This document shows, piece by piece, positions 1-53,144 of a DNA stretch of 53,144 nucleotides. The position numbers and the translations under genes were made by a program. The stretch lies in NCBI GenBank assembly GCA_030610765.1, contig JAUWRD010000001.1, forward strand, positions 1 through 53,144, in the 5' to 3' direction. Source of the stretch: Actinomycetes bacterium. GTDB taxonomy: Bacteria; Actinomycetota; Aquicultoria; CAJVYJ01; JAUVQD01. How positions within the stretch are numbered: position 1 is the stretch's first letter; each line of letters begins with the position of its first letter. A model generated the notes under the pieces. The model saw nothing but the letters and a program-made list of their open reading frames with translations. It was not told where the DNA came from and did no database searches.

Positions 1-866
1 ATCATAATCTTTGGTATAATTCGGTCTTCTTTATCGCGCGGAACCTTATACCTTTTCTCGGTCTCTACGTTGTCGCCGGGATCCTCTCGCGAGTCGGAGG
101 GCCTGTTGATCTCGACACAGCTGATGGCGGCAGTCCCGAAACAGGCAAGGTCCAAAACCGCCTGGTGGTCTTTGGATACATATATCTTCTGCTGTTTGTA
201 ATTGAGCAAACCATTATGTCCTGGGATTTGGGGATGATTTTAGACCGGCACTTTGCCGATACAGCTTACTCTCCTTTATTTATCTCTGGCTCAATTTTAG
301 CTGGTGTAGCCGGCATTGTTCTGCTCATGGGCCTATCGAAACTATTGTTTAATACTGTTTCGTTCAATGATGACCACTTCAAAAACATGGGTCAGCTTTT
401 GTTGGGCCTGGGAATATTTTGGGTCTATGTCTGGTATGTCCAGTTCTTCAATGTCTATTTTGTAAATCTTCCCGAAGAGACGGGGCCGCTTTATTTGAGA
501 ATATTCGGAGGTTATGGAGCTATATATGTCGGGTCTATTTTTCTAGCCAGCGGCGTGCCATTTATTTTACTCATCTGGAGCAAAATAAGGAACTCGGTTG
601 CCGGGGTGACATTCGCGTCAGCCTCAGTTTTGCTGGGTATATGGATGAATCGCTACTTAATGGTCGTTCCTTCATTGGTTGTTGAGGAAAAGACGGCTTC
701 TATGTCAATATTTAATCCAGCAAATGTTATTTTTACAGCGGGAGTTTTTGGAATATTTCTCTTTCTCCTGCTCAATGCTATAAAGGGCGGCGATAGCGTA
801 ATCTATACTGATGAGCGCGAATTAGAAAAAGAAGCTCTTATAGTGGAACCAATGGGTTGGCAGTAG
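1..866 (+). CDS. NrfD/PsrC-like polytopic membrane (quinone-interacting) subunit, 5' partial
   Basis: Frame 3 has no stop from nt 3 to the TAG at 864-866, so the gene enters from the left edge and the listed GTG at 165 is internal. The product is a run of hydrophobic helices (..SPLFISGSILAGVAGIVLL.., ..GIWMNRYLMVVPSL..) resembling the C-terminal half of NrfD-family subunits. Multihaem cytochrome genes lie 0.9 kb downstream. Confidence 0.45.
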   Translation, partial: HNLWYNSVFFIARNLIPFLGLYVVAGILSRVGGPVDLDTADGGSPETGKVQNRLVVFGYIYLLLFVIEQTIMSWDLGMILDRHFADTAYSPLFISGSILAGVAGIVLLMGLSKLLFNTVSFNDDHFKNMGQLLLGLGIFWVYVWYVQFFNVYFVNLPEETGPLYLRIFGGYGAIYVGSIFLASGVPFILLIWSKIRNSVAGVTFASASVLLGIWMNRYLMVVPSLVVEEKTASMSIFNPANVIFTAGVFGIFLFLLLNAIKGGDSVIYTDERELEKEALIVEPMGWQ

Positions 867-1416
867 GGTTGCCCCAAGGTAAGATCACCCAGTAAATAAT
901 AAAGTATATACTTCCAGTTACAAGTATCAGAACAACGACATTCCTGAATGGCTGTATCGGCCGGAACCCCTCATGAGACCAACCTGAATAAGCGAAAACA
1001 GCGGCTATTAATAACGGTGATGCCAGGAACGCCAGCTTTAGAGCGAGAGAAACTTGCGCTCCTACACCTAAAGACACGATTGCCCAGGGGTCAAGGAGGG
1101 CAATTGGCAACGTCAAAACCATCGCCATAAAAGCTCTCTCAATGGGTTTCGCCCGGCCTCCACCGGCAGCGGCAGCCCAACCAACTAGCCCGGCCAGAAG
1201 CAGCGGGCTAAACGTGGCAAACATTAAAAAGCCCATAGCAATCGATGAGTCAAACCCGGCTGATGCAAAATACATCTGAATCTTGCCGGAGTTTTCCATA
1301 AGAATTCGGATTAAGGCTAGGCCAAAAAGCATTGTTGGCAACCCGGAAATGATCATCCCTAAGAACATGGCTGCTCTTTTCGGATTTTTATCTGAATTTT
1401 GTGATTTCTCATCCAT
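838..1416 (-). CDS. hypothetical integral membrane protein (about 5-6 predicted helices)
   Basis: 192-aa ORF, strongly hydrophobic with Gly/Ala-rich helices. It is convergent with the NrfD-like gene and overlaps it by 29 nt. No recognisable motif. Confidence 0.45.
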   Translation of the reverse strand: MDEKSQNSDKNPKRAAMFLGMIISGLPTMLFGLALIRILMENSGKIQMYFASAGFDSSIAMGFLMFATFSPLLLAGLVGWAAAAGGGRAKPIERAFMAMVLTLPIALLDPWAIVSLGVGAQVSLALKLAFLASPLLIAAVFAYSGWSHEGFRPIQPFRNVVVLILVTGSIYFIIYWVILPWGNPTANPLVPL

Positions 1417-1479
1417 TAGAATTCAAATATTAGCAAAATTTCGCCAAAAAGTCAGCGCCAAAAAAAACAGCTTGTGAAG

Positions 1480-1498
1480 CTTGGCACAAACTGCCAAG
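1480..1498. promoter_or_regulatory. inverted repeat CTTGGCA-N5-TGCCAAG (candidate regulator binding site)
   Basis: Perfect 7-bp arms read directly from the sequence, in the 333-nt divergent intergenic region between the membrane-protein gene and the cytochrome operon. Confidence 0.3.
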
Positions 1499-1590
1499 AA
1501 ATTAAGCGTTTTTTACGCATTTGAGAGCCCTTTTTGAGCAAAAGTTAGGGAAAAAACGACTGCACTTTTTTATAGCGCAAATTTGTGGGC

Positions 1591-1647
1591 TTGACAACAA
1601 ATAGCCAGTTGAGGTATATTCCAAAGCGAGCTGTTGAGTGATATAAT
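1591..1647 (+). promoter_or_regulatory. two tandem sigma70-like promoter candidates upstream of the cytochrome genes
   Basis: TTGACA(1591-1596)-18 nt-TATATT(1615-1620), and TTCCAA(1619-1624)-17 nt-TATAAT(1642-1647) with a TG at 1639-1640 (extended -10). Confidence 0.4.
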
Positions 1648-1749
1648 TAACCAAGATTCATCAGTGAGATGGCTCAATTTCGGTTGATAAAGAAATAAAG
1701 CACAAAGGTGTCGAAAAAGAACGCCTAGAAGAGGAAAAAACGAGAAGAA

Positions 1750-2829
1750 TTGCGCATACAGAGAATAGCAATAGCAATAGCAATAATAGTAGTTGCGGGA
1801 GCCTCTTTGCGTACCGGCTTAATCAGTACCCCACAGTTCGCTCAAACAGCTTATTACAAAGGCGTCTTCTACCTAACAAACCCTCAGGATAAATCCAAAA
1901 GCCTTGAAGAGGTTCATAAGGCGACCAAGGTTGCTGATCTCGATACCGGAAAGCTAGGCTATAAATATACTAAGAAGGATGCTCAAGTAATAAAGAGTGA
2001 TTCAGCAAAATGCATGGCGTGTCACGGCGATATGCTAGAGAGAGACGCAAACAACAAACCAGTTAACTATATTCATGACAAAATGTTGCAGGCATCAATG
2101 CTTACCTTTAATTGTACCGATTGTCATAAAGACGTAGACATTCGACCAAGATCTCCGGGACACGTAACCACTCGTGTAGACCGCACATCTTGTCCGGTTT
2201 GTCACGATCCTTCTAATGAGAACAGAACAGCCGCGGAATCAGAGGGAGAGACCTGGGCGGCAGCCGGGGCACCTTCAATGCCGAGGGTGATGACGCTTCA
2301 CGGCAATAATGAAGCCGATGGCAAAAAGTGGATTTCTGAGCACCCACGAGTAGCTATGAGTATCGGAATATCACAATGCCGAAAGTGCCACATTAAAGAC
2401 AGTGAGCTCGATTTCTGCCGTGATTGCCACTTAAGAGGCGGTTTCAGGCCGGAAAGTCATCAGGTTGTTTATGAAACCAACGTTAATAAGATATTTCCGG
2501 AAAGCAAAAAAGATCAACCTGTTTCAGCTAGTTGGAAAGGCTACCATTTCGTAGTTGTTCGTGAGGCGTTGGAAAAACTGGGAACAAAAGTTGACAGCCC
2601 CAGAGACTTACCGATGGACAAGATTGAGAAGCTACCTTGTGGAGCGTGTCACATTCTTGAGGACTGGTGCACTAAGTGCCACATTAAACATAATACTAAC
2701 TGGTTAAATCCAAATGAGGGACATCCCGCGGTCATTGATGAAAATGGTGCAAATTACTGTTTTAGATGTCATGACTCCAGAGGGTCAAAATGCGAATCTT
2801 GTCATGACTATGTAGGTCAAGTAAGATGA
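1750..2829 (+). CDS. nonahaem c-type cytochrome with N-terminal signal/anchor
   Basis: Nine CxxCH motifs (CMACH, CTDCH, CPVCH, CRKCH, CRDCH, CGACH, CTKCH, CFRCH, CESCH). Hydrophobic N-terminus IAIAIAIIVVAGA. TTG start. Confidence 0.85.
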   Translation: MRIQRIAIAIAIIVVAGASLRTGLISTPQFAQTAYYKGVFYLTNPQDKSKSLEEVHKATKVADLDTGKLGYKYTKKDAQVIKSDSAKCMACHGDMLERDANNKPVNYIHDKMLQASMLTFNCTDCHKDVDIRPRSPGHVTTRVDRTSCPVCHDPSNENRTAAESEGETWAAAGAPSMPRVMTLHGNNEADGKKWISEHPRVAMSIGISQCRKCHIKDSELDFCRDCHLRGGFRPESHQVVYETNVNKIFPESKKDQPVSASWKGYHFVVVREALEKLGTKVDSPRDLPMDKIEKLPCGACHILEDWCTKCHIKHNTNWLNPNEGHPAVIDENGANYCFRCHDSRGSKCESCHDYVGQVR

Positions 2830-2882
2830 TGACCCTTATTGTTGCACCCACCAAACGCTGTTTGAAAGGATCGTAAACCAGT

Positions 2883-3398
2883 ATGAGAAGGAAGATAGTG
2901 GCGGTCCTTATTCTGATGGCGGTCGGGATATTCTCATACAATATGGTCGGAACCGCGGTAGCGCGTTTTGTTCTAATTGATTCTGCGCCTGAACAACCAA
3001 TAAACTTTAGCCACAAGATTCACGCCGGTGACAATGAGCTGCCTTGTCGCTTTTGCCACATATACGCCAGAAGGTCAAAAGTGTCAGGCGTTCCAAGTAT
3101 TGAAAGATGTATGGGTTGTCACAAATCCATCCGCAAAGATAGACCTGAAGTCAAAAAGTTAGCCAAGTATTGGGAGAAGAAAGAGCCAATTTACTGGGTT
3201 AAAGTACATGATCTGCCTGATTACATCTATTTTCCGCACAAAAGGCACATCAAGGCCGGCATGGAATGTCAAGAGTGCCATGGAGACGTGAAGGAAATGG
3301 CTGTAATACGACAAGTAAGCAGTCTAGATATGGGCTGGTGTTTGGCATGTCACAAAGATAGAAATGGTCCAACTGATTGTTGGGAATGTCACGTTTAA
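2883..3398 (+). CDS. membrane-anchored pentahaem c-type cytochrome (cytochrome c3 / NrfB / ActA-like)
   Basis: Five CxxCH motifs (CRFCH, CMGCH, CQECH, CLACH, CWECH) in 171 aa. N-terminal TM helix IVAVLILMAVGIF. Lies 53 nt after the nonahaem gene. Confidence 0.85.
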   Translation: MRRKIVAVLILMAVGIFSYNMVGTAVARFVLIDSAPEQPINFSHKIHAGDNELPCRFCHIYARRSKVSGVPSIERCMGCHKSIRKDRPEVKKLAKYWEKKEPIYWVKVHDLPDYIYFPHKRHIKAGMECQECHGDVKEMAVIRQVSSLDMGWCLACHKDRNGPTDCWECHV

Positions 3399-3411
3399 TA
3401 AAAAGAGGCGT

Positions 3412-3591
3412 TTAAACTCCCCAGTAGTCTCCCGATAAAGCATAATCGTCTCCGGGATCTACGGTTTTAGAGGATGCGTTCGTAATCCAACCGCTTAAGA
3501 GAGCTACTTGCGCCATTATTCCAACCGACTTAAGAAAGCTGCGACGCTCAATCTTCTTTTCTGACAATAACGAAAGCTTTTTAATATTCAC
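3412..3591 (-). CDS. unannotated 59-aa ORF with a consensus twin-arginine (Tat) signal peptide
   Basis: GTG (complement of 3589-3591) to TAA (complement of 3412-3414). Translation is MNIKKLSLLSEKKIERRSFLKSVGIMAQVALLSGWITNASSKTVDPGDDYALSGDYWGV. RRSFLK is followed by a hydrophobic stretch. Lies 43 nt downstream of the isomerase gene on the same strand. No clear Shine-Dalgarno. Confidence 0.35.
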   Translation of the reverse strand: MNIKKLSLLSEKKIERRSFLKSVGIMAQVALLSGWITNASSKTVDPGDDYALSGDYWGV

Positions 3592-3634
3592 AGGTAAATT
3601 TTAACAATCAGGAAAGAAAAAAACAAGTCAGAGT

Positions 3635-4477
3635 TTATTTTTCATCGCCGGTCACGATGAGTTCGCTTAGCCAATGAAACTCGTGCTCAGCGGCGACAAA
3701 AGGGTCGCTACCAAACCATTCTACTGAAATCCAACCGTTGTAGCCATCGCGGTGTAAAGCGTCGAGAAACGGCTTGTAGTCCATATTCCCGCGTTCCAGA
3801 AAGGTTATTCCGCCAATCTCACCCAATCCCTGCTTGTCGTGAAAGAGGGGATAGTCATCGCCGTTGCTTGGCGGGATAAGAGCGTTCTTGGCATGTATGT
3901 GTCTTACTCGTGACTTTAACTGCTCCCAAATCCAAACCGGCTCCTGGTGTATTTCCCACATATGATAAATGTCGAGATTCAAGACCAGATTTGGTTTATC
4001 AACGGCGGCAAGCAAATTATTAATGGAAGGGATGTTGTCGACTAGCGTTTTCGGATGCGTTTCAAGCGCCAGAGACAGATCCTTCTTCTCAGCAATCTCA
4101 CATAATTGAGTTAGCCTCTTAGCTGCCTCATCGAAGACCTCTTTGTTGATTTCCGCGCTCCCCAGGAAACCAGTAAAAACGCGCACCAACGGCGCCTTAA
4201 AGATCACTGCGTAGTCAAAGAAGGTTTTGGCCGCCGATAAGGTTGAATTCCACTCTGTGGAGTCGCCCGTTATATTGAAATAAGGCGAGATCATCGGAGT
4301 CGCCATGTTGTTCTCCGCCAGGCAAGCAGCTACTTCCTCAATATCGTCTTCGGTTCCGCCCAGGTCGTTTCCCCAAATCTCTATTCCGTCATATCCAATC
4401 TTAGCCAGCCTTGGTATTATGGCGACTAAGGGAAGATCGAGTTTACGAAAGGCGATTGAACAAAAGCTTATTCTCAT
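3635..4477 (-). CDS. sugar phosphate isomerase/epimerase (xylose-isomerase-like TIM barrel)
   Basis: 280 aa with a family-typical pattern (..GYDGIEIW.., ..LALETH.., ..HIHAKN.., ..ISVEWFG..). Exact substrate not inferable. Confidence 0.7.
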   Translation of the reverse strand: MRISFCSIAFRKLDLPLVAIIPRLAKIGYDGIEIWGNDLGGTEDDIEEVAACLAENNMATPMISPYFNITGDSTEWNSTLSAAKTFFDYAVIFKAPLVRVFTGFLGSAEINKEVFDEAAKRLTQLCEIAEKKDLSLALETHPKTLVDNIPSINNLLAAVDKPNLVLNLDIYHMWEIHQEPVWIWEQLKSRVRHIHAKNALIPPSNGDDYPLFHDKQGLGEIGGITFLERGNMDYKPFLDALHRDGYNGWISVEWFGSDPFVAAEHEFHWLSELIVTGDEK

Positions 4478-4520
4478 GAACTTAGTCTACCGCAAAGATT
4501 GAGCAACTTGGAAGTCCACA

Positions 4521-5912
4521 TTGGAAAGTAATAGTTTGGATAATGAAGATTTCTTAGAAAAAATCACGCAGACGATCTCGAAACACAAAATGATTGATGT
4601 CGGCGACAATGTTATTGTCTCTGTTTCAGGCGGTCCGGACTCCACCGCACTTTTATTGGCTCTCACGGCAATTAGCGGCAAATTCGATTTGACAATGCAC
4701 GTTTGGCACCTGAATCATCAGATAAGACCTGAGGCCGGCGCTGAGGCTGATCATGTCTTAGCACTTGGAGAATCTCTTGGAATTCCGGTCACGATCGATG
4801 AGAGAAACGCCAAAGTTTTTGCTAAAGAAAACCGCTTATCCCTTCAGGAGGCTGGAAGGGAGCTGAGATATGAGCTTTTGACCGACTTGAGCCGGCGTCT
4901 CGGAGGCGCTAGAATCGCCATCGGCCATAATGCCGATGACAGCATTGAAACGTTCTTCATTAATCTATTACGAGGCGCGGGAATGACGGGCCTGAGAGGC
5001 ATACCTCCGGTTCGTAAAAGAATAATCAGGCCTCTAATCGAATGTCACAAAAACGAAATATTGAAGTACCTGGAATCATCAAAGAGCAGTTATCTTTCTG
5101 ACCCGTCTAATCAGGATCGACGATATCTAAGAAATGCCGTACGTCTCGATTTGATCCCTGTAATCAATGATCTCAATCCTGACGCCATAGACAAGTTAAA
5201 GACAACCATGTTGTTGATTAATGATGAAGATGATTGGCTGGATTCAATTGCCCGACAGAAATTTAATCAGATTGCTGATATTGGCGTTCGGGAAATACAA
5301 ATTGACGCGCCACGGCTTAAGAAATTAAACTTAGCGCTAACAAGAAGACTTATCAGACTGGCGTTAATCGCTCATTTCGGTTCCAACCGCAATATTGATT
5401 TCTCTACAGTTCAGACGATCATAGACAAAACTTTGATGGATGGGGTACCCACAAATATCGCGCGGCGGGCGAGAGCTGAATTGATCGGGGATAAACTCAT
5501 CATCTATTCTGAGCGCGTACCCTTTAAAAATCTCGTGATTGACGCCAGCGGAGGCAGATTTCAAATTGAAGATACAAAAATATCTGTTACTATATTTCCA
5601 GCCAACAAATCGGTTGAAAAGTTTGACGCCAAGGCCGTGTTGGTCGATGTTGACAGAATCGAATGGCCGATAAATGTTCGTCCTTGGCAAAACGGCGATT
5701 GGTTCGTGCCGTTAGGGATGACGGGGAGGAAGAAACTGCAGGATTTCTTCGTGGATTCCAAAGTGCCAAGGCGGCATCGATCATCTATACCAATCTTTTC
5801 AGACAGAGTTAAGGTTGTGGCGATTGGAGACCTACGGATCGATGAAAGAGTAAAGGTTTCAGATAGGACAAAAAGAGTTGCTCTTATCGAATCTCCCGGC
5901 ATCATAAATTGA
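4521..5912 (+). CDS. tilS: tRNA(Ile)-lysidine synthetase
   Basis: PP-loop SVSGGPDS about 35 aa from the N-terminus. About 460 aa. Conserved tilS-hpt-ftsH order. TTG start. Confidence 0.85.
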   Translation: MESNSLDNEDFLEKITQTISKHKMIDVGDNVIVSVSGGPDSTALLLALTAISGKFDLTMHVWHLNHQIRPEAGAEADHVLALGESLGIPVTIDERNAKVFAKENRLSLQEAGRELRYELLTDLSRRLGGARIAIGHNADDSIETFFINLLRGAGMTGLRGIPPVRKRIIRPLIECHKNEILKYLESSKSSYLSDPSNQDRRYLRNAVRLDLIPVINDLNPDAIDKLKTTMLLINDEDDWLDSIARQKFNQIADIGVREIQIDAPRLKKLNLALTRRLIRLALIAHFGSNRNIDFSTVQTIIDKTLMDGVPTNIARRARAELIGDKLIIYSERVPFKNLVIDASGGRFQIEDTKISVTIFPANKSVEKFDAKAVLVDVDRIEWPINVRPWQNGDWFVPLGMTGRKKLQDFFVDSKVPRRHRSSIPIFSDRVKVVAIGDLRIDERVKVSDRTKRVALIESPGIIN

Positions 5913-5989
5913 GTTTACGGAGAAATTTCGTTTCGGTTGGTGAATAGATAGAATTGAGCGTTTAAATATATGGTGGGTAAGGGAATATT

Positions 5990-6547
5990 ATGGATGGACT
6001 ACATAGTGACATAGATGAGGTAGTCTTATCGGCTGAGCAGATCAAAAGTCGTGTTATAGAACTCGGGCTCGAGCTAGAGAAAGATTATCAAGGCAAGTCA
6101 CCGCTTTTCGTCGGTATCTTAAGAGGCGCAATAATGTTTTTAGCGGACATTACAAGGGCTTGCCAGCTTCCATTGGCAGTTGATTTTATCGCAGTTGCCA
6201 GCTATGGTTCGAGCACGAGATCTTCAGGCGTTGTGCGAATCTTAAAAGACCTCGATGAGGATTTAAGGGGTAGGCATGTGATTTTGGTTGAAGACATACT
6301 CGATACAGGCTTGACCTTGAACTACTTAATAAAGAATATGCGAACTCGGCAACCTGCTTCACTGGAAATTTGCGCGCTACTCGTGAAACAGGGCAAGCAA
6401 AAGGTCATTTTAGAGCCACGATATCAAGGGTTTAAGGTAGAGGATAAATTTGTAGTTGGGTATGGCCTTGATTATGATGAACGCTATCGAAATCTTCCCT
6501 ATGTCGGAACGCTCAAGCCGGGCATAGTAGAAGAAGAACTTGACTAA
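5990..6547 (+). CDS. hpt: hypoxanthine-guanine phosphoribosyltransferase
   Basis: PRPP-binding motif VILVEDILDTGLTL. 185 aa. Sits between tilS and ftsH. Confidence 0.9.
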   Translation: MDGLHSDIDEVVLSAEQIKSRVIELGLELEKDYQGKSPLFVGILRGAIMFLADITRACQLPLAVDFIAVASYGSSTRSSGVVRILKDLDEDLRGRHVILVEDILDTGLTLNYLIKNMRTRQPASLEICALLVKQGKQKVILEPRYQGFKVEDKFVVGYGLDYDERYRNLPYVGTLKPGIVEEELD

Positions 6548-6605
6548 AATTGTACCCGCCAAGATATGGTGATAGAATTGATTTATAGAAAAGAGGAAAT
6601 ACAGC

Positions 6606-8519
6606 TTGCAGAAGGTGCTTAAGAGTGCGGGGTTCTACATTGTACTCGTTATTTTAATTATATTTTTCGCCAATTCATATTTCAGTAAGCCCGAACAACC
6701 CAAGACAGTAACGCTTGATAAATTCGTGGCAGAAGTAAAATCTGGCGATGTCAAAGAAGTTGAAATAAAAGACCGCGATAATGTTATTAACGGCGTCTAC
6801 AGGAATGGAACCGAATTCAAGGCTAGCTATCCTTCGGATTACGATGTGGCCAAGCTGTTGCTAGCGAATAAGGTTAAAACAAAAGTAGATGTAAATGCTA
6901 CAACGCCGTGGTTCAGTATCTTAATCAACTTCTTGCCGCTGATACTGATCGTCGGCATCTGGTTGTTTATGCTTCAGCAGATGCAGGGCGGTGGCAACAA
7001 GGTGATGAGTTTTGGCAAAAGCAAGGCGAAGAGGATGTCAAAAGATCAGCCTCGGGTTTCCTTTAAGGATGTCGCGGGAGTAGACGAGGCCGTCGAAGAA
7101 CTTGAAGAGATAAAAGAGTTTTTAGCTAACCCCATCAAGTTTCAGTCTATGGGCGCTAAGATACCGAAAGGCGTTTTATTATTTGGTCCACCGGGCTCGG
7201 GCAAGACATTGTTGGCTCGCGCGGTAGCCGGTGAGGCAGCTGTACCTTTCTTCTCAATAAGTGGCTCAGATTTTGTCGAGATGTTTGTCGGGGTCGGTGC
7301 TTCGCGTGTTCGTGACCTATTTGAACAAGCAAAAACTAATTCTCCCTGCATAATTTTTATGGATGAGATAGACGCAGTCGGCCGGCACAGAGGCGCCGGC
7401 TTAGGCGGTGGCCATGACGAGCGGGAGCAAACCCTTAATCAGTTGCTTGTTGAAATGGATGGCTTTGACGTAAAAGATAATGTGATTCTTATAGCGGCGA
7501 CCAACCGACCGGACATTCTTGATCCGGCGCTTCTGCGTCCGGGACGGTTTGATAGGCAGATAATGGTTCCACCGCCAGACCTTCAGGGCAGACTTGGAAT
7601 TATAAAAGTTCACACTAAAGGAAAACCGCTTGAGAAAGATATGGATCTGGAAGTTCTGGCAAGAAGAACGGCAGGTTTTACAGGCGCTGATTTGGCGAAT
7701 GTGGTAAATGAAGCCGCTATTTTGACTGCGCGACACGGCAAAAAACTTATAGATATGGAAGAAATGGAAGAGGCAACAGAGAGAGTTATAGCCGGGCCAG
7801 AGAGAAAGTCACGCTTGATTTCCGATAAAGAGAAAAGACTAACTGCTTTTCACGAGGCGGGCCATGCTGTTGTCGCCAACGCGTTGCCATCGCTAACCGA
7901 TCCTGTCCACAAGGTGACGATAATACCTAGAGGTCGTGCTGGTGGATATACACTGATTTTGCCGACCGAAGATAGAATGTACCGGGCAAAGAAAGAACTT
8001 CTTGACGAAGTGGCTATGTTGCTTGGCGGGAGAGCCGCTGAGGATCTGTTTCTCGGTGACGTAACAACGGGCGCTCAAAATGATTTAGAAAGGGCAACCA
8101 AACTTGCTCGAAGAATGGTTTGTGAGTGGGGTATGAGCGAAAAATTGGGTGCGCTTACTTTGGGTCAAAAACAACATGAAGTGTTCTTAGGGCGAGACCT
8201 CTCTCATAACCCCGACTATAGCCAGCAAATTGCTTTTGAAATCGACACAGAGATACGCCGCATTATCGATGAAGCGTATGAGAAAGATAGGAAGATATTG
8301 AAAGACGACAAAAAGCGAGTAGAAGCGATCGTCGCAAAATTGATAGAGCAGGAAACGTTAGAGAAAGATGAATTAGTGCAGCTATTATCTAAGAATTTTG
8401 ATTCTCCAAAAACCGCGGCAGCTACCGCTAAGGCTGAGAAGAAAACCAAGACAACCAAAAAAACACGTAAGCCTAAGCTTTCAGATTTGCCTGGAAAATT
8501 GAGACCGGCAGAAAGCTAG
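6606..8519 (+). CDS. ftsH: ATP-dependent zinc metalloprotease FtsH
   Basis: Walker [12 protein letters not shown] second region of homology [19 protein letters not shown]. Zinc site HEAGHAV. Two N-terminal TM helices. Lys-rich tail. Confidence 0.97.
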
Positions 8520-8548
8520 AAAGCTTTAAACCCCCTATATCCGACTCA

Positions 8549-9397
8549 ATGAATAAAGAAAAGGTCACAACCGAAACAATAAGAGAAAAGAAGAATGGCC
8601 CTGAGCAGATCATTGCCTTAACTGCTTGGGACTATACGAGCGCGCAAATTGTTGACACAGCCGGTATAGACATAGTTTTAGTAGGGGACTCGCTTGCGAT
8701 GACCATACGGGGTGACGAGAACACCCTGGGGATAACTGTTCACGATATGATATACCACACGCAAATGGTATCAAGGGCTTGCCAAAGAGCTCTGGTAATC
8801 GCAGACATGCCGTTTATGTCCTACCAATTAAATGAAGTGCAAGCGACTAGGAACGCCGGCCGTTTTCTTAAAGCCGGTGGCGCCGGTGGGGTAAAGATCG
8901 AGGGGGGCATGAGAATGGCCTCTACCATAGAAAAGATAACGGGAGCCGGGATTCCAGTGATGGGACATATCGGCCTGACACCGCAGTCAGTTCACCAGAT
9001 TGGCGGGTACAAGGTGCAAGGAAAATCGTTAGAACCCGCCAAGGAGCTAGTGAAAGACGCAAAAGCGCTACAGGCGGCTGGTGTTTTTTCGCTCGTTCTG
9101 GAATGTGTTCCGTCCGAGCTCGCAAGTTTTATAACTGATTCAATCGATATTCCGACGATAGGCATTGGCGCCGGCTCGGGGTGTGACGGCCAGATCCAAG
9201 TCACCGCTGATGTCATCGGCTTAAAACAAGGAAGCGTCCCGAAGCACGCGAAGAAATATACTGATTTGAATCACTCTTTTATGACAGCTGTTAAGACCTA
9301 TGCCGCAGAGGTAACTAAGGGTGCTTTTCCAACTGAAGCAAACAGCTTCAAGAGCAGCGACGACCTAAAGCAATCCCTGGAAAAAGAAGATATTTAA
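8549..9397 (+). CDS. panB: 3-methyl-2-oxobutanoate hydroxymethyltransferase
   Basis: Family-typical LVGDSLAMT, ADMPFMSY, VKIEGG and GHIGLTPQS motifs. Confidence 0.93.
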   Translation: MNKEKVTTETIREKKNGPEQIIALTAWDYTSAQIVDTAGIDIVLVGDSLAMTIRGDENTLGITVHDMIYHTQMVSRACQRALVIADMPFMSYQLNEVQATRNAGRFLKAGGAGGVKIEGGMRMASTIEKITGAGIPVMGHIGLTPQSVHQIGGYKVQGKSLEPAKELVKDAKALQAAGVFSLVLECVPSELASFITDSIDIPTIGIGAGSGCDGQIQVTADVIGLKQGSVPKHAKKYTDLNHSFMTAVKTYAAEVTKGAFPTEANSFKSSDDLKQSLEKEDI

Positions 9398-10725
9398 AGG
9401 GCAAGCAGGGCTCCTTTGATCGATTCCAGATACGCGTGAATAGTCTCCTCGGCTTGATTGCAATGCGGATCATCAATTGAGCCGTTTATGCACATTGCGG
9501 CGTAGGCGCAACCTCCACCACAAAATGTTGCTACGGGGCAATCACGGCATTTCTTTAAAGTCATGATGCTTCTTCCGTTCCACTTATCAAGGGCTTTCTG
9601 ATCGAGAACTAGATCAGGATGATAAGAACCAACCGCAGTTCTCTGGTCTCCAATTGCTTCAGCGCACAGATAGACATTTTTGTCCGTGCCAAAAGTGTAG
9701 CAACTTAAATTGTTTGACTCACAATAGAAGAAACGAGGATAGCTGATTTGATCAGACTTAAGCGTGCTTATTATATAGTCGAGATTTCTGAAAAGGTCAG
9801 GACGGAATATTTCCACAACGGGGAAGTTCTTCTTCAAATCTAGCCAGATCTTTGCAGTCTCATCCTCCGTCAAGCGGTGGGGAACAGTTTCTCCTGTGTG
9901 ATTGTCCACTGGCGAAAGCAAAGCGGCAAAATTCTCATATTTATCCCAACCTCTCTGTATCATAAAGTTGGCCAAATCAGTCAAGCTGCCTATGTTTTCA
10001 CGATCTACATTAACTCGCACCCGTACTCGAATACCTCGCGCGAGCGCAGCGTCAATGGACGAGACAATTTCGTCAAACGTGCCTTGACCTCCGGTTTTCG
10101 GACGCCTTTTGTCGTGAATATCAGCAGTTCCGTCTAGTGTGATCTGGAAGTCTATTAGATGATCTTTGTACTGCCGCAAAAGAGGCAAAAACTCTTTTAG
10201 ATTCACTCCATTTGTAACCGCGCTAATAGTAAATTCTCGTTTACGCGCCTCATCCAAAATATAGGATATGATGGCGCGGTTAGCCGGCAAAAAAGGCTCA
10301 CCGCCAAAAAGCTGTATTGAGGCAGGTTTATCAGTCAGAGCTTCAATGGCACGAAAGATTGAATCGACCTCAGCAACGGTTAGCGCATGCGTTTCGACCT
10401 GAGTAAGATCACCCTCGAAACAATAAACACATCGTAAATTACAAGCGTAAGTCGGGCAAATAACAAACATCACTGGTCTGTCAATTCCCTTAAACTTTTC
10501 AAACAAGGCCTTAAGTTTATCTTCCTCCTCGGCCTCGGATTTATAGATATAACCTCGATCGAGTAACGACTGATATATGGGCGTGCTTGGTGTGATTGTT
10601 TCCGGTGACTCAAAATGATGCATGAACTCATTATCGATTAGGTCAATCGCCCCCGTTAATGTGTTGAACACGATGGTTTGATAGGCGTCAAGTTTATGCT
10701 TTACCAAGTATTTTGTTAAGTACAT
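9394..10725 (-). CDS. radical SAM / SPASM-domain peptide maturase-like protein
   Basis: CNLRCVYC (Cx3Cx2C) after an N-terminal extension of about 90 aa. C-terminal CRDCPVATFCGGGC (Cx2Cx5Cx3C), with upstream Cys residues completing a SPASM-type auxiliary-cluster region. The stop shares the tetranucleotide TTAA with the panB stop. Confidence 0.85.
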   Translation of the reverse strand: MYLTKYLVKHKLDAYQTIVFNTLTGAIDLIDNEFMHHFESPETITPSTPIYQSLLDRGYIYKSEAEEEDKLKALFEKFKGIDRPVMFVICPTYACNLRCVYCFEGDLTQVETHALTVAEVDSIFRAIEALTDKPASIQLFGGEPFLPANRAIISYILDEARKREFTISAVTNGVNLKEFLPLLRQYKDHLIDFQITLDGTADIHDKRRPKTGGQGTFDEIVSSIDAALARGIRVRVRVNVDRENIGSLTDLANFMIQRGWDKYENFAALLSPVDNHTGETVPHRLTEDETAKIWLDLKKNFPVVEIFRPDLFRNLDYIISTLKSDQISYPRFFYCESNNLSCYTFGTDKNVYLCAEAIGDQRTAVGSYHPDLVLDQKALDKWNGRSIMTLKKCRDCPVATFCGGGCAYAAMCINGSIDDPHCNQAEETIHAYLESIKGALLAL

Positions 10726-10775
10726 CAGGACCCCTTAGGTAAGATTTGAGAAGGAATTGATTCCACTCTTTTTAT

Positions 10776-10819
10776 TTGACAAACAAGCGTTTGTTAAATA
10801 ACATTATCAATACTACAAT
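10776..10819. promoter_or_regulatory. divergent promoter region with 6-bp inverted repeat ACAAAC-N4-GTTTGT
   Basis: TTGACA(10776-10781)-17-TAACAT, and TTGTTA(10791-10796)-17-TACAAT(10814-10819). The inverted repeat 10779-10794 overlaps both -35 boxes. Lies between the divergent rSAM and M56 genes. Confidence 0.35.
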
Positions 10820-10893
10820 CTTAATAGGTTTTAGACAAATGCGTTTTTCCAAAGAGGCCAAAGCTATTTTGTGTATCTGCCGTCCAGGAAAGC

Positions 10894-11973
10894 ATGGTTA
10901 TGTTTGATCAGATAGCCACGAGTACGTTAATTGACGACATCGCGCTTAGAATCCTGCTTAGTGTAACGACGGGCGCATTTTGGCTCGTTATAATTCTAGC
11001 GATCATCAGGCTATTTAAAATCAGAAACCCGAATTTAAAATATTTTCTGCTGACCATACCGTTACTAAAAAGTCTTTTGGCTCTAGCCAGAAGTTTGCCT
11101 CATTTTTCGGACTTCAAGGGAGTCTTTATTATAAGCGCTAAACTGCCGAATCCCGGAACGTTTCTGCCATCAATCGACTGGAAGAGCGCGGACTCGTTAT
11201 ACGGCAGCTATTTTCATCCGACAACCACAATTTCTGCGTCGACCATCGTAACTATTCTAGTCGCGAGTTTGATATTTTCGGCTTGGAGAATGGTTGGTAT
11301 GGTTAGGTTTGTCAGGCTCATAAACAAATCACAAGAGGTAGGCCGGGAGGAAAACATATCCTTGTTTGACATCCTCGATAAGCTAGTTGAAGAATACGGA
11401 ATTTCCTATCCGAAAGTGATTTTATTGGAGACAAGCGCCGCCCCCTTTACGATCGGGCTTAAGAATCCAATAATCGCTCTTTCGACCAATCTAATTGATC
11501 AATTAGAAACCTCGGAGATGGAGGCGATTCTGCGCCACGAGACAGCTCATATAAGCAGATATGATCATCTTCATCATTGGCTAGCTGTAATAATAAGAGA
11601 CATTCTGTTCTTTAATCCCGTTATTCATTATTTGCTTCCAAGACTGGTCTTTGAGAGGGAACGGGCCTGCGACTATCGGACTACGCTTAAAAGTAAACGC
11701 AGGGTCTTAGCGAAGAGCCTCGTCAAGGTTGCGGAAATCCAAGCCGCTCAACCTGCTTCACCCTTAATTAGCCTTTATGCTCCTCAAAGATTTATCCCAC
11801 ACACTCACTTCTATTTTAAAGAGCGCGTAAAGGAACTGCTTGAGCCAAAGATGGTTCATGTAATGCCAGGACACATTAAAAGACTTCTCTGGCCTGCACT
11901 TATGCTGGCCTTGATCACTCTGGATATACACTTGGTCACAACCGTTAAAAGGTTTATTCTGGTCTTAAGCTAG
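10894..11973 (+). CDS. M56 (BlaR1-like) family integral membrane zinc metallopeptidase lacking a sensor domain
   Basis: Multiple TM helices. HETAHISRYDH (HExxH in the M56-type context). 359 aa ending in another TM helix. No penicillin-binding-type C-terminal domain. Confidence 0.7.
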   Translation: MVMFDQIATSTLIDDIALRILLSVTTGAFWLVIILAIIRLFKIRNPNLKYFLLTIPLLKSLLALARSLPHFSDFKGVFIISAKLPNPGTFLPSIDWKSADSLYGSYFHPTTTISASTIVTILVASLIFSAWRMVGMVRFVRLINKSQEVGREENISLFDILDKLVEEYGISYPKVILLETSAAPFTIGLKNPIIALSTNLIDQLETSEMEAILRHETAHISRYDHLHHWLAVIIRDILFFNPVIHYLLPRLVFERERACDYRTTLKSKRRVLAKSLVKVAEIQAAQPASPLISLYAPQRFIPHTHFYFKERVKELLEPKMVHVMPGHIKRLLWPALMLALITLDIHLVTTVKRFILVLS

Positions 11974-12062
11974 TATTTCGCTAGTTCTTTAAAAACAATC
12001 GCTTTCTCACTAGACATGTAGCGTACTAAACCCTTAGTATGGTCACTAAGGAGGTGCGGAAC

Positions 12063-12173
12063 ATGAGACCTATTAATTCCGATGAGAAGCTATGGTCTGA
12101 GGTTTCCGACGACAAAGTAACACGTGGTAGTAATTGTTGTTGGAATATCGCTTGGTGCTGGTTCTGGGGCTAA
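12063..12173 (+). CDS. unannotated 36-aa Cys/Trp-rich peptide, candidate RiPP precursor
   Basis: AAGGAGG at 12048-12054, then 8 nt, then ATG 12063. Translation is MRPINSDEKLWSEVSDDKVTRGSNCCWNIAWCWFWG, ending at TAA 12171-12173. The N-terminal half is acidic and the last 12 residues hold 3 Cys, 4 Trp and 1 Phe. A hairpin follows. An in-frame ATG at 12039 (44 aa) lacks an SD. Confidence 0.55.
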   Translation: MRPINSDEKLWSEVSDDKVTRGSNCCWNIAWCWFWG

Positions 12174-12183
12174 AACTTTAAAA

Positions 12184-12232
12184 CGCTGTCTTTGTTGGGG
12201 GGTTGTTTCATTTTTTGGGAGGGAAGACAGCG
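12184..12232. terminator. hairpin between the convergent peptide ORF and the response-regulator gene
   Basis: 9-bp arms CGCTGTCTT (12184-12192) and AAGACAGCG (12224-12232) with a 31-nt loop. On the minus strand the stem is followed by TTTTAAAGTTTTA, so it best fits a terminator for the kinase-regulator operon. Its function on the plus strand is less certain. Confidence 0.5.
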
Positions 12233-12235
12233 CCT

Positions 12236-12886
12236 CTAGTCCACAAGACCTTCTTTTACCGCCATCAAAGCCGCTGAGGTTCTGTCGTTTATATGAAGTT
12301 TCCTGAATATGTGGCTGAGATGATTCTTCACAGTTTTATCGCTAATGAAAAGTTGAGCGGCGATTTCCTTGTTACTCATTGCTTTGGCGATACACGCCAA
12401 TACTTCTTTTTCACGAGAAGTCAATGCTTCATAATGTTTTGCTTTTTCATCTTCGTGTTTCTGAATATTTGAGAATTCATGAAGCAGCTTCGACGCCATC
12501 GAGGGTTGCAGAAGAGATAGCCCATCTTTGGCAGCCTTTATTACCTGTATCAGCTCTTGCGGAGCGCGACTTTTTAAGAGGTATCCGATAGCGCCGGCCT
12601 TAATTGCTTCAAACAAGAATTGTTCCTCTTCATGCATCGTGAGCATGACAACGGTTCCCTCGCTATCAGCTTCTTTTATCTTTCTGGTTGCTTCAATGCC
12701 ATCCATCTCGGGCATTTGGATGTCCATCAAAATAACATCAGAATCGAGGCTTCCAGCAAGCTCTACCGCTTGTTTGCCGTTTTCAGCTTCGCCGACAACT
12801 TTCATACCCGCTTCCTCAAGTATTCTTCTTAGGCCCTGCCTCATTAGCGTGTGATCATCTACGATTAAGATAGATATGGGTTCCAT
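12236..12886 (-). CDS. NarL/LuxR-family two-component response regulator
   Basis: Receiver domain (ILIVDDH..., ILMDIQMPEMDG) plus C-terminal LuxR-type HTH (LTSREKEVL...NKEIA...S.KTVKNHL..I..KL). Confidence 0.9.
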   Translation of the reverse strand: MEPISILIVDDHTLMRQGLRRILEEAGMKVVGEAENGKQAVELAGSLDSDVILMDIQMPEMDGIEATRKIKEADSEGTVVMLTMHEEEQFLFEAIKAGAIGYLLKSRAPQELIQVIKAAKDGLSLLQPSMASKLLHEFSNIQKHEDEKAKHYEALTSREKEVLACIAKAMSNKEIAAQLFISDKTVKNHLSHIFRKLHINDRTSAALMAVKEGLVD

Positions 12887-12891
12887 GATTT

Positions 12892-14565
12892 CTAAGCTCC
12901 TTTTACAGTAACCGGTATTCGGACATTGACAGACGTTCCTTCACCAAGCGCGCTTATGATTTCGACGTCTCCGTGCAGAGATTGAACGCGTTCGCGCATG
13001 CCGGATAAGCCAAAGCCGCTATTGTTCGAGATCTGTGTTTTCACGCTCTCAAAGCTGAATCCCTGTCCGTTATCTTTCACTGACATTTTCACTCCCTCGT
13101 TATCCGAAGATAGATCGAGAGTAACCTGACTTGCTTGCGCGTGTTTCTTTATGTTGTTTAATGCTTCCTGCGCCAGCCTGAAGAGAGCGGTCTCCACAGT
13201 TTCGGGCAGACGAGTTTGTTTCTGAGCATTCAAGATTGTTTTAATGTCATTCATCTCAGCGAAGCGTTCCAGGTGTTTTTCTAGCGTTGGGACCAACCCT
13301 AAGGAATCTAATATTGTGGGTCGGAGATCATAAATTACCAGCCTTAAGTCAGCAATCGTATCTTCAACGATCTTTTCAATCTGTTTGATCTCAGTGATCG
13401 CCGATTTATCTTCTGAGGTAAGAGAACTTTCCAGAAAGCTAAGACTGAAGATGATTCCGGACAGATTTTGAATGACACCGTCATGAAGATCGCGCGCAAA
13501 TCTGCGTCTTTCCTCCTCTTGAGCGTTGGCTAAACGCGTCATAACGCGTTGCAACTGGCTGTGGTTGGCGATTACCTCGCTGTATAGATCGGCGTTTTCC
13601 AAAACAATCGTCGCGGACCGGACAATACCAGATGCAATTTGAATATCTCGATCATTGAAGTCATGAGCGGTCTTATTGTAGAAAACCATTGCTATAGCGT
13701 GCACTTGATCTCTTTTAACGCAAGGGATGAGAATGGCTGATTTTATGCCAAACCTGGCAACAACCTCTCTGTTAATCGAGATGTTTTGATCAGCCCTGTT
13801 AATGGCGACAGGGAGTTGTTTTTCAAGCATCTCTTTAATTGCGGGCGACGAAACACTGTCGAGCTTGGCCGCGGAATCATTTAGGCAAACAAAGCCCTGA
13901 CCGTTAGTTGCTTTAATAAAACTGAGACACCCGTCGGCGAAAAGGGCTCTTGATAATGAAACGGACAACATTTTTAGAACCTCGTTGGCGTCAGCTAACC
14001 CGCCAATTTCCAGCGCAACCTGCAAAAGTGTTGACGATACCTCTGCCTCTTCTCTAAGTTTGTCTTTCTCAGTCACTAGCTCATCCCAGTTGTCTACAAA
14101 GAAACCACTTTCTTGATCTAGGAGCCCTTGCAGTTCAGAGGATTTACCCTTATTTAGGCGCGCCTGTTTAATAAGCTTATCGCGCTCACGAGCTAGAGAG
14201 CTCATCTGATTTTTGAGTTCCTTGTTTCGCGCTCGACCCAGACCGACAAAAAACCCACTGAGCGTTGGAACTACGATCACTAGAACAATAAGCAGGCTTT
14301 GAGTTCTTGATTGTTTTAAGAACTGAACAAAATCAAGATTGCTACTTGCCGAATCATAATTATAGACTGCCAGCAACAGCAGGACTCCCACTATCAGTCC
14401 CGCCACCGTGTATTTTCCATTTCGTCGCAAGTCAAAAGGACTCGTCAAGCACTGACCCTTTCCAAGGCATCCGACTTCTTCTTTAATTATTGTCGGCAAA
14501 TCCTTGATGACTAAATAGAGCTTTACTGAAATATTATTCCTAATTATAATCAAAGAGCTTGGCAT
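12892..14565 (-). CDS. sensor histidine kinase: two TM helices with a short loop, coiled coil, GAF-like domain, HisKA_3, HATPase
   Basis: H-box FARDLHDGVIQNL, N-box NNIKKHA, and the G-boxes DNGQGF and GFGLSGMRERV. TM helices VAGLIVGVLLLLAVY and LLIVLVIVVPTLSGFFVGL are separated by about 20 aa. The start codon is uncertain; the first 45 aa of the listed ORF may be untranslated. Confidence 0.85.
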   Translation of the reverse strand: MPSSLIIIRNNISVKLYLVIKDLPTIIKEEVGCLGKGQCLTSPFDLRRNGKYTVAGLIVGVLLLLAVYNYDSASSNLDFVQFLKQSRTQSLLIVLVIVVPTLSGFFVGLGRARNKELKNQMSSLARERDKLIKQARLNKGKSSELQGLLDQESGFFVDNWDELVTEKDKLREEAEVSSTLLQVALEIGGLADANEVLKMLSVSLSRALFADGCLSFIKATNGQGFVCLNDSAAKLDSVSSPAIKEMLEKQLPVAINRADQNISINREVVARFGIKSAILIPCVKRDQVHAIAMVFYNKTAHDFNDRDIQIASGIVRSATIVLENADLYSEVIANHSQLQRVMTRLANAQEEERRRFARDLHDGVIQNLSGIIFSLSFLESSLTSEDKSAITEIKQIEKIVEDTIADLRLVIYDLRPTILDSLGLVPTLEKHLERFAEMNDIKTILNAQKQTRLPETVETALFRLAQEALNNIKKHAQASQVTLDLSSDNEGVKMSVKDNGQGFSFESVKTQISNNSGFGLSGMRERVQSLHGDVEIISALGEGTSVNVRIPVTVKGA

Positions 14566-14621
14566 TTGGTATATATAAGCATAAGTGCGTCATCGCTTAA
14601 CGTAGTAAATAAGGTATTTAT

Positions 14622-16151
14622 ATGACCGCTAAGACATTAATGATTCAAGGCACCGGGTCGCATGTAGGCAAAAGCTTTACCGTCGCAGGTCTTTGTCGCA
14701 TGTTTCGAGATGACGGCTTCAGGGTCGCGCCATTTAAAGCTCAAAACATGGCCCTGAATTCATTCGCGACACAAGATGGACTCGAAATCGGGAGAGCACA
14801 AGCTGTTCAGGCCAAAGCTGCTGGCGTAACTCCTTCCTGGAAGATGAACCCGATTCTCCTAAAGCCATCTTCCGTCAAGACGTTCCAGGTGATCGCTAAA
14901 GGGAAATCAATCGGCAATATGACAGCTGATGAATACTATCACAAGCAACAGTCGATGATGAATGTTGTAAACGCGGCTATCGATGATTTGCTTCAAGAAT
15001 ATGATCTAATCGTCATTGAGGGGGCCGGAAGCCCGGCTGAGGTCAACCTAAGGGATCGCGATATTGCTAATATGTGGGTTGCTGAACAAGTGGGAGCTCC
15101 TGTTATATTAACAGCCGATATTGACAAGGGTGGGGCACTGGCTGCAATTTACGGAACGCTTGAGCTGCTATCGGCGCGTGACCGATCGTTCATAAAAGGG
15201 ATCTTGATAAATAAGTTTCAGGGAGACCTAGATCTTTTAAAGCCCGCGATCGATTTTATCGAAGATAAAACCGGCCTTCCTGTTCTAGGAGTAATCTCGA
15301 AAATTAACGCTACTATTGAAGATGAAGATTCCGTTTCTCTTGATGAGCGACCGAGGCAATCCAAGACGAATGTTAACTTGATCATTCCCAAGCTTCCGTT
15401 TATCGCAAATTTCACAGATTTCCGTGGCCTTGAGGTCCTCGATGAAGTGGCTTTGGACTTTGCGACAAAACCAGGCGACTTGAAAAATGCCGACGCGATA
15501 ATCATTCCGGGCAGCAAAAACACAATTCACGATTTGACGTGGTTGCGCAAGACAGGAATGGCAAATGAGATTGTGAGATTAGCGAAGTCCGGCACACCGG
15601 TGCTCGGCATTTGCGGGGGCCTTCAGATTCTCGGGGAAAGAATATCGGATACAGCTGGCGCGGAAAATACTGATAATAGCGAGGTGGATGGGCTTGGGCT
15701 GCTGCCCGTAGTAACAGATTACGGAAAAGAAAAAGTCGTAAGACAAGTACAGTCAAAAGTTGTGGATGAAGCAGATGTCTTTGAAGGTTTTGTAAAAGAC
15801 CACGTGATTCATGGATATGAGATACACGCCGGCGTAACCACATGCTTAACTAAGGCGAAGGCGTTTACGAGGGCTGACGATGGAAGGGATAACGGTTGGT
15901 CGAGTAGCGCCTACAAGGTGTCGGGCACATACATGCATGGGTTATTCGATAACGAACTTTTCACTTCATCGTTTTTGAATTATTTATTGAAGAGAAAGAA
16001 CGAAAAAGCGATAGACTTTGAAACCGTGAACCCTGATGATCAAATTGATGAGATAGCACAGCACCTTAGAGCTTCCATTGATATCGAAGGCCTATGGCAG
16101 ATCATTAATGCCGGCCCGATAAATCAGAATACGCAGGTGATTCGTGGTTAG
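14622..16151 (+). CDS. cobQ: cobyric acid synthase
   Basis: N-terminal LMIQGTGSHVGKS dethiobiotin-synthase-like domain plus C-terminal glutamine amidotransferase (GICGGLQILG, ..GYEIH.G). Confidence 0.9.
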   Translation: MTAKTLMIQGTGSHVGKSFTVAGLCRMFRDDGFRVAPFKAQNMALNSFATQDGLEIGRAQAVQAKAAGVTPSWKMNPILLKPSSVKTFQVIAKGKSIGNMTADEYYHKQQSMMNVVNAAIDDLLQEYDLIVIEGAGSPAEVNLRDRDIANMWVAEQVGAPVILTADIDKGGALAAIYGTLELLSARDRSFIKGILINKFQGDLDLLKPAIDFIEDKTGLPVLGVISKINATIEDEDSVSLDERPRQSKTNVNLIIPKLPFIANFTDFRGLEVLDEVALDFATKPGDLKNADAIIIPGSKNTIHDLTWLRKTGMANEIVRLAKSGTPVLGICGGLQILGERISDTAGAENTDNSEVDGLGLLPVVTDYGKEKVVRQVQSKVVDEADVFEGFVKDHVIHGYEIHAGVTTCLTKAKAFTRADDGRDNGWSSSAYKVSGTYMHGLFDNELFTSSFLNYLLKRKNEKAIDFETVNPDDQIDEIAQHLRASIDIEGLWQIINAGPINQNTQVIRG

Positions 16152-16668
16152 TGAATTGGGATTAATTCAAATCTACACAGGAGACGGAAAGGGCAAAACT
16201 ACAGCGGCCGTGGGTCTACTGGTTCGCGCCGCTGGTCAAGGCTTACGGTGCCAAATAATACACTTTATGAAGAGCGAAATAGTGAGCGGAGAAGACAAGA
16301 CGCTTTCTGCGATCAAAAACGTCACGGTTATGACAATTGGCTCTAATTTAATCAGCGGGAAAAATCAAAATCTTGAGGAGGTTCGAACTAGTCTTAAGCT
16401 AGCCCTTTTGGAAAGCAAAAAGGCCGTTTCGGGCGAATATGACCTTGTTGTCTTGGACGAGATTATTGTCGCTTCTTCATTAGGACTGATTCCCGAATCG
16501 GAAATATTTGAAATTGCCAAAATCAAGGCTGAAGCAACGGAATTGATTTTAACTGGACGAGGAGCAACTGACTCACTGATAGAAATGGCTGATTTGGTTA
16601 CCGAAATGAGAGAGATTAAACACCCCTTTGCAACAGGGGTTGAAGCAAGGCGAGGGATCGAGTTCTAA
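16144..16668 (+). CDS. cobO: cob(I)yrinic acid a,c-diamide adenosyltransferase
   Basis: GLIQIYTGDGKGKTTAA P-loop and VLDE motif, 174 aa. Overlaps the cobQ end by 8 nt. Confidence 0.85.
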   Translation: MVSELGLIQIYTGDGKGKTTAAVGLLVRAAGQGLRCQIIHFMKSEIVSGEDKTLSAIKNVTVMTIGSNLISGKNQNLEEVRTSLKLALLESKKAVSGEYDLVVLDEIIVASSLGLIPESEIFEIAKIKAEATELILTGRGATDSLIEMADLVTEMREIKHPFATGVEARRGIEF

Positions 16669-16698
16669 GTTGTGTTGAGTAAACACTAGGGAGGCATT

Positions 16699-17769
16699 AT
16701 GAGGGATCTGGATGAGATTGTTTTAGGTATTACAGACTTAGACGCGGAGCACATGAAGGCTGCTCAGGAGCGTCAAAATACACTAACTAAGCCAGCTGGA
16801 AGTCTAGGCATTCTAGAGCAAATATCGATTAGGCTAGCCGGCATGCAGGGGACCACTCGGCCTGTGATCGGGAAGAAGACTGTCATTGTTATGGCTGGAG
16901 ATCATGGCATTACCGAGGAAGGGGTTAGCGCGTATCCAGCAGATGTGACCGCTCAAATGGTCTATAATTTTGCGGCCGGTGGCGCCGCGGTGAATGTTTT
17001 AGCAAAACAAGCCGAAGCGAATGTAGTCGTTGTTGATGTCGGAGTCAACCAAGTCATTGACAGTAAACAGGTTATAGCGAAGAAAGTTCGGCCTGGTACC
17101 GCAAACATGACAAAGGGCCCCGCGATGACCCGAGATGAAGCTTTGGCCGCGATTTTTGTCGGAGTTGAAATAGCCGAAGAAGTTATCGCTAAGGGAGCTT
17201 CTTTGATAGCTACCGGAGATATGGGTATCGGAAACACGAGCGCCAGCAGCGCGATTATTTCGATCTTGGGATCGATTGAATTAAAAGACATAGTTGGAAG
17301 GGGAACCGGCGTTGACGATGAGGGCTTTGACAGAAAACTATTGGCGATTAGAAAAGCGATTGACGTCAATAAGCCTGATTCACAAGATCCGCTCGATGTT
17401 TTGCACAAGGTCGGTGGTTTAGAGATTGCGGGCTTGAGCGGGGTTATCATGGCTTGCGCACGCCGGCGCACGCCAGTTGTAATTGACGGTTTCATCTCTA
17501 GCGCGGCGGCGCTGGTAGCGGCAAAGATTGCCCCAAAATCTGTAAACTATATGATAGCATCGCATTTATCTGCTGAATCCGGACACTCTCTCGCACTCGC
17601 GGAAGTTGGATTAACACCAATGCTACACATGAATATGCGACTTGGTGAAGGGAGTGGAGCCGTTATTGCCATGAATATCATTCACTCAGCGGCCAAGCTT
17701 ATGCAAGATATGGCTACATTTGAAGAGGCCAGTGTTTCCGAAGAAATACCTGTCGAAAAGATTAAATAA
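16699..17769 (+). CDS. cobT: nicotinate-nucleotide--dimethylbenzimidazole phosphoribosyltransferase
   Basis: Family-typical LTKPAGSLG.LE, GDMGIGNT and RLGEGSGA motifs. Confidence 0.9.
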   Translation: MRDLDEIVLGITDLDAEHMKAAQERQNTLTKPAGSLGILEQISIRLAGMQGTTRPVIGKKTVIVMAGDHGITEEGVSAYPADVTAQMVYNFAAGGAAVNVLAKQAEANVVVVDVGVNQVIDSKQVIAKKVRPGTANMTKGPAMTRDEALAAIFVGVEIAEEVIAKGASLIATGDMGIGNTSASSAIISILGSIELKDIVGRGTGVDDEGFDRKLLAIRKAIDVNKPDSQDPLDVLHKVGGLEIAGLSGVIMACARRRTPVVIDGFISSAAALVAAKIAPKSVNYMIASHLSAESGHSLALAEVGLTPMLHMNMRLGEGSGAVIAMNIIHSAAKLMQDMATFEEASVSEEIPVEKIK

Positions 17770-17789
17770 AAGTGGTGTTTGTAATATAA

Positions 17790-18560
17790 ATGATCGTTCT
17801 TGATCAAATAAATTACCTTTTGATTGCGATAAGTTTCTTGACGATAATACCGATCAAGACTTTTGCGAGACCGGAAAAATCATCTCTCGGAAACTCAATG
17901 GCATATTTCCCCATTGTGGGTCTGATAATGGGAGGGCTGGGAGCGGTCTTAAGCTTAACTCTCGACCAAATCATGCCTACCCAGGCAAGCAATGTGCTAA
18001 TAATTTTATTTTTTGTAGTAATAACCGGCGGATTACACCTTGACGGGCTAGCCGATACAGTTGATGCCATAGCAAGCGGCCAAGAGAGACGCGGAAAACT
18101 GAAGGTCATGAAAGATGGGGCCATAGGCCCGATGGGAGTGGCCGCTGTTACAATTGTTTTGCTCTTGCAATTCATCTTCCTCAACAACTTAACGGCCACG
18201 CCAAGACTTCTTGCGATCATTGTTGTGCCGGCGATTGCCAGGTGGCCTATGGTTCTCCTGTTGTGGAGACTACCTGCTGCTCGCAAAGATGGTCTAGCCC
18301 ATATCTTTACTAAAGAAACTAGATTTGCAAGCTTTCTGATTTCCAGCATTTTCACGTTAGTAATAATCGCGGGGGCATCCTACAGGTTGGGTTGGGCAAA
18401 TCTGCTGATCATCCCGATTTTGATCTTGATAGCCGTTTTTGCGGCCAAAGTATTCCGCTATTTTTTTGGTGGAACCACCGGAGACACCTTGGGAGCCACC
18501 GTGGAATTATCAGCAGTCATAATTTTTTTAGCGATCAGCCTATTATCAACTTATGCTTAA
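17790..18560 (+). CDS. cobS: adenosylcobinamide-GDP ribazoletransferase (cobalamin synthase)
   Basis: Polytopic membrane protein with the HLDGLADTVD motif. Confidence 0.9.
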   Translation: MIVLDQINYLLIAISFLTIIPIKTFARPEKSSLGNSMAYFPIVGLIMGGLGAVLSLTLDQIMPTQASNVLIILFFVVITGGLHLDGLADTVDAIASGQERRGKLKVMKDGAIGPMGVAAVTIVLLLQFIFLNNLTATPRLLAIIVVPAIARWPMVLLLWRLPAARKDGLAHIFTKETRFASFLISSIFTLVIIAGASYRLGWANLLIIPILILIAVFAAKVFRYFFGGTTGDTLGATVELSAVIIFLAISLLSTYA

Positions 18561-19695
18561 GATAATTTTGGCGCGTCACGCCGAAACGATTTGGAATGAA
18601 GAACGCCGGTATATTGGGCGAGCCGACCTAGGCCTGTCTCGGCTTGGAAAAGACAACAGCAGGTTGCTGGCCTCACATCTAAAAAACCAGCCGATAATAA
18701 AAATCGTCTCAAGCAGCATGAAGAGAGCAACTCAGACAGCAGAAATCGTGAATCTTTCTCACCATCAAGATATTCTTCGTCAACCCCTACTTAATGAAAT
18801 AAATTTTGGCATTTGGGAGGGCTTAACTCACGATGAAATAGTTGAGCAACACCCCGAGCTGGTAAAGAGGTGGTTTAAAGATCCTTTTTCAACTGATATT
18901 CCTGAAGGCGAGCCCTGGAGGGTTTTTGCGGATCGCGTTTGGTCTGGTTGGTTGAGCGTCGTTAATTCGCTGCACGAACACTCCCCGCAAAGAGAAAGCG
19001 CAGATGAAGCGAAGATAGTTTTGATAGTTACACATGCGGGATGCATCAAGAACATTCTGGCGAGAATATTAGGCCGGGAACCACAAAAGGCATGGCATAT
19101 ATATCAAGACAAAGGAGCGCTCAACCACCTGATCTACAAAGACGGTAATATTAAGATAGCAAGAATCAATGATACGGATTACCGGAGCTCAAAAAAGCGC
19201 AATATTCCTGAGATCAAAACTTGCGACAGCGCAAACAAGGAAGACCTGCACTTTGTAATAAGCAAAGCTTCCGCTGCCTATGCCAGGATATTTGGTGAAA
19301 CCTTTGATCCAGCAAACTATATGTCCATGGCTGAACTAACCAAAGAAATGGAAGAGATGAGTTTTTTTGGAATTGTGCAAGGCGGCCTGATGATCGCGGC
19401 CGGCGCCTACCAGGCGAAAGCAGACGTCGCGCTCATGCGTCATCTTTATGTGCTACCTGCCTGCCAGGGGCAGGGCATGGGAAGCCGTCTTTTGAGCCAC
19501 ATTGAAGGGGTTGCTAAAACAGATGGTCAGCATGAGCTTCTGGTGGGCACATACGAAAAAAACCGGGAAGCTATCGATTTCTACGTTAAACAAGGCTTTA
19601 AGATATCTCAAGACTCCCAGCGGCTACTAAAGAAGTACTGGGATATTCCACAGAGGCAAGCAGAAATATCGATAGTTTTCTCCAAACGACTGTGA
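18553..19695 (+). CDS. cobC: alpha-ribazole phosphatase (histidine phosphatase family) fused to a C-terminal GNAT acetyltransferase domain
   Basis: N-terminal LARHAETIWNEERRYIGRADLGLS and a later VTHAG (RHG-type phosphatase). The C-terminal 150 aa or so carry GNAT motif A (LYVLPACQGQGMGSRLLSHIE). Overlaps the cobS end by 8 nt. Confidence 0.75.
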   Translation: MLKIILARHAETIWNEERRYIGRADLGLSRLGKDNSRLLASHLKNQPIIKIVSSSMKRATQTAEIVNLSHHQDILRQPLLNEINFGIWEGLTHDEIVEQHPELVKRWFKDPFSTDIPEGEPWRVFADRVWSGWLSVVNSLHEHSPQRESADEAKIVLIVTHAGCIKNILARILGREPQKAWHIYQDKGALNHLIYKDGNIKIARINDTDYRSSKKRNIPEIKTCDSANKEDLHFVISKASAAYARIFGETFDPANYMSMAELTKEMEEMSFFGIVQGGLMIAAGAYQAKADVALMRHLYVLPACQGQGMGSRLLSHIEGVAKTDGQHELLVGTYEKNREAIDFYVKQGFKISQDSQRLLKKYWDIPQRQAEISIVFSKRL

Positions 19696-19718
19696 TGGCG
19701 CCGTGATAAAATGAGCTC

Positions 19719-20216
19719 ATGAGGGATGACAAAAAACAAATCGGTTTAGCTCAGGTTAAGGTCAGCTTAATTGAAACCTTAAGCCAAATGGAGCGATCAG
19801 TGAGGGAGCTGTTTCCCGGTTCTTCATTTGATATCTCCGAATCCCTCCTTGAAACCCTCAAGGTCGACCGAGAGCGTCTGGACAATAAAATAGAGCGCAC
19901 TTGCCAGGCCCTTGAAGTCTTGTCTGGCGCGCTTTGGATAAGGGAGAAACCTTGTGATAATGAGAAGCAAAAAGAAGATCATCTTATTGCTGTCGACTAC
20001 CTATACGCTCAGGCCATAGATCTTGTTGTAACAATTAATGAACCAGCAATTATCTCGATTTTAGCGCGCGTGATTACTCAATCCGCGGAAGCGAAGCTAT
20101 TGGAGAACGGACTCAACTACAAAGAATTCCTGCAAAGGGCAGAGCGCGAAATAGCTTTGCATCTTCGCGATTTGTATGATGAAGGAGAAAATGCGAACCA
20201 GAAAACCAGTTTCTAA
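19719..20216 (+). CDS. hypothetical protein; possibly the small non-catalytic subunit of a heteromeric prenyl diphosphate synthase
   Basis: 165-aa helical-looking protein directly upstream of the polyprenyl synthase gene, overlapping its listed ORF by 41 nt. No DDxxD motif. Assignment rests on context only. Confidence 0.3.
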   Translation: MRDDKKQIGLAQVKVSLIETLSQMERSVRELFPGSSFDISESLLETLKVDRERLDNKIERTCQALEVLSGALWIREKPCDNEKQKEDHLIAVDYLYAQAIDLVVTINEPAIISILARVITQSAEAKLLENGLNYKEFLQRAEREIALHLRDLYDEGENANQKTSF

Positions 20217-21153
20217 AGGCGTTCTTGTCGAACTTAAAAGATTTGAGGCAAGGTTTTTGTCGGTGATCGGGGCGAGCGCCCGCGATATTTCCGAGCCTTG
20301 CGTCAAAGTCGTAGAAGCCGGGGGCAAAAGGCTTCGACCGGCGTTAGTTATTATCTGCGCAAATCTTGGAAACAAGACCAATAGTGAAGAATTATTTCTC
20401 TCAGCAATGGGAGTAGAACTTGTCCATCTTGCCTCCCTTGTTCATGATGATATCTTAGATGCCGCCAAAACCCGACGCGGTGTTCCTACTATCAACGAGA
20501 GTTACGGTGAGAAACAGGCGATCTTAATTGGGGACTACTTGTTTGGATTATCATTCCAACTTCTCTCCGACTGCGGAAATAATTCATTAATAACTCCGCT
20601 AGCTAGCGCCTCTCTTTTTCTTAGCGAGGGCGAGCTCCGCCAAAGAAGGGATTTGCGCCGTCTTGATCAATCTGTTCACGACTATTTGGATCGCATTTAC
20701 GCTAAAACAGCCGCGTTATTTGAAGCTTCTTGCTCAATGGGGGCAATAATCGGAGGTCTTTCATCTGTCGATCAAGAACGTCTTCGCGAGTATGCTCGGG
20801 GCCTTGGAATTGCCTTTCAAATATATGACGACATCTTGGATTTTACCGGCGACAAGAAAGTTCTCGGGAAACCGACCGGAAACGACATCCGAGAGGGCAC
20901 AGTGACTCTGCCGATGATATTTGCCCTTGAAAAGAACTGCCTGGAACTAGCGGAAGCGATTGATGATCCGGCTCAAGAGAAGGTTGAAGAGGCTGTTGTG
21001 GCAGTTAAGGGCTGTGGCGCAATTGAGCAAGCCAGGTCGCTGGCAAAAGAGTATGTGGAAAAAGCAGAGGCTGCAGCAGGAAACTTAAGGGAATCGCAGG
21101 GGAAAAAAGACTTAATATCGCTTGGCAAGTTTGTTATCGACAGGTATCATTAG
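20176..21153 (+). CDS. trans-polyprenyl diphosphate synthase (medium/long chain)
   Basis: First and second Asp-rich motifs LVHDDILD and IYDDILDFTGD, and GKRLRP near the N-terminus. The start may be one of the ATGs at 20176, 20179 or 20191. Confidence 0.85.
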   Translation: MMKEKMRTRKPVSKGVLVELKRFEARFLSVIGASARDISEPCVKVVEAGGKRLRPALVIICANLGNKTNSEELFLSAMGVELVHLASLVHDDILDAAKTRRGVPTINESYGEKQAILIGDYLFGLSFQLLSDCGNNSLITPLASASLFLSEGELRQRRDLRRLDQSVHDYLDRIYAKTAALFEASCSMGAIIGGLSSVDQERLREYARGLGIAFQIYDDILDFTGDKKVLGKPTGNDIREGTVTLPMIFALEKNCLELAEAIDDPAQEKVEEAVVAVKGCGAIEQARSLAKEYVEKAEAAAGNLRESQGKKDLISLGKFVIDRYH

Positions 21154-21157
21154 CGGC

Positions 21158-22510
21158 GTGACTAAGACAATACTCTCCGCAAAATGGGTTCTTCCGATAA
21201 CTGATCAGGCACTCAAAAATGCCAGTGTGGTTGTTGAGGATGACAAAATAGTTGAATTAGGTTCAACCGAGGAGCTAGCGAAAAAGTACCCCGACGCGGT
21301 TCTGGAGGATTTTGGCCGGGCAATCATCTTGCCTGGCTTTGTGGATCTTCACACTCATCTTGAATTCAGCGCTATGCGCGGACTTTGCGAAGACCTTGAA
21401 TACACTGGCTGGAAACTCCAATTAACAGAAAAAATCAAACCGCTAGTCTTTGATGATTGGTTAGTATCTGCGCGTTTAGGCGCGATTGAGGCGGCCCAAT
21501 CAGGCATCACGACCATTACCGACATGACAAGTACGGGGGCGAGCCTAAAAGCGGCTAAAGAGATTGGTCTTAGAGGCTTCATGCTTTACGAGCTATCCGG
21601 CATGAATCCTAACTTAATTAAAAGTGTCGTAGATAAAGCAAAGCAGACCGTTTCTAACTGGCAGGAAGAGACTGACGGATCCTTGCTTCAAATTGGTGTC
21701 GCGCCTCACTCAACTTATTCAGTAAATCCAAGGCTATTCAAAGAGGTGGGGGATTGGGCCCGGAAAGACAAGCTTAAGATATCAATTCACCTCAGTGGCT
21801 CTAAAGATGAATATGATTTTGTTAAATACGGATCATCTCGCCTTGCGGGGGCATATCGCGACCTGATGGGCTGGAGTGACCATCTATGGCAACCCACCGG
21901 AACCTCTCCTGTTAGATACCTTCTTCAATGGGGGCTTTTTGACAACGACGTTTTAGGTGTTCATTGCGTTTATGTTGACGATGACGACATGTCAGCTTTA
22001 AAAGATAACGACGTCGCTGTCGCTCACTGTCCGCGCTGTAGCGCCAAATTGGCCATGGGGATCGCGCCCTTGCGCAAATACCTTAACTTGGGACTCAGAG
22101 TCGGTTTGGGCACAGACAGCCCGGCCAGCAATAATACGATGGATTTCTTTGATGAAATGCGAATCGGGCTCCTGCTTCAACGAGCCGCGAACCATAGCGT
22201 AACCGAAAATGAGTCAGAATCCTTCATAAAGTTGGCGACTTACGGAGGAGCGCAGGCTTTGGGGATGGAAAAAGATATAGGCTCTCTTGTGCCGGGAAAG
22301 CAGGCTGATATTACAGTTGTTGATATGTCGCATAGCCACCAAAGACCATTGACCGATCCATATTCCGCGCTCGTACACACAGCTAATCAAGAAGATATTA
22401 TGCTAACAATGGTTGCGGGTAAGATCATTTATTCAGATCAGACAACAATTGGTCCAGATACTGAAGAAACTTTGCAGAAAATTGAGTCGGTTAGAGCAAA
22501 GCTGAGGTAG
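21158..22510 (+). CDS. amidohydrolase-family deaminase (MTA/SAH deaminase MtaD-like or aminodeoxyfutalosine deaminase-like)
   Basis: ILPGFVDLHTHLEFS metal-binding motif, a HSTYS-type motif, HCV.. and GTDS. I prefer the GTG at 21158 (VTKTILSAKWVLPI), 4 nt after the upstream stop, over the listed 21122. Confidence 0.7.
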   Translation: MTKTILSAKWVLPITDQALKNASVVVEDDKIVELGSTEELAKKYPDAVLEDFGRAIILPGFVDLHTHLEFSAMRGLCEDLEYTGWKLQLTEKIKPLVFDDWLVSARLGAIEAAQSGITTITDMTSTGASLKAAKEIGLRGFMLYELSGMNPNLIKSVVDKAKQTVSNWQEETDGSLLQIGVAPHSTYSVNPRLFKEVGDWARKDKLKISIHLSGSKDEYDFVKYGSSRLAGAYRDLMGWSDHLWQPTGTSPVRYLLQWGLFDNDVLGVHCVYVDDDDMSALKDNDVAVAHCPRCSAKLAMGIAPLRKYLNLGLRVGLGTDSPASNNTMDFFDEMRIGLLLQRAANHSVTENESESFIKLATYGGAQALGMEKDIGSLVPGKQADITVVDMSHSHQRPLTDPYSALVHTANQEDIMLTMVAGKIIYSDQTTIGPDTEETLQKIESVRAKLR

Positions 22511-22933
22511 ATGAGCGAAAAAGGCGTAGTCGTACGTGTTAATGGAGATCACGCAGTGGTCGAAATGCAGGCCTCCAAAGATTGCGAGGCTTGCGGGGCC
22601 TGTCGGTATAGCCGGGAAGGGCGCATGGTGGCGACAGTCCGGAACCGACTAAACGCCAATGTAGGCGATTCCGTAGATATTGAGATTGAACCCAAAGTAG
22701 TTATTGCCGCGGCACTTGTAGTTTATATGTTGCCCATAGTTATGTTTTTTCTTGGTTACGCGATCGGCATCGTAGTTGGCGGTCTACTAAATAATCAATC
22801 CGAAATAGTAGGAATTATGGGCGGCCTGATTTTTTTAGCTTTTTCATATTTGGCGATGCGAAGAATCGATAAACGCGCGGGGATCAGCCGACGTTTTGAA
22901 CCTAGAATGTGCGACGTCAAGCCAACTCTCTAA
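22511..22933 (+). CDS. RseC/MucC-family (SoxR-reducing-system type) small membrane protein
   Basis: N-terminal GVVVRVNGDHAVVEMQASKDCEACGAC followed by two TM helices, the typical architecture of this family. Confidence 0.6.
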   Translation: MSEKGVVVRVNGDHAVVEMQASKDCEACGACRYSREGRMVATVRNRLNANVGDSVDIEIEPKVVIAAALVVYMLPIVMFFLGYAIGIVVGGLLNNQSEIVGIMGGLIFLAFSYLAMRRIDKRAGISRRFEPRMCDVKPTL

Positions 22934-23013
22934 TAAATATATTCGCAAAAAAACACACCAGAAATGCCCTCTCAATATTCCCGTCCAAACAACCGTGATA
23001 TTTTTGAAAAGTG

Positions 23014-23022
23014 TGATATAAT
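23014..23022 (+). promoter_or_regulatory. extended -10 promoter candidate TGATATAAT
   Basis: TG-N-TATAAT lies 24 nt upstream of ATG 23046, which has an AGGAGG SD. No good -35. Confidence 0.35.
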
Positions 23023-23045
23023 TCCAGAAAAATAACCAGGAGGTT

Positions 23046-23498
23046 ATGAAATTGGCAGACGATAAAGATAAAAAAGACACGGACGAAAGTAAAAACAAGA
23101 AGGTTAAACCATCAAAGGGGAAACCGGTCGCAAAAGCAAAAGATGCCGTCGTGGCTGAGAACGTCAATGTGGCAGAGCAAAAGATTTCTCTTCTCCTGGC
23201 ACTCGGTCTAATCATCGGATCACTAGTAATTGGCCTTGGAGTTGGTTACGCGGTTGCCCCGAAGGCAGCTTCGATCGATTATGGGGGCACGCAAGACCCG
23301 GGGGCGAGCGCACCGTCACTCACACCCGAGCAGCTCAACACCGAGCAACTTCCGCCAAGCCACCCCGCAATTCCGGGCGCGGAAGACGCTTCCGGTAGCG
23401 AATCAACTGCTGCGCCGAGCGATGGCGATCAAGAAGCGACACCAGATGCTGAAGAGGGCGCGACGGACGAGAGCGGCTCTGATCAAGACACCGAATAA
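23046..23498 (+). CDS. hypothetical single-pass membrane protein with Lys-rich N-terminus and acidic Pro/Ser-rich C-terminus
   Basis: Strong SD. One TM helix (ISLLLALGLIIGSLVIGLGVGYAV). Low-complexity flanks. A terminator follows. Confidence 0.5.
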   Translation: MKLADDKDKKDTDESKNKKVKPSKGKPVAKAKDAVVAENVNVAEQKISLLLALGLIIGSLVIGLGVGYAVAPKAASIDYGGTQDPGASAPSLTPEQLNTEQLPPSHPAIPGAEDASGSESTAAPSDGDQEATPDAEEGATDESGSDQDTE

Positions 23499-23556
23499 GA
23501 ACGGTTTTTGTTAGAGTACGTGTAGATTTATAAAAAGTTTCATATTTATTAATAAT

Positions 23557-23591
23557 AAGGGCTACACTTAAAGTAGCCCTTATTTATTTTT
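23557..23591 (+). terminator. rho-independent terminator
   Basis: AAGGGCTAC (23557-23565), a 7-nt loop, GTAGCCCTT (23573-23581), then ATTTATTTTT. Confidence 0.75.
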
Positions 23592-23618
23592 GACTACGAT
23601 ATTGAGGATTGATGTGAG

Positions 23619-24686
23619 TTGACAAGGAAAAGCCGTGACGAAAAACAGCTGTTAGCTTTAAGCGGATTGCCGTTTGGCATCGGAAGCATGCCAAACAAAG
23701 ACCCGCTTTCAACATGTGAAATGATAGTTGATAATTTTCCCGAGAGCCCATTCTGGCCAGAGCTACCTAAACGTAGTTGGCGAGAATCAATGGGCGTCGA
23801 ACAAGCGCGTGATCTTCCAGGCATGGTGACCGATGAGAAGAATGGTCGTATCTTTTTCGATGCCACTAAGGATATCTCGGGAGATCTTGAAGTCTTCTAC
23901 AATAGCTATCTCGATGATGATATATCGAAATATGCGATCTCGGGCGAATTCCTCTCCGGGCTAGACGCCATGATCACAACGATCAAACGACGTGGCTTAT
24001 CGCCGCTTGTCCTCAAGGGACAGTTGACCGGACCAACTACTCTGGGATTGATCCTGAAAGATCAAAACAATAAAGCACTGCTCTTTAACGAGCAAATGAT
24101 GGATGTTTTGACAAAAGCGACGGCCATGAAGGCCAAATGGCTGGTTCGTTTAATGGAAAAATACTGCGAGGTGCCGATCGTCTTTTTTGATGAACCAATG
24201 CTTCAATCTATCGGATCCGCCTCAGTCCCCATCGACAAGGATATGGCGATTAAAAGGCTTAAGGAAATCATTGACTCTGTAGATTGCTTGACCGGTGGTC
24301 ATTGTTGCGGAAACACAGATTGGTCGATTTTGATGGCTGCTGGAAACGATATAATTGCTTTCGACGCCTGGAGTTACCTTGACACCATAACCCTCTATGC
24401 GGAAGAGCTAAAAGATTTTATTGAGAATGACGGATTTCTGGCTTGGGGCATAATACCGGCTTCGGCGGAAGGGGCAAGCGTCGGTGTTGAAGAGCTCAAA
24501 AGCCGACTGCAAAGCGGTTTTTCAAAAGTTGCCCTTAAAACCGGCCTGTCCAAGAAGAAACTTGCGAAGCATAGCGTTATTACTCCTGGCTGCGGATTAG
24601 GGAGCCTAAGCGTTGATCAGGCACGTGTTATTCTAGAGAAGACCTCTGCGATCTCAGGAAAAGATTTTGAGCACCTAACCTTATAA
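23619..24686 (+). CDS. MetE catalytic-domain-like (Meth_synt_2 family) zinc methyltransferase, short 'core-MetE'-type
   Basis: LPFGIGSMP near the N-terminus (compare GSFPR in MetE), GGHCCG (H-x-C zinc ligands) and ITPGCGLGS (compare PDCGLK). 355 aa, so it lacks the N-terminal MetE domain. Start (TTG) uncertain. Confidence 0.5.
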   Translation: MTRKSRDEKQLLALSGLPFGIGSMPNKDPLSTCEMIVDNFPESPFWPELPKRSWRESMGVEQARDLPGMVTDEKNGRIFFDATKDISGDLEVFYNSYLDDDISKYAISGEFLSGLDAMITTIKRRGLSPLVLKGQLTGPTTLGLILKDQNNKALLFNEQMMDVLTKATAMKAKWLVRLMEKYCEVPIVFFDEPMLQSIGSASVPIDKDMAIKRLKEIIDSVDCLTGGHCCGNTDWSILMAAGNDIIAFDAWSYLDTITLYAEELKDFIENDGFLAWGIIPASAEGASVGVEELKSRLQSGFSKVALKTGLSKKKLAKHSVITPGCGLGSLSVDQARVILEKTSAISGKDFEHLTL

Positions 24687-24700
24687 TACTACGCTCTTAG

Positions 24701-24729
24701 TTTACTTCCAACCTGCTTCAATCTATAAT
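24701..24729 (+). promoter_or_regulatory. sigma70-like promoter of comEA
   Basis: TTTACT(24701-24706)-17 nt-TATAAT(24724-24729). ATG 24740 lies only 10 nt after the -10 and has no SD. Confidence 0.45.
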
Positions 24730-24739
24730 TTTAGACATT

Positions 24740-25390
24740 ATGACAATTCCCCCTGATTTAGGTGACTGGTTCAAAGAACAAATAAGTTCGCTAAAAGAAC
24801 AGACGCGGTTTAGTCGATCTCAAGTTATAGTGGTCACCGCGCTGGCAATAGCAATAGCTTTTGCAGGCCTTTTGATTAACAAACAAACTCGGATTACAAA
24901 ACCAAGAATCGAACAACCCAAGCGTCGTGCCGTCGTCAAGAAAAAAGAGAAGGCGATTAAGCAGATATATGTCCACGTCGGGGGTTCTGTCCTGAGGCCC
25001 GGTTTATATCGATTGCAGCTTGGAGCCCGAGCCGCTGAGGCTGTACAATCAGCCGGTGGGGTCGTTGAAGACGGCGATATCGACGCTATTAACCTTGCAA
25101 CCAAGCTGACGGATGGTCAGAAGATCATCGTGCCTAAAATCAGAAGCATAACTGAGGCAACTTCACCTCTGATCTATGACGCGGATTCTGAGGGTCCACT
25201 GGTTAATCTAAATACGGCTGCAACGACGCAACTTGATACCTTGGATGTCATTGTACCGGTTCTGGCAGGAAGAATAGTTGGTTGGCTACAAAAACACGGT
25301 AGGTTTAAGAACATTCGGCAACTCAACGATGTCAGCGGCATTGGTCCAAAAAAATATGAGCAAATCAAAGACTCTGTCAAAGTAGAATAG
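24740..25390 (+). CDS. comEA: competence protein ComEA (SLBB plus helix-hairpin-helix DNA-binding domain)
   Basis: TM anchor, IYVHVGGSVLRPGLY (SLBB) and C-terminal VNLNTA...L..VSGIGPKKYEQI (HhH). Confidence 0.8.
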   Translation: MTIPPDLGDWFKEQISSLKEQTRFSRSQVIVVTALAIAIAFAGLLINKQTRITKPRIEQPKRRAVVKKKEKAIKQIYVHVGGSVLRPGLYRLQLGARAAEAVQSAGGVVEDGDIDAINLATKLTDGQKIIVPKIRSITEATSPLIYDADSEGPLVNLNTAATTQLDTLDVIVPVLAGRIVGWLQKHGRFKNIRQLNDVSGIGPKKYEQIKDSVKVE

Positions 25391-25391
25391 C

Positions 25392-27368
25392 GTGTCTCCA
25401 GCAGTAGTGGTCGCACTGGGCACAATGGCGGGTATCTCCTTGGCGTCTCTGATAGATCTGCCCTATCTTGCTATCTGGGCTATTTTCATCTTCACGTGTT
25501 CAGCGGCACTGATGCGTGCGATTTTTCAGCCCTCCAAAGGTCAAACCCTTACCATCTTCCTCATCTTTGTCTTGCTCGGTTGCCTGCTTCTTATAATGGC
25601 TCCAGACGAAGCTGAATCACATCGCCCGGAAACTCATACAAATCCCTTGTACAAGTCGATCGCTAAGTTGTCGGCGAAGGCTCTGAATGAAAAGGATAAT
25701 TCTCTTATGCTGGCAATTGTCTTTGGCGATCAAAAGAATGTAGACCCAGTAGAAAAAGACAACTTCAGACGAGCGGGTCTTCTTCACATGTTTGCCGCCT
25801 CCGGTTTCAATGTCGCCCTGTTGGCGGGATTCTTAATGATATTGGCGAGATACGCAAACGCGCCCAAGATAGCCTCCGCTGCTCTGGCGCTGATCAGTGT
25901 CATATTTTATCTTTGGCTTGTTGGTTCGTCGCCTTCTGTCGCCCGGGCGGTGGTCATGTCTATAATTTTGTATCTGGCTATTTTTTTCGGTCGACGAGTT
26001 GACGCGACGGCGTCTACGTCTATTGCAGCCGTGATCTTGCTGGCCATTGACCCTAGAGCGCTCTTTGACATCGGTTGGCAATTGTCGTTCGCAAGTCTCT
26101 TTGGTCTCCTGGTTTTGGCGCCACTTATCGCTAATCTGTTTGAATACAAAAGATCGAAAGTTATCTCAGCGTTTTCACTCACCCTTGGAGCACAAATAGC
26201 AGTAGCCCCTTTTCTAATCAACTATTTCGGACAGTTGTCCACACTCTCTGTACTTGCAAACCCTATGGCTTCCGGTGTTGTCGCTTATGTTACCGTCGTT
26301 GGTTTTCTTGCCGCCTTGTTGTCGACGTTCTGGCCAACACTTGCCGGATATATTTTCGCAACGCTGACGCCGCCTCTTGCACTAGTCAGCTGGACGTCTT
26401 CGGTCTTCGCGAATATTCCCGCTTCCACAATTGAAATGGAAGCGTCTCTTGTGTATGCAGTTCTTTTTCTGCTGCTGACTTTAATGGTTTTCGCGGCCCT
26501 CCGGTCCATCAAGGGAAGGCTAACCATGTCAGCGATAATAATCTTTATTATTGCGGCACAGACTGCCGGGCTTTGGATTAATCTGGCCCAGGGGATTCAG
26601 CGCGAAGCCCTGTCTGTGCACTTTCTTGATATCGGCCAAGGCGACGCTACGCTCATAAAATCAGGCGACGGTTCCGTGATATTGATCGACGGAGGACGGG
26701 ATTTCTTTTTGCTCGATCGAGAGTTGCGACAGCGCCAAGTCACCCACCTGGACCTGTTAATCATCTCGCACGCCCATGCGGACCACCTCGGCTCGGTTTC
26801 CGAGCTTGTGAAAAAATACCCCGTTGCCGCAGTCATTGAGCCTGGCGTTAAATACGATTCTGACGTCTATCGAGACTTCAGGCAGGCACTGGCAGCCAAT
26901 AAGATTCCGCGCTTAATTGGTCGTAGGCATCAAAAGTACAAGGTAGGGGAGGTAGAAATCAAAATTCTTATGCCCGGAAAGAATCTGATAATCGGGAGCA
27001 ATTCTGATGTCAACAATAACTCTATAGTGGCAAAAATAGAATATAAGAAATTTAGCCTACTCTTAACCGGCGACATTGAAAAAGAAGCTATCAGTGAGTT
27101 AAGTGAAAGCCGCGTCAACCTGAAAGCCCGGGTCTTGAAAGTGTCACACCAAGGAAGCAAGAATGGTACAACCGTCGCCCTTCTCAAGAAAGTGCAACCA
27201 AAATACGCGATTATCTCTGTCGGACAAAGCAATCCTTTTGGTCATCCTCACCAGATCACGCTTCGCCGATTGAATAAGTTTGCTTTGAAAACCCTGAGAA
27301 CAGATCAAAACGGAGACATCTATATTGGCACCGACGGAAATTCGATAGAAATGATTAGCGACAAATAA
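25392..27368 (+). CDS. comEC: DNA internalization competence protein ComEC/Rec2 with metallo-beta-lactamase domain
   Basis: Polytopic competence domain (GLLHMFAASGFNV) plus a C-terminal domain with FLDIGQGDA and ISHAHADHLG. GTG start 1 nt after the comEA stop. Confidence 0.85.
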   Translation: MSPAVVVALGTMAGISLASLIDLPYLAIWAIFIFTCSAALMRAIFQPSKGQTLTIFLIFVLLGCLLLIMAPDEAESHRPETHTNPLYKSIAKLSAKALNEKDNSLMLAIVFGDQKNVDPVEKDNFRRAGLLHMFAASGFNVALLAGFLMILARYANAPKIASAALALISVIFYLWLVGSSPSVARAVVMSIILYLAIFFGRRVDATASTSIAAVILLAIDPRALFDIGWQLSFASLFGLLVLAPLIANLFEYKRSKVISAFSLTLGAQIAVAPFLINYFGQLSTLSVLANPMASGVVAYVTVVGFLAALLSTFWPTLAGYIFATLTPPLALVSWTSSVFANIPASTIEMEASLVYAVLFLLLTLMVFAALRSIKGRLTMSAIIIFIIAAQTAGLWINLAQGIQREALSVHFLDIGQGDATLIKSGDGSVILIDGGRDFFLLDRELRQRQVTHLDLLIISHAHADHLGSVSELVKKYPVAAVIEPGVKYDSDVYRDFRQALAANKIPRLIGRRHQKYKVGEVEIKILMPGKNLIIGSNSDVNNNSIVAKIEYKKFSLLLTGDIEKEAISELSESRVNLKARVLKVSHQGSKNGTTVALLKKVQPKYAIISVGQSNPFGHPHQITLRRLNKFALKTLRTDQNGDIYIGTDGNSIEMISDK

Positions 27369-27413
27369 TTATTTCTTATCGGAATAGGGAGGCCTTTAAT
27401 ATAAAATGGAAAC

Positions 27414-28406
27414 ATGGCAGAAAATAGCACCAAGTTTGAGCTCGTCTATTTCATATACGGAAAATACGATCTTTTGCTCAAGGAAGCGTTAAATAGGCTT
27501 ACCGCTAAGATTTCGACTGCCGACCGGGAAACCTTACAGGTTTCTCGTTTTAGCGTTCTTGAAAATGATATAGACGAAATAATGATCTCATTGGAGACCT
27601 TGTCTTTCTTGAGCGGTCAGCGCTTAATTGTCGTTGAAGATATCCTCGAAATTAAGAAAGCTGCCCAAAAACGTTTGTTGGACTACATTGGCAACCCTAA
27701 TCCTCAAACGGTCTTAGTTATCACGACATCTTTAGACGGCAAAGATGGGCCTAAGAAGTTGAAACAAAACCAGATATATAAGGCTTGTTCAACCTCCAAA
27801 GTAGCTCAAGTGCACGAATACAAACTAAAAGGTGGCACCAGCTCTTGGACCAAACAAAGATTCGCCGCCCGAGGCAAAACTATCGACGACAAGGTGTTGG
27901 ATTTTTTATTGGCACGGGTCGGGGACAACCTTAATCGGCTGGAAAATGAGATAACCAAGATTTCTGATGCCGCAGGTAAAGATGTAAAAGAGATTGATAA
28001 AGCTATAGTCGAGCACGTTGCGGCCGTGGCCTTTGAGGCAGAGGTTTTTGACTTGATAAGCACGGTTATTGATCGTGACGCTGAGATGGCACTGACTCAA
28101 CTATCGACTATCTTAATGCGGGATTCGGCTCTTGGTCGAATATTTAGTTTACTTGAACGCCAATTTCGATTGCTCCTTCTGACCAAAACCAAGGGCAAGG
28201 GAATGCGGGGTCAAAATCTGGCCAAAGCGCTGGGCGTTAGCCCCGGTCAAACCTACTATTTGGAAAAACAAAGCCGGCTTTTTACTTTGCCGCAGCTCAA
28301 AGGTGCCTTGATGTCACTGGTTGAGATAGATCACGCACGAAAAAACAGCGCAACCCCGCCTAAGCTTTTGCTTGAAAAGACAATTGTTGATTTGTGTGGA
28401 ATATAA
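27414..28406 (+). CDS. holA: DNA polymerase III delta subunit
   Basis: 330 aa with VYFIYGKYDLLL near the N-terminus. Canonical position after comEC and next to rpsT. Confidence 0.75.
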   Translation: MAENSTKFELVYFIYGKYDLLLKEALNRLTAKISTADRETLQVSRFSVLENDIDEIMISLETLSFLSGQRLIVVEDILEIKKAAQKRLLDYIGNPNPQTVLVITTSLDGKDGPKKLKQNQIYKACSTSKVAQVHEYKLKGGTSSWTKQRFAARGKTIDDKVLDFLLARVGDNLNRLENEITKISDAAGKDVKEIDKAIVEHVAAVAFEAEVFDLISTVIDRDAEMALTQLSTILMRDSALGRIFSLLERQFRLLLLTKTKGKGMRGQNLAKALGVSPGQTYYLEKQSRLFTLPQLKGALMSLVEIDHARKNSATPPKLLLEKTIVDLCGI

Positions 28407-28418
28407 GACCCTGGTGGT

Positions 28419-28688
28419 TTATTTCTTTTTAATCGAACCAAGCGCCTTCGAGAGAGCCGATTTCCTGTTAGCAGCGTTATTGCGATGGATTACTTTCTTG
28501 GAAACTGCAGCATCCAAAGCCTTTACCGAACTATCGTATGCTTCCTTAGCGGCTTTTTTATCTTTCTTGTCCACAGCCGCACGAAACTTCGCAATTGATG
28601 TTTTGATGCCTGAGCGCACTGCTTTATTGCGCTCATGTTGACGCTCCGTAACCCTTATTCTTTTGATTGCCGATTTAATATTTGCCAT
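28419..28688 (-). CDS. rpsT: 30S ribosomal protein S20
   Basis: MANIKSAIKRIRVTERQHERNK..., 89 aa and basic. Confidence 0.95.
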   Translation of the reverse strand: MANIKSAIKRIRVTERQHERNKAVRSGIKTSIAKFRAAVDKKDKKAAKEAYDSSVKALDAAVSKKVIHRNNAANRKSALSKALGSIKKK

Positions 28689-28810
28689 TTTTTTATCCCC
28701 CGCCTAAAAGCATTGGGATGTTATCACATATTAATTGTCGTACGCAAGTTTATGCCCCAGCTATGCTATGATTATTCAGCCCTCGACGCTCGAGTCCGGG
28801 AGAAAAATAC

Positions 28811-30409
28811 TTGGCAGACCGAAAAATTAATCTGAGTCGTTCGACCGGCATTGTCTCAATAGCCACCGCATTGAGTCGGGTCACAGGATTCATTAGCCTT
28901 CTTTTTATCGCTGAGGCCCTTGGGTACTCTCGCCTTCAAGATTCATACAATTTGGCGAATATGATGCCAAACATGATCTATGAGCTAATTGCCGGCGGAA
29001 TTCTCACCTCAATATTGATCCCTATCTTTATTACCAGTCGAGTCACGGAAGGGGAGGCCGGGTGGAGAGCGGTAAGCAATATCATGAACATTGCTATTCT
29101 TTTCCTTGTTGGAATTGCTCTTTTGGGGTCTATCTTTTCTTACTATTTAGTGAGAGTTCAAACTTTCCTGGTTCCAACAGATAAAGTGAGCATCGCGCAA
29201 CTTAATTTCTTCTTTAAGTTCTTTGTTTGGGAAATAGTGTTTTATGGTCTAACCGCCTTACTCAATGGCATACTCCAAGCACATCGACGCTTTACAATGC
29301 CGGCGCTTGCTCCGATCTTCAATAACGTGGTTGTTATATTGACGATTGTTCTTTTTTACTTGCCTCTCAAGGAAAGCAATCCGGACCTCGCGCTTATCGC
29401 TTTGGCTCTTGGAACCACCCTTGGAATAGCAGCCATGGCCCTAGTGCAGCTTCCGGCTTTGCTCAAGATCGGTTGGCAGTATCACGCGGTTATTGACTTT
29501 CGCGATCCGGCATTTAGACAGCTCTCGGTTTTGGCTCTACCGGTTGTCGTCTATGTAGCCAGCAATCAGATAGGGCTCACTGTTTCAAATGCCCTGGCCT
29601 GGCAATTTACGGGCGGCGTAACTGCTTTTTTATATGGTTGGAGGTTTTTTCAAATGCCGTATGGTCTTCTCGCGGCCTCCATCTCAACTGTCCTGTTTCC
29701 TGATTTTGCCGAACAAGCGGCCAAGTCAGATTTTCGCGGCTTTAAAGAAACACTCTCTAAGGCCATAAGCGCAACAGCGTTCATAATAATTCCCGTGAGC
29801 ATCGGTCTTTTTCTGCTAAGTTCAAGAATATTTATCTTAATATTCACGAATATTCTTGGAAAATTTACTGTGACTGATGCCGTTCAAATTTCAGAGGTCA
29901 TGGCCTATTTCGTTCTCGGACTCTTGCCGTTTTCATTATTCATGCTCTTTAACAGGGTCTTTTATTCGCTTAAAGACACGCGAACATCAATGAAAGTAAA
30001 CGCCCTGGGCGTCCCGCTAAATATCGGGTTAAATTTTTTACTGGTAAGCTATTTTGGCGTAGCCGGTTTGGCAATGGGCCACAGCTTAACCTATCTTGCC
30101 ACCATGAGTTTGCTTATTTACTTGCTAAAGAAAAGAATAGGGCCGATAAACGGGCGGGCTTTGCTACTCAAAACAACGAAGTTTGCTCTAATATCCGCGG
30201 TTATGGGAATAATTATTGTAATCGTCGGCAATCTCACACCGTTCGCTCTCGCTTTCTCGGAGACGACCGAGAATCTCATAGTCTTGTTGATTAGCACGGC
30301 TTTGGGAGGAACTATATATATAGCCCTGAACAAAGCGCTTGGCACCGAAGAAGTTCGTTTCTTACCCAAGATGATCAGGGGTATACTTGGAAGAGCCGGG
30401 AAATCTTAA
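28811..30409 (+). CDS. murJ: lipid II flippase MurJ/MviN
   Basis: About 14 TM helices. N-terminal SRVTGF...L.A.A.G motif. 532 aa. TTG start. Confidence 0.85.
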   Translation: MADRKINLSRSTGIVSIATALSRVTGFISLLFIAEALGYSRLQDSYNLANMMPNMIYELIAGGILTSILIPIFITSRVTEGEAGWRAVSNIMNIAILFLVGIALLGSIFSYYLVRVQTFLVPTDKVSIAQLNFFFKFFVWEIVFYGLTALLNGILQAHRRFTMPALAPIFNNVVVILTIVLFYLPLKESNPDLALIALALGTTLGIAAMALVQLPALLKIGWQYHAVIDFRDPAFRQLSVLALPVVVYVASNQIGLTVSNALAWQFTGGVTAFLYGWRFFQMPYGLLAASISTVLFPDFAEQAAKSDFRGFKETLSKAISATAFIIIPVSIGLFLLSSRIFILIFTNILGKFTVTDAVQISEVMAYFVLGLLPFSLFMLFNRVFYSLKDTRTSMKVNALGVPLNIGLNFLLVSYFGVAGLAMGHSLTYLATMSLLIYLLKKRIGPINGRALLLKTTKFALISAVMGIIIVIVGNLTPFALAFSETTENLIVLLISTALGGTIYIALNKALGTEEVRFLPKMIRGILGRAGKS

Positions 30410-30474
30410 GGATCGGTTTAACCCGACTGAATTTTCTTATATCATGTGTTAAAGAAAACAAGAGGAGATGAATT

Positions 30475-30714
30475 GTGGCCAAGCTAAAAATTAAGCTTAC
30501 TTTTCCAGAAAAACTCATTAAGGAGCCGGCGATTTATAATCTTGGCAAGAAGTTTGATATTGTGACAAACATCAGGCGAGCCAATGTTGAAGCCAAAGTG
30601 GGCTGGGTAGTTCTTGAAATGGACGCTTCCATGGAATCCTTGCAAAAGGGCCTCAAATACCTTGATGAAGTCGGTGTCGTTGTAGAGCAGCTTGATGGAG
30701 GCTTGGAAGGGTAG
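30475..30714 (+). CDS. NIL-domain protein (stand-alone MetN C-terminal-like domain)
   Basis: 79 aa, ..EPAIYNLGKKFDIVTNIRRANVE...GWVVLEM.. pattern. GTG start with AGAGGAG SD. Confidence 0.55.
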   Translation: MAKLKIKLTFPEKLIKEPAIYNLGKKFDIVTNIRRANVEAKVGWVVLEMDASMESLQKGLKYLDEVGVVVEQLDGGLEG

Positions 30715-30733
30715 AGCTTCTTAAAAAAATCAG

Positions 30734-32176
30734 CTACTCGATGATTCCCCCTCCCAAAAGCACGTTTTCTGAATAGAAAACAGCAGATTGCCCCGGAGCT
30801 ATAGGACCAAATGATTCTTCGAGCTCGATATTCGCTCTTTCAGCCGCGATAGGCTCAACTCTCGCTTTTACTAACGGGCTATTATAGCGGATCATGACCT
30901 CAGCATTAAATGATCCTTGACCTGCCTTTACGTCAATAATATTTAAGTCGGATACCAAAAAGTTTTTACGATAAAGATCTGATTTTCCGCCCACCCGCAA
31001 TACGTTTTCCCGCATGTCCAGGTTGAGCACGTACAGCGGATCAGGGGAAGATATCTCGAGTCCCCGACGCTGACCAACAGTATAATGAATTAATCCCTTA
31101 TGGTCGCCAATTTTTTCTCCATCAATATTAATAATTGATCCGGGAGTCGGGCGATGGCCAGTTGACTCAGTGACAAATCGAGCATAATCACCGTCTGGAA
31201 CAAAACACACATCTTGGGAATCAGGCTTTTCCGCAACATCTAGTGAAAGTTCTCTCGCAAGTTCTCGCACCTCTTTTTTTGTCATCTCACCTAAAGGCGC
31301 TCGAAAACTTTTTAAGACCTCTTGCGTGGCGGCCCAAAACATATACGACTGGTCTTTTCCCAGGTCTCTTGCTCTGACTACCTCAAAGTTGCCGTTTGGC
31401 TTTTCGCGAATTCCAACATAATGACCAGTTGCCAGATGCGAGGCTCCAAAATCCCTTGCTTTCTTCAAGAAGTGATCAAATCGTATTCGGCGATTACATT
31501 CCACACATGGATTCGGCGTCTGCCCTGATAGATACGATTTACAAAAATGGTCAATGACTTCGGCGCTAAACTCATCCCTCATATCAATTACAAGATGAGG
31601 GAAGCCGATTTTCGCGGCAATTGCTCTGGCGTCAGCTATATCCTCCGGCGCGCAACAAGCGCGAGCGCCGGACTCCGCGAAGTCGTGTAATCTTAATGTA
31701 ATACCTAGGGGTTGCTCTCCTTGTTGATGCAAGAGCGCGGCAGCAATCGCGCTATCGACACCACCACTCATAGCCGCGATAGTTAATTCAGAACCGTCAA
31801 CAAAAAGTCCTTGATCGCGTTCGTAGTTTTCAATTGCGTTAGCCAAGGCGGCGATAGTTAAATCCAGACAAGAGGAGCGCTTTTCAGGTAGATCTTGAAG
31901 GTGGCGAGCCAATACTGCGCCCGTAATTTGAGCTGCTTTAAGAAAGTCTTTCCCGGCAACTAATTGAGCGCATGCCGACGCGCCCGCGATAGCGGCCGGG
32001 CACCCGGAAGCTAAAAAAGCCGCTTCTTCTATAGTGTCGCCATTAATTCTTAGATATATGCGTACATGATCCCCGCAACCACCACCCGCGCTACCGACAG
32101 TGTTTGCCGTTTCAAGCGGACCGATTAATCCAGGTTCTGAAAAGTATTTAAGCCAATGAGCTTGCCTTGTCTTCAT
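30734..32176 (-). CDS. mnmA: IscU/NifU-like domain fused to tRNA-specific 2-thiouridylase MnmA
   Basis: The N-terminal 120 aa carry the three scaffold cysteines (GGGCGD, ASGCPAA, RSSCLD). Then come PP-loop AAMSGGVDS, NPCVECNRRIRF and SQDVCFV (MnmA catalytic Cys motifs). Confidence 0.85.
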   Translation of the reverse strand: MKTRQAHWLKYFSEPGLIGPLETANTVGSAGGGCGDHVRIYLRINGDTIEEAAFLASGCPAAIAGASACAQLVAGKDFLKAAQITGAVLARHLQDLPEKRSSCLDLTIAALANAIENYERDQGLFVDGSELTIAAMSGGVDSAIAAALLHQQGEQPLGITLRLHDFAESGARACCAPEDIADARAIAAKIGFPHLVIDMRDEFSAEVIDHFCKSYLSGQTPNPCVECNRRIRFDHFLKKARDFGASHLATGHYVGIREKPNGNFEVVRARDLGKDQSYMFWAATQEVLKSFRAPLGEMTKKEVRELARELSLDVAEKPDSQDVCFVPDGDYARFVTESTGHRPTPGSIINIDGEKIGDHKGLIHYTVGQRRGLEISSPDPLYVLNLDMRENVLRVGGKSDLYRKNFLVSDLNIIDVKAGQGSFNAEVMIRYNSPLVKARVEPIAAERANIELEESFGPIAPGQSAVFYSENVLLGGGIIE

Positions 32177-32294
32177 AATTCATTATCCCACAACCGTCAC
32201 AGATACGTATGGTTTAATGGTCCAATTGCAATATGCTTATGTACTTGGATCAGAAGAAAAGATAGAGTATAGGCAGCCCGAAAAGGATATGAAT

Positions 32295-33314
32295 ATGCAT
32301 ATGACTTCAAAGAAAAAAGCGCTCGCTCTGCTCTCTGGTGGTCTTGACAGCAGGTTGGCGGTCAGAATGATGCAAGAACAGAATATTGATATGGTCGCCT
32401 TAAACTATGTCACTCCATTTTGTAACTGCACGGCAAAGACCAGTTGTATGAGTGAGGCCCGAAAAGCATCCCAGGAATATGGCATTCCCTTAAAAGTCAT
32501 CCCGATGTTTGACGATTTTATTAAAGTTGTTCAGAAGCCTAAATACTCTTATGGCCGTGGCTTAAACCCTTGCCTTGATTGCCGCATTCTGATGTTCAAA
32601 AAAGCGGCCTCGCTCATGGACGAGGTGGGGGCATCTTTCTTGATCACAGGTGAGGTTTTGGGTGAGCGACCCATGTCTCAACGTCTGGACGCAATTGCCA
32701 CAATTGAACGCGACAGCGGTTTGACGGGTTTAATCGTGCGTCCATTGTCCGCTCAATTGTTTGAGCCGACCATTCCTGAAAAAGAGGGATGGATAGACAG
32801 GTCTAAACTTCTTAAGATTTCCGGGCGATCAAGGCGCCCGCAGATCAAACTGGCGGCGGAGCTGGGCGTTGACGATTATCCATGTCCTGCAGGGGGCTGC
32901 TTGCTCACGGAAAGACATTTCGCTGACAAACTTCGGCACTTGTTTGAGTTGCGTGAGGATCCATCAAAGAACGACGTACTCCTCTTAAAGGTGGGTCGTC
33001 ACTTTTCCGGGGATTCAGGGGCAACACAGATTGTTGTCGGCAGAGACGAGAATGAAAACAAGCGTCTCGAAGATTTATCGACGAACACTGACTGGCTTGT
33101 AACTATTGATGACTGGACGGGTCCTACGACACTCGTCCGGGGTGACGCGATTTCCGATCTCGATCTGGAAAAGGCAGCGACGCTCGCTGCTCGCTACGGA
33201 AAAGGACGTGACGAGGATCAAGTGGACTCGACCTGTAGATTCCTGGGGGAAACTGAGCGCGTGATTAAAAAACGCGTGAGCCCGTTGAGCGAACCCAAAG
33301 CAAAAATCATGTAG
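32295..33314 (+). CDS. PP-loop ATP pyrophosphatase, MnmA/ThiI-like putative tRNA sulfurtransferase
   Basis: ALALLSGGLDS PP-loop and NPCLDCRILMFK. The listed ORF starts at 32217. I prefer the ATG at 32295 (AAGGA 7 nt upstream), because 32217 leaves only 40 nt to the divergent mnmA start. Confidence 0.55.
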   Translation: MHMTSKKKALALLSGGLDSRLAVRMMQEQNIDMVALNYVTPFCNCTAKTSCMSEARKASQEYGIPLKVIPMFDDFIKVVQKPKYSYGRGLNPCLDCRILMFKKAASLMDEVGASFLITGEVLGERPMSQRLDAIATIERDSGLTGLIVRPLSAQLFEPTIPEKEGWIDRSKLLKISGRSRRPQIKLAAELGVDDYPCPAGGCLLTERHFADKLRHLFELREDPSKNDVLLLKVGRHFSGDSGATQIVVGRDENENKRLEDLSTNTDWLVTIDDWTGPTTLVRGDAISDLDLEKAATLAARYGKGRDEDQVDSTCRFLGETERVIKKRVSPLSEPKAKIM

Positions 33315-33360
33315 ATTGGTTTCATAAAACAGATAAAATGAAAGCTAAGGAGGCATTTAC

Positions 33361-34170
33361 TTGACTGAGCAGGTGGCAGAGATTGGTATCTTTGGTGGTT
33401 CCGGATTTTATTCATTCCTTGATGACGTACGCGAATTAATTGTTGAAACGCCATATGGCCCACCGAGCGAAAGTATTTCGGTAGGGAAGTTGGGTGGCAG
33501 AAAAGTGGCTTTTTTGCCGAGGCATGGGTCAAAACACCAGCATCCTCCCCACAATCTAAATTATCGAGCTAACATCTATGCCATGAAGGAGCTCGGAGTT
33601 ACCCAAATTATCGGTCCGTGCGCAAGCGGTAGTTTGCAAGTTGATGTCAAGCCTGGGAATTTTGTTTTGTGCGACCAATTCATCGACCGGACACGCGGGC
33701 GTGATGATACATTTTATAATGGTCCGATTTCAACTCATATTAGCACTGCTGAACCATATTGCGCCGAAATGAGAGCTATCGCGGCTCGTGTCGGTGAGAA
33801 TTTAGGGCTGGACATCCACAAAACCGGCACCGTTGTCGTTGTTCAGGGCCCTCGCTTCAGCACAAAAGCCGAGAGCCGCTGGTTTTCTTCTCACGGGTGG
33901 GAAGTCATAAATATGACACAATATCCGGAGTGTGTCCTGGCACGCGAGCTTGAGATCTGCTACTTAAATATCTCGCTTATAACAGATTGGGACGTGGGCC
34001 TTGAGGACCACCCGGCCATTAAAGCTGTAACTCTTGATGAGGTCGTCAAGACGTTCAACGACAATAACGCAAAACTTAGAGATTTTCTTTTTAAGCTTAT
34101 CCCTGAGCTGCCGACATCCAGAAATTGCGCATGCTCAAAAGCGCTTGATGGCGCTCGATTTACCGTTTAG
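33361..34170 (+). CDS. mtnP: S-methyl-5'-thioadenosine phosphorylase
   Basis: IGIFGGSGFY, LPRHG..H..PPH..NYRANI and MTQYPE motifs. TTG start behind AAGGAGG. Confidence 0.85.
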   Translation: MTEQVAEIGIFGGSGFYSFLDDVRELIVETPYGPPSESISVGKLGGRKVAFLPRHGSKHQHPPHNLNYRANIYAMKELGVTQIIGPCASGSLQVDVKPGNFVLCDQFIDRTRGRDDTFYNGPISTHISTAEPYCAEMRAIAARVGENLGLDIHKTGTVVVVQGPRFSTKAESRWFSSHGWEVINMTQYPECVLARELEICYLNISLITDWDVGLEDHPAIKAVTLDEVVKTFNDNNAKLRDFLFKLIPELPTSRNCACSKALDGARFTV

Positions 34171-35063
34171 AAGCAGGTAATTGACCTAAACAAATCAAAT
34201 CGCGACTCAATTTCGTCATTAGTTAAACTGACAAGTCTTTGAGCGCCAAATCCTTCGACGTTGAACGAAGCCATAACGCTACCGTAAATTATTGCTTTCC
34301 TTATATTTGGCTCCGATAGATCACCTGTTTTCGCGAGATGACCAAGAAAGCCGCCGGCAAAACTGTCTCCGGCACCGGTCGGATCTTTGATCTCCTCAAT
34401 TGGAAAAGCTGGGGCTGCGAAATGAGTTGCATCTGTGAACAGTAAAGCTCCGTGCTCACCCTTCTTGAGTATTACCGCCTCCGGACCCAGAGCGATCAAT
34501 TTCCTGGCTGACTCAAGCATACTGAATGTTTGACAAAACTCTCGGGCCTCCGAGTCATTCATAAGACAAAGGTTCACTTTTTTAATTAGATCTGTTAAAG
34601 AGCCCGGCTTGCTGCTTATCCAGTAGTTCATTGTGTCGCATACGCTAAACACATCGTCATTAACTTGCGATAGTACCGCTTGCTGTAGGTCGGGGTCGAT
34701 ATTCGCGAGAAAAAGAAACTCCGTATCCTTATAATTTTCGGGCAATTTCGGCTTAAAGCTCTCAAAAACATTCAACTGGGTATCGATTGTGTGGGCTTGG
34801 TTTAGATCGTACTCATAATATCCTTCCCACCGAAAAGTTTGACCATCTTGTGTCTCTAATCCTGAAAGATCAACACCTCGAGCAGTTAAAAAATCAATAT
34901 GCTCGTCCGGAAAGTCTGAGCCTACAACCGCGACCAACCCGACCTTGGTAAAAAAACTTGCGGCACAGGCAAAATGTGTGGCGGATCCTCCAAGCATTTC
35001 ATCAACTTGGCCAAAAGGTGTCTTAACTTTATCAAGCGCTACTGAACCGACTACTACTATCAA
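34167..35063 (-). CDS. PfkB-family carbohydrate/nucleoside kinase
   Basis: DPTGAGDSFAGGF ATP-binding motif and an N-terminal GGSA motif. The stop overlaps the mtnP stop (TTAG). Confidence 0.75.
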   Translation of the reverse strand: MIVVVGSVALDKVKTPFGQVDEMLGGSATHFACAASFFTKVGLVAVVGSDFPDEHIDFLTARGVDLSGLETQDGQTFRWEGYYEYDLNQAHTIDTQLNVFESFKPKLPENYKDTEFLFLANIDPDLQQAVLSQVNDDVFSVCDTMNYWISSKPGSLTDLIKKVNLCLMNDSEAREFCQTFSMLESARKLIALGPEAVILKKGEHGALLFTDATHFAAPAFPIEEIKDPTGAGDSFAGGFLGHLAKTGDLSEPNIRKAIIYGSVMASFNVEGFGAQRLVSLTNDEIESRFDLFRSITCF

Positions 35064-35240
35064 TTTATCCCTTTTCTCCTAAACAACAGATTCTAATTCA
35101 TTCCCAAAACCTTGGATAAAACATTTCCGCTTTGAATTATCATAATTTTCCAGTGGTTGTCAAATGGAAAGCAACGTTGCTCTGCCCCTGGGGTATAATG
35201 GCACTGTTATTCGTCTCTCAAACAAAAGAGGGTTTTTGGC

Positions 35241-36365
35241 ATGCATGACGACATCAGGCTCGGCCGTGTTTTCGGAATTGAGATATTTATCAGCTACAGC
35301 TGGTTCGTTATTTTTGCTTTGGTTACAGTCACTTTGTCTTTCAGCTTGTTTCCCGACCAATTTCCGAAAAACAGCACTGTTGCAAATATTGCTATCGGTC
35401 TTTTCAGCTCTGTGCTCTTCTTTATCTCTTTATTATTGCATGAACTGGCGCACTCACTCGTGGCCAACCTCAACGATATGCCGATCAAAAAGATCACGCT
35501 TTTCATATTCGGAGGCATGTCCCAGATGTCAGAGGAACCGAAGGAGCCGGGGGCGGAGTTTAAGATGGCGATCGCCGGACCCGCTTCGAGCCTTCTGCTC
35601 GCGGCAGTTTTCTTTGCTGTCTACAAGGGCTTAATGGCTCTCGGCTTATCAAGCGTTTACTACGCTGCGTTCGCATGGCTTAGTGAAGTTAATCTCTTTC
35701 TGGCAATCTTCAATTTAGCGCCGGGATTTCCGCTCGACGGGGGTCGAGTTCTCAGGGCCGCAGTCTGGTATGTAACAAAAAACCTTGAGAAAGCAACGGT
35801 AATTGCCTCCAAGGCCGGTCAAGGGGTCGGCCTATTGCTAATAGCATTTGGAGTCCTCTTGTTCTTACTAGGTCAGCTTGGCGGGGTCTGGCTTATCTTA
35901 ATAGGGTGGTTTCTAAATCAATCTGCAGTTGCCAGCTTTCGCCAAATGGCTCTCCAGCAATCGCTTTCAAATGTCCTGGTGGAGCAGATAATGAGCCCGG
36001 ACGTAGAAACGATATCACCAAATCTTTCGTTAGAAGAGTTAGTCAATCACTACTTCTTGAGGTTTAGGTTTGGTCGTTTTCCAATCGTGGAAGGCCGGTC
36101 ATTGCTTGGCATTGTCACCCTGCATGACGTAAAAGAAATACCGCGAGATGAATGGCCCTTAAAAACGGCCGGTCAAATCATAGAGCCCGTTGATGAGAAT
36201 ATGTTTATCAATCCAAACGACGAAGCCGTCGTAGCGCTCAGAAAAATGGCCGAAAATGACATCGGCCACCTGCTTGTTGTAGACAGAGAAAAGGATTTGG
36301 TCGGAATTGTCACCAGAGCCGATATTGTTCAGCTGATCAACGTAAAGAGCGAACTTGAAATTTGA
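35241..36365 (+). CDS. site-2 protease family (M50) membrane metalloprotease with CBS-domain pair
   Basis: HELAHSLVA zinc motif, NLAPGFPLDGGR, and a C-terminal tandem CBS region. Confidence 0.8.
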   Translation: MHDDIRLGRVFGIEIFISYSWFVIFALVTVTLSFSLFPDQFPKNSTVANIAIGLFSSVLFFISLLLHELAHSLVANLNDMPIKKITLFIFGGMSQMSEEPKEPGAEFKMAIAGPASSLLLAAVFFAVYKGLMALGLSSVYYAAFAWLSEVNLFLAIFNLAPGFPLDGGRVLRAAVWYVTKNLEKATVIASKAGQGVGLLLIAFGVLLFLLGQLGGVWLILIGWFLNQSAVASFRQMALQQSLSNVLVEQIMSPDVETISPNLSLEELVNHYFLRFRFGRFPIVEGRSLLGIVTLHDVKEIPRDEWPLKTAGQIIEPVDENMFINPNDEAVVALRKMAENDIGHLLVVDREKDLVGIVTRADIVQLINVKSELEI

Positions 36366-36374
36366 GGAATTTTA

Positions 36375-37004
36375 GTGGGAAAAATTAGTAATATCAGCGG
36401 CATAGTTTTAGCGGGGGGCAAAAGCAGTCGTATCGGACGGGACAAGGGCAGTCTGATGGTTGGGGAGATATCCCTTGCCGAACGCTCACTGAGTAAGATG
36501 AATGATCTATTTGATGAAGTTATTTACGTAACGAACGATCAAGCCCCTCACCCGGCAACTCCTCCGTTTAAAATCGCGAGTGATGAAATTCCACACTTGG
36601 GTCCTCTCGGCGGAATCTTGGCGGGGCTTAAAAACATGAAGAACAAAAGAGCTTTTATTGTTGCTTACGACATGCCCTTTGTCTCGCCGGAACTAGTTAG
36701 ATACTTAATTCAAATCGATGAAGAAGCCGATGTCGTCGTACCAGAAATTGACGGAAAACTAGAGCCGCTTCACGCTGTCTACGGCGACCAGTGTGTTGAC
36801 TTAATATCCGCGCAATTATCAAATCACGACAGCAAGATAATAAACTTCTACGATAAGGCTAACGCGATACATGTTTCGGAAGAGCAGATCAAGAAGATCG
36901 ACCCGGATCTCAGATCTTTCTTTAATATCAATACCTGGGACGACATCAAAGAAGCGATGTCGATTATAGGTAAAGAAAAAACCGGAGGATCAGAAAATGG
37001 CTGA
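36375..37004 (+). CDS. mobA: molybdenum cofactor guanylyltransferase
   Basis: GIVLAGGKSSRIGRDKG and GPLGGI motifs. GTG start. Confidence 0.8.
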   Translation: MGKISNISGIVLAGGKSSRIGRDKGSLMVGEISLAERSLSKMNDLFDEVIYVTNDQAPHPATPPFKIASDEIPHLGPLGGILAGLKNMKNKRAFIVAYDMPFVSPELVRYLIQIDEEADVVVPEIDGKLEPLHAVYGDQCVDLISAQLSNHDSKIINFYDKANAIHVSEEQIKKIDPDLRSFFNINTWDDIKEAMSIIGKEKTGGSENG

Positions 37005-37701
37005 CTTGCCGGTTGAAAAACCGCTAAGAATCTATGTGAACGATAAATATATTGTGACCTTAATGGCTACACCGGAGCGGATAGATGAGCTAGCCTACGG
37101 GTGGCTCTGGTCTAATGATTTAATAAGCGCCGCCCGGGAGGTGCGGAAGATTTTCGTTGATATTGAACGCGCTATTGTCTTCATTGAAATTAGCGGAGAT
37201 CTTCCTGAGGTTATGATACGTACCGTATCTTCCGGCTGTGGAGGAGGAGCCATGATCAGCGATTATCTAACCAGTGTGCCCACGGTCAAAAGTGATTTGA
37301 GGACATCATTGAATTCGCTCGTGAGCCTGCAGACTCAATTTATGCAAAAAGCGGTTATATATAAACAAACGGGTGGAGTTCATGGCGCCGCCTTGTCCAG
37401 TTCAGAAGAAATCTTGTTTACGGCTGAAGATATTGGTCGCCACAACACGGTTGATAAAGTCATTGGCTGGTCGCTAATTAATGACTTGAACTTAAAAAAT
37501 GCTATGATTTTTACGACCGGGCGAATCTCCTCGGAAATGCTTTTTAAAGTGGCAAAGGCTAATTTGCCAATAGTTATCTCGCGAACCGCCGCCACAGATT
37601 TAGCTGTGACATTGGCCGAAAAAGCAGGGGTAACGATTGTCGGGTACCTCAGAAAAAACAGGGCCGAAATATACTCTCACCCCGAAAATATAGAAATCTA
37701 G
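36997..37701 (+). CDS. fdhD: formate dehydrogenase accessory sulfurtransferase FdhD
   Basis: SSGCGGG and TGGVHGAAL motifs. Overlaps mobA by 8 nt. Confidence 0.8.
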   Translation: MADLPVEKPLRIYVNDKYIVTLMATPERIDELAYGWLWSNDLISAAREVRKIFVDIERAIVFIEISGDLPEVMIRTVSSGCGGGAMISDYLTSVPTVKSDLRTSLNSLVSLQTQFMQKAVIYKQTGGVHGAALSSSEEILFTAEDIGRHNTVDKVIGWSLINDLNLKNAMIFTTGRISSEMLFKVAKANLPIVISRTAATDLAVTLAEKAGVTIVGYLRKNRAEIYSHPENIEI

Positions 37702-37788
37702 AAGACACTATCGTACGCTTGCAAGCTTAGAGCTTGCTCACCAAAAGAGTTATGCTATGATTAGCGAGGCTCAAGCAATAAATAAACG

Positions 37789-38214
37789 TTGATTAGACAC
37801 AGCAAAATTAATAAAACTGGCCACATATCAAGTCGTACGGGTAAGTCGTCACGAAAACGGGTGATGACGGTAGTTTTGACTTCCGTGGCCTTACTAGCTG
37901 TAGCATGGGCCGCCTCGCCAGTTCAAAATCGCTTTGCGCAAAGAATTGAAATTGACTCACTAACAAAAGGTATCGCTCTGAGGTCTGGAGATAATCAACA
38001 GCTCAGAGATGAAATCAAGAAACTGCGTAATGACCCGCATTATATTGAATTATTAGCCAGGAAAGATTTAGGGCTGATAAAAGAGGGTGAAAAGGCTTAT
38101 GTCGTGATCGAGCCCGATGAGAAGAATTCAAAGAAAGTAAAAGCGCCGCCCGCGCCGCCTAAAAACCTTTGGCAGCAACTTGAAGTTGCCGTGTCTAAAA
38201 AACTTAGATTCTAA
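37789..38214 (+). CDS. septum formation initiator FtsB/DivIC family protein
   Basis: Single TM, then a coiled coil, then DPHYIELLARKDLGLIKEGEKAYVV. Start uncertain (TTG 37789, or GTG/ATG at 37861/37864). Candidate promoter TTGCTC(37734)-16-TATGAT(37756). Confidence 0.6.
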   Translation: MIRHSKINKTGHISSRTGKSSRKRVMTVVLTSVALLAVAWAASPVQNRFAQRIEIDSLTKGIALRSGDNQQLRDEIKKLRNDPHYIELLARKDLGLIKEGEKAYVVIEPDEKNSKKVKAPPAPPKNLWQQLEVAVSKKLRF

Positions 38215-38215
38215 C

Positions 38216-39385
38216 CTATCTTGATATTGGCGGATCCGCCGGTCTTTCTTCCAGGGAGATTTTAATACTTTTTTGTTTATTGTTTCGTAAAACCTGAATG
38301 TTTATTTCTTCGCCAACGCGTTGCTTGCCAATCGCTTCCTGCAAGTCATCCATTGTGGAAACCTTTATTTTGTTGATTTTAGTAATAATATCTCCGCCAA
38401 CCTCATAGGGAGTGCCTCGAAATCGCCAGATCTTTTCAGCCCCCTTCAAGCCGGCCTTTTGCGCCGGACTTGGTGTTAAGACCGAAACAACCATGACGCC
38501 TGTATCGGTCTTAAGCTCCAAGGCTTCTGACATCTCGGGAAAGATCGTCGTACCAAATATCCCCAGCCAGGGATGAGAGGCCTTTCCTGTTTCTTTTATC
38601 TCTTTAAAAACCTTCTTCACAGTCGAACTTGGAATTGCAAACGCTATACCTATGTTTCCAGCACCTTCAGTGGCAATTTGCGCCGTGACCCCAATTACCC
38701 GGCCTTCGGCCGATATCAGCGGGCCCCCGCTGTTACCGCGGTTTATGGCCGTATCTGTCTGAATGACTTCTTTGATCGGCAATCCGTTTGGCGCTCTTAT
38801 TTCGCGCTTTAGAGCGCTAACAATGCCGCTGCTCATGCTTCGATCAAGACCGAGAGGGTTGCCGATAGCTAAAACAGACTGCCCGACCTTCACATCTTTT
38901 GAATTACCCAAACTTAAGACTGTGGACTTATGACCTCTAAAGTTCGCCTTAAGAACTGCCAAATCAGTGCTTTGATCCACGCCCACAAGTTCAGCCGGAA
39001 TGACAGTGTCATCAGCCAGCTGAATTTCGATCTTCTGCGCGCCTCCAACTACATGGGCGTTTGTGATAACGTGACCTTCATCAGAAATAATAAAACCAGA
39101 TCCGCTGGAGACTTTATTGTCGGGGATCGGAAGACCAAAATAGTCATCATAGTTTGATGTCACAGTGGCTCTAATATGGACTACCCCGTCACTATATTTC
39201 TCATATATTTCTTGAGGGGTTAAAGTCTCTCCACCTAGCTTGGCTAAGAATCCGGTCGCGGGCTTCGAGGACACCTCTCTAACATATTTTATTTCCTGTG
39301 GCACCTCTAGATATGTAGTCGCTCCAAACACCACAAGGCCACCAATTAAGGCCGCAAATATTGTTCTTAATAATGCTCTCATCAT
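38216..39385 (-). CDS. htrA: HtrA/DegP-family serine protease with PDZ domain
   Basis: TNAHVV, DLAVL and GNSGGPL triad contexts plus a C-terminal PDZ. The stop lies 1 nt from the ftsB-like stop. Confidence 0.9.
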   Translation of the reverse strand: MMRALLRTIFAALIGGLVVFGATTYLEVPQEIKYVREVSSKPATGFLAKLGGETLTPQEIYEKYSDGVVHIRATVTSNYDDYFGLPIPDNKVSSGSGFIISDEGHVITNAHVVGGAQKIEIQLADDTVIPAELVGVDQSTDLAVLKANFRGHKSTVLSLGNSKDVKVGQSVLAIGNPLGLDRSMSSGIVSALKREIRAPNGLPIKEVIQTDTAINRGNSGGPLISAEGRVIGVTAQIATEGAGNIGIAFAIPSSTVKKVFKEIKETGKASHPWLGIFGTTIFPEMSEALELKTDTGVMVVSVLTPSPAQKAGLKGAEKIWRFRGTPYEVGGDIITKINKIKVSTMDDLQEAIGKQRVGEEINIQVLRNNKQKSIKISLEERPADPPISR

Positions 39386-39552
39386 TTTCCTCCCGACTAT
39401 GGTATTTTACATCTTAATTGACCATTTTATCTGCGGCAAGGCCCTGAGTGGGCTAATAGGAAAAAAGCATAAGAAATTCATAATTCGCTAATAATATTCA
39501 TAAGTAAGCGTTATACTAAATAGCGATCAACTGTTGATTGTAAAGCGATTCG

Positions 39553-41394
39553 GTGCCCGCGTTATACGAGCCCCTAAAAAGCGTGTTCGCCCCGAATTTA
39601 GGAGAGTATTTGTCCACGATCGTTGAAGAAGACATACAACATGTACGTCAACAAACCAATATTGTCGACATCATTGGCGAGCACGTCACACTTAAGAAAA
39701 GTGGCCGCACTTTCCGGGGCCTGTGCCCATTTCACAATGAAAAATCTCCCTCCTTCCATATAGACCACGCCAAACAGCTCTATCATTGCTTTGGTTGCGG
39801 GGTCGGTGGCGACGTCATTACGTTTCTCATGAAGCACGAAGGACTGGATTTCAGGGAGGCAATTGAGTACTTGGCGCGTAAAATTGGATATACGCTAAAT
39901 TTGGAAAAAACTGGTAACTCCGGAATGAGGTCTGGTTTACTTAAGGCCTGCGAGGAGGCCACGTGTTTTTACCAGCGCCAACTTGCCGGTAAAGCGGGGA
40001 CCGCGGCTCGAAAATATCTAGCGGAGCGAAAACTTGAAGATCTTTCAGAAAAGTTCAGACTTGGCTTCTCGCCAGATTGGGATTCCTTAATTAAGTTCCT
40101 AAAAACTAAAAAATTGGACGGTCAAATGATAGGCGCGGGTTTAGCTGTGCGATCAGAGCGCGGACGGGTTTACGATCGCTTTAGGGGACGACTGATATTC
40201 CCGATCACAGACAATCAGGGACGGCCAATAGCTTTCGGGGGCCGCGTGCTCGATGATTCCATGCCAAAGTATTTAAATTCACCGGAAACGCCACTTTTTC
40301 ACAAAGGCTCCGTCCTTTACGGTTTACATCAAGCAAAAAACGATCTTATTCGAACTGATACCGCTATTATTGTTGAAGGATACACAGACCTTTTAGCCCT
40401 GGCCAAACACGGTATCACCAATACAGTCGCGACGCTCGGAACAGCATTTACGGCTGATCACCTAAAATTCTTAAGCCGTTTCGTGAAAAAAATCGTGCTT
40501 GTTTTCGATGGCGATGAAGCGGGGCTTAAAGCTGCAGAAAGAAGCTCCGGCTACTTAGATTTGGCGAGACTACCCGGTCACGAGGTCTTTAATGAGTTGG
40601 TTGATAAAGTTGAAACAGAAATTTTGGTGGCGGTCTTGCCTATTTCTTATGACCCTGCCAGCCTGATTATGAAAGAGGGTAGGGAGAGTTTTCAGGCCAG
40701 AGTTTCCGGTGCCAGTCCGCTCATTAACTTCCTAATAGATCGGATTATCCAGAGACACGGCGCTAAGAAATCGGGACGCGTGATATCGGCCAAAGAAGCA
40801 ACCAGACTGATTAGTTCTTTGCCTAGTGCTGTGGCGCAAGAAGAATATATGCGCTATCTTGCAGATAAGCTGGATTTAACTTACGAGACAATCACTCAAG
40901 AAATATTTCAGTCTAAACGGAAACTTAAGGACGCGGGCGACGAGAAAAAAAGCGATAGAAGTAGCGCCGAGCGTGAGTTTCTTAAGTTGATATTGCAATA
41001 TCCGGAAAAAGCGGATGCAATTGAAAAGGTCTGTATTGAAGAGTGGGCAGAATCAGACCTTAAAGAACTGGGTATTTTTATAAAGTCGATGACCGGGAGT
41101 GAGCGAAAAACAATAACGGATAGCTTACATGGCATTGATTCAAGCCTTCAAGGTCTTTTGTCGAAGTTGATGATCGAATCCTTGCCGGTGAATGATATAG
41201 AAAAATATTTTAGAGATATTGTTCTAAAATTAAAGGAATTGAGCCTTGATCATCAAATTAAGTTATTAAGGAAAGAATTAAAGGAAATCAAGAACGAAGA
41301 CAAGCAAAGCGATCAAATATTTGAAAAACTTCTTAAGCTCGAACATAAAAGACGCGAACTTAAGGAATACGCTAAAGACGGAGGAGATTCGTGA
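39553..41394 (+). CDS. dnaG: DNA primase
   Basis: Zinc finger [20 protein letters not shown] and Toprim EGYTDLLAL / FDGDEAG. An in-frame TTG at 39610 preceded by GGAGAG is an alternative start. Confidence 0.92.
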
Positions 41395-42569
41395 TTCAAA
41401 AAGTAAAAGAACTGCTTCTACCTGAAGTAAAAAAATTGATAGCGGCGGGCAAGAAGAAAGGCACTCTAAGCTCTGATGAGATTGCGGACAGCCTGCAAAA
41501 GGTCGATCTAACCGCTAAACAGATCGACAATATCTATTCCAAACTTGTTAAGGTTGGCGTTACCGTCGTTGACGACAGAAAAAAGGCGCCTAAAACCAAA
41601 GCTGCTGCCGCGAAGGCAAAAAAGGCCGCCGTCAAAAAAATTGACTTATCAATTAAAACTCTAACTAATGACCCGGTCAGGATGTATTTAAAGGAAATCG
41701 GTAAGGTATCCCTTCTGACCGCTAAAGATGAAGTTTCGCTGGCAAAAAGAATTGAAGCTGGCGAGCTGGCAATTCGAGAACTAGAGGAAAAACCGGACGC
41801 CAAGAAGGACGAAAAAAGAAAATTAGCGCGCACTGAACGAGACGGGATGGCGGCCAAAATGAAGCTTGTGGAAGCCAATCTTCGTTTGGTGGTAAGCATT
41901 GCGAAAAGGTACGTCGGGCGCGGTATGCTTTTCTTAGACTTAATACAAGAGGGAAATCTCGGGCTTATCCGGGCGGTAGAGAAGTTTGACTACCGAAAGG
42001 GTTATAAATTTAGCACGTACGCGACCTGGTGGATCAGACAGGCTATCACCAGAGCAATTGCTGACCAGGCAAGAACGATCCGGATTCCTGTACACATGGT
42101 TGAAACGATAAATAAATTAATACGAATACAGAGGCAGCTTCTTCAAAACTTCGGCCGGGAACCAACGCCGGAGGAAGTCGGAGACGAGATGGAAATAACG
42201 CCGGAAAAAGTAAGAGAGATCTTAAAGATCTCTCAAGAACCGGTATCTCTTGAGACTCCGATCGGGGAGGAAGAAGATTCACAGTTGGGCGATTTCATTG
42301 AAGACCAGGAAGCCATTGTCCCTGCTGATGCTGCTTCCTTTTCTCTCCTTCAGCAACAATTACGTACAATACTTGAAACTCTAAGCGATCGAGAGCGCAA
42401 AGTCATTGAATTGCGTTTTGGCCTGAAAGATGGTCATCCACGCACTCTTGAAGAGGTTGGTAAAGTGTTTGGTGTAACCAGGGAGAGAATTCGCCAGATT
42501 GAGTCGAAAACGCTCTCAAAATTGCGTCATCCCAGCCGTAGCGCGAAGCTTAAAGATTATCTTGAATAA
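41391..42569 (+). CDS. rpoD: primary RNA polymerase sigma factor (sigma-70/RpoD)
   Basis: Regions 2-4 are recognisable ([35 protein letters not shown], ..[16 protein letters not shown]). The GTG start overlaps the dnaG TGA (GTGA). Confidence 0.95.
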
Positions 42570-42599
42570 TATTTTTTTAATTAATTATTGATTGCTCTA

Positions 42600-42628
42600 T
42601 TGTCAAGCCAAAGCCTTACTAGTATAAT
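42600..42628 (+). promoter_or_regulatory. near-consensus sigma70 promoter of the mihF-gmk-rpoZ operon
   Basis: TTGTCA(42600-42605)-17 nt-TATAAT(42623-42628), 50 nt upstream of ATG 42678, which has a GAGGAGG SD. Confidence 0.6.
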
Positions 42629-42677
42629 TTCAAACGTCCTGGTAATCCCTGTATAAAACAGAAAGAGGAGGAAATCT

Positions 42678-42986
42678 ATGGCACTTCCAAAACTCTCTGA
42701 CGCTGAAAGAAGAGCAGCGTTAAAGAAAGCAGCCGCGGCAAGGCAGGCGCGAGCGGAACTCAAAAAGAAGCTGAAAAGCGGTTCCGTAAAGCTAAAAGAA
42801 ATGCTCAGTACGACCGACGACCCTATCGTCGGACGCATGAAGGTCGGTAATATGCTTGAATCTCTACCTGGTGTCGGAAAAGCGCGCGCTACGAAGAAAA
42901 TGAAAGAACTTGAGATTAGCCCGACCAGGCGTGTTCAGGGATTAGGCGCGAATCAACGAGCCAACTTGCTCAAGGAGTTCAAGTAA
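42678..42986 (+). CDS. mihF: integration host factor, actinobacterial type (mIHF)
   Basis: MALPKLSDAERRAALKKAAAARQ...GVGK..A....E..IS..RRV.GLG. Canonical position directly upstream of gmk-rpoZ. Confidence 0.8.
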   Translation: MALPKLSDAERRAALKKAAAARQARAELKKKLKSGSVKLKEMLSTTDDPIVGRMKVGNMLESLPGVGKARATKKMKELEISPTRRVQGLGANQRANLLKEFK

Positions 42987-42990
42987 GATA

Positions 42991-43548
42991 CTGACGAAGA
43001 AAAAACTTGCAGTAATATCGGGGCCTTCTGGTGCCGGAAAAGGGACTCTTGTGGCAGAAATGCTTAAAAGAGTCCCTAACATTTTGCTAAGTATTTCCGC
43101 CACAACAAGAGAACCGCGAAGTGGTGAGGAAGATGGCGTTGATTATATCTTTAGATCAGAGGAAGCATTTAAAGAAGATATTCTTGAAGAAAGATTCCTT
43201 GAATGGGCAAATATATATGGAGACTTCTATGGAACGCCAAAGGAGCCCATCGAGAAAGGGCTAGCTGAGAATAAGTTAGTCATTCTAGAGATTGACATTC
43301 AAGGGGCGATTCAGATACAGAACAACCTCGGGGATAATGGCGTTTATATCTTTATTGCGCCCCCGTCGATTAATGAACTAAGAAGGCGCCTTGTAGAGAG
43401 AAAAACTGAAACAAAAGAGAGCCTTGAAACTAGATTAAAAATAGCTGAAGACGAGCTGACAAAGACAAAGATGTATGACTATGTCATTATAAACGACGAC
43501 CTGATGACTGCGACAAATACGCTCTGCGAGATAGTATCGGAAATTTAG
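42991..43548 (+). CDS. gmk: guanylate kinase (start codon non-canonical or unresolved)
   Basis: The P-loop SGPSGAGKGT is encoded at 43018-43047, upstream of the first canonical start (GTG 43051). The frame is open from 42946 and contains only ATC, ATA (42988) and CTG (42991) as possible starts. The rest of the protein is typical (TTREPR.GE..G.DY.F). Confidence 0.85.
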   Translation: MTKKKLAVISGPSGAGKGTLVAEMLKRVPNILLSISATTREPRSGEEDGVDYIFRSEEAFKEDILEERFLEWANIYGDFYGTPKEPIEKGLAENKLVILEIDIQGAIQIQNNLGDNGVYIFIAPPSINELRRRLVERKTETKESLETRLKIAEDELTKTKMYDYVIINDDLMTATNTLCEIVSEI

Positions 43549-43567
43549 AGACGATTAGGAGGCGACT

Positions 43568-43807
43568 ATGTATCCAAATATTGACAAAATGCTCAAAAAA
43601 GTAGATAGCAGATTTACTTTATCAGTTCTATCAGCCAAACGAGCTCGGCAGATTAACGACTATATGAATAACGTCAGAAGAGAGGGCGCGCTTGAAATTA
43701 GAGGTCCGCAATTTGACATGCTCAACGAGAAACCTTTGTCGATCGCGTTTGACGAAATAGGCAACGATAAAGTTACCTATGAGCGGATCAAGGACGGTAT
43801 TAAGTAG
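43568..43807 (+). CDS. rpoZ: DNA-directed RNA polymerase omega subunit
   Basis: 79 aa, ..SRFTLSVLSAKRARQIN... Position after gmk. Confidence 0.85.
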   Translation: MYPNIDKMLKKVDSRFTLSVLSAKRARQINDYMNNVRREGALEIRGPQFDMLNEKPLSIAFDEIGNDKVTYERIKDGIK

Positions 43808-43816
43808 GAGCCCGAA

Positions 43817-44989
43817 GTGCTGACAGGAAAACGAATAACGCTTGCGATCACAGGAAGCGTCGCGGCTTATAAAACTATTGATCTATGTCGGTCGCTGATC
43901 AAAAAGGGCGCCGAGCTAAATATAGTCATGTCAAAGTCGGCTCAACAATTTATTGGACCGATCACGTTTTCAGCGCTTTGTGGCACCCAGCCAATCACCG
44001 ATCTTTACGCGGGCGGTTTTCCGCATATACAAGCAGGACAAGACATTGATTTATTAGTGGTTGCGCCTGCGACAGCAAATACGATTGCCAAACTAGCCGG
44101 GGGCATTGCGGACGATATAGTCTCGACGACTGTAATGGCCTCTGATTGCCCCGTTATCATCTGCCCGGCCATGAATGAAAAGATGTGGCTGTCTAAAGCT
44201 ACAGTGCGTAACACTTTGACCTTATCTTCCTGGGGATATGAAATAATTGGTCCAAAAACAGGTTCTTTGGCTTGCGGCCAAACGGGCGTAGGACGTCTCG
44301 AAAATACCGAAGTCATTGAGTCAGCGATAACTAATAGACTCTTGAACATCGGGGAGATCAAGGACAAAAGAATAATGGTGACCGCCGGACCAACGAGAGA
44401 GTATTTAGATCCGGTCAGATTCTTATCTAATCCTTCAAGCGGCAAAGTCGGCTACGCCATCGCCGAGGAAGCGGTGAGGCGTGGGGGGGAAACGATTTTA
44501 ATAAGTGGACCAACACATTTGGCGCGAAACCGATTTCTTAAATTTATCCCTGTCGTGAGCGCGAAAGATCTTTCCGCTGAGATTGATGGCGAGTTCGATG
44601 ATGTCGACGCTTTGATAATGACCGCGGCCGTCTCCGATCACAGATTCCGTGAGGTCAGCGATGAAAAACAAACCAAAGATCGTATAGACGAGAACATTCA
44701 GCTGATTAAGAACCCTGATATTCTAAAAAGTCTATCTGCTACCAGAAAGAATCAGATTTTGATAGGTTTTGCGGCGGAAACTGATGATATAGTTTCTCGA
44801 GCGCAGGTTAAGCTGAAAGAAAAGAACCTCGATTTTATCGTTTCGACAAAAGTTGGTTTCAATGAGGGCTTCGACAAAGACAGTATTGAAGCCGTAATTG
44901 TTGACAAAAACAGCCATAAAGACCTGGGTATGATCCCAAAAAGGGAACTAGCGGTTGAAGTGATTAACAAACTAGCTGTTTTACTTTAA
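43817..44989 (+). CDS. coaBC: bifunctional phosphopantothenoylcysteine decarboxylase / phosphopantothenate-cysteine ligase
   Basis: N-terminal flavoprotein domain (ITGSVAAYK, PAMN..M) and C-terminal CoaB domain (VTAGPT.E.LDPVRF.SN.SSGK). GTG start. Confidence 0.92.
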   Translation: MLTGKRITLAITGSVAAYKTIDLCRSLIKKGAELNIVMSKSAQQFIGPITFSALCGTQPITDLYAGGFPHIQAGQDIDLLVVAPATANTIAKLAGGIADDIVSTTVMASDCPVIICPAMNEKMWLSKATVRNTLTLSSWGYEIIGPKTGSLACGQTGVGRLENTEVIESAITNRLLNIGEIKDKRIMVTAGPTREYLDPVRFLSNPSSGKVGYAIAEEAVRRGGETILISGPTHLARNRFLKFIPVVSAKDLSAEIDGEFDDVDALIMTAAVSDHRFREVSDEKQTKDRIDENIQLIKNPDILKSLSATRKNQILIGFAAETDDIVSRAQVKLKEKNLDFIVSTKVGFNEGFDKDSIEAVIVDKNSHKDLGMIPKRELAVEVINKLAVLL

Positions 44990-45142
44990 GATAGCTTCCT
45001 CTGGTCGTGCTTTTCAACTAAAAGCCTCAGATAGTTTTTAAGTGTATTGGGTACACTTTCCACGTTCGGCTAACCGCTGGGCAGTTTTGATTGTTTACAG
45101 AGGAAGCCGTATTTGATAATCTGATCCTAGAGTTTACAATTG

Positions 45143-45251
45143 CTCTTATCCAGAGAGGTGGAGGGACTGGCCCTTTGAAGCCTCGGCAACCTGGAAGTAA
45201 AATATCTTCTAAGGTGCCCCTTCCTGCGTGAAGAGCACCGGCAGATGAGAG
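45143..45251 (+). promoter_or_regulatory. SAM-I (S-box) riboswitch aptamer
   Basis: CTCTTATCCAGAGAGGTGGAGGGACTGGCCCTTTGAAGCCTCGGCAACC...AAGGTGCC...GCAGATGAGAG matches the S-box core. The P1 strands CUCUUAUC and GAUGAGAG pair, with one G-U. Lies upstream of metK. Confidence 0.85.
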
Positions 45252-45270
45252 CAGATAGTTCTTAATATTT

Positions 45271-45309
45271 GCTTTCTTCTGTAGATCAGAGGAAAGCTTT
45301 GCGCTTTTT
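45271..45309 (+). terminator. riboswitch expression-platform terminator
   Basis: GCTTTCTTCTG (45271-45281), loop TAGAT, CAGAGGAAAGC (45287-45297), then TTTGCGCTTTTT. The P1 3' strand GAUGAGAG can alternatively pair with CUUUCUUC of the terminator 5' arm (anti-terminator). Confidence 0.6.
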
Positions 45310-45337
45310 AAGGACAAAAAAACAGGAGGAATTATAT

Positions 45338-46552
45338 ATGTCGTCAAAAGATTTTGTTTTTACGTCAGAGTCGGTCACGGAAGGGCATCCCGACAAAATA
45401 GCAGATCAGATCTCCGATTCAATTCTTGATGCCATCTACACGGAAGACCCGATGGGAAGAGTGGCCTGTGAAACCTTTGTTACAACTGGACTGGTTGTTG
45501 TCGGGGGAGAAATAACGACTAATACTTATGTATCTATTCCCGAAATAGTCCGTGAAACAATCAGGAGTGTCGGCTACACACGAGCTAAATTTGGCTTTGA
45601 TTGTGATACCTGCGGAGTTATAACTACAATCGACGAGCAATCGAGTGATATCGCCGTTGGCGTCAATCACTCTATTGAGGAAAGAGGCGAAGACCTTACC
45701 GAGGATGATCTAAATAGATTGGGTGCGGGCGATCAAGGCATGATGTTCGGGTACGCGTGTAATGAGACGCCGGAGCTGATGCCGGCCCCGATTATGTTTG
45801 CCCATAAACTAGCGCGGCGTTTGGCCGAGGTCAGAAAGAAGGATATCGTTGACGAGCTTCGACCCGACGGAAAGACTCAGGTAACCGTTGAGTACCGGGA
45901 CGGACAGCCCTACCGAATCAGGACGGTTGTCATCTCAACTCAACACGGGCCTTCGATGAATATTGAGGATGAGCTAAAACCCGCTCTACTCGAACACGTT
46001 GTCCTACCGGTATTACCCGATAAGCTTCTGGATCACGCTTCACTTAAGTTCCTGGTCAATCCAACAGGAAAATTTGAGGTCGGCGGCCCCATGGGCGACG
46101 CCGGCTTAACAGGACGCAAAATTATAGTCGACACTTACGGCGGGATGGCGAGACACGGTGGCGGAGCTTTTTCTGGAAAAGACCCCACAAAAGTGGATCG
46201 CTCAGGAGCTTACGCAGCCCGTCATGTCGCGAAAAATGTGGTAGCGGCAGATTTAGCTGAAAAATGCGAAGTACAGTTGGCCTACGTAATAGGCGTTGCT
46301 CACCCGGTATCGGTAATGGTGGATACGTTTGGCACAGAAAAAATACCAGTCGAGAAAATCCAAAAACTAATAGTGGAACATTTTGATCTGCGACCCGCCG
46401 CGATAATTAAGAATCTGAAACTTCGGCGCCCAATCTACAAAAGTACAGCAGCTTACGGGCACTTTGGTCGAGATGAAGATGGCTTTACTTGGGAAATATG
46501 CGATGTCGCCGACCAACTAAGAAGCGCGTCTGGAATCAGCGCGGTCGTCTAG
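45338..46552 (+). CDS. metK: S-adenosylmethionine synthetase
   Basis: [27 protein letters not shown]..., [12 protein letters not shown] and DTYGG motifs. ATG 45338 lies behind AGGAGG (45324-45329). The listed ORF start at 45269 lies in the riboswitch platform. Confidence 0.97.
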
Positions 46553-46578
46553 AAGCAGGCTCCGTACTTGGAAAAACA

Positions 46579-48954
46579 TTGTCGATAGCCAAAATTGCGA
46601 TTGATCTTAGCGCGCCAAATTTAAAACGCGCATATGATTATCTAATTCCGGATGAACTAGCCGCCGAAACCGAATTGGGCTCGACCGTAATTGTGCCTGT
46701 GCGCCAGCGAAAGTGCCTTGGTTACGTGGTTGGAATAGAGGATGAGAGCGCTGCGGACGGTCTTAAGTCAATCCTGGGATTGGTTGAGGGGCGCCGATTT
46801 ATCAGCCCCGCCCACATTGATCTTAGTCACTGGATGGCTGATCATTATTTGACGAGTTTCAGCGAAATCATCAAATTGACTTTACCCCCCGGCGGTCAGC
46901 CAAACCTGCAGACACTTCTTGAGCTTGCTAATGAGGGTTCACAGCACGAGCCCGCTCTGAAATGGCTGGCTGATAATGGGGGCTGCGCTACGCGCCGACG
47001 GATGGAAGGTGCTTTTACAAAATATAAGATTCAATCACTAATAAAGAATGGCGCCCTGAAACAACGATTCCGTCTCCGCGAACCATCTGTAAAACCCTTG
47101 ATACAGGAATTCGCCGACCTGAATAAAGCTGTGGATATTTCGGCGGTGCGCGGTCAAAAACAGCTCTTAGTGCTCAATGAATTGACGAAGAACGCGCCAA
47201 TACCTGTTAAAGAACTGCTAGGCCGGGTGGAAGCCAGTCGTCAAACCCTTAATTCGCTGGTGAGCAAAGGTTTTGTTTCCATTTTTAGTAAACCGATGAA
47301 ACGGGATTCAAAAACTAGCTTCACAAATGCCAAGACGTCCCCGATTACGCTCAATCAAGAACAAGACCATGCTTTGACGGCGATCACCTCGGCTCTTACA
47401 CAAAATACATATCACTCTTTTTTGCTTGAAGGCATAACCGGGAGCGGAAAAACCGAGGTCTATATGCGCGCTGCCGAGATCTGTCTTAAAGACGATAAAA
47501 GCGTTATCTTCCTCGTGCCGGAGATTTCACTCCTGCCACAACTAGTGGAGAGATTAGCTAACAGATTTGGCAAACAAGTCGCTCTTCTGCACAGCGGTCT
47601 AAAGGCTGGAGAACGTTTTGATGCTTGGCACGAAGTGGCTAACGGTAACGCGAAGGTTGTTGTCGGACCGAGATCAGCCTTGTTTGCCCCTGTCGACAAC
47701 CTGGGCTTGATCGTTCTAGACGAGGAACACGAAACTAGCTATAAGCAGAATGTTACTCCTAGATATGATGCACGGGTCGTCGCCAGGAAATTAGCCAGGA
47801 TCAATAACGCGGCTCTGGTTATGGGCAGCGCGACGCCGTCGCTGGAATCACAATCACTTGTTCGCTCAGAGGGCACCCATCTTAGGCTGCAAAATCGTGT
47901 TTTTGGCTTCAATGAGCCCTCTATTGAGATCGTCGACATGCGCGAAACACCTAGAATTGAGAGCGGAACCGGCCTCATATCAAAAATATTGTTTAATAAC
48001 CTTAAGCAGACGATTGATCAAGGTCATAAAGCAATTCTTTTGCTAAACAGAAGAGGATTCGCCAATTTTCTACTTTGCCGCAAATGTGGTTTTGTTCCGG
48101 TCTGCGCCAATTGCGCTATCTCGCTAACATTCCACAAAGTAAGTAATCGGCTGCGATGCCATCATTGCGGTTTGTCAAAAAGTGCCCCGGAGACCTGTCC
48201 GGAGTGCAAAAGTTCGAATTGGAAGTTCGGTGGCATCGGCACTCAAAGAATAGAAGGCGAGCTTACAACCCTCTTTCCGGAGACTCGCGTGATCCGAATG
48301 GATTCTGACTCCACGTCTGCTCGAGGGGCTCATCACCGTCATCTTCAAAACTTCTATGAGACCGAGGGCGCTATTCTATTAGGTACTCAAATGATCGCGA
48401 AAGGGCTTGATTTTCCAGATGTGGCTCTGGTTGGAATCATAAATGCCGACACAGCTCTGAATATTCCGGACTTTCGGGCTGCTGAAAGAACTGCTCAACT
48501 ATTAACCCAGGTCAGTGGGCGGTCGGGGCGAGGCCCTATCCCCGGCAAGGTGATAATTCAGACATATAATCCTGACAACTACGCTGTTCGCGCAGTTGAA
48601 TCAAGTTACAGCGATTTTTGCGAAATAGAAACGAAGCACCGGAGCGACCTCGACTATCCGCCCTTCACTTCAATCATCAATATCATCTTTTCAAGTCAAA
48701 ACGAGAAGCTTGTAGAACCGGCCGCACGCGAACTAGCCCAAAACTTGATTCAGGTATTGAAAGAGAAGGCTCAGATACTCGGTCCCGTACCCGCGCCTAT
48801 ATCACGGATCAAGGGCAGGTGGCGCTGGCATTTGATGATTGTAACCAAAGATCCGAAGTGGGTAAAAAAGATATTAAGAACCGATGTAGACTTAACCAGT
48901 CGTCATAAAAACGTTAAGATAATAGCGGATGTAGATCCTATTTGGTTGCTCTAG
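46579..48954 (+). CDS. priA: primosomal protein N' (replication restart helicase PriA)
   Basis: Walker A GITGSGKTEVY, DEEH box, and a zinc-binding CxxC cluster (CRKCG..CANC..CHHCG..CPEC). I prefer the TTG at 46579 (SIAKIAIDL...) to the listed 46489, which overlaps the metK end. Confidence 0.9.
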   Translation: MSIAKIAIDLSAPNLKRAYDYLIPDELAAETELGSTVIVPVRQRKCLGYVVGIEDESAADGLKSILGLVEGRRFISPAHIDLSHWMADHYLTSFSEIIKLTLPPGGQPNLQTLLELANEGSQHEPALKWLADNGGCATRRRMEGAFTKYKIQSLIKNGALKQRFRLREPSVKPLIQEFADLNKAVDISAVRGQKQLLVLNELTKNAPIPVKELLGRVEASRQTLNSLVSKGFVSIFSKPMKRDSKTSFTNAKTSPITLNQEQDHALTAITSALTQNTYHSFLLEGITGSGKTEVYMRAAEICLKDDKSVIFLVPEISLLPQLVERLANRFGKQVALLHSGLKAGERFDAWHEVANGNAKVVVGPRSALFAPVDNLGLIVLDEEHETSYKQNVTPRYDARVVARKLARINNAALVMGSATPSLESQSLVRSEGTHLRLQNRVFGFNEPSIEIVDMRETPRIESGTGLISKILFNNLKQTIDQGHKAILLLNRRGFANFLLCRKCGFVPVCANCAISLTFHKVSNRLRCHHCGLSKSAPETCPECKSSNWKFGGIGTQRIEGELTTLFPETRVIRMDSDSTSARGAHHRHLQNFYETEGAILLGTQMIAKGLDFPDVALVGIINADTALNIPDFRAAERTAQLLTQVSGRSGRGPIPGKVIIQTYNPDNYAVRAVESSYSDFCEIETKHRSDLDYPPFTSIINIIFSSQNEKLVEPAARELAQNLIQVLKEKAQILGPVPAPISRIKGRWRWHLMIVTKDPKWVKKILRTDVDLTSRHKNVKIIADVDPIWLL

Positions 48955-48964
48955 GAGGCGAGCC

Positions 48965-49465
48965 GTGGCTCTTTTAACTGTAAAAACTTTTGGTGATCCG
49001 ATATTAAAAGAAAGGTCAAAAAAAGTTGAAACCATAGACTTGAACATAAAAACTCTCTCCTCGGGGCTGGCTCATACAATGTATAAATACCGGGGAATAG
49101 GCTTAGCCGCTCCCCAAATCGGGGTCTTAAAGCAAGTTATTGTTATTGACATGGATGAAGAGAATTATGTTATTTACGTTAATCCAGTAATTGATGAGGT
49201 TTCTAAAAAAACCGACGTCGAAGAGGAGGGCTGCTTGTGCCTGCCTGGCATACAGGTACCCGTGAGGAGATCAAAAAACGTGGTTGTCTCGGCCCTGGAC
49301 CTAAAGGGCCGTCCGGTGCAAATAGAGGCCGGTGATTTTTTGGCGCGTGTCTTACAGCACGAAATCGATCACCTGGCTGGTCTGTCAATAATTGATCGAA
49401 CCGATCAAGAGAACCGGAGAAGAGCGATTCAAGAGTTTATGGAAGCTCAAGACCAAGAGGCTTAA
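48965..49465 (+). CDS. def: peptide deformylase
   Basis: GIGLAAPQIG, EGCLCLPG and HEIDHL motifs. GTG start. Confidence 0.93.
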   Translation: MALLTVKTFGDPILKERSKKVETIDLNIKTLSSGLAHTMYKYRGIGLAAPQIGVLKQVIVIDMDEENYVIYVNPVIDEVSKKTDVEEEGCLCLPGIQVPVRRSKNVVVSALDLKGRPVQIEAGDFLARVLQHEIDHLAGLSIIDRTDQENRRRAIQEFMEAQDQEA

Positions 49466-49466
49466 T

Positions 49467-50387
49467 GTGGATCTTCTTTTCTTCGGCACTCCGGCGTTTT
49501 CACTAGCGCCCCTAGAAAAACTTCATCAACACCACAAGATAATGGCCGTCATAACACAACCGGAGCGACCGCGAGGAAGAAACTTAAAGCTTCAACCTTC
49601 CCCTGTGAAGAAATGGGCTGAGGAAGCAAAAATTCCCGTTTTGGAGCCCGCTCGTGTGAACGACGATGATGTCGTCAATAAAATACGGCAAATGGGGCCT
49701 GAAGCCATTGTCGTGGCCGCGTATGGTCAGATACTTTCAGCAGACTTACTGAAAGTTCCAAAGTACGGGTGTATAAACATCCACGCGTCTTTTCTTCCGG
49801 CCTTAAGAGGCGCGGCCCCGATACAACGGGCAATTATGGATGGGCTTAGGAAGACCGGCGTTACGATCATGAAGATGGATGAAGGAATGGATACCGGGGC
49901 CATTCTTGACCAAGCCGAGATTGCCATTGAAGTGAACGACGATAGTGGCACCTTGAGCGGAAAAATTGCCGCGCTTGGCGCCGATTTAATTGATAAAGTT
50001 CTTGATGGGCTGGCCGATGGTAATATACTCGAAAAACCACAAGCAGATGACGACGCTACTTTCGCGCCGCCAATCAAAAAGGAAGAATTGAGAATCGACT
50101 GGCGCAAGAGTGCGCCTGAGCTGGTAAATCAAATACGAGCCTTGCAGCCCGCTCCTGGTGCTTTTACTATTTGGCGCGATAAAAGGATCAAAATCGGAGG
50201 CGCAGAGGCAGTGGAGATGCGCAAAGCAGACCCCGGCGTTACTATAATTGAAAACGATCAATTGTTGGTCGGAACCGGCCTGGGGGTCCTAAAAATATCT
50301 GAGGTGCAGCCAGCAGGCAAAAGAAATATGCCCACCGAGCAGTTTATTCGAGGCTACAGGCCGCTTGGCGGCGAGATTATGGGTTAG
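49467..50387 (+). CDS. fmt: methionyl-tRNA formyltransferase
   Basis: LLFFGTPAFS at the N-terminus, HASFLPALRGAAPIQ, and a C-terminal OB-like domain. The GTG at 49467 directly follows the def stop. The listed ORF start at 49392 lies inside def. Confidence 0.92.
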   Translation: MDLLFFGTPAFSLAPLEKLHQHHKIMAVITQPERPRGRNLKLQPSPVKKWAEEAKIPVLEPARVNDDDVVNKIRQMGPEAIVVAAYGQILSADLLKVPKYGCINIHASFLPALRGAAPIQRAIMDGLRKTGVTIMKMDEGMDTGAILDQAEIAIEVNDDSGTLSGKIAALGADLIDKVLDGLADGNILEKPQADDDATFAPPIKKEELRIDWRKSAPELVNQIRALQPAPGAFTIWRDKRIKIGGAEAVEMRKADPGVTIIENDQLLVGTGLGVLKISEVQPAGKRNMPTEQFIRGYRPLGGEIMG

Positions 50388-50411
50388 AGCTGCCTTTGGG
50401 AATAACTTTAT

Positions 50412-50442
50412 TTGACTCGACTTAGATTAATTTTGCTATAAT
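50412..50442 (+). promoter_or_regulatory. promoter candidate with extended -10
   Basis: TTGACT(50412-50417)-19 nt-TATAAT(50437-50442) with TG at 50434-50435. Confidence 0.45.
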
Positions 50443-50466
50443 ACGCAATGATTTGCGAAGGAGATA

Positions 50467-51165
50467 TTGATGTTCTTATTTAGCCCCTTATATTGGTTGC
50501 TTGTAGGCCCGGCCATAGCGCTAGTGGCTTGGTCTCAATATAAAGTCAAAAAAACATACAGGGATAATTCCAAAATCCCAGCCGCTGCCGGTCTGGCTGG
50601 CTCTCAATTGGCAAGGGCGCTTCTCGATCGCAACGAATTAACCGATGTCTCCGTTCAACCTGTTCAGGGTGAACTTACAGATCACTATGATCCGAGGGGC
50701 AAAGTCTTGAGGTTGTCCGGCGATATCTACAATGGACGTTCAGTTGCGGCGCTCGGCATTGTCGCTCACGAAGTCGGCCATGCTGTGCAAGATGCCCGTA
50801 AATATGTGCCTCTTCGCATTAGAGCAAGCCTGGTACCGGCCGCCTCATTTGGAAGCAGCGTTGGACCTCTATTGGTCATCGGCGGCATAATCTTCGCGGC
50901 GGGAAGCTCGTTTAGCGGCTTGTTGATTAATCTCGGAATATTATTTTTTGGAGCTGCGGTAGTATTTCAGATTGTCACCTTGCCGGTTGAATTTAACGCC
51001 AGCCGCAGAGCGATGGCAATGCTGGAAAACGGAGGATACATCGCGCAAGAGGAATATAAGCCCGCAAAACAGGTACTAAACGCCGCTGCGTTGACCTATC
51101 TGGCCGCGACTTTAGCCGCAATCATGCAGTTAGTCTATTATTTGATTCTTAGCCGCCGCAATTGA
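50467..51165 (+). CDS. YugP-like membrane zinc metallopeptidase (Zn_peptidase_2 family)
   Basis: HEVGHAVQ motif between N- and C-terminal TM helices. GAAGGAGA SD. The start is TTG 50467 or ATG 50470. Confidence 0.7.
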   Translation: MMFLFSPLYWLLVGPAIALVAWSQYKVKKTYRDNSKIPAAAGLAGSQLARALLDRNELTDVSVQPVQGELTDHYDPRGKVLRLSGDIYNGRSVAALGIVAHEVGHAVQDARKYVPLRIRASLVPAASFGSSVGPLLVIGGIIFAAGSSFSGLLINLGILFFGAAVVFQIVTLPVEFNASRRAMAMLENGGYIAQEEYKPAKQVLNAAALTYLAATLAAIMQLVYYLILSRRN

Positions 51166-51188
51166 ACTACAACGATATCGCTTAGAAA

Positions 51189-52511
51189 ATGAATCCACGC
51201 GCCTTTGTTCTTGACTTCCTCGCCAAGTTTGATCGAAAGCCCGGGCATGTAAATCAAACGCTACCAAGCGCTCTTAAAAATTCGAATCTTGATCAGCGAG
51301 ACAGGGCGCTTGTAACAGAGCTGGTCTATGGGATTTTACGCAGCAGGCTGTCACTGGATTGGCTTATAGGAGAATTCTCCTCAAAAGGGATATCCAAGAT
51401 GGACTCGCGAGTGCTCAATTTATTGAGATTGGGCATCTACCAGCTGGTCTTTCTGGATAAAATCCCGTCTCACGCGGCTGTTGATACCACGGTTGAGCTG
51501 GCAAAGAAAGACTTCAGGCCAGGGGTCGTTGGTTTTGTCAATGCTGTCTTGCGTGAAACCGGAAGAAAAATTGACAACTTACCGTGGCCTGATCGAGTAA
51601 AGGAGGAGACGCTTTTTCTGTCGGTCTTTTACTCACATCCTCTTTGGTTGGTAAAATTATGGCTAAAAGAAGTTGGAAAGCAGAAAACCGAAGCACTTTT
51701 GGCAGCCAACAACACTCGCCCGTCTGTGGCGCTTCGAGTCAATACTTTGAAAACATCGCGCAAAGAGCTTATTGAATATCTCGAAAAGTTAGGCGTGGAG
51801 GCAAAAGCGGGGGAGTGGTGCCCGGAAGCTATCCACATCCAAGCCCTTGTACCTCAGGAAATTATCGATAAGGGCTTGGCCTACGTGCAAAATGAGGGCT
51901 CGATGCTCATTAGCCACATGCTCGCGCTATCTCCGGGTCAATCCGTTATCGACTATTGTGCCGCTCCGGGCGGTAAGACCACGCATATGGCGCAATTAAT
52001 GATGAACGACGGGGAAATATTCGCCATAGATGTAAGCGACAGACGATTAGCGCTGGTCGATCAAAACCGACGGAGGCTAGGAATAAAGATTATCAGGCTA
52101 GTCAAAGGAGACGCTTCGCTGCCTATACCTCTACCTAAGGTTGATGATGTTCTGGTTGACGCTCCCTGCAGCGGCTTAGGAGTTCTTGCTCGACGTCCGG
52201 ACAGTCGCTGGCAAAAAAGACGAGAGGACATTGAGCGATTGGCAAACCTGCAGGGCTTAATAGTTAACGAAGCCGCGAATCACGTCAATGTAGGCGGTTT
52301 CTTAACCTACTCTGTCTGTACAATCACTAGGCTTGAGACAACCGAGGTGGTCGACAAATTCCTTAAAGGACGACCTGATTTTAGTCAGGTAAAGATTGAT
52401 ATTCCACATGGCAGGGCAGTAGACAATCCAGAGCTTTCTCTGCGACTTTGGCCTGACACCGACAAGACCGACGGTATGTTTGTAGCCCGATTCATACGGA
52501 ACGCTATTTAG
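51189..52511 (+). CDS. rsmB: 16S rRNA (cytosine967-C5)-methyltransferase RsmB/Sun
   Basis: N-terminal NusB-like domain, SAM site DYCAAPGGKT, and catalytic DAPCSG and TYSVCT motifs. Follows fmt. Confidence 0.88.
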   Translation: MNPRAFVLDFLAKFDRKPGHVNQTLPSALKNSNLDQRDRALVTELVYGILRSRLSLDWLIGEFSSKGISKMDSRVLNLLRLGIYQLVFLDKIPSHAAVDTTVELAKKDFRPGVVGFVNAVLRETGRKIDNLPWPDRVKEETLFLSVFYSHPLWLVKLWLKEVGKQKTEALLAANNTRPSVALRVNTLKTSRKELIEYLEKLGVEAKAGEWCPEAIHIQALVPQEIIDKGLAYVQNEGSMLISHMLALSPGQSVIDYCAAPGGKTTHMAQLMMNDGEIFAIDVSDRRLALVDQNRRRLGIKIIRLVKGDASLPIPLPKVDDVLVDAPCSGLGVLARRPDSRWQKRREDIERLANLQGLIVNEAANHVNVGGFLTYSVCTITRLETTEVVDKFLKGRPDFSQVKIDIPHGRAVDNPELSLRLWPDTDKTDGMFVARFIRNAI

Positions 52512-52529
52512 CATATTTTGTATTAACTG

Positions 52530-52557
52530 TTGTGGGGATCCCAATATCTTGTATAAT
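52530..52557 (+). promoter_or_regulatory. promoter candidate placing the transcription start at or next to the nrdR ATG
   Basis: TTGTGG(52530-52535)-16 nt-TATAAT(52552-52557) preceded by TG. ATG 52564 lies 7 nt after the -10 and has no SD. Confidence 0.4.
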
Positions 52558-52563
52558 CAATCC

Positions 52564-53037
52564 ATGCGCTGTCCATTTTGTGGTACTACCGATTCAAAAG
52601 TAACCGATTCACGCATGACCGAGCCCGGGGATGCTGTCAGACGTCGTCGTGAATGTCTAAGTTGCTCTCAACGTTTTACAACGTTTGAGAGGCTTGAGGA
52701 AACGCCAATCACTATCGTCAAGAAGGGGGGCGAACATGTCCCCTTTGACAGGCAAAAAATGCTTGGTGGACTCATTAGGGCAACCGAAAAACGCCATATA
52801 ACCAGAGATCAGCTCGAAGAATTGGTTTCAAGTATCGAATCAGACCTCAGGAACCAATTTAAGTATGAAATTACATCAAGAAAACTAGGGGAAATGATCT
52901 TAGGAAAACTACGGATACTAGATAAAGTCGCTTACGTCCGTTTCGCGTCCGTCTACCGTGAATTCCAAGATATAGATGAATTTAAATCTGAGCTTGAAAA
53001 ACTACAGACTCAAAGCAGCAGGAGGAAAAAGAAATGA
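52564..53037 (+). CDS. nrdR: transcriptional repressor NrdR
   Basis: MRCPFCG...DSR...RRRREC..C..RFTT.E zinc ribbon plus ATP-cone. I take the start at ATG 52564, not the listed TTG 52549. Confidence 0.93.
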   Translation: MRCPFCGTTDSKVTDSRMTEPGDAVRRRRECLSCSQRFTTFERLEETPITIVKKGGEHVPFDRQKMLGGLIRATEKRHITRDQLEELVSSIESDLRNQFKYEITSRKLGEMILGKLRILDKVAYVRFASVYREFQDIDEFKSELEKLQTQSSRRKKK

Positions 53038-53144
53038 CAGTAAAGTTCTTCTGGAAAGAAGATTGCCCGAAGTGCCCGAACGCAAAAGCCCGCATGAGTG
53101 ATATCGAAAACGTCCAATACTATAACCTTGATGAACCGGAAGGG
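53034..53144 (+). CDS. glutaredoxin/NrdH-like thioredoxin-fold protein, 3' partial
   Basis: ATG 53034 overlaps the nrdR TGA (ATGA) behind GGAGGA. MTVKFFWKEDCPKCPNAK... has a CxxC at the position typical of small redoxins. It runs off the window edge. Confidence 0.5.
   Translation, partial: MTVKFFWKEDCPKCPNAKARMSDIENVQYYNLDEPEG

Follow-up and report, generated by a model that had tools for sequence, protein, structure and literature searches.

A conserved gene cassette, most likely for a radical-SAM-modified Cys/Trp-rich peptide, that includes a sensor-less BlaR1-type protease

The window (the whole stretch of DNA that was analysed, 53,144 nucleotides) comes from an uncultured actinobacterium and contains a compact, conserved set of genes that is almost never annotated. 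The genes and features of the locus are the following:

9394..10725, minus strand: predicted RRE-rSAM-SPASM peptide maturase, 443 aa (Pfam Radical_SAM)
10726..10893, no strand: promoter region of the divergent rSAM and M56 genes, with a sigma-70-like site
10894..11973, plus strand: sensor-less BlaR1-type M56 membrane zinc protease, 359 aa (PF05569, HETAH)
12011..12040, plus strand: promoter-like site (TAGACA-18-TAGTAT) and palindrome before the peptide gene
12048..12054, plus strand: Shine-Dalgarno sequence AAGGAGG of the peptide gene, read directly from the sequence
12063..12173, plus strand: putative precursor peptide, 36 aa, with leader MRPINSDEKLW... and core CCWNIAWCWFWG
12184..12232, no strand: hairpin in the gap between the peptide gene and the convergent regulator gene, ten-pair stem CGCUGUCUUU/GGGAAGACAGCG
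12236..12886, minus strand: NarL/LuxR-type response regulator, 216 aa (PF00072 and PF00196)
12892..14565, minus strand: HisKA_3 histidine kinase with a GAF domain, 557 aa (PF07730, PF02518, PF01590)

The original prediction had described five genes, for a radical SAM (rSAM) protein, an M56 protease, a short peptide, a regulator and a kinase, and all five were confirmed at these coordinates, including the convergent orientation of the kinase/regulator pair. The rSAM protein has the expected N-terminal extension of about 90 amino acids, the motif CNLRCVYC (Cx3Cx2C at C95/C99/C102) and the C-terminal SPASM motif CRDCPVATFCGGGC (C393/396/402/406); its SPASM region holds exactly seven invariant cysteines (C335, C354, C393, C396, C402, C406 and C422). 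In its AlphaFold2 model (pLDDT 91), residues 7-79 form an N-terminal domain of three strands and three helices, and the top Foldseek matches are CteB, SuiB and anSME. CteB is the best match in the PDB by profile as well as by fold (5WGG, E 3e-32 with the family profile), although identity is only about 19%, and by our own mapping on the profile alignment only two of the six residues near the CteB catalytic site (PMC10288494) are identical and one or two similar. The RRE-like N-terminus, the Cx3Cx2C motif and the seven-Cys SPASM domain are common to this protein, the CteB/SCIFF maturase and the sactipeptide/ranthipeptide (PapB) enzymes, and the rSAM protein is a CteB-like enzyme with a leader-binding (RRE-like) domain and a SPASM domain.

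Comparison with the NCBIfam maturase models gave scores that were all below cut-off. The best-scoring models for the rSAM protein and its relatives were CefB (Cys-every-fifth; 151 bits, cut-off 600), TIGR04463 (140, cut-off 525), Clo7bot and geopeptide maturases, all of which act on short Cys-rich precursors, though the protein falls far under the cut-offs of this group; the SCIFF and PapB models scored 78 (cut-off 425) and 95 (cut-off 340). The protein falls outside the groups of anaerobic sulfatase-maturating and cofactor enzymes: it reaches neither the PqqE nor the MftC model (MftC 62.6 bits, cut-off 265) and scores 58 bits against the anSME model (cut-off 349).

The 36-codon ORF, predicted as a hidden gene behind AAGGAGG, begins with the ATG at 12063, exactly 89 nt past the M56 gene, and translates to MRPINSDEKLWSEVSDDKVTRGSNCCWNIAWCWFWG. 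It is conserved in related loci (L001, L003, L085, L086, L087, L088 with two copies, L209, L214, L005 and L009). Of the 12 listed peptide genes, 10 have a GGAGG-type site a few bases before the start, the exceptions being L005, with the weaker GGGAG, and L088b, with GGGGGTGGAG. The family has a conserved leader, LNxxxxLW, and a core, CCWxxxWCWxWG, that is conserved over all 12 residues; N5, L10, W11, C25 and C26 are invariant, C32 and W33 nearly so, and the core codons differ synonymously between loci. A search with the leader and CC pattern recovered 17 true peptides and one false match in 1.13 Mb (the rSAM-derived loci and the window), and one false match in 0.74 Mb of control DNA. This is far above chance, and the short ORF is a genuine gene. 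Only 4 protein clusters among 5.8 billion contain such a peptide, and the peptides match no NCBIfam model. Wider rSAM relatives (36-40% identity) have the leader in common, with cores of the form CC[W/F/Y/D]; more distant ones (27-33%) have other peptides, such as AQCCAKxSKxVAGCHD, without M56 or BlaI.

The rSAM protein probably cross-links this Cys/Trp-rich peptide. Like the cassette peptide, the precursors of CteB-type systems are Cys-rich with a short leader, and the cross-links in the cassette peptide are probably thioethers, but the cassette differs from those systems in its Trp-rich core with a CC doublet, its lack of an exporter and its attached BlaR1/BlaI pair. For a core with so much Trp, C-C or C-O cross-links through Trp, as in streptide or darobactin, are equally possible. 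In streptide/SuiB, darobactin, dynobactin and the ryptides, too, an rSAM-SPASM enzyme goes together with a core rich in Trp, and SuiB, as seen above, is among the top fold matches; however, their precursors lack the invariant CC...C pattern, and the DynA and ryptide models scored 88 (cut-off 450) and 90 bits (cut-off 600).

As the original prediction had proposed should be looked for, an M56 gene and the short Cys/Trp ORF co-occur beside rSAM homologues: they adjoin the rSAM gene in 11 further distinct loci, where rSAM identity to the window's copy ranges from 66% down to 32%. The number of cassette loci is small, about 13, and several of them have common ancestry. The adjacency is retained in no fewer than four unrelated settings in the genome, with flanking genes that vary (panB/cob; rubrerythrin/M42; folD/acs; tgt/secDF/pst). 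In a search of 88 loci with cassette HMMs, strong M56 and BlaI matches were confined to loci with CCW-type peptides, and one distant locus, L062, gave weak M56/BlaI matches only. It is highly improbable that there is no functional unit here, the short ORF being spurious, or a sulfatase or cofactor maturase lying by chance beside an HtpX-like stress protease. Weak matches to anSME and HtpX models would fit such an explanation, but it is contradicted by the comparative data, namely the synonymous changes in the conserved ORF and the maintained adjacency, as well as by the RRE-like domain, the CteB-like fold and the low anSME score of the rSAM protein. The rSAM, peptide and M56 genes form a conserved RiPP-type module; most likely, 9394-12173 of the window holds the central part of a conserved cassette whose product is a ribosomal peptide modified by a radical SAM enzyme. 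Neither the NCBIfam models (release 20) nor the literature searched contained a description of the cassette, in line with the original remark that the combination was not recognised from any characterised RiPP class, and the peptides appear to be a modified-peptide family that has not been described before.

The suggestion that the block is accessory was not supported, because relatives with 55-66% rSAM identity keep it at the same position between panB and cob and its G+C content (0.42-0.46) is that of the flanks; a recent insertion is ruled out. This stable inheritance at a single chromosomal site by pantothenate/cobalamin genes in one lineage, together with hosts that are from subsurface or sediment, going by MAG and sample names, would suit a product that is an intracellular or membrane-bound molecule, cofactor-like or metal/redox-active in the manner of PQQ or mycofactocin, and trimmed by the M56 protease. 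So would the lack, already predicted, of an exporter: in every cassette examined we found no exporter or further tailoring gene belonging to the unit. We regard such a product as improbable, since the cassette is not accompanied by a dependent oxidoreductase or a carrier gene, conservation covers the 12-residue core and not one or two residues, and the PqqE and MftC models are not reached.

The M56 protein matches PF05569 with 86 bits (cut-off 31), and its subfamily is invariant at H215-E216-x-x-H219 and E254/E256. The subfamily is small and distinct, with nine close relatives before the next matches jump to E 1e-13; four of the nine lie on contigs equal in size to those of rSAM homologues. 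The best structural match of its AlphaFold2 model is S. aureus BlaR1 (8EXP-8EXT), followed by ZMPSTE24/Ste24, and the fold corresponds to the transmembrane and protease region of BlaR1, with an EL1-like loop at 66-114. As in BlaR1-BlaI and MecR1-MecI systems, a gluzincin fold is combined with three N-terminal transmembrane helices and a fourth after the protease domain. This last helix (326-342) is followed by only 17 residues to the end at 359, and the protein therefore has no sensor domain, as predicted; the M. tuberculosis BlaR1 homologue also lacks the penicillin-binding sensor domain (PMC9834060). The blaR1_generic model scored 47.6 bits (cut-off 400), there is no beta-lactamase or PBP gene near the M56 gene, and in contrast to BlaR1-BlaI the apparent output genes are the peptide and its maturase. 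The cassette may offer a hint at the role of sensor-less BlaR1 proteins.

The cassette BlaI HMM detected no BlaI-type ORF in the whole 53-kb window. The prediction that none is nearby is correct for the window's sub-lineage, but a PF03965 BlaI-type repressor adjoins M56 in seven of the 12 M56-containing loci (L086, L087, L088, L209, L214, L005 and L009), where it often opens a colinear operon. The order BlaI-M56-peptide-rSAM is colinear in L088, L209, L214, L005 and L009 and divergent in L086 and L087. This is the ancestral unit; the locus of the window's lineage has since lost BlaI but retains M56.

A regulatory role for M56 must accordingly be considered. It is possible, if rather unlikely, that M56 and BlaI serve as a switch in signalling and nothing else, with the leader cut by an unlinked housekeeping protease; M56 would then sense the mature hydrophobic peptide (autoinduction/quorum sensing) or envelope stress in the membrane and cleave BlaI, de-repressing the operon. 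The frequency of BlaI beside M56 fits such a role, as do the BlaR1-like fold with its EL1-like loop and the direct cleavage of BlaI by BlaR1 (PMC9834060). The promoters also have a bearing on it. Between the rSAM and M56 genes, a sigma-70-like TTGACA(10776)-17-TAACAT(10804) on the plus strand is followed by TACTA (10811-10815, inside ATACTAC at 10810-10816); in the five syntenic relatives the M56/BlaI promoter has this pentamer close to its -10 as well. Before the peptide gene, the palindrome TACTAaaccctTAGTA (12024-12039) occurs nowhere else in the window (1 match, 0.07 expected); TACTA...TAGTA palindromes with variable spacers stand at the corresponding position in L003, L086 and L087 and, imperfectly, in L001 and L085. 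TACTA/TAGTA is enriched in cassette promoters (24 observed, 6.8 expected) as a motif picked after viewing these sequences, and in both promoters it resembles the half-sites of C. thermocellum BlaI proteins, GACTAT/GTCTAT (PMC8457756). These half-sites remain in the loci without BlaI, and a BlaI gene may lie elsewhere in the window's genome. Against a pure switch, M56 is kept with HExxH...E intact in loci that have no BlaI nearby (the window, L001, L003 and L085), at a mutual identity of only about 45%, which argues for a function of M56 connected with the peptide as such. In L213, too, M56 adjoins rSAM without BlaI, and none of the cassettes examined comes with a second, linked peptidase.

The best explanation, to which as a whole we give a probability of about 0.5, is an rSAM-modified peptide cassette in which M56 processes and/or senses the peptide and cleaves BlaI where present. 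L213, which has M56 and rSAM but no peptide detectable within 5 kb, speaks against it. The RRE-like domain of the maturase would bind the leader LNxxxxLW, and the radical-SAM/SPASM core could then abstract hydrogen and cross-link the invariant cysteines of the CCW...CW.W core, most likely to neighbouring residues as thioethers like those of CteB and PapB. The very hydrophobic product may be destined for the membrane, where the BlaR1-like M56, its zinc site facing the cytoplasm, would act on it, most likely cutting off the leader and freeing the core. In cassettes that keep BlaI, M56 may cleave this repressor too, turning the operon on with peptide production or an envelope signal. A possible parallel is the processing of the lipidated a-factor precursor by CAAX-type membrane proteases, Ste24/ZMPSTE24 (and Rce1); Ste24, the second-best fold match, is likewise a membrane-embedded zinc protease, and M56 may share with it a small, Cys-modified hydrophobic substrate. 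The analogy is functional only, as the cassette has no prenyltransferase and M56 lacks the seven-TM chamber of Ste24.

CPBP/Abi intramembrane proteases occur in bacteriocin loci and are linked to bacteriocin immunity. In an Anaerocolumna relative (L211), an Rce1-like CPBP protease is encoded in the vicinity of the peptide and rSAM genes, upstream of the adjacent two-component system, and the core peptide is extremely hydrophobic, so that M56 might be a self-protection protein against a membrane-active peptide. We think this improbable, as it leaves the pairing with BlaI unexplained and secretion as a toxin is unclear because the cassettes have no exporter.

The two-component genes lie next to the cassette only where the window's synteny is shared (the window, L001, L003, L085 and L086) and are absent beside all other cassettes examined, so that the proposed five-gene unit stands for rSAM, peptide and M56, while the membership of this lineage-specific neighbour is unproven. 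The kinase has two transmembrane segments (about 49-72 and 87-112) with a loop of about 15 amino acids, a predicted layout that is that of intramembrane-sensing kinases. It resembles LiaS/LiaR in its HisKA_3 type, minimal outer loop and NarL-type partner, but has an extra GAF domain and scores of 134 bits with LiaS (cut-off 450) and 176 with MctS (cut-off 700). In the window's lineage this pair may have replaced BlaI control or added to it. The predicted hairpin between the peptide and regulator genes is present, but shuffled sequences fold just as stably (z = 0.32), and it lacks a T-run; a similar element occurs in L001 and L003 only, and it is possibly, as a weak candidate, a terminator.

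The peptide gene, the maturase gene and the M56 protease gene are inherited together, usually with a gene for a BlaI-type repressor. The original prediction had proposed this site as a candidate undescribed unit of five genes, and its gene positions were all confirmed in the ORF list and the raw sequence, while its domain calls were upheld with Pfam and NCBIfam. The features are:

9394..10725 (-), radical SAM/SPASM gene (rSAM), 443 aa; carries CNLRCVYC and CRDCPVATFCGGGC
10894..11973 (+), M56 protein, 359 aa; HETAH
12048-12054 (+), Shine-Dalgarno sequence AAGGAGG, ahead of the peptide ATG at 12063
12063 (ATG) to 12173 (+), peptide ORF, 36 codons, product MRPINSDEKLWSEVSDDKVTRGSNCCWNIAWCWFWG; 89-nt gap after M56
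12236..12886 (-), NarL-type regulator, convergent with the peptide ORF
12892..14565 (-), HisKA_3 kinase, paired with the NarL-type regulator

The hairpin that had been noted 3' of the peptide ORF is present, but its energy is that of shuffled sequence (z = 0.32); we have dropped it as a notable feature and keep it only as a possible terminator.

The peptide ORF had been proposed as a hidden gene missed by annotation. Neighbourhoods were taken from rSAM homologues (197 matches in a homology search) and from a search of genome contigs with generic rSAM patterns (CNLRCxYCF, LFGGEPLLP), which supplied the Actinomycetota MAG loci L005 and L009; the relatives among the matches listed by this second search were all at most 33% identical, close relatives being missed. 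Counting the window, 12 distinct loci have a homologous small ORF that adjoins rSAM or M56. Among them are loci with rSAMs that are 64-66% (L001, L003), 55-56% (L085, L086), 44% (L087), 39-41% (L088, L209, L214) and 32-33% (L005, L009) identical to that of the window. Examples from the related loci are MKPVNSNDSLWQEQPDAKNSHGGCCWAIGWCWFWG, MTSLNQNLWTSPENGQDPTAKGHFCCWFASFCWWWGK, MKSLNQDDMLWDAMSCEEGCDSDNSCCWDFSCCWYW and MISINEDSKLWHNTDPKTSADLVGPTCCFYWCIWGW. A GGAGG-type site lies a few bases 5' of the start in 10 of the 12 peptide genes listed, and those of L005 and L088b have weaker G-rich sites. The codons of the invariant core residues vary synonymously (TGT/TGC, GGC/GGT/GGA), which is a mark of purifying selection, and comparison of the loci indicates that the short ORF is a genuine gene. 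Both its conservation and the co-occurrence of M56 and a short Cys/Trp-rich ORF with rSAM homologues, which the original prediction had proposed as a check, hold in these loci.

In the peptide alignment five positions never vary (N5, L10, W11, C25 and C26), and C32 and W33 hardly do. The leader motif, LNxxxxLW, occurs also in relatives with differing cores, and the core, CCWxxxWCWxWG, is unusually rich in Trp and Cys. A pattern joining leader and CC recovered 17 true peptides and one false match in the rSAM-derived loci, with a single match in control DNA of 0.74 Mb. The peptide is nearly always missed by gene callers: a profile search of 5.8 billion protein clusters, with a 44-aa version of the ORF as query, found only four that contain it, one of them annotated "hypothetical protein [Actinomycetota bacterium]". 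Thirteen precursor peptides gave no meaningful match to NCBIfam at permissive E-values. A metagenome DNA scan for CCWxxxxCWxW (TGYTGYTGG-N12-TGYTGG-NNN-TGG) returned, among the at least 120 matches listed, only chance or low-complexity TGC/TGG repeats, none with the leader.

Several loci depart from the common form. P0189, a 54-aa family member (MKSLNADQALWQTKENGSRSASANGVEPACCWFWGCCWYWGMSANPDEPLPQVS) on a contig of 48,005 bases, the same size as that of the rSAM homologue P0088, has a 13-residue tail after the core, and judging from this tail some members of the family may need C-terminal trimming too. L088 (5872-9021) holds two tandem copies of the peptide and rSAM genes; in the second copy the peptide has a shortened core (…SSCCWWLGY) and precedes the second rSAM, and a second BlaI gene follows. 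The spacer between M56 and peptide is 656 nt in L087 (3704-4359), versus 48-175 nt in other loci. In L213 (3827-6410), from an Aquicultorales MAG, M56 lies directly upstream of rSAM; BlaI is missing, and no precursor could be recognised within 5 kb. Its peptide may be encoded elsewhere or be too divergent for detection.

The rSAM is an RRE-fused rSAM/SPASM maturase of CteB-like architecture, all four features tested being present. It scores 65.8 bits against PF04055 (cut-off 29.5), and its ten invariant cysteines comprise the three of the SAM cluster (C95, C99 and C102 of the Cx3Cx2C motif CNLRCVYC, invariant in 18 homologues) and seven in the SPASM region (C335, C354, C393, C396, C402, C406 and C422, in the pattern C...C / Cx2Cx5Cx3C / C), which aligns to the SPASM domain of CteB. 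The AF2 model (pLDDT 91) begins with an RRE-type domain of three strands (7-11, 16-21, 26-31) and three helices (32-39, 51-57, 64-79) at a pLDDT of about 90, and this predicted leader-recognition (RRE/PqqD-like) domain would be expected to bind the leader. The family profile matched CteB (5WGG) over positions 33-427 with E 3e-32; the top Foldseek matches were CteB, SuiB, anSME, TigE, ChlB and SkfB, those to CteB and SuiB being full-length.

The rSAM nevertheless falls short of the established families. Among NCBIfam models it matches best those for maturases that act on short Cys-rich peptides (CefB, TIGR04463, Clo7bot, geopeptide and PapB), with every score far under cut-off. Neither it nor its relatives P0026, P0041, P0064, P0031 and the rSAM of L005 reach any cut-off among CefB, TIGR04463, Clo7bot, geopeptide, DynA, ryptide and FlmE/OhkG, the best score of the window rSAM being 151.5 bits versus 600 for CefB. 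Models of known sacti- and ranthipeptide synthases gave it 78/425 (SCIFF), 95/340 (PapB) and 61/453 (QhpD; score/cut-off); StsB and RumMC were outside its best 25 families, and their scores in relatives were 63/625 (StsB, P0041) and 73/720 (RumMC, P0064). The anSME, MftC and NirJ models score lower than those of the Cys-rich-peptide maturases, and the rSAM does not group with anaerobic sulfatase-maturating or cofactor enzymes. Seven Cys ligands for two clusters leave one iron site open, an arrangement that CteB shares and in which its substrate Cys binds; by this analogy there is mild support, not proof, for a thioether product. The six CteB positions close to the catalytic site (PMC10288494), considered as a possible guide to the chemistry, correspond by our own mapping to F103, F140, V170, T196, A355 and E356 of the rSAM.

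The M56 protein matches PF05569 with 86 bits and its catalytic residues H215, E216, H219 and E254 (HExxH...E) are invariant. The AF2 model (pLDDT 77) has two TM helices, a low-confidence outer loop (66-114) where BlaR1 has EL1, a third TM helix, the gluzincin domain (H215-E216-x-x-H219, E254) and a last TM helix (326-342). Its best Foldseek matches are S. aureus BlaR1 (8EXP-8EXT, including the TM plus protease construct 8EXR), followed by ZMPSTE24/Ste24. It thus shares with BlaR1/MecR1 the zinc-protease domain and the four-TM scaffold, but lacks their C-terminal extracellular penicillin-binding sensor domain: the chain stops 17 residues past TM4, with no domain beyond PF05569/PF01435, and is truly sensor-less, as had been predicted. 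The blaR1_generic model gives 47.6 against a cut-off of 400, and no cassette examined contains a beta-lactamase or PBP2a gene. The protein belongs to a small, distinct subfamily. It has nine close full-length relatives, after which there is a gap to E 1e-13, and four of the nine lie on contigs of the same size as those of rSAM homologues. A search of 1.84 billion cluster representatives found 72 at E <= 1e-30, most of them 330-360 aa long.

A BlaI-type gene had been said to be missing nearby. This holds for the window, where an HMM built from the BlaI proteins of related loci found no such ORF in 53 kb, but not for the family as a whole, since a PF03965 (BlaI/MecI-type) repressor gene adjoins M56 in seven loci (L086, L087, L088, L209, L214, L005 and L009), three of which have a second copy after rSAM. 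A CopY-type, metal-sensing reading of these repressors was rejected, their sequences having no C-terminal CxC motifs. The order BlaI, M56, peptide, rSAM is colinear in five loci, and the flanks differ by locus group: panB with cob or pan genes; rubrerythrin, M42 peptidase and LigD; folD and acetyl-CoA-synthase genes; or tgt-secDF and pst. No exporter, second protease or other tailoring gene was found in the cassettes examined, which agrees with the predicted lack of an ABC exporter; with no other gene kept, these four form the conserved unit. In the window and in L001, L003 and L085 there is no BlaI gene and M56 directly faces rSAM. In the sister locus L086 BlaI and the two-component system are both present, so BlaI was lost within the lineage of the window. 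No NCBIfam model (June 2026) and no paper that we found links M56 or BlaI with an rSAM peptide, in line with the view that the combination is foreign to characterised RiPP classes, although large rSAM networks may already contain the family as a cluster that awaits characterisation. The comparison covered about 13 loci, several related by descent, and judging from their names the hosts are uncultured Actinomycetota.

The most likely pathway would have the RRE bind the LNxxxxLW leader and the rSAM cross-link the cysteines of CC...C; the hydrophobic product would then reach M56 at the membrane, where M56 would remove the leader and release the peptide. BlaR1 cleaves BlaI directly (PMC9834060), and where BlaI is present its cleavage by M56 could add autoregulation. 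The main rival explanation makes M56 purely regulatory and has BlaI encoded at another place in the genome. In its favour, the cassette promoters are enriched in TACTA/TAGTA half-sites (24 against an expected 6.8). These are kept in the BlaI-less loci and are similar to those of BlaI proteins from C. thermocellum (GACTAT/GTCTAT; PMC8457756); a palindrome of this type at 12024-12039 is unique in the window. The motif was picked after viewing the sequences, however, and the spacing of its palindromes varies (1, 3 or 6 nt), so that as an operator it is a candidate and only suggestive. M56 retains its catalytic residues in the window, L001, L003 and L085, which have no nearby BlaI, with pairwise identities of only about 45% among these proteins, and in L213 it lies beside rSAM without BlaI. 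For these reasons we favour a role for M56 tied to the peptide itself, probably leader removal and release. A separate inverted repeat (ACAAAC-aagc-GTTTGT, 10779-10794) overlaps the -35 of a promoter-like site of M56; the orthologous spacers of L001 and L003 lack it.

Taken together, these genes may represent the first BlaR1/BlaI-type proteolytic switch wired to a ribosomal peptide and not to beta-lactams, a tentative reading to which we give roughly one chance in four. The sensor-less M56 would recognise, and perhaps cleave, a cross-linked Cys/Trp peptide in the membrane and so control BlaI, and the maturase would form a cross-link new to RiPPs, such as one that joins Cys-S in CC[W/F/Y] to the beta-carbon or the ring of the Trp, Phe or Tyr next to it. 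If so, the cassette would define a new RiPP class, and the widespread sensor-less BlaR1 homologues would gain a natural ligand or substrate. If the favoured pathway is right, the cassette would bring a new precursor and maturase family to the radical-SAM peptides, possibly with new cross-link chemistry. It would also link a BlaR1/BlaI-type module to peptide production and give a testable idea of what sensor-less BlaR1 homologues sense or cut; one such homologue is that of M. tuberculosis, for which the way in which beta-lactams are detected is described as unclear (PMC9834060). Finally, it would show how fully such genes escape annotation (4 clusters in 5.8 billion).

The leader extends beyond the cassette. 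Relatives of the rSAM at 36-40% identity keep it with other CC-based cores and other partners:

L210: core ...PDCCWFIDGCCWVKC; partners TatA and a second rSAM
L211 (Anaerocolumna sp. AGMB13025, CP121445.1), 2020-10940: peptide MKPINEKKELWTEL…CIDCCYKICIDCCFKI; rSAM 37% identical to that of the window; partners an Rce1-like CPBP protease, an OmpR-type two-component system unrelated to that of the window, and an ABC transporter
L212 (Herbivorax sp. ANBcel31), 3954-4605: two precursors with one leader (MNSLNNTNDLW…) and CCDQD/CCDFS repeat cores; partners two rSAM genes and ABC exporters

In the cores of all these relatives the CC doublet is followed by W, F, Y or D, and this may be the unit that the enzyme modifies. 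Because the cassette hosts are uncultured, follow-up requires heterologous expression; Anaerocolumna and Herbivorax are cultured relatives with the same leader and different cores, and the former could offer a tractable system for studying the leader/rSAM pair. At 27-33% identity, the rSAM relatives are paired with peptides of the AQCCAKxSKxVAGCHD type and have no M56. In L008, L010, L013 and L017 (28-33% identity) short peptides with the ending AQCCAKxSKxVAGCH(D/N) lie just upstream of the rSAM at 6001; no NCBIfam model matched those of L010 and L013.

The kinase has two TM segments with a loop of about 15 aa between them, as well as GAF and HisKA_3 domains, which is an intramembrane-sensing layout. 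The original prediction had called the pair LiaSR-like. The layout does match that of LiaFSR (a NarL-type regulator and a HisKA_3 kinase whose two TM helices are joined by a minimal loop), but the kinase fails the LiaS cut-off (133.9 bits versus 450). Of the proposed five-gene unit, rSAM, peptide and M56 are inherited together, while the two-component system is next to the cassette in just the five loci syntenic with the window, where linkage and shared descent are inseparable. The OmpR-type pair beside the Anaerocolumna relative offers weak independent support for two-component control.

The block had been thought to look accessory. This reading was ruled out by synteny and G+C, and the block was not inserted recently: relatives with rSAM identity as low as 55% have it at the same place, and its G+C equals that of the flanks. 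The convergent rSAM and panB genes share 4 nt at their stop codons (9394-9397 in the window). The overlap is the same in L001 and L003 (7329-7332), which points to a long stay at the site. The sole Rfam match in the window is a SAM riboswitch (RF00162) at 45143-45251 (+), scoring 80 bits against a gathering score of 44, which lies just upstream of the ORF at 45269..46552.

Follow-up and report, generated by a model that had tools for sequence, protein, structure and literature searches.

Radical SAM-modified RiPPs are fertile ground for the discovery of new peptide chemistry and of antibiotics, darobactin being one example. Several characterized or catalogued systems resemble the locus described here. 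CteA/CteB (thermocellin, SCIFF) and PapA/PapB (freyrasin) pair a radical SAM/SPASM maturase, which has an N-terminal RRE and two auxiliary clusters, with a short precursor whose leader is N-terminal and whose core contains Cys. PapA carries six CSANDA hexads, and PapB forms one in-line Cys–Asp/Glu thioether per repeat (PMC9413430). The CefB, TIGR04463, Clo7bot and geopeptide maturases are likewise radical SAM/SPASM enzymes paired with Cys-rich small peptides; we know of no biochemical characterization of these families. Short, Trp-rich cores modified by radical SAM/SPASM enzymes of the same fold are found in darobactin and dynobactin (DarE/DynA), streptide (StrB/SuiB) and the triceptides (XyeB/YhhB 3-CyFE). 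Radical SAM/SPASM enzymes also make PQQ, mycofactocin and the cross-links of QhpC. On the regulatory side, M56/BlaI pairs such as BlaR1/BlaI are established as signalling modules, and a sensor-less actinobacterial BlaR of the Mycobacterium tuberculosis Rv1845c/Rv1846c type was reportedly described by Sala and co-workers in 2009 (cited in PMC8457756). Repressors of the BlaI/CopY family bind TAC...GTA dyads (PMC8457756, PMC7253601). A literature search returned no description of a radical SAM cassette with an M56 protease, BlaR1 or a penicillinase repressor.

Here, we analysed a 36-codon ORF and its neighbourhood within the window, the whole 53,144 nt stretch of DNA under study (Table 1). Our main interpretation, to which we assign a probability of roughly 0.72, is that the ORF encodes the precursor of a radical SAM-modified RiPP of a new family, probably cross-linked through Cys and encoded in a cassette with an M56 protease. 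The M56 and peptide genes of the window lie in that order on one strand, and the radical SAM gene is divergent. The cassette has a stable position beside panB, and cobalamin genes are also present in the window.

Table 1. Features of the precursor peptide locus, with positions in the window
Feature	Position	Strand	Details
Radical SAM/SPASM peptide maturase, 443 aa, with N-terminal RRE-like domain (predicted)	9394..10725	-	PF04055 match
M56 (BlaR1-like) membrane zinc metalloprotease, 359 aa	10894..11973	+	PF05569, 86 bits against a cut-off of 31
Putative sigma-70-like promoter of the peptide gene, TAGACA-N18-TAGTAT	12011..12040	+	Promoter scan
Inverted repeat TACTA-N6-TAGTA, candidate BlaI-type operator	12024..12039	+	Overlaps the -10 box
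Shine-Dalgarno sequence AAGGAGGTG	12048..12056	+	Read from sequence; 6-8 nt 5' of the ATG
Precursor peptide gene, 36 codons plus TAA	12063..12173	+	Translation MRPINSDEKLWSEVSDDKVTRGSNCCWNIAWCWFWG
Leader, residues 1-24 (putative boundary with core)	12063..12134	+	Motif (K/R)-(P/S)-(I/V/L)-N-x(2-4)-L-W
Core, residues 25-36, CCWNIA-WCWFWG	12135..12170	+	Two hexads, x-C-W-x-x-(G/A/S)
Conserved stem CGCTGTCTT/AAGACAGCG	12184..12232	both	Arms 12184-12192 and 12224-12232, between the convergent stop codons
NarL/LuxR-type response regulator	12236..12886	-	Domain match; convergent two-component system
GAF/HisKA_3 kinase	12892..14565	-	Domain match; convergent two-component system

Re-reading the region reproduced the sequence, the Shine-Dalgarno element and its spacing, and the Trp and Cys counts given in the initial annotation. 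The peptide contains five Trp residues (W11, W27, W31, W33 and W35) and three Cys residues (C25, C26 and C32), and translation confirmed the annotated clustering of all three Cys and four of the five Trp in the last 12 residues. Residues 1–22, by comparison, include five acidic and four basic side chains. Trp and Cys account for seven of the 12 core residues, against a background of 0.9 % W and 1.0 % C in the long ORFs of the window, and amongst the 483 small ORFs (25–80 aa) of the window this was the only one with at least five W plus C in its last 12 residues. The sequence AAGGAGGTG occurs once across the window; its AAGGAGG portion, at 12048–12054, lies 8 nt ahead of the ATG. We take 12063 as the start because an in-frame ATG at 12039 is unconserved and has no Shine-Dalgarno sequence. 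As was also correctly noted, the region has a single ORF of at least 60 aa, 12124..12306, which is out of frame. When every frame of the window and of 20 loci was scanned by regex, no second copy of the peptide was found in the window, and a match at 1570..1650 on the minus strand was dismissed as a chance hit lacking the core.

The ORF is too short for gene-caller cut-offs, and a collection of 15 billion proteins does not contain its exact sequence, as might be expected of a chance frame in the 3' UTR and terminator region of convergent operons. Comparison with related loci argues strongly against such an origin. The precursor ORF was found beside orthologues of the radical SAM/SPASM and M56 genes in more than 14 independent loci (orthologues in L001, L002/3/16, L004, L005/6/14, L007, L008, L009, L015 and L013, and peptides P0122 and P0124–P0126). 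These loci were recovered using the radical SAM enzyme, instead of the peptide, as query, and separate peptide-based searches also recovered the ORF. A Shine-Dalgarno sequence (GGAGGTG or GGAGG) stood 6–9 nt 5' of the start in 13 of the 13 loci compared, and the start, frame, Shine-Dalgarno sequence and C/W pattern are conserved where the surrounding intergenic DNA cannot be aligned. The initial annotation had proposed conservation of the frame, Shine-Dalgarno sequence and C/W pattern as a check, and all three were kept in every related locus examined, from 94 % down to 34 % identity of the radical SAM enzyme. The peptide ORF always lies ~0.03–0.7 kb from the M56 gene and/or the radical SAM gene, and 0.01–1.4 kb from the radical SAM orthologue in every full locus recovered.

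The substitution pattern also bears on this question. Across the peptide gene pS was 0.6–0.9 and pN 0.25–0.45, and in the core pN was 0.06–0.13 with pS saturated. The sense frame is free of stops and has a pN/pS of 0.42, whilst the other frames have values of ~1 or contain stops, so that pN below pS without stops, the signature of purifying selection, is confined to the sense frame. Moreover, relatives are annotated as genes in other assemblies (P0122, P0124–P0128 and P0133–P0136). The conserved Shine-Dalgarno sequence and the frame-specific selection effectively refute a chance frame, and on this sequence evidence 12063..12173 is a real, conserved, never-annotated gene.

The family is sparsely represented in databases. 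Only two related clusters were present among 1.84 billion cluster representatives, and Pfam and NCBIfam profile scans with the peptide and five relatives gave no matches at E values up to 10. A word-index search with a 44-aa extended form of the peptide yielded no candidates. An exhaustive phmmer search with the peptide returned four matches, two of which (P0121 and P0123) were long repetitive proteins without an aligned stretch and were discarded as spurious. In L018, a Paenibacillus locus whose radical SAM enzyme is 33 % identical, the adjoining 40-aa ORF has no leader motif; it was not accepted as a family member, and the locus marks the outer limit of the peptide family. The family occurs in uncultured sediment Actinomycetota (Aquicultor-like lineages).

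The proposed division of the peptide into leader and core agrees with its pattern of conservation: the leader motif is constant, and the core varies with the CC pair kept. In 16 peptides spanning Actinomycetota through Firmicutes (Anaerocolumna, Herbivorax and Clostridium), the leader residues N5, L10 and W11 are invariant, giving the short form P-x-N-x4-L-W. C25, C26 and C32 are invariant in the same alignment, and the C-terminal W-G is conserved with the three Cys among aligned orthologues. The third Cys is replaced by Gly in orthologue P0125, so the three Cys are not all obligatory. P0133 and P0134 have the core CCWFWG-CCWYWG, and clades that share the leader differ in their cores, which include CCWxxG-WCWFWG, CCFYYSYCWGW, CIDCCYKI (two copies), CCDQD (n copies) and CFxCFx. 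The leader/core junction showed no conserved motif for leader cleavage.

This variation also sorts the chemistries that the initial annotation had offered for the core. Its Asn-based acceptor motifs (N-x-C and N-x3-C) were rejected, as N24 and N28 are replaced by H, G, Y, F or A in orthologues and neither Asn is conserved; nor is an NxxC motif kept. The Trp motifs are specific to the subfamily of the window. Because Cys alone is constant across the wider family, Cys-centred chemistry is favoured; we nonetheless share the earlier view that sequence cannot decide the chemistry.

The radical SAM enzyme has the architecture expected of a peptide maturase. The CxxxCxxC Cys residues (C95, C99 and C102) and C335, C354, C393, C396, C402, C406 and C422 are invariant among its orthologues, and in the AF2 model (pLDDT 94) residues 7–79 adopt a beta-beta-beta-alpha-alpha-alpha order. 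The enzyme is thus predicted to carry an RRE-like N-terminal domain together with SPASM auxiliary-cluster Cys. The nearest solved structure is that of CteB, a thioether-forming enzyme, both by sequence (E 1e-16) and by fold, with SuiB second by fold. A short bipartite ORF that is linked across genomes to a radical SAM/SPASM maturase with a predicted RRE-like domain has the generic hallmarks of a radical SAM RiPP precursor. The best NCBIfam matches of the enzyme are RiPP maturases for Cys-rich peptides (CefB, TIGR04463, Clo7bot, geopeptide and PapB), all below cut-off. Since even the best score, for CefB (NF038107), is 151.5 bits against 600 and covers residues 11–262 only, the type of reaction is not transferable from a named family.

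Comparison with individual families places the locus beside, and not within, the known groups. Conserved core Cys are shared with sactipeptides and ranthipeptides, but the enzyme reaches no curated cut-off and does not belong to a characterized thioether maturase family such as PapB, SCIFF/CteB, RumMC or StsB; the window cassette also differs in its M56 protease and ancestral BlaI, and its leader motif matches no curated precursor model. The SCIFF maturase model scored 78 bits against 425, and the peptide had no NCBIfam match at E ≤10, which sets the locus apart from SCIFF. The core has short Cys-containing repeats like those of PapA, but lacks a conserved Asp, Glu or Thr acceptor, its conserved non-Cys residues being Trp/aromatic and Gly/Ala/Ser; the PapB model reached 95 bits against 340. 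Distant relatives with Cys repeats of five-residue period (CCDQD) recall a Cys-every-fifth arrangement, yet the enzyme scores three to five times below the cut-offs of CefB, TIGR04463 (140 bits against 525), Clo7bot (119 against 600) and geopeptide (115 against 400). At E=10 the precursors still had no match to any NCBIfam peptide model, and with maturase and peptide both failing the comparison the pair does not fall within CefA/CefB. The W-x-W and W-x-x-W spacings of the core resemble cyclophane and ether cross-link motifs. Unlike Trp-centred radical SAM RiPPs, the core CCWNIAWCWFWG has no Lys or Arg partner, and the wider family keeps the leader, the enzyme clade and Cys but not Trp. Scores of 88 bits against 450 for DynA, with no Lys in the core, and of 63 against 445 for YhhB, with aromatic positions unconserved in the wider family, place the locus outside the darobactin/dynobactin and triceptide groups. 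The missing Lys likewise separates it from streptide (KxxxW), despite SuiB being the second-best structure.

The same enzyme superfamily raises the prospect that the ORF gives rise not to a secreted natural product but to a redox cofactor or metal-binding prosthetic group derived from the peptide, as happens with PQQ, mycofactocin or the CTQ subunit QhpC. The enzyme matches the models for QhpD and MftC weakly, the W-G terminus and three Cys are conserved, and the stable position by panB and the cobalamin genes would suit such a role. Reactive residues of cofactor precursors are normally near-invariant, however, whilst here the whole core is swapped (CCDQD, CIDCCYKI, CFxCF) and the leader is kept. 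The cassette also has no conserved partner dehydrogenase or carrier protein, and in Firmicutes the neighbouring genes encode ABC exporters and a CPBP protease, as in bacteriocin loci. We therefore consider a cofactor precursor quite improbable.

The second conserved partner of the peptide gene is the M56 protease, which adjoins it in every Actinomycetota-type locus. The HExxH motif (H215, E216 and H219) and an ERACD motif are invariant in nine orthologues, as in the BlaR1/MecR1 zinc proteases. Unlike in BlaR1, no penicillin-sensor domain was detected in the protein, which has M56/M48 domains only and aligns with positions 101–249 of the 585 of the BlaR1 profile. The prominence of this gene suggests another reading, in which the peptide is real but unmodified by the radical SAM enzyme, acting as a small hydrophobic peptide, for example a membrane-active one or a ligand or substrate controlling M56 (the signalling peptide of a BlaR1-like switch), with the proximity of the radical SAM gene reflecting shared regulation. 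The same-strand arrangement with M56 in the window, the divergent radical SAM gene, an M56 neighbour as constant as the radical SAM gene in Actinomycetota loci, and the signalling role of M56/BlaI pairs are all compatible with this idea. Against it, the Firmicutes loci L012 and L017 keep the same leader motif beside the radical SAM enzyme in the absence of an M56 gene, indicating that the constant partner of the leader is the radical SAM enzyme. The peptide gene of L010, L011 and L019 lies 10–80 nt directly 5' of the radical SAM gene, and the enzyme has a predicted RRE-like leader-binding domain. An unmodified peptide is accordingly an unlikely alternative, and we retain modification by the radical SAM enzyme as the preferred interpretation.

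The resemblance to BlaI/BlaR1 (MecI/MecR1) extends to the repressor gene in related cassettes: L008, L009, L010, L011, L019 and L020 contain blaI, encoding a winged-helix Penicillinase_R repressor, immediately 5'. A TAC...GTA-type dyad, a candidate operator, is found at promoters. L001, L002, L004 and L005 keep both hexamers of the putative peptide promoter, and L007 and L015 keep its -10 box, in diverging flanks. TACTA-N6-TAGTA has a single match in the 53 kb window, with 0.01 expected, and it occupies the equivalent place in L001, L005, L015 and others. In L019/L020, it stands ~30 nt 5' of blaI and recurs behind a consensus promoter that follows the radical SAM gene. The spacing of the dyad differs between loci, being 3 nt in L008 and 1 nt in L009. 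A near-match with one mismatch at 24686–24703, 5' of a ComEA-like gene, was set aside as within chance (0.6 expected).

Unlike the classical system, the window has no BlaI gene: tblastn with five BlaI orthologues against the 53 kb gave noise only. Any regulatory model thus requires that the repressor is encoded elsewhere. The switch would control the genes of a RiPP precursor and of its maturase instead of those of a beta-lactamase or PBP2a, and processing of the precursor might be an alternative or additional task of M56. The best reading of the compared gene orders is an ancestral blaI–M56–precursor–rSAM cassette, as in L019, from which the window would have lost blaI whilst keeping the dyad. 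The convergent two-component system is present in window-type loci and was rejected as a cassette member, being missing from L009, L010, L011 and L019, which keep M56, peptide and radical SAM genes; it is probably a neighbour outside the cassette.

Downstream of the peptide gene, the stem closes a 31-nt G-rich loop with four G-tracts and folds on either strand. A per-sequence stem search revealed that lineages differ in stem sequence with the pairing kept, and that the loop G-tracts are conserved; the hairpin is absent in L007 and L008. An Rfam scan of 11900–12320 gave no matches at E ≤10. The hairpin reported after the ORF is thus present, but because the plus strand has no U-tract (a T-run is found on the minus strand) it is not a classic terminator of the precursor ORF.

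A hairpin behind an ORF whose last 12 codons hold four TGG and three TGY calls to mind a regulatory leader peptide, in which these codons would sense tRNA-Trp/Cys charging and the hairpin would attenuate transcription by trp-leader logic. The position of the ORF directly 5' of the radical SAM gene in L010, L011 and L019 would suit such a device. In the window, however, no same-strand gene lies downstream, the next gene being convergent, and neither the lack of a plus-strand U-tract nor the absence of the hairpin in two loci fits attenuation. Some relatives have cores without Trp, and the invariance of N5, L10 and W11, together with selection at the amino acid level, would be needless for codon sensing. 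We regard attenuation as very unlikely.

Conserved linkage, frame and leader/core organization instead support the proposal of the initial annotation that this unannotated, bipartite peptide is a RiPP precursor serving the adjacent radical SAM and M56 genes. In the mechanism that we envisage, the motif P-x-N-x4-L-W would dock on the RRE-like N-terminal domain of the radical SAM enzyme, and the SAM cluster with two auxiliary clusters would install intramolecular cross-links in the core. Most probably these would be sactipeptide- or ranthipeptide-type thioethers that link the thiols of the invariant Cys to carbon atoms in neighbouring residues, with one small ring for each hexad repeat. The conserved aromatic positions could equally be sites of C–C or C–O cross-links, as with SuiB or DarE, enzymes of the same fold. 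The product would be compact, very hydrophobic and Trp-rich, and might be expected to partition into membranes. If M56 is ancestrally the partner of the BlaI repressor, then production is probably gated by regulated proteolysis of BlaI at the TACTA-N6-TAGTA operator; leader removal could be a second or alternative role of M56.

We also speculate, more tentatively, that the locus represents a new class that combines core cross-links of a type for which we found no report among radical SAM enzymes, installed by an uncurated radical SAM/SPASM clade, with gating by a sensor-less BlaI/BlaR1-type switch (blaI–M56–precursor–rSAM). In such cross-links, Cys-S might be bonded to a carbon of Trp or another aromatic residue, or else to C-alpha of the small residue that closes each hexad. 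It is possible that the signal sensed by M56 is the membrane-partitioning product itself, or that M56 doubles as the leader peptidase.

With no Pfam or NCBIfam model, this peptide family is invisible to annotation, yet the precursor is small enough for synthesis and single-enzyme testing. The shared leader motif could be used to search Firmicutes and Actinomycetota for a much wider clade of Cys-repeat peptides. The pairing with a BlaR1-like M56 protease, ancestrally together with BlaI, would be an undescribed form of RiPP control or processing, and the cassette could hint at a natural function for the many sensor-less BlaI/BlaR pairs of Actinobacteria.

Translation of the small plus-strand ORF gives MRPINSDEKLWSEVSDDKVTRGSNCCWNIAWCWFWG* and bears out the peptide reported in the initial annotation, together with its SD motif (AAGGAGG, with the ATG 8 nt further on) and its composition: five Trp and three Cys, of which only one Trp lies outside the last 12 residues. 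The window has 483 small ORFs (25-80 aa), and no other reaches five W+C in its last 12 residues; W makes up 0.9% and C 1.0% of the long ORFs. An extended reading of the frame from 12039 lacks an SD and is unconserved and was rejected, so 12063 was taken as the start. As had been noted, the only ORF of at least 60 aa in this region is out of frame with the peptide ORF.

Positions of the features discussed, in the window unless a related locus is named
Feature	Position	Strand	Remarks
Radical SAM/SPASM enzyme (rSAM)	9394..10725	-	443 aa; divergent from the M56 gene
rSAM/panB overlap	9394-9397		
Imperfect palindrome	10776-10797		rSAM/M56 control region
M56 (BlaR1-like) membrane zinc protease	10894..11973	+	359 aa; 5' of the peptide gene, same strand; PF05569, 86 bits
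Promoter-like element	12011-12040		peptide gene
Dyad	12024-12039		
Antisense ORF	12026-12115	-	29 aa
SD of the peptide ORF	12048-12054		
Peptide ORF	12063..12173	+	36 codons
Out-of-frame ORF	12124..12306		
Stem arms	12184-12192, 12224-12232		between the convergent stops of the peptide and response regulator genes
NarL-type response regulator and GAF/HisKA_3 kinase	12236..14565	-	convergent, downstream of the peptide gene
One-mismatch dyad copy	24686-24703		ATACTACGCTCTTAGTTT; just 5' of a ComEA-like gene (24740..25390) and comEC
Second BlaI and M56 genes	L010, 6541-9171		
Firmicutes locus	L017, 378-9374		
Dyad 5' of blaI	L019, 4407-4422		
Four-gene operon	L019, 4450-7561		likewise in L020
Dyad after rSAM	L019, 7610-7625		

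Related loci were sought with the rSAM enzyme, not the peptide, as query, and the contigs of a graded series of homologues were retrieved; every locus with an rSAM identity between 94% and 36% holds a small homologous ORF. Peptide-based searches found locus L015, plus an exact copy (L013), and the further members P0122, P0124-P0126, a Clostridium peptide (P0136) and P0133/P0134, in which ...ACCWFWGCCWYWG is followed by a 13-residue tail. The initial annotation had proposed looking among relatives for loss of the frame, the SD or the C/W pattern; the frame is kept, GGAGG(TG) lies 6-9 nt 5' of the start in every copy of the gene, and the C/W pattern is conserved.

Peptides of the related loci, with the identity of the locus rSAM enzyme to that of the window
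Locus	rSAM identity	Peptide
L001	94%	MRPVNSNERLWSEVSDDKVTRGSHCCWNIAWCWFWG
L002	64%	MKPVNSNDSLWQEQPDAKNSHGGCCWAIGWCWFWG
L004	65%	MKPINSNESLWSAKSNNEKAHGGHCCWAIGWCWFWG
L005	66%	MKPINSNDSLWSEQSDNQKAHAGHCCWAIGWCWFWG
L007	56%	VKPLNSTDKLWGKTDPGDVSKGAGCCWNIGWCWYWG
L008	55%	VEPVNSSKRLWTTIAEDEKPIDSKGGCCWYVGWCWYWG
L009	44%	MTSLNQNLWTSPENGQDPTAKGHFCCWFASFCWWWGK
L010	39%	MRSLNRDDMLWDAIEHAECLEDSTSCCFYYSYCWGW
L011 (Candidatus Aquicultor)	37%	LSLNRDDMLWDAVVADELCAENAASCCWAICWG
L012 (Anaerocolumna)	37%	MKPINEKKELWTELSVEKLEKREEYIHVCIDCCYKICIDCCFKI
L017 (Herbivorax)	36%	two copies, MNSLNNTNDLW...CCDQDCCDQD...

Over the whole ORF, pN (Nei-Gojobori) is 0.25-0.45 against a saturated pS of 0.6-0.9, and in the core pN is 0.06-0.13 (13 synonymous and 6 non-synonymous differences in the example pair L004 and L005). 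When one alignment was read in six frames, the sense frame alone combined a pN/pS of 0.42 with zero stops, against about 1.0-1.45, or stops, in the other five. The conserved SD, pN below pS and constraint in the sense frame only refute a chance ORF, a reading that we give practically no weight. An attenuator built on Trp and Cys codons is also very improbable, given selection on the leader at the amino-acid level and the lack of a downstream gene on the same strand. These comparisons indicate that the peptide ORF is, as first proposed, a real gene, and one systematically missed by annotation; in a 15-billion-protein collection its relatives are labelled 'hypothetical protein' at best, and the exact window peptide was not found there. 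Relatives seem to keep an antisense ORF as well (...SFELIGFMF...); with a pN/pS of 0.60 and stops in some loci, it was rejected as a gene and is read as a shadow of the sense-frame constraint.

Alignment of 16 members agrees with the bipartite leader and core suggested earlier: N5, L10 and W11 are invariant in the N-terminal part, and a CC doublet and one later Cys in the C-terminal part. From Actinomycetota through Clostridia the peptides have the leader motif (K/R)-(P/S)-(I/V/L)-N-x2-4-L-W in common; the cores are clade-specific. The core of the window subfamily consists of two hexads, [x-C-W-x-x-(G/A/S)]x2 (CCWNIA-WCWFWG in the window, CCWFWG-CCWYWG in P0133), with strongly conserved aromatic positions; other clades carry short Cys repeats (CCDQD pentads, CIDCC(Y/F)KI nonads and CF-x triads). 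The Asn-based motifs of the initial annotation did not hold up, as N24 and N28 are unconserved and replaced by H/G/Y/F and A/Y/F. In P0125, a relative of P0124, the third core Cys is naturally changed to Gly (CCWVYSWGWYWG), which suggests that the CC doublet alone is indispensable. Pfam and NCBIfam searches with the peptide gave no match, even at E=10. That the peptide is a cofactor precursor is quite unlikely, since cores are replaced wholesale between clades and exporter genes stand in the Firmicutes loci.

For the rSAM enzyme, each of the best NCBIfam matches is a RiPP maturase acting on Cys-rich peptides (CefB, 151 bits; TIGR04463, 140; Clo7bot, 119; geopeptide, 115; PapB, 95), and each falls far below its own curated cut-off. 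C95, C99 and C102 (CxxxCxxC) and seven C-terminal Cys are invariant across 57 homologues. In the AlphaFold2 model (pLDDT 94.4), residues 7-79 form three strands and then three helices, the predicted layout being that of leader-binding RRE domains; C-terminal to this come the rSAM barrel and SPASM region. Among solved structures, CteB, which forms the thioethers of thermocellin, is the nearest both by sequence (5wgg, E 1.3e-16) and by fold (5why/5wgg, E about 1e-19, full-length alignment), with SuiB, anSME and ChlB the next fold matches.

The M56 gene adjoins the peptide gene in all Actinomycetota-type loci, and its HExxH and ERACD motifs are invariant in nine of nine aligned orthologues; a domain search found no penicillin-sensor domain in the window M56. 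A BlaI-family repressor gene (PF03965) lies 5' of M56 in L008, L009, L010, L011 and L019/L020. The last pair, with an rSAM enzyme 34% identical to that of the window, has a compact operon, blaI–M56–precursor–rSAM (gaps of 30 and 10 nt), whose 54-aa precursor combines a tandem CCWFWG-CCWYWG core with an acidic, Pro-rich tail of 13 residues that the window peptide lacks. The window clade has lost blaI and inverted the rSAM gene; tblastn detected no blaI in the 53 kb. Firmicutes loci have no M56, and carry a CPBP protease and ABC/FtsX exporters instead. The leader accompanies the rSAM enzyme even in loci without M56, which makes it unlikely that the product is an unmodified signalling or membrane peptide serving M56.

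L017 (Herbivorax sp. ANBcel31) is a larger Firmicutes version of the locus, in which two precursors with the shared leader motif and CCDQD-repeat cores occur with two paralogous rSAM/SPASM enzymes, an AMP-binding enzyme and ABC/FtsX exporters. L010 has a second BlaI and a second M56 gene a few kb 3' of the cassette, with an M42 peptidase between; no second precursor was detected. The two-component system is confined to the window-type synteny FtsH–PanB–[rSAM, M56, peptide]–RR–HK–CobQ, and was not counted in the cassette because it is absent from L009, L010, L011 and L019. The rSAM gene and panB converge and share 4 nt at their 3' ends. L002, L004, L005 and L009 preserve this overlap, which makes the cassette an old insertion next to panB, passed on by vertical inheritance.

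The peptide gene has a promoter-like TAGACA-N18-TAGTAT, conserved in the closest lineages amid diverging intergenic DNA, whose -10 box is overlapped by a dyad, TACTA-N6-TAGTA; the window has this one copy, where 0.01 would be expected. Related loci have the dyad in the corresponding position, with different spacing in L008 and L009, and L019/L020 have it about 30 nt 5' of blaI. Since BlaI/CopY-family repressors bind TAC...GTA dyads (PMC8457756; PMC7253601), we infer a candidate BlaI-type operator; with no blaI in the window, the repressor would therefore be encoded elsewhere in the genome. In L019/L020 a second dyad lies 3' of the rSAM gene and is preceded by a consensus TTGACA-N17-TATAAT; in L019 no obvious ORF follows it, and it could serve an sRNA or an unannotated target. 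The one-mismatch copy near comEC was rejected as a further site, its count fitting chance expectation. An imperfect palindrome, TTGACAAAC-AAGC-GTTTGTTAA, lies in the control region between the divergent rSAM and M56 genes, where it overlaps the -35 box predicted for M56; GTAGTAT-like boxes recur there in related loci.

The hairpin initially described 3' of the ORF is present, without a plus-strand U-tract; the T-run is confined to the minus strand and, among the loci, to L001 and the window. The stem sequence is lineage-specific and its pairing is kept (CGCTGTCTT, ACCGTCTC, CGTCTC, CGCTGCTT), and its loop of 25-31 nt has four conserved G-tracts (GGGnGGG...GGGnGGG) that look like a G-quadruplex motif. 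L007 and L008 lack the element, which has no Rfam match.

Sequence comparison shows the peptide ORF to be a coding gene that is conserved, in a bipartite pattern, and linked to an M56 protease as well as an rSAM/SPASM enzyme. We propose that the leader binds the RRE-like domain of the enzyme, which would then cross-link the core, most probably as thioethers through the invariant Cys, each repeat unit closing into one small ring much like the in-line rings that PapB forms in repeat substrates (PMC9413430). Trp-centred C-C or C-O cross-links (SuiB/DarE-type) are possible in the window subfamily, because its aromatics are strongly conserved and the fold fits either type of reaction. The Trp-rich product would be compact and very hydrophobic and would probably act in or at membranes, and BlaI/M56 may gate expression by regulated proteolysis, M56 may take off the leader, or both.

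The system resembles sacti- and ranthipeptide systems in its way of working, whereas the defining features tested set it apart from the darobactin, streptide and triceptide types; the enzyme belongs to no curated maturase family by threshold, and the precursor matches no curated precursor model. Full-text literature searches found no paper joining rSAM RiPPs with M56, BlaR1 or BlaI, and no description of such a W/C core. We classify the system as an rSAM/SPASM RiPP whose leader family and BlaI/BlaR1-like cassette architecture are both undescribed and whose W/C core is unusual; its gene and family are solid and directly testable.
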